A stretch of 5,943 bases of DNA, taken from positions 1 through 5,943 of the forward strand of contig NW_021829506.1 of NCBI RefSeq assembly GCF_006345805.1, given 5' to 3'. Under the pieces are notes generated by a model that was not told where the DNA came from, did no database searches, and saw only the letters and a program-made list of their open reading frames with translations. Positions 1-5,943 of this stretch are shown in pieces (positions within the stretch are counted from its first letter, which is position 1; every line of letters begins with the position of its first letter). Source of the DNA: Octopus sinensis (taxonomy: Eukaryota). The position numbers and the translations under genes were made by a program.

Positions 1-291
1 AACTATACTTCTGGTTCAGAATATAAATATATGTAGCTCACCTCGACATATGCCTATATGTGCGTAAATGCGCCTGTATCAATACTTATGTATGTTAGCG
101 TGAAACTATCTTCATAAACACTACTTCTATTCAATGCTCAAAGAACATTTCTATGTTTTCGCAAAGCTGTCAACAGTGATTCTTGTCTTTGGGTTATGGC
201 ACTCGTTTCTTAGAGAATCTTTAACAACTACACACACATATCTCTGCTGTGTTTCAATGCAAAAACAAACAACAACAATAACTACAAAATA

Positions 292-395
292 TTTAAAAAA
301 CTACCATCGAAGATATATATATATATATATATATTTAAAAAAACTACCATCGAAGATATATATATATATATATATTTAAAAAACTACCATCGAAG

Positions 396-417
<22 letters not shown>
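292..417. repeat. Three-copy composite minisatellite TTTA6-7CTACCATCGAAG(AT)n
   Basis: CTACCATCGAAG starts at 301, 344 and 384 (periods 43 and 40). Each copy is preceded by TTT plus 6, 7 or 6 A and followed by an (AT)n run. Confidence 0.95.

Positions 418-457
<40 letters not shown>
418..457. repeat. (TG)n then (TA)n dinucleotide microsatellite
   Basis: Directly visible; continues from the third (AT)n run. Confidence 0.95.
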
Positions 458-458
<1 letters not shown>

Positions 459-584
459 AAATTACATCAGTAGCTACAAATTGCGAAAGAAAAAGATGAT
501 ACCAAAAACAACATGCACGACCATAAGAACACCAGCAAGAACAAGGTGGTATGAACGCGAAAATACTACCGCCGGCCGCGCCCG

Positions 585-592
585 CCACCACC

Positions 593-642
<50 letters not shown>

Positions 643-820
643 AACTACTACTACTACTACCTCTACTACTACTGCTGCTACTACTACTACTACTACTGCT
701 ACTACCTCTACTACTACTACTACTGCTGCTACTGCTGCTGCTACTGCTACTACTACTACTACTACTGCTACTACTACTACTACTACTACTAATACTACTA
801 CTACTACAACAACAACAACA
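585..820. repeat. Compound trinucleotide microsatellite (CAC)n-(TAC)n with TGC/CTC interruptions-(AAC)n
   Basis: Directly visible; accounts for the poly-His/Tyr/Cys and poly-Thr ORFs at 481-792 and 551-904. Confidence 0.95.
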
Positions 821-1044
821 AAGATATCTATAACGGCAACAGTGACATCAACAACGACAATAACAATGATAGAGATGATTTCACTTATTAGCCGCAGGGG
901 TTAGATGAGGGAGTACACCACAAAGACAAACAATAGTTTGTGCGGGGAATCACTTTAAAGATGAGGAGAAACAAATGGAAAAGACGGTGGAATAAGATAA
1001 ATGTATATACATCAAACCAAGGAACACCAAAGATCCAGGATTGC

Positions 1045-1121
1045 TCTGATTTTACTCGGAAGATCAAAGCCGACGAAATGTCGCGAAGCATTTTGCTCAG
1101 CGTTTTAACGATTCTACCAGC
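1045..1121 (-). mobile_element. Degenerate 5' (tRNA-like head) fragment of the same SINE family as 3020-3211
   Basis: 1066-1110 aligns by eye with 3166-3211 (AAAGC-CGACGAAATGTCGCGAAGCATTTTGCTCAGCG vs AAAGACGGGCGAAATACCGCTAAGTATTTTGCCCAGCA). The minus strand has an A-box-like TGGTAGAATCGT (1119-1108) and a decayed B-box-like GAGTAAAATC (1057-1048). The left boundary is uncertain. Confidence 0.6.
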
Positions 1122-1196
<75 letters not shown>

Positions 1197-1230
1197 TAAA
1201 TAATAATAATAAATAATAATAATAATAATA
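1122..1230. repeat. (AAT)n microsatellite with AAAT interruptions
   Basis: Directly visible. Confidence 0.97.
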
Positions 1231-1783
1231 AATGCCCTGATGCAGTACCAGGCAGTGGCTCTCATGGCTTCTGATCTTAACTGATTGGAAGTGTTATCAT
1301 GTACATTGTTTTGTCTTGGTATAAAAGATGGGCTACAGCAATATTCTGCTCAATACCACATATTTGCTTGTCAGTTGTTTGACCTTAACCAGTTGATCAT
1401 GTCCCTTATGGCTGACGATATGTGCATCTCTGATCACGAGCAGAAGTAGTGGGGGAGCATCATAGCCATGTTTGAGAAGGATTCTTTGGGTTTGAATAAT
1501 TCACCTCTGGAAACATGGGTGTTTCGTTCAACATCCTTAACAAGCCTTATTCAGGGACCTTTTGAGCGGGATGGGTTTACTCGATCTGAAGAAAATTCTA
1601 ACTGGGCTCCACCTGCAAGGACATGTGCTGTTTATCTTGATATGAGATCACCATGTCGCGCACATATGGTTGTGATGCATGTGCCTGGTGTACCCTTATC
1701 AGACGGGTAGTCATGATGGGTATACTGGGCTTCGTATATTTTACCCCAGTGTCACTTCGATGGCATGCTCTGCTCGCTTACTC
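1231..1783 (+). mobile_element. Element X: ~553-bp non-coding interspersed repeat flanked by (AAT)n on both sides; unclassified, orientation tentative
   Basis: Its left ~140 nt recur inverted at 4329-4470 with the same terminus against the microsatellite. Its right ~60 nt recur at 2862-2918, also ending against (AAT)n. No recognisable protein, terminal inverted repeats or Pol III A/B boxes. Confidence 0.8.
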
Positions 1784-1802
1784 AATAATAATAATAATAA
1801 TA

Positions 1803-1860
<58 letters not shown>

Positions 1861-1950
1861 CGACGACGACGACGATGATGATGATGATAATGATAATAAT
1901 GATAATAATAATAATAATAATAATAATAATATAATAATAATAATAATAAA
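1784..1950. repeat. Compound microsatellite (AAT)n-(GAT)n-(GAC)5-(GAT)5-(AAT/GAT)n
   Basis: Directly visible; GAC block at 1859-1873. Confidence 0.97.
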
Positions 1951-2330
1951 TTTCTTGCTTTCTAATTGATGTATCAATACCGGCAGATGACAACGTGTCT
2001 CTAAAAGAAATGGAGAAACTCTCAAAATACAAAGACCTGGAAATAGAGATAACTAGAATGTGGAACCTGAAGACAGAAACAATTCCTATCATAGTAGGTG
2101 CATTAGGCATGATAAAAAAATATTCAGACAAATACATAACAAAAACACCAGACTTACAAACACATATAACATACAGAAAATTGCACTACTAGGCACTGCA
2201 CACATCCTAACGCAGAACACTTTCCATACAATAACCATCAGAGCATCAAACAAATCACAGCACATACCCAAGGCACACAGAGCTGCGCTCGGTAGTGAAG
2301 TGAAAGCACGCTATAAAAATAAAACTACTG
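1951..2330 (+). mobile_element. 5'-truncated R4/Dong-clade non-LTR retrotransposon, 3' end type A (RLE C-terminus + 96-nt 3' UTR + (AAT)n tail)
   Basis: Codes for an RLE C-terminus (next feature). Stop TAA at 2232-2234, AATAAA at 2318-2323, and (AAT)n begins immediately at 2331. Confidence 0.85.
1956..2234 (+). pseudogene. Frameshifted restriction-like endonuclease (RLE) domain C-terminus of an R4/Dong element
   Basis: Reads CFLIDVSIPADDNVSLKEMEKLSKYKDLEIEITRMWNLKTETIPIIVGALGMIKKYSDKYITKTP, frameshift at ~2140, then LTNTYNIQKIALLGTAHIL, frameshift at ~2210, then RRTLSIQ*. The D..P.D.N....E.EK..KY..L pattern matches the RLE of R4-clade elements. Confidence 0.85.
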
Positions 2331-2401
2331 AATAATAATAATAATAATATAATTAATAATAATATATAATAATACTAATAATAATAATAATAAATAATAA
2401 T
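2331..2401. repeat. Imperfect (AAT)n
   Basis: Directly visible. Confidence 0.95.
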
Positions 2402-2695
2402 CATGAATGGGGCTGATTGCTCCCTAGGAACCTCAAAATGACAGAAATTCAAAAGATAGTGCTCATGGAACTGCTCATATCCTATGCAAAATACTTTCTA
2501 TGTAATCTCAAGTTTTAAAACAAACATAATTTTTCTTATGGTTTTAAACATTCTCTAAAACAATACTGTGCACAAAACCAAATATATGGCACCCTAGGCA
2601 TAACACCAACATGAACTTCCTACTTGTTGTCTCTTGAGGTCTCTGGGTGAGACTTGGAGTCAACTTGTACAAATGTAAAGCAAAAGTCAAACATA
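2402..2695 (+). mobile_element. 5'-truncated R4/Dong element, 3' end type B (ORF end + ~190-nt 3' UTR)
   Basis: ATG at 2438 reads MTEIQKIVLM, a 1-nt deletion, then TAHILCKILSM* (stop 2503-2505). Homologous to the inverted copy at 4546-4808. Followed by (AAT)n. Confidence 0.85.
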
Positions 2696-2696
2696 A

Positions 2697-2740
2697 AATA
2701 ATAATAATCATAATAATAAATAATAATAATGATAATAATA

Positions 2741-2810
<70 letters not shown>
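2697..2810. repeat. Imperfect (AAT)n
   Basis: Directly visible. Confidence 0.95.
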
Positions 2811-2814
<4 letters not shown>

Positions 2815-2864
2815 CATCCCTACAAGAATGCAAAAAATTGTGTTAACTGGAACGACTCACGTAC
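2811..2864 (+). mobile_element. Short R4/Dong ORF-end fragment, type C
   Basis: Reads IPSLQE, a frameshift, then MQKIVLTGTTHV. This is homologous to IQKIALLGTAHI (type A) and IQKIVLMGTAHI (type B). Confidence 0.7.
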
Positions 2865-2918
2865 CGGGCTTCGTGTATTTTACCCCAGTGTCACATTGAT
2901 GGCATGCACTGCTCTCTC
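2862..2918 (+). mobile_element. Right-terminal fragment of element X
   Basis: Matches 1723-1783 (TACCGGGCTTCGTGTATTTTACCCCAGTGTCACATTGATGGCATGCACTGCTCTCTC), with about 6 substitutions and a short terminal indel by eye. Confidence 0.9.
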
Positions 2919-2958
2919 AATAATAATAATGATAATAATAATAATAATAATAATAATG

Positions 2959-3018
<60 letters not shown>
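2919..3018. repeat. (AAT)n with GAT interruptions
   Basis: Directly visible. Confidence 0.97.
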
Positions 3019-3019
3019 T

Positions 3020-3211
3020 ATTTGCTACAATACGCACAAGGCCTGAAATTTTGGAGGAGGGGCCCAGTCAATTACATCGATCCCAGTGTGAAACTGGTTC
3101 TTAATTTATCGACCCTAAAAGGATGAAAGCAAAATCGCCTTCGGCGGAATTTGACCACAGAACGTAAAGACGGGCGAAATACCGCTAAGTATTTTGCCCA
3201 GCATGCTAAAC
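3020..3211 (-). mobile_element. tRNA-derived SINE with Nin/Deu-like central domain and (ATT)n tail; A-box end lost (resembles octopus OR/OK-type SINEs)
   Basis: The minus strand has a mutated B box GTGGTCAAATTCC (3158-3146). It is followed by GCTTTCATCCTTTTAGGGTCGATAAATTAAGAACCAG, which resembles the Nin/Deu core as I recall it (GCCTTTCATCCTTTCGGGGTCGATAAAATGAGTACCAG), and then runs into (ATT)n. The family name is from memory. Confidence 0.72.
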
Positions 3212-3213
3212 AT

Positions 3214-3774
3214 TGAATGATGAAGGAAAAGAGCAGAAAAGAATGTTATCGCAGGTCAAGGGCAATACTCAAGATAGAGCTGAGCGCAAGAAACAGGATC
3301 GAAGCGATCAATACTTTACCCATACCACTCGTGACTTACAGTTTCAATATCGTTAACTGGTCAATTACTGAAATATGTAATCTTGACAGAAAAATACGAA
3401 AACTGTTGACAATGCATAGAATGCACCACCCTAAGGCAGATATAAAACGACTTTATCTGCCAAGAAAAGAGGGAGGCCGTGAACTTTTACAACTGGCAAT
3501 AACAATGAAGATTGCTACAATTGGCCTAGACACCTACCTGAAAAACTCTGAGAACTGGATGTTAAAACTTGTCTCAAAACATGAAAACAAGAAAGCATCA
3601 TACTCAGTAACAAAACAGGCAAAGGAATACCTAAGTGAATTCCGAATACAACAAATTTCGGAATTATACATACAAGAAACAAGCACAGAAAAAGCTAGGC
3701 GCATGAAAACCCGTGCTAAAACTGCTGCCTTAGATATTCTGAATAATAAATGGCAAGAAAATCTCTCTATGGCA
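3214..3774 (+). pseudogene. Internal R4/Dong ORF fragment 1 (RT thumb/post-RT region)
   Basis: ORF 3217-3846 reads KECYRRSRAILKIELSARNRIEAINTLPIPLVTYSFNIVNW...HHPKADIKRLYLPRKEGGRELLQL...KWQE, typical of R4-clade RT C-terminal regions. It is open over ~545 nt but has no 5' or 3' element end. Confidence 0.85.
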
Positions 3775-4328
3775 ATCTGTAATCTTGATAGAAAAATACG
3801 AAAATTGTTGACAATTCATAGAACGCACTCAATAAGACAAATATAGAACGACTTTACAAGTCAAGAGAAGAGGGTGGTTGTGGCCTTTTACAACTGGAAT
3901 TAACTATGTAGATTGTCACAATTGGCCTAAGCACTTACTTGAAAAACTCTGATGGGTGGATGTTAAAACTTGTCTGAAAGCATGAAAACAAGAAAACATC
4001 ATACTCAGTAACAAAACAAGAAATATATAAGAGAATTCCATATACAGAAAATGCCAGAATTTGACGTACTGGAAACATGTACAAAAAAGCTAAGCGTATG
4101 AAAATCCGAGCTGAAACTGATAAATGGCAAGAAAAATTTTTGAATGGCAAATACCCAAAGAGATATAATAATGCCGATGTTGACAAAGCCCTTACCCATC
4201 AATGGTTGTCTTCTGGCCTAAAATCAAAGACAAAAGGGTTTATCATAGCAGCCCAAGATCAACGCCTACCTACAAGAAGCTACCAGGCTAACGTCTTAAA
4301 GAACGACAGTAGCCAAACTTGTGTGTGT
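3775..4328 (+). pseudogene. Internal R4/Dong ORF fragment 2 (diverged repeat of 3373-3774, extending to the start of the CCHC zinc knuckle)
   Basis: Restarts at ICNLDRKIRKLLT. Contains stops (TAG ~3908, TGA ~3975) and frameshifts. Ends KWQEKFLNGKYPKR...WLSSGLKSKTKGFIIAAQDQRLPTRSYQANVLKNDSSQTC, the segment that precedes CX2C in this clade. Confidence 0.85.
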
Positions 4329-4470
4329 AAACAAATCTGTAGTATTGAGCCGAATATTTGCTGAAGCCCATCTTTTGATACCAAAACAAAACAACGTACA
4401 TGATAACACTTCCAATCAGTTAAGATCAGAAGCTACGAGAGCCACTGTCTGGGACTGCATCAGGGCATTT
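4329..4470 (-). mobile_element. Left-terminal fragment of element X, inverted
   Basis: Reverse complement matches 1231-~1370 with about 13 differences in ~137 nt by eye. Same terminus AAATGCCCTGATGCAG against the microsatellite. Confidence 0.92.
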
Positions 4471-4483
4471 ATTATTATTATTA

Positions 4484-4545
<62 letters not shown>
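4471..4545. repeat. (ATT)n
   Basis: Directly visible. Confidence 0.97.
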
Positions 4546-4546
<1 letters not shown>

Positions 4547-4808
4547 TATGTTTGACTTTTGCTTTATATTTGTACAAGTTGGCTCCAAGTCTCACCCAGA
4601 GACCTCAAGAGACAACAGGTTGGAAGTTCATGTTGTTGTTATGCCTAGTGTGCCATATATTTGGGTGGGGGTTTTTTGGTGTTGTACTAATGAATGTCTA
4701 AAAAAAAATTTTTTTAAACCGAAAATTGTTTGTTTTAAACTTTGAGATTACATAGAAAGTATTTTGCGTAGGATATGAGCAGTTCCCATGAGCACTATCT
4801 TTTGAATT
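4546..4808 (-). mobile_element. 5'-truncated R4/Dong element, 3' end type B, inverted copy
   Basis: Minus strand reads IQKIVLMGTAHILRKILSM* (stop 4750-4748). The 3' UTR is homologous to 2506-2695. (AAT)n lies on both sides of the sense strand. Confidence 0.88.
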
Positions 4809-4847
4809 TTATTATTATTATTATTATTATTATAATTATTACTATTA

Positions 4848-4878
<31 letters not shown>

Positions 4879-4880
4879 TA

Positions 4881-4961
<81 letters not shown>

Positions 4962-5030
4962 CTTATTATTGTTGTTGTTATTGTTATTATTATTGTTATT
5001 GTTGTTGTTGTTGTTGTTATTATTATTATA
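4809..5030. repeat. Compound (ATT)n/(ATC)/(GTT)n microsatellite
   Basis: Directly visible. Confidence 0.95.
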
Positions 5031-5156
5031 ACAAGCGCTTCTTTATTTGCCACAAGAACCTCGGATGAACCAGGACATTACAAGCACAAGTTACACAAAG
5101 TCTGGCGGATTATATGAAGTGTTTCTAGGTCTACGAAAGTAGCAGCTGCACCAGTT

Positions 5157-5167
5157 GTAGTAGTAGC

Positions 5168-5222
<55 letters not shown>
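5157..5222. repeat. (GTA)n microsatellite
   Basis: Directly visible; one GCA interruption. Confidence 0.95.
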
Positions 5223-5226
<4 letters not shown>

Positions 5227-5451
5227 ATCAGTAACGAACGCATTCAACTACTTCACTGACTTCATCATTACATCAACAATCGCAGAACAGCTCTCGTCAC
5301 CGCTGGAATCGGTAGCGCCACCGCCATTACTCTGATCCTGTCCCAAACTTCTACGAATGTCATCACTCCAAGCATCTCCAGCACCATCCCTTACCATTCT
5401 AACCGACGCTCCCCACCAACACTACCACCACAATCAAATGTCAGTATCACG

Positions 5452-5484
<33 letters not shown>

Positions 5485-5645
5485 TCTTCTTCTTTCTCTC
5501 TCTCACACACACACTCTTCTTCTCTCTCTCTCTCTCACACACACACACTCTTCTTCTTTCTCTCTCTCACACACACACTCTTCTTCTTTCTCTCTCTCTC
5601 ACACACACATACACTCTTCTCTCTCTCTCTCTCTCTCTCACACAC
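5452..5645. repeat. Higher-order (CA)n-CTCTTCTTCT-(CT)n repeat, five units
   Basis: ACTCTTCT starts at 5483, 5513, 5547, 5577 and 5613. Confidence 0.92.
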
Positions 5646-5705
5646 AAACATATACAGACAAATGCATGCATATGCAGAGTAACCAAACCGCTAGCATCAC
5701 ACCAA

Positions 5706-5748
5706 TCATCATAATCATCATCATTCTCATCATCCTCATCATCACCAT
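5706..5748. repeat. Degenerate (ATC)n
   Basis: Imperfect ATC triplets visible. Confidence 0.7.
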
Positions 5749-5829
5749 CAAGTAAATCACTTCTCCACAATTGCTGCCCCCCCACCATCTGTCACTATCC
5801 TACTAACTCCTACACCTCTATCACACGTT

Positions 5830-5943
5830 AAGAAGACGAAGAAGAAGGAGGAGGAGGCGTGGGAGGAGGAGGAGAAGAAGAAGAAGAAGAAGAAGAAGAA
5901 GAAGAAGAAGACGAAGAAGGAGGAGGAGGCGTGGGAGGAGGAG
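5830..5943. repeat. Polypurine (GAA)n/(GGA)n compound repeat with a 72-bp higher-order duplication; runs off the window
   Basis: GCGTGGG occurs at 5857 and 5929, and GACGAAGAAG at 5835 and 5910. Confidence 0.92.

Follow-up and report, generated by a model that had tools for sequence, protein, structure and literature searches.

Element X, an (AAT)n-targeted non-autonomous retroposon family of octopods associated with Dong-like LINEs

Retroelement pieces and microsatellites around element X

The window, by which we mean the whole stretch of 5,943 nucleotides of Octopus sinensis DNA that was analysed, contained dense simple repeats throughout its 5.9 kb, and between about 890 and 5030 it formed a nest of retroelement pieces with (AAT)n tracts in between. 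Element X occupied positions 1231..1783 as a full-length unit of 553 bp, delimited by self-BLAST and by an external copy (contig L004), with the + strand as its sense strand. The (AAT)n array upstream of it on the + strand (1122..1230; TRF 1122-1231, period 3 AAT, 35.7 copies) was the target microsatellite of X and was also located directly 3′ of an element with a SINE-type tail ending at 1121. The downstream array on the same strand (1784..1949; TRF rows 1788-1944, 1803-1903 and 1887-1949) started with (AAT)7, continued as (ATG)n/(ACG)n and ended as (AAT)n. These flanks, (AAT)n at 1122-1231 and (AAT)n/(ATG)n/(AAT)n at 1784-1949, agreed with the original prediction of a 553-bp repeat placed between (AAT)n tracts. 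At 1803-1903, within the (AAT)n past X, the unit became (ATG)n, including a brief (ACG)5 run, before it reverted, which is a microsatellite evolving via unit substitution.

Further along the + strand, we found two LINE 3′ fragments, Dong A (381 bp, 1950-2330) and Dong B (291 bp, 2402..2692), and a 105-bp piece, fragment C (2814-2918), which combined a LINE C-terminal remnant with an X-type tail. A SINE (3019 to about 3212, +) was fused to a Dong-like LINE ORF fragment (3211..4328, +) that extended from the RT thumb to the start of the CCHC motif; it was identified by blastx, with matches over 3052-4358 at a depth of 120, and by protein search. The minus strand carried X′, an inverted copy of X 1-139 detected by self-BLAST (4329..4469), an (AAT)n tract immediately upstream of X′ (4470..4545; TRF 4469-4545, TTA unit) and B′, an inverted relative of Dong B (4546-4808). 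Beyond the polarity flip, the minus-strand order was (AAT)n, B′ (4808-4546), (AAT)n and X′ (4469-4329). Each of the seven array elements (X, X′, Dong A, B, B′, C and the SINE-tail element) presented the same arrangement, namely the element in + orientation and then (AAT)n.

Several other features of the window were recorded. The LINE ORF fragment contained an internal tandem duplication of about 400 bp (3372-3724 versus 3774-4119), which is old because the copies are only 81% identical. The element at 888-1121 and the SINE at 3019-3212 had only their last ~55 nt in common (cgaaat..cgc.aag.attttgc.cagc...). This SINE-type tail constituted a fourth kind of 3′ tail in the array, different from the Dong A, B and C tails, and we take it to resemble an abundant octopus tRNA-type SINE; neither ARAGORN nor Rfam detected a tRNA in the SINE-type tail element. 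A unique 123-bp stretch at 5030-5152 (minus strand), located between (ATT)n/(GTT)n and (AGT)n, ended in ...aaagaagcgcttgtt followed by ataataat. It resembles the 3′ terminus of one more element inserted into (AAT)n and matched none of the sequences fetched. At 289-417, a 41-43-bp unit, ATATTTAAAAAACTACCATCGAAG(AT)n, was present three times and followed by (TG)n(TA)n, while 5477-5631 was a compound repeat with a 30-bp period, (CA)n CTCTTCTTCTTT (CT)n, in about 5 copies. Rfam matches to mir-297 and mir-3149 at 364-478 (35 and 24 bits versus gathering values of 90-100) were discarded as artefacts of dinucleotide runs.

Comparison with homologues showed that the LINE pieces of the window belong to one family. 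The homologues carry the RT, then a CCHC motif (CRFC...H...C), RHD, RPD...D...K..KY, which is a restriction-like endonuclease (RLE) signature, and the conserved end ...QKIxLLGTAHILRKxLS. The combination of RT, CCHC and restriction-like endonuclease was found in the homologues of these neighbouring fragments and not in X. The nearest solved structures were R2 proteins, a weak, colinear match (E 0.003-0.005), and a relative in an unrelated assembly from another organism also directly followed an (AAT)n tract. Dong of Bombyx mori was reportedly described by Xiong and Eickbush in 1993. LINEs of the Dong/R4 type target (TAA)n (PMC3774820, PMC4640811), and reports of Dong-R4 LINEs exist for octopus genomes (PMC13282606, PMC9115989), where they are active and are accompanied by an unusual richness in SINE-like repeats and by hundreds of unclassified SINE families (PMC13282606). 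We based the R4/Dong label on the target site, the weak match to R2 structures and these reports of octopus Dong-R4; the window LINEs, putative members of the R4 clade, match the Dong/R4 kind that targets (TAA)n.

Ends, orientation and tail of element X

X is a unit with two defined ends, AATGCC... and ...TTACTC. Its 5′ module (1231..1369, +), which carries a conserved 10-bp hairpin (GCTTCTGATC/GATTGGAAGT), recurred in X′ (X 1-139 versus 4469-4329 on the minus strand, 90.8% identity, E 5e-51, self-BLAST), and the junction with the (AAT)n, ...aataataata followed by aatgccctgatgcag, was nucleotide-identical in both. The 3′ tail module of about 57-61 nt (1723..1783, +) was common to 2862-2918 and was present in L004 too. 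X 493-548 aligned with 2862-2917 on the plus strand (89.3% identity, E 7e-17, self-BLAST), and the terminal sequences, ...ctcgcttactc in X and ...ctgctctctc at 2918, each followed by aataat, had a 4-nt indel as their sole disagreement. The identical 3′ end was seen three times, in X at 1783, at 2918 and in L004. As predicted, both termini recurred at the same position, the 5′ junction being identical and the 3′ ends agreeing apart from the indel.

The Dong B fragments provided a control for the 5′ end. Dong B and B′ start 46 nt apart in the same array and, since B′ begins further in, they are independent 5′-truncated insertions. This pair behaves as expected from random 5′ truncation and thereby makes the exact 5′ end common to X and X′ meaningful. 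The order of B/B′ relative to X/X′ also differs between the blocks, so the block on the right is no copy of the one on the left. All flanks are microsatellite, and the independence of X and X′ would therefore be argued through this indirect B/B′ control.

X′ ended at about position 139 of X, where it meets the interrupted LINE ORF (...TCVCKQ, at which the CCHC motif starts). This breakpoint (4328/4329), which places the LINE ORF against the inverted X′, lies between oppositely oriented blocks; across 3019-4469 the microsatellite switches from (AAT)n, last seen at 2919-3018, to (ATT)n, which occupies 4470-5029 (TRF), and the reciprocal junction was absent from the window. Target-primed reverse transcription (TPRT) is unable to remove the 3′ part of an element, so X′ was truncated by the rearrangement and not by reverse transcription. 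The puzzle that one partial copy keeps each end, raised in the original prediction, thereby disappears.

Fragment C begins with a Dong-like LINE C-terminal coding remnant (2814..2861, +), recognised by HMM and DNA alignment, which encodes IPTRMQKIVLTGTTHV. It is followed by the X-type 3′ tail (2862..2918, +; self-BLAST and alignment), which ends at (AAT)n. The remnant matched an HMM of 13 LINE C-termini (13.4 bits, E 4e-6), and the LINE C-terminal motif that it encodes, RMQKIVLTGTTHV, runs directly into the X tail. The 48 nt upstream of 2862 differ from X and align with the Dong A and B tails, and the reading frame of the LINE breaks off 8 codons ahead of the usual stop. When the tail was read putatively in frame, its ILGFVYF against the LINE end ILRKVLS added no HMM score. 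The match at 2862-2918 is not a second X copy and would be the 3′ end of a 5′-truncated Dong-like LINE fragment, so that, of the two independent copies originally placed at 4470 and 2918, X′ at 4470 was retained and the one at 2918 was reinterpreted as a LINE fragment carrying the X tail. All the LINEs seen are fragments, including this one, in which the tail (X 493-553) follows the remnant at 2814-2918.

The X tail showed no resemblance to the Dong A and B tails when aligned, in line with the earlier remark that the terminal nucleotides of X are unlike the 3′ UTRs of these two elements. Since 2814-2861 encodes the LINE C-terminal motif, X would share its 3′ tail with a third Dong-like 3′ end; the tail seems not to be foreign to Dong, and belongs or was joined to that third end. 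Two readings of fragment C are at hand. Either a third Dong subfamily ends in the tail that X shares, which is the classical SINE/LINE arrangement, or the fragment is a template-switch chimera, in which one RT copied X RNA and then LINE RNA. Both readings say that a Dong-type RT handles X RNA.

The orientation of X, which had been left unresolved, could be assigned from these comparisons, with the + strand as the sense strand. This assignment is supported by the L004 copy, because its 5′ truncation is a TPRT signature, by the joins to LINE sequence in fragment C and in contig L006, since both are in the same sense, and by the uniform orientation of X, X′ and all Dong fragments with respect to the AAT strand.

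Sequence content of X and copies outside the window

X has no pol III head. ARAGORN detected 0 tRNA genes in it, no B box was present at up to 2 mismatches, and A-box-like matches appeared at 1-2 mismatches only and without a paired B box. At E <= 1, Rfam reported no family in X, ribozyme families included, and only spurious CrcZ/mir matches on the repeats. A 12-nt patch resembling the 5′ end of U1 snRNA had no U1 match in Rfam and was taken as chance. X accordingly lacks the tRNA, 5S, 7SL or snRNA head with internal A/B boxes that distinguishes SINEs. Terminal inverted repeats were absent from X, its sole inverted repeat being an internal 11-nt pair, and it presented neither the TIRs of DNA transposons nor the Helitron ends, 5′-TC...CTRR-3′ with a 3′ hairpin.

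X has no coding capacity either. It contained no Pfam domains, its frame-0 translation had no homologue in a word-index protein search, and the deficit of stop codons in frame 0 (four stops) was not significant (P = 0.21 versus shuffles). Coding potential was rejected on this stop count and on the HMMER matches, which were translated copies of the repeat and the unrelated P0125. In all six frames of X, bit scores were negative with an RT HMM; an HMM of the C-terminal 215 aa of the LINE likewise scored negative, versus 108 bits for the Dong A control. LINE RT and the last 215 aa showed no similarity in any frame of three X-like sequences, and blastx on X returned matches only at E > 1. Among the rejected candidates was an RT remnant in the X body, suggested by blastx patches such as WK..GIFQGDSLSPL and a FGLDKCAK-like one (E 1.5-8), for which the RT HMM was negative in every frame, sense and antisense alike; in L004, the two patches stood 55 aa apart in one frame, a spacing incompatible with RT. 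The possibility that X is a decayed LINE 3′ portion was also discarded, as the C-terminal HMMs were negative and 'IRRVVMMG' versus 'QKIVLLG' scored -0.1 bits, which is not significant. X is not LINE-derived as a whole element, as a SIDE would be. Altogether, the HMM, blastx, inverted-repeat and box searches were negative, as the prediction of an element without RT ORF, TIRs or clear A/B boxes implied.

With a strict HDV-like ribozyme descriptor, 0 matches were found at the junction, and 35% of the shuffles gave at least one. A permissive descriptor produced 1453 matches versus a null mean of 1261, no better than shuffles. Neither a promoter nor a 5′-processing element was found in X by Rfam, the HDV-like descriptors and the A/B-box scan. 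The predicted structure of the 5′ and 3′ ends of X was unremarkable (z = -1.08, 0.26, -0.94 and 0.24); that of the tail was not significant (z = -0.94 and 0.24), and the consensus fold of four tails was weak.

Copies beyond the window were sought with a full HMMER scan, using the 80-aa ORF at 1468-1710 as query. The scan returned four translated X-like sequences, plus P0125, an unrelated repeat protein. Two of the four were Octopus bimaculoides entries annotated in UniRef as uncharacterized proteins, A0A0L8FNT1 at 71% identity and A0A0L8IC31 at 66%, which represent two separate loci with X-like ORFs; because of them, the X family is octopod. The translation P0123 led to contigs L004 and L005 (Logan). 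L004 matched X 64-553 with 76% identity over 522 nt (E 1e-101). This copy was preceded by 'atataataat', its 3′ terminus read ...gcgctctc and then aatccatgataataaca, and its insertion point was a short ATAATAA site, so it is a 5′-truncated X copy that sits at a short AAT site and has kept its 3′ end intact. The X-like copy may be flanked by a short duplication (530-551/1049-1075), with agATATAATAAt upstream and tGATAATAAc downstream, and this may represent the duplication of a minimal (TAA)2 target site. A decayed LINE fragment of the same family (YKYLG...KEY..R.R..L.S.LNAKN..AIN) was observed upstream of the copy, at 40-314 of this contig (blastx E 1e-9), so X-like copies and Dong-like fragments are co-located outside the window too.

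The second contig, L006, was reached through P0124 and opens (1-90) with the SINE tail of the window. In it, X 357-538 (79% identity) runs into the LINE RT motif RLLFVDDLKLYGEGES, both having the same orientation; the last 15 nt of X are replaced by RLLFVDDLKLYGEGES..., the YMDD region of the Dong-like LINE family. This contig prompted the idea that the X tail is the RT region preceding YMDD, which was rejected since the RT profile aligned the YMDD segment alone and not the X-like part, making L006 a junction. The similarity between X 1-360 and the upstream part of L006 was not above shuffles. Joins between X sequence and Dong-like LINE sequence in matching orientation were thus seen in two places, 2814-2918 and L006. 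L004 and L006 are separate contigs with different flanks. The copies comprise X, X′, L004, the L006 fragment and the two O. bimaculoides ORFs, with about five X loci seen in total. Scanning metagenome, prokaryote-genome and viral collections for exact patterns yielded either no match or chance matches of 19-27 nt.

Two independent passenger-LINE chimeras with a similar breakpoint were also observed. In the window (3019-3250), the SINE has lost its last 7-17 nt and at about 3212 continues as the 5′-truncated LINE ORF (...gctaaaca followed by ttgaatgatgaaggaaaag), and in L006 (840-942) X-like sequence without its last 15 nt passes into the LINE at the YMDD motif. These chimeras suggest that templates are switched to passenger RNAs at points just upstream of the RNA 3′ ends. 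Template jumps of the R2 RT have been documented in vivo (PMC3414825).

Mobilisation of X and comparison with known systems

X is a real non-autonomous retroposon family of octopods, targeted to (AAT)n and associated with Dong-like LINEs. The L004 copy, the O. bimaculoides ORFs and the two LINE joins support the original proposal of a site-targeted non-autonomous retroposon of Dong. We consider it probable that X RNA is copied into nicked (AAT)n by a Dong-type protein acting in trans, which would recruit it via the shared tail. The X RNA would have the sense of the window + strand, and a Dong/R4-type LINE with a restriction-like endonuclease would reverse-transcribe it at the (AAT)n nick by TPRT. 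The shared tail, that is, the last 57-61 nt, would serve the LINE protein as a handle on X RNA, and a handle of this type, as in common-tail SINE/LINE pairs, is the most likely role for it. The 5′ end of X is precise and therefore calls for a defined transcript start or processing site. Several points speak against this reading: fragment 2814-2918 could be a template-switch chimera, the tail has no significant predicted structure, the searches for a promoter or 5′-processing element were negative, the loci seen number only about five, and the B/B′ control for the independence of X and X′ is indirect.

A possible but unlikely variant holds that X is a SIDE-type, internally deleted Dong-like LINE that keeps its own 5′ UTR and 3′ end. 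X would be co-transcribed through the microsatellite and then trimmed by a self-cleaving ribozyme in the 5′ UTR, cutting exactly at the (TAA)n junction. This would be a special case of trans-mobilisation by a Dong-type protein that additionally explains the precise 5′ end, and it has precedents: in Bombyx Dong an HDV-like ribozyme cuts where the 5′ end meets (TAA)n (PMC3774820), R2 SIDEs combine a 5′ ribozyme with a 3′ end (PMC3414825), and one SIDE derives from CR1 (PMC6740152). The 5′ end exact in two copies and the absence of a pol III head fit it as well. However, the strict HDV-like descriptor had no match, the permissive one did not exceed its shuffles, no Rfam ribozyme family was found at E <= 1, and the X body of ~430 nt has no similarity to the RT or C-terminal regions of the LINE. 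A SIDE origin is thus possible for the two ends of X and does not explain its body.

We also regard as unlikely, although conceivable, that the X tail is not LINE-derived and that 2814-2918 is a template-switch chimera, with X still copied by the Dong RT. In such a case, TPRT on X RNA would have proceeded for ~57 nt, jumped to LINE RNA near the stop codon and halted 48 nt further on, and X would be recruited otherwise, for instance by a (AAU)n 3′ extension pairing with the nicked target. The in vivo template jumps of the R2 RT (PMC3414825) lend weight to this account, as do L006, which joins X lacking its last 15 nt to a 5′-truncated LINE, and the window SINE, which lacks 7-17 nt where it joins a 5′-truncated LINE at about 3212; in addition, the ILGFVYF of the tail contributes nothing to the HMM score over the ILRKVLS of the LINE end. 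In contrast, it needs two rare events, a jump and a very early termination, within 105 nt, and a simple 5′-truncated LINE is more economical. Moreover, the LINE sequence ends 8 codons before the expected stop, where a subfamily-specific end would begin.

A broader proposal, which we hold to be quite doubtful, is that X stands for a class of passengers that have neither a promoter nor a tRNA head and are carried by an RLE-type LINE targeting microsatellites, with a novel 5′ processing. The 5′-processing element would not be recognisable as an HDV-like, hammerhead or twister ribozyme, and the chimeras would record in vivo switching of the Dong RT just upstream of passenger 3′ termini. Finally, that X is not an independent unit, being part of a longer element or a local duplicate whose shared ends came from segmental duplication or microsatellite recombination within the array, is highly improbable: both window copies lie within 3.3 kb of one rearranged array, X′ abuts the rearrangement breakpoint, microsatellite polarity flips between 3018 and 4470 and microsatellite flanks cannot prove copy independence, but L004 and L006 lie on other contigs, where the flanks are different, X-like ORFs occur at two distinct O. 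bimaculoides loci, X and X′ have diverged by 9%, B and B′ differ in truncation point and in order relative to X, and the LINE ORF end of fragment C abuts the tail directly, leaving no room for the X body in that LINE.

The microsatellite array of the window houses several Dong subfamilies together with passengers of at least two kinds, and it offers a concrete, testable pair, the X tail and the Dong-like 3′ end. In the octopus repeat literature, we did not find the pairing of LINE to passenger worked out. X may already be in a repeat library, because hundreds of unclassified octopus SINE families have been reported (PMC13282606). If X lacks a pol III head and yet has a nucleotide-exact 5′ end, it gives a handle on how passengers of RLE-type LINEs are transcribed and trimmed; otherwise, this would be routine repeat annotation.

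Among known systems, common-tail SINE/LINE pairs with 'stringent' recognition were described by Ohshima and Okada, as cited in PMC9115989. Like them, X is short, non-coding and multi-copy, with 5′-truncated copies that retain the 3′ end; its 3′ end, which may be a tail shared with a partner LINE, recurs on a LINE fragment, and its target preference is that of the LINE. Unlike them, X has no tRNA, 5S, 7SL or snRNA head and no A/B boxes, so it is not a SINE in the strict pol III sense, and its probable partner is a site-specific LINE of the RLE type, not of the APE type. SIDEs include the R2 SIDEs and R2/R1 hybrid SIDEs of Drosophila (PMC3414825) and Persaeus, a CR1 SIDE (PMC6740152). Similarly to R2 SIDEs, X is a probable non-autonomous passenger of a site-specific LINE of the R2 group, located at the target of that LINE, with a precise 5′ end, a putative LINE-type 3′ end and apparent template-jump chimeras alongside. 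R2 SIDEs are made of LINE parts only, a 5′ ribozyme and a 3′ UTR, whereas X has a 430-nt body without LINE similarity and no HDV-like ribozyme was found in it; the comparison with R2-derived SIDEs made in the original prediction breaks down at this body. X shares with Dong of Bombyx mori and the R4 clade the insertion into (TAA)n/(AAT)n in a single, fixed orientation relative to the repeat strand, and the LINE fragments around it have the R2-group RT, CCHC and RLE layout; unlike Dong, X encodes nothing. The 'unclassified SINE' and unknown repeats of octopus (PMC13282606) come from the same host group as X, which has X-like ORFs in O. bimaculoides, and X resembles them as short, abundant-type repeat DNA located beside a tRNA-type SINE tail in arrays. 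As a genomic parasite, X is of an ordinary kind; what is unusual about it is its head.
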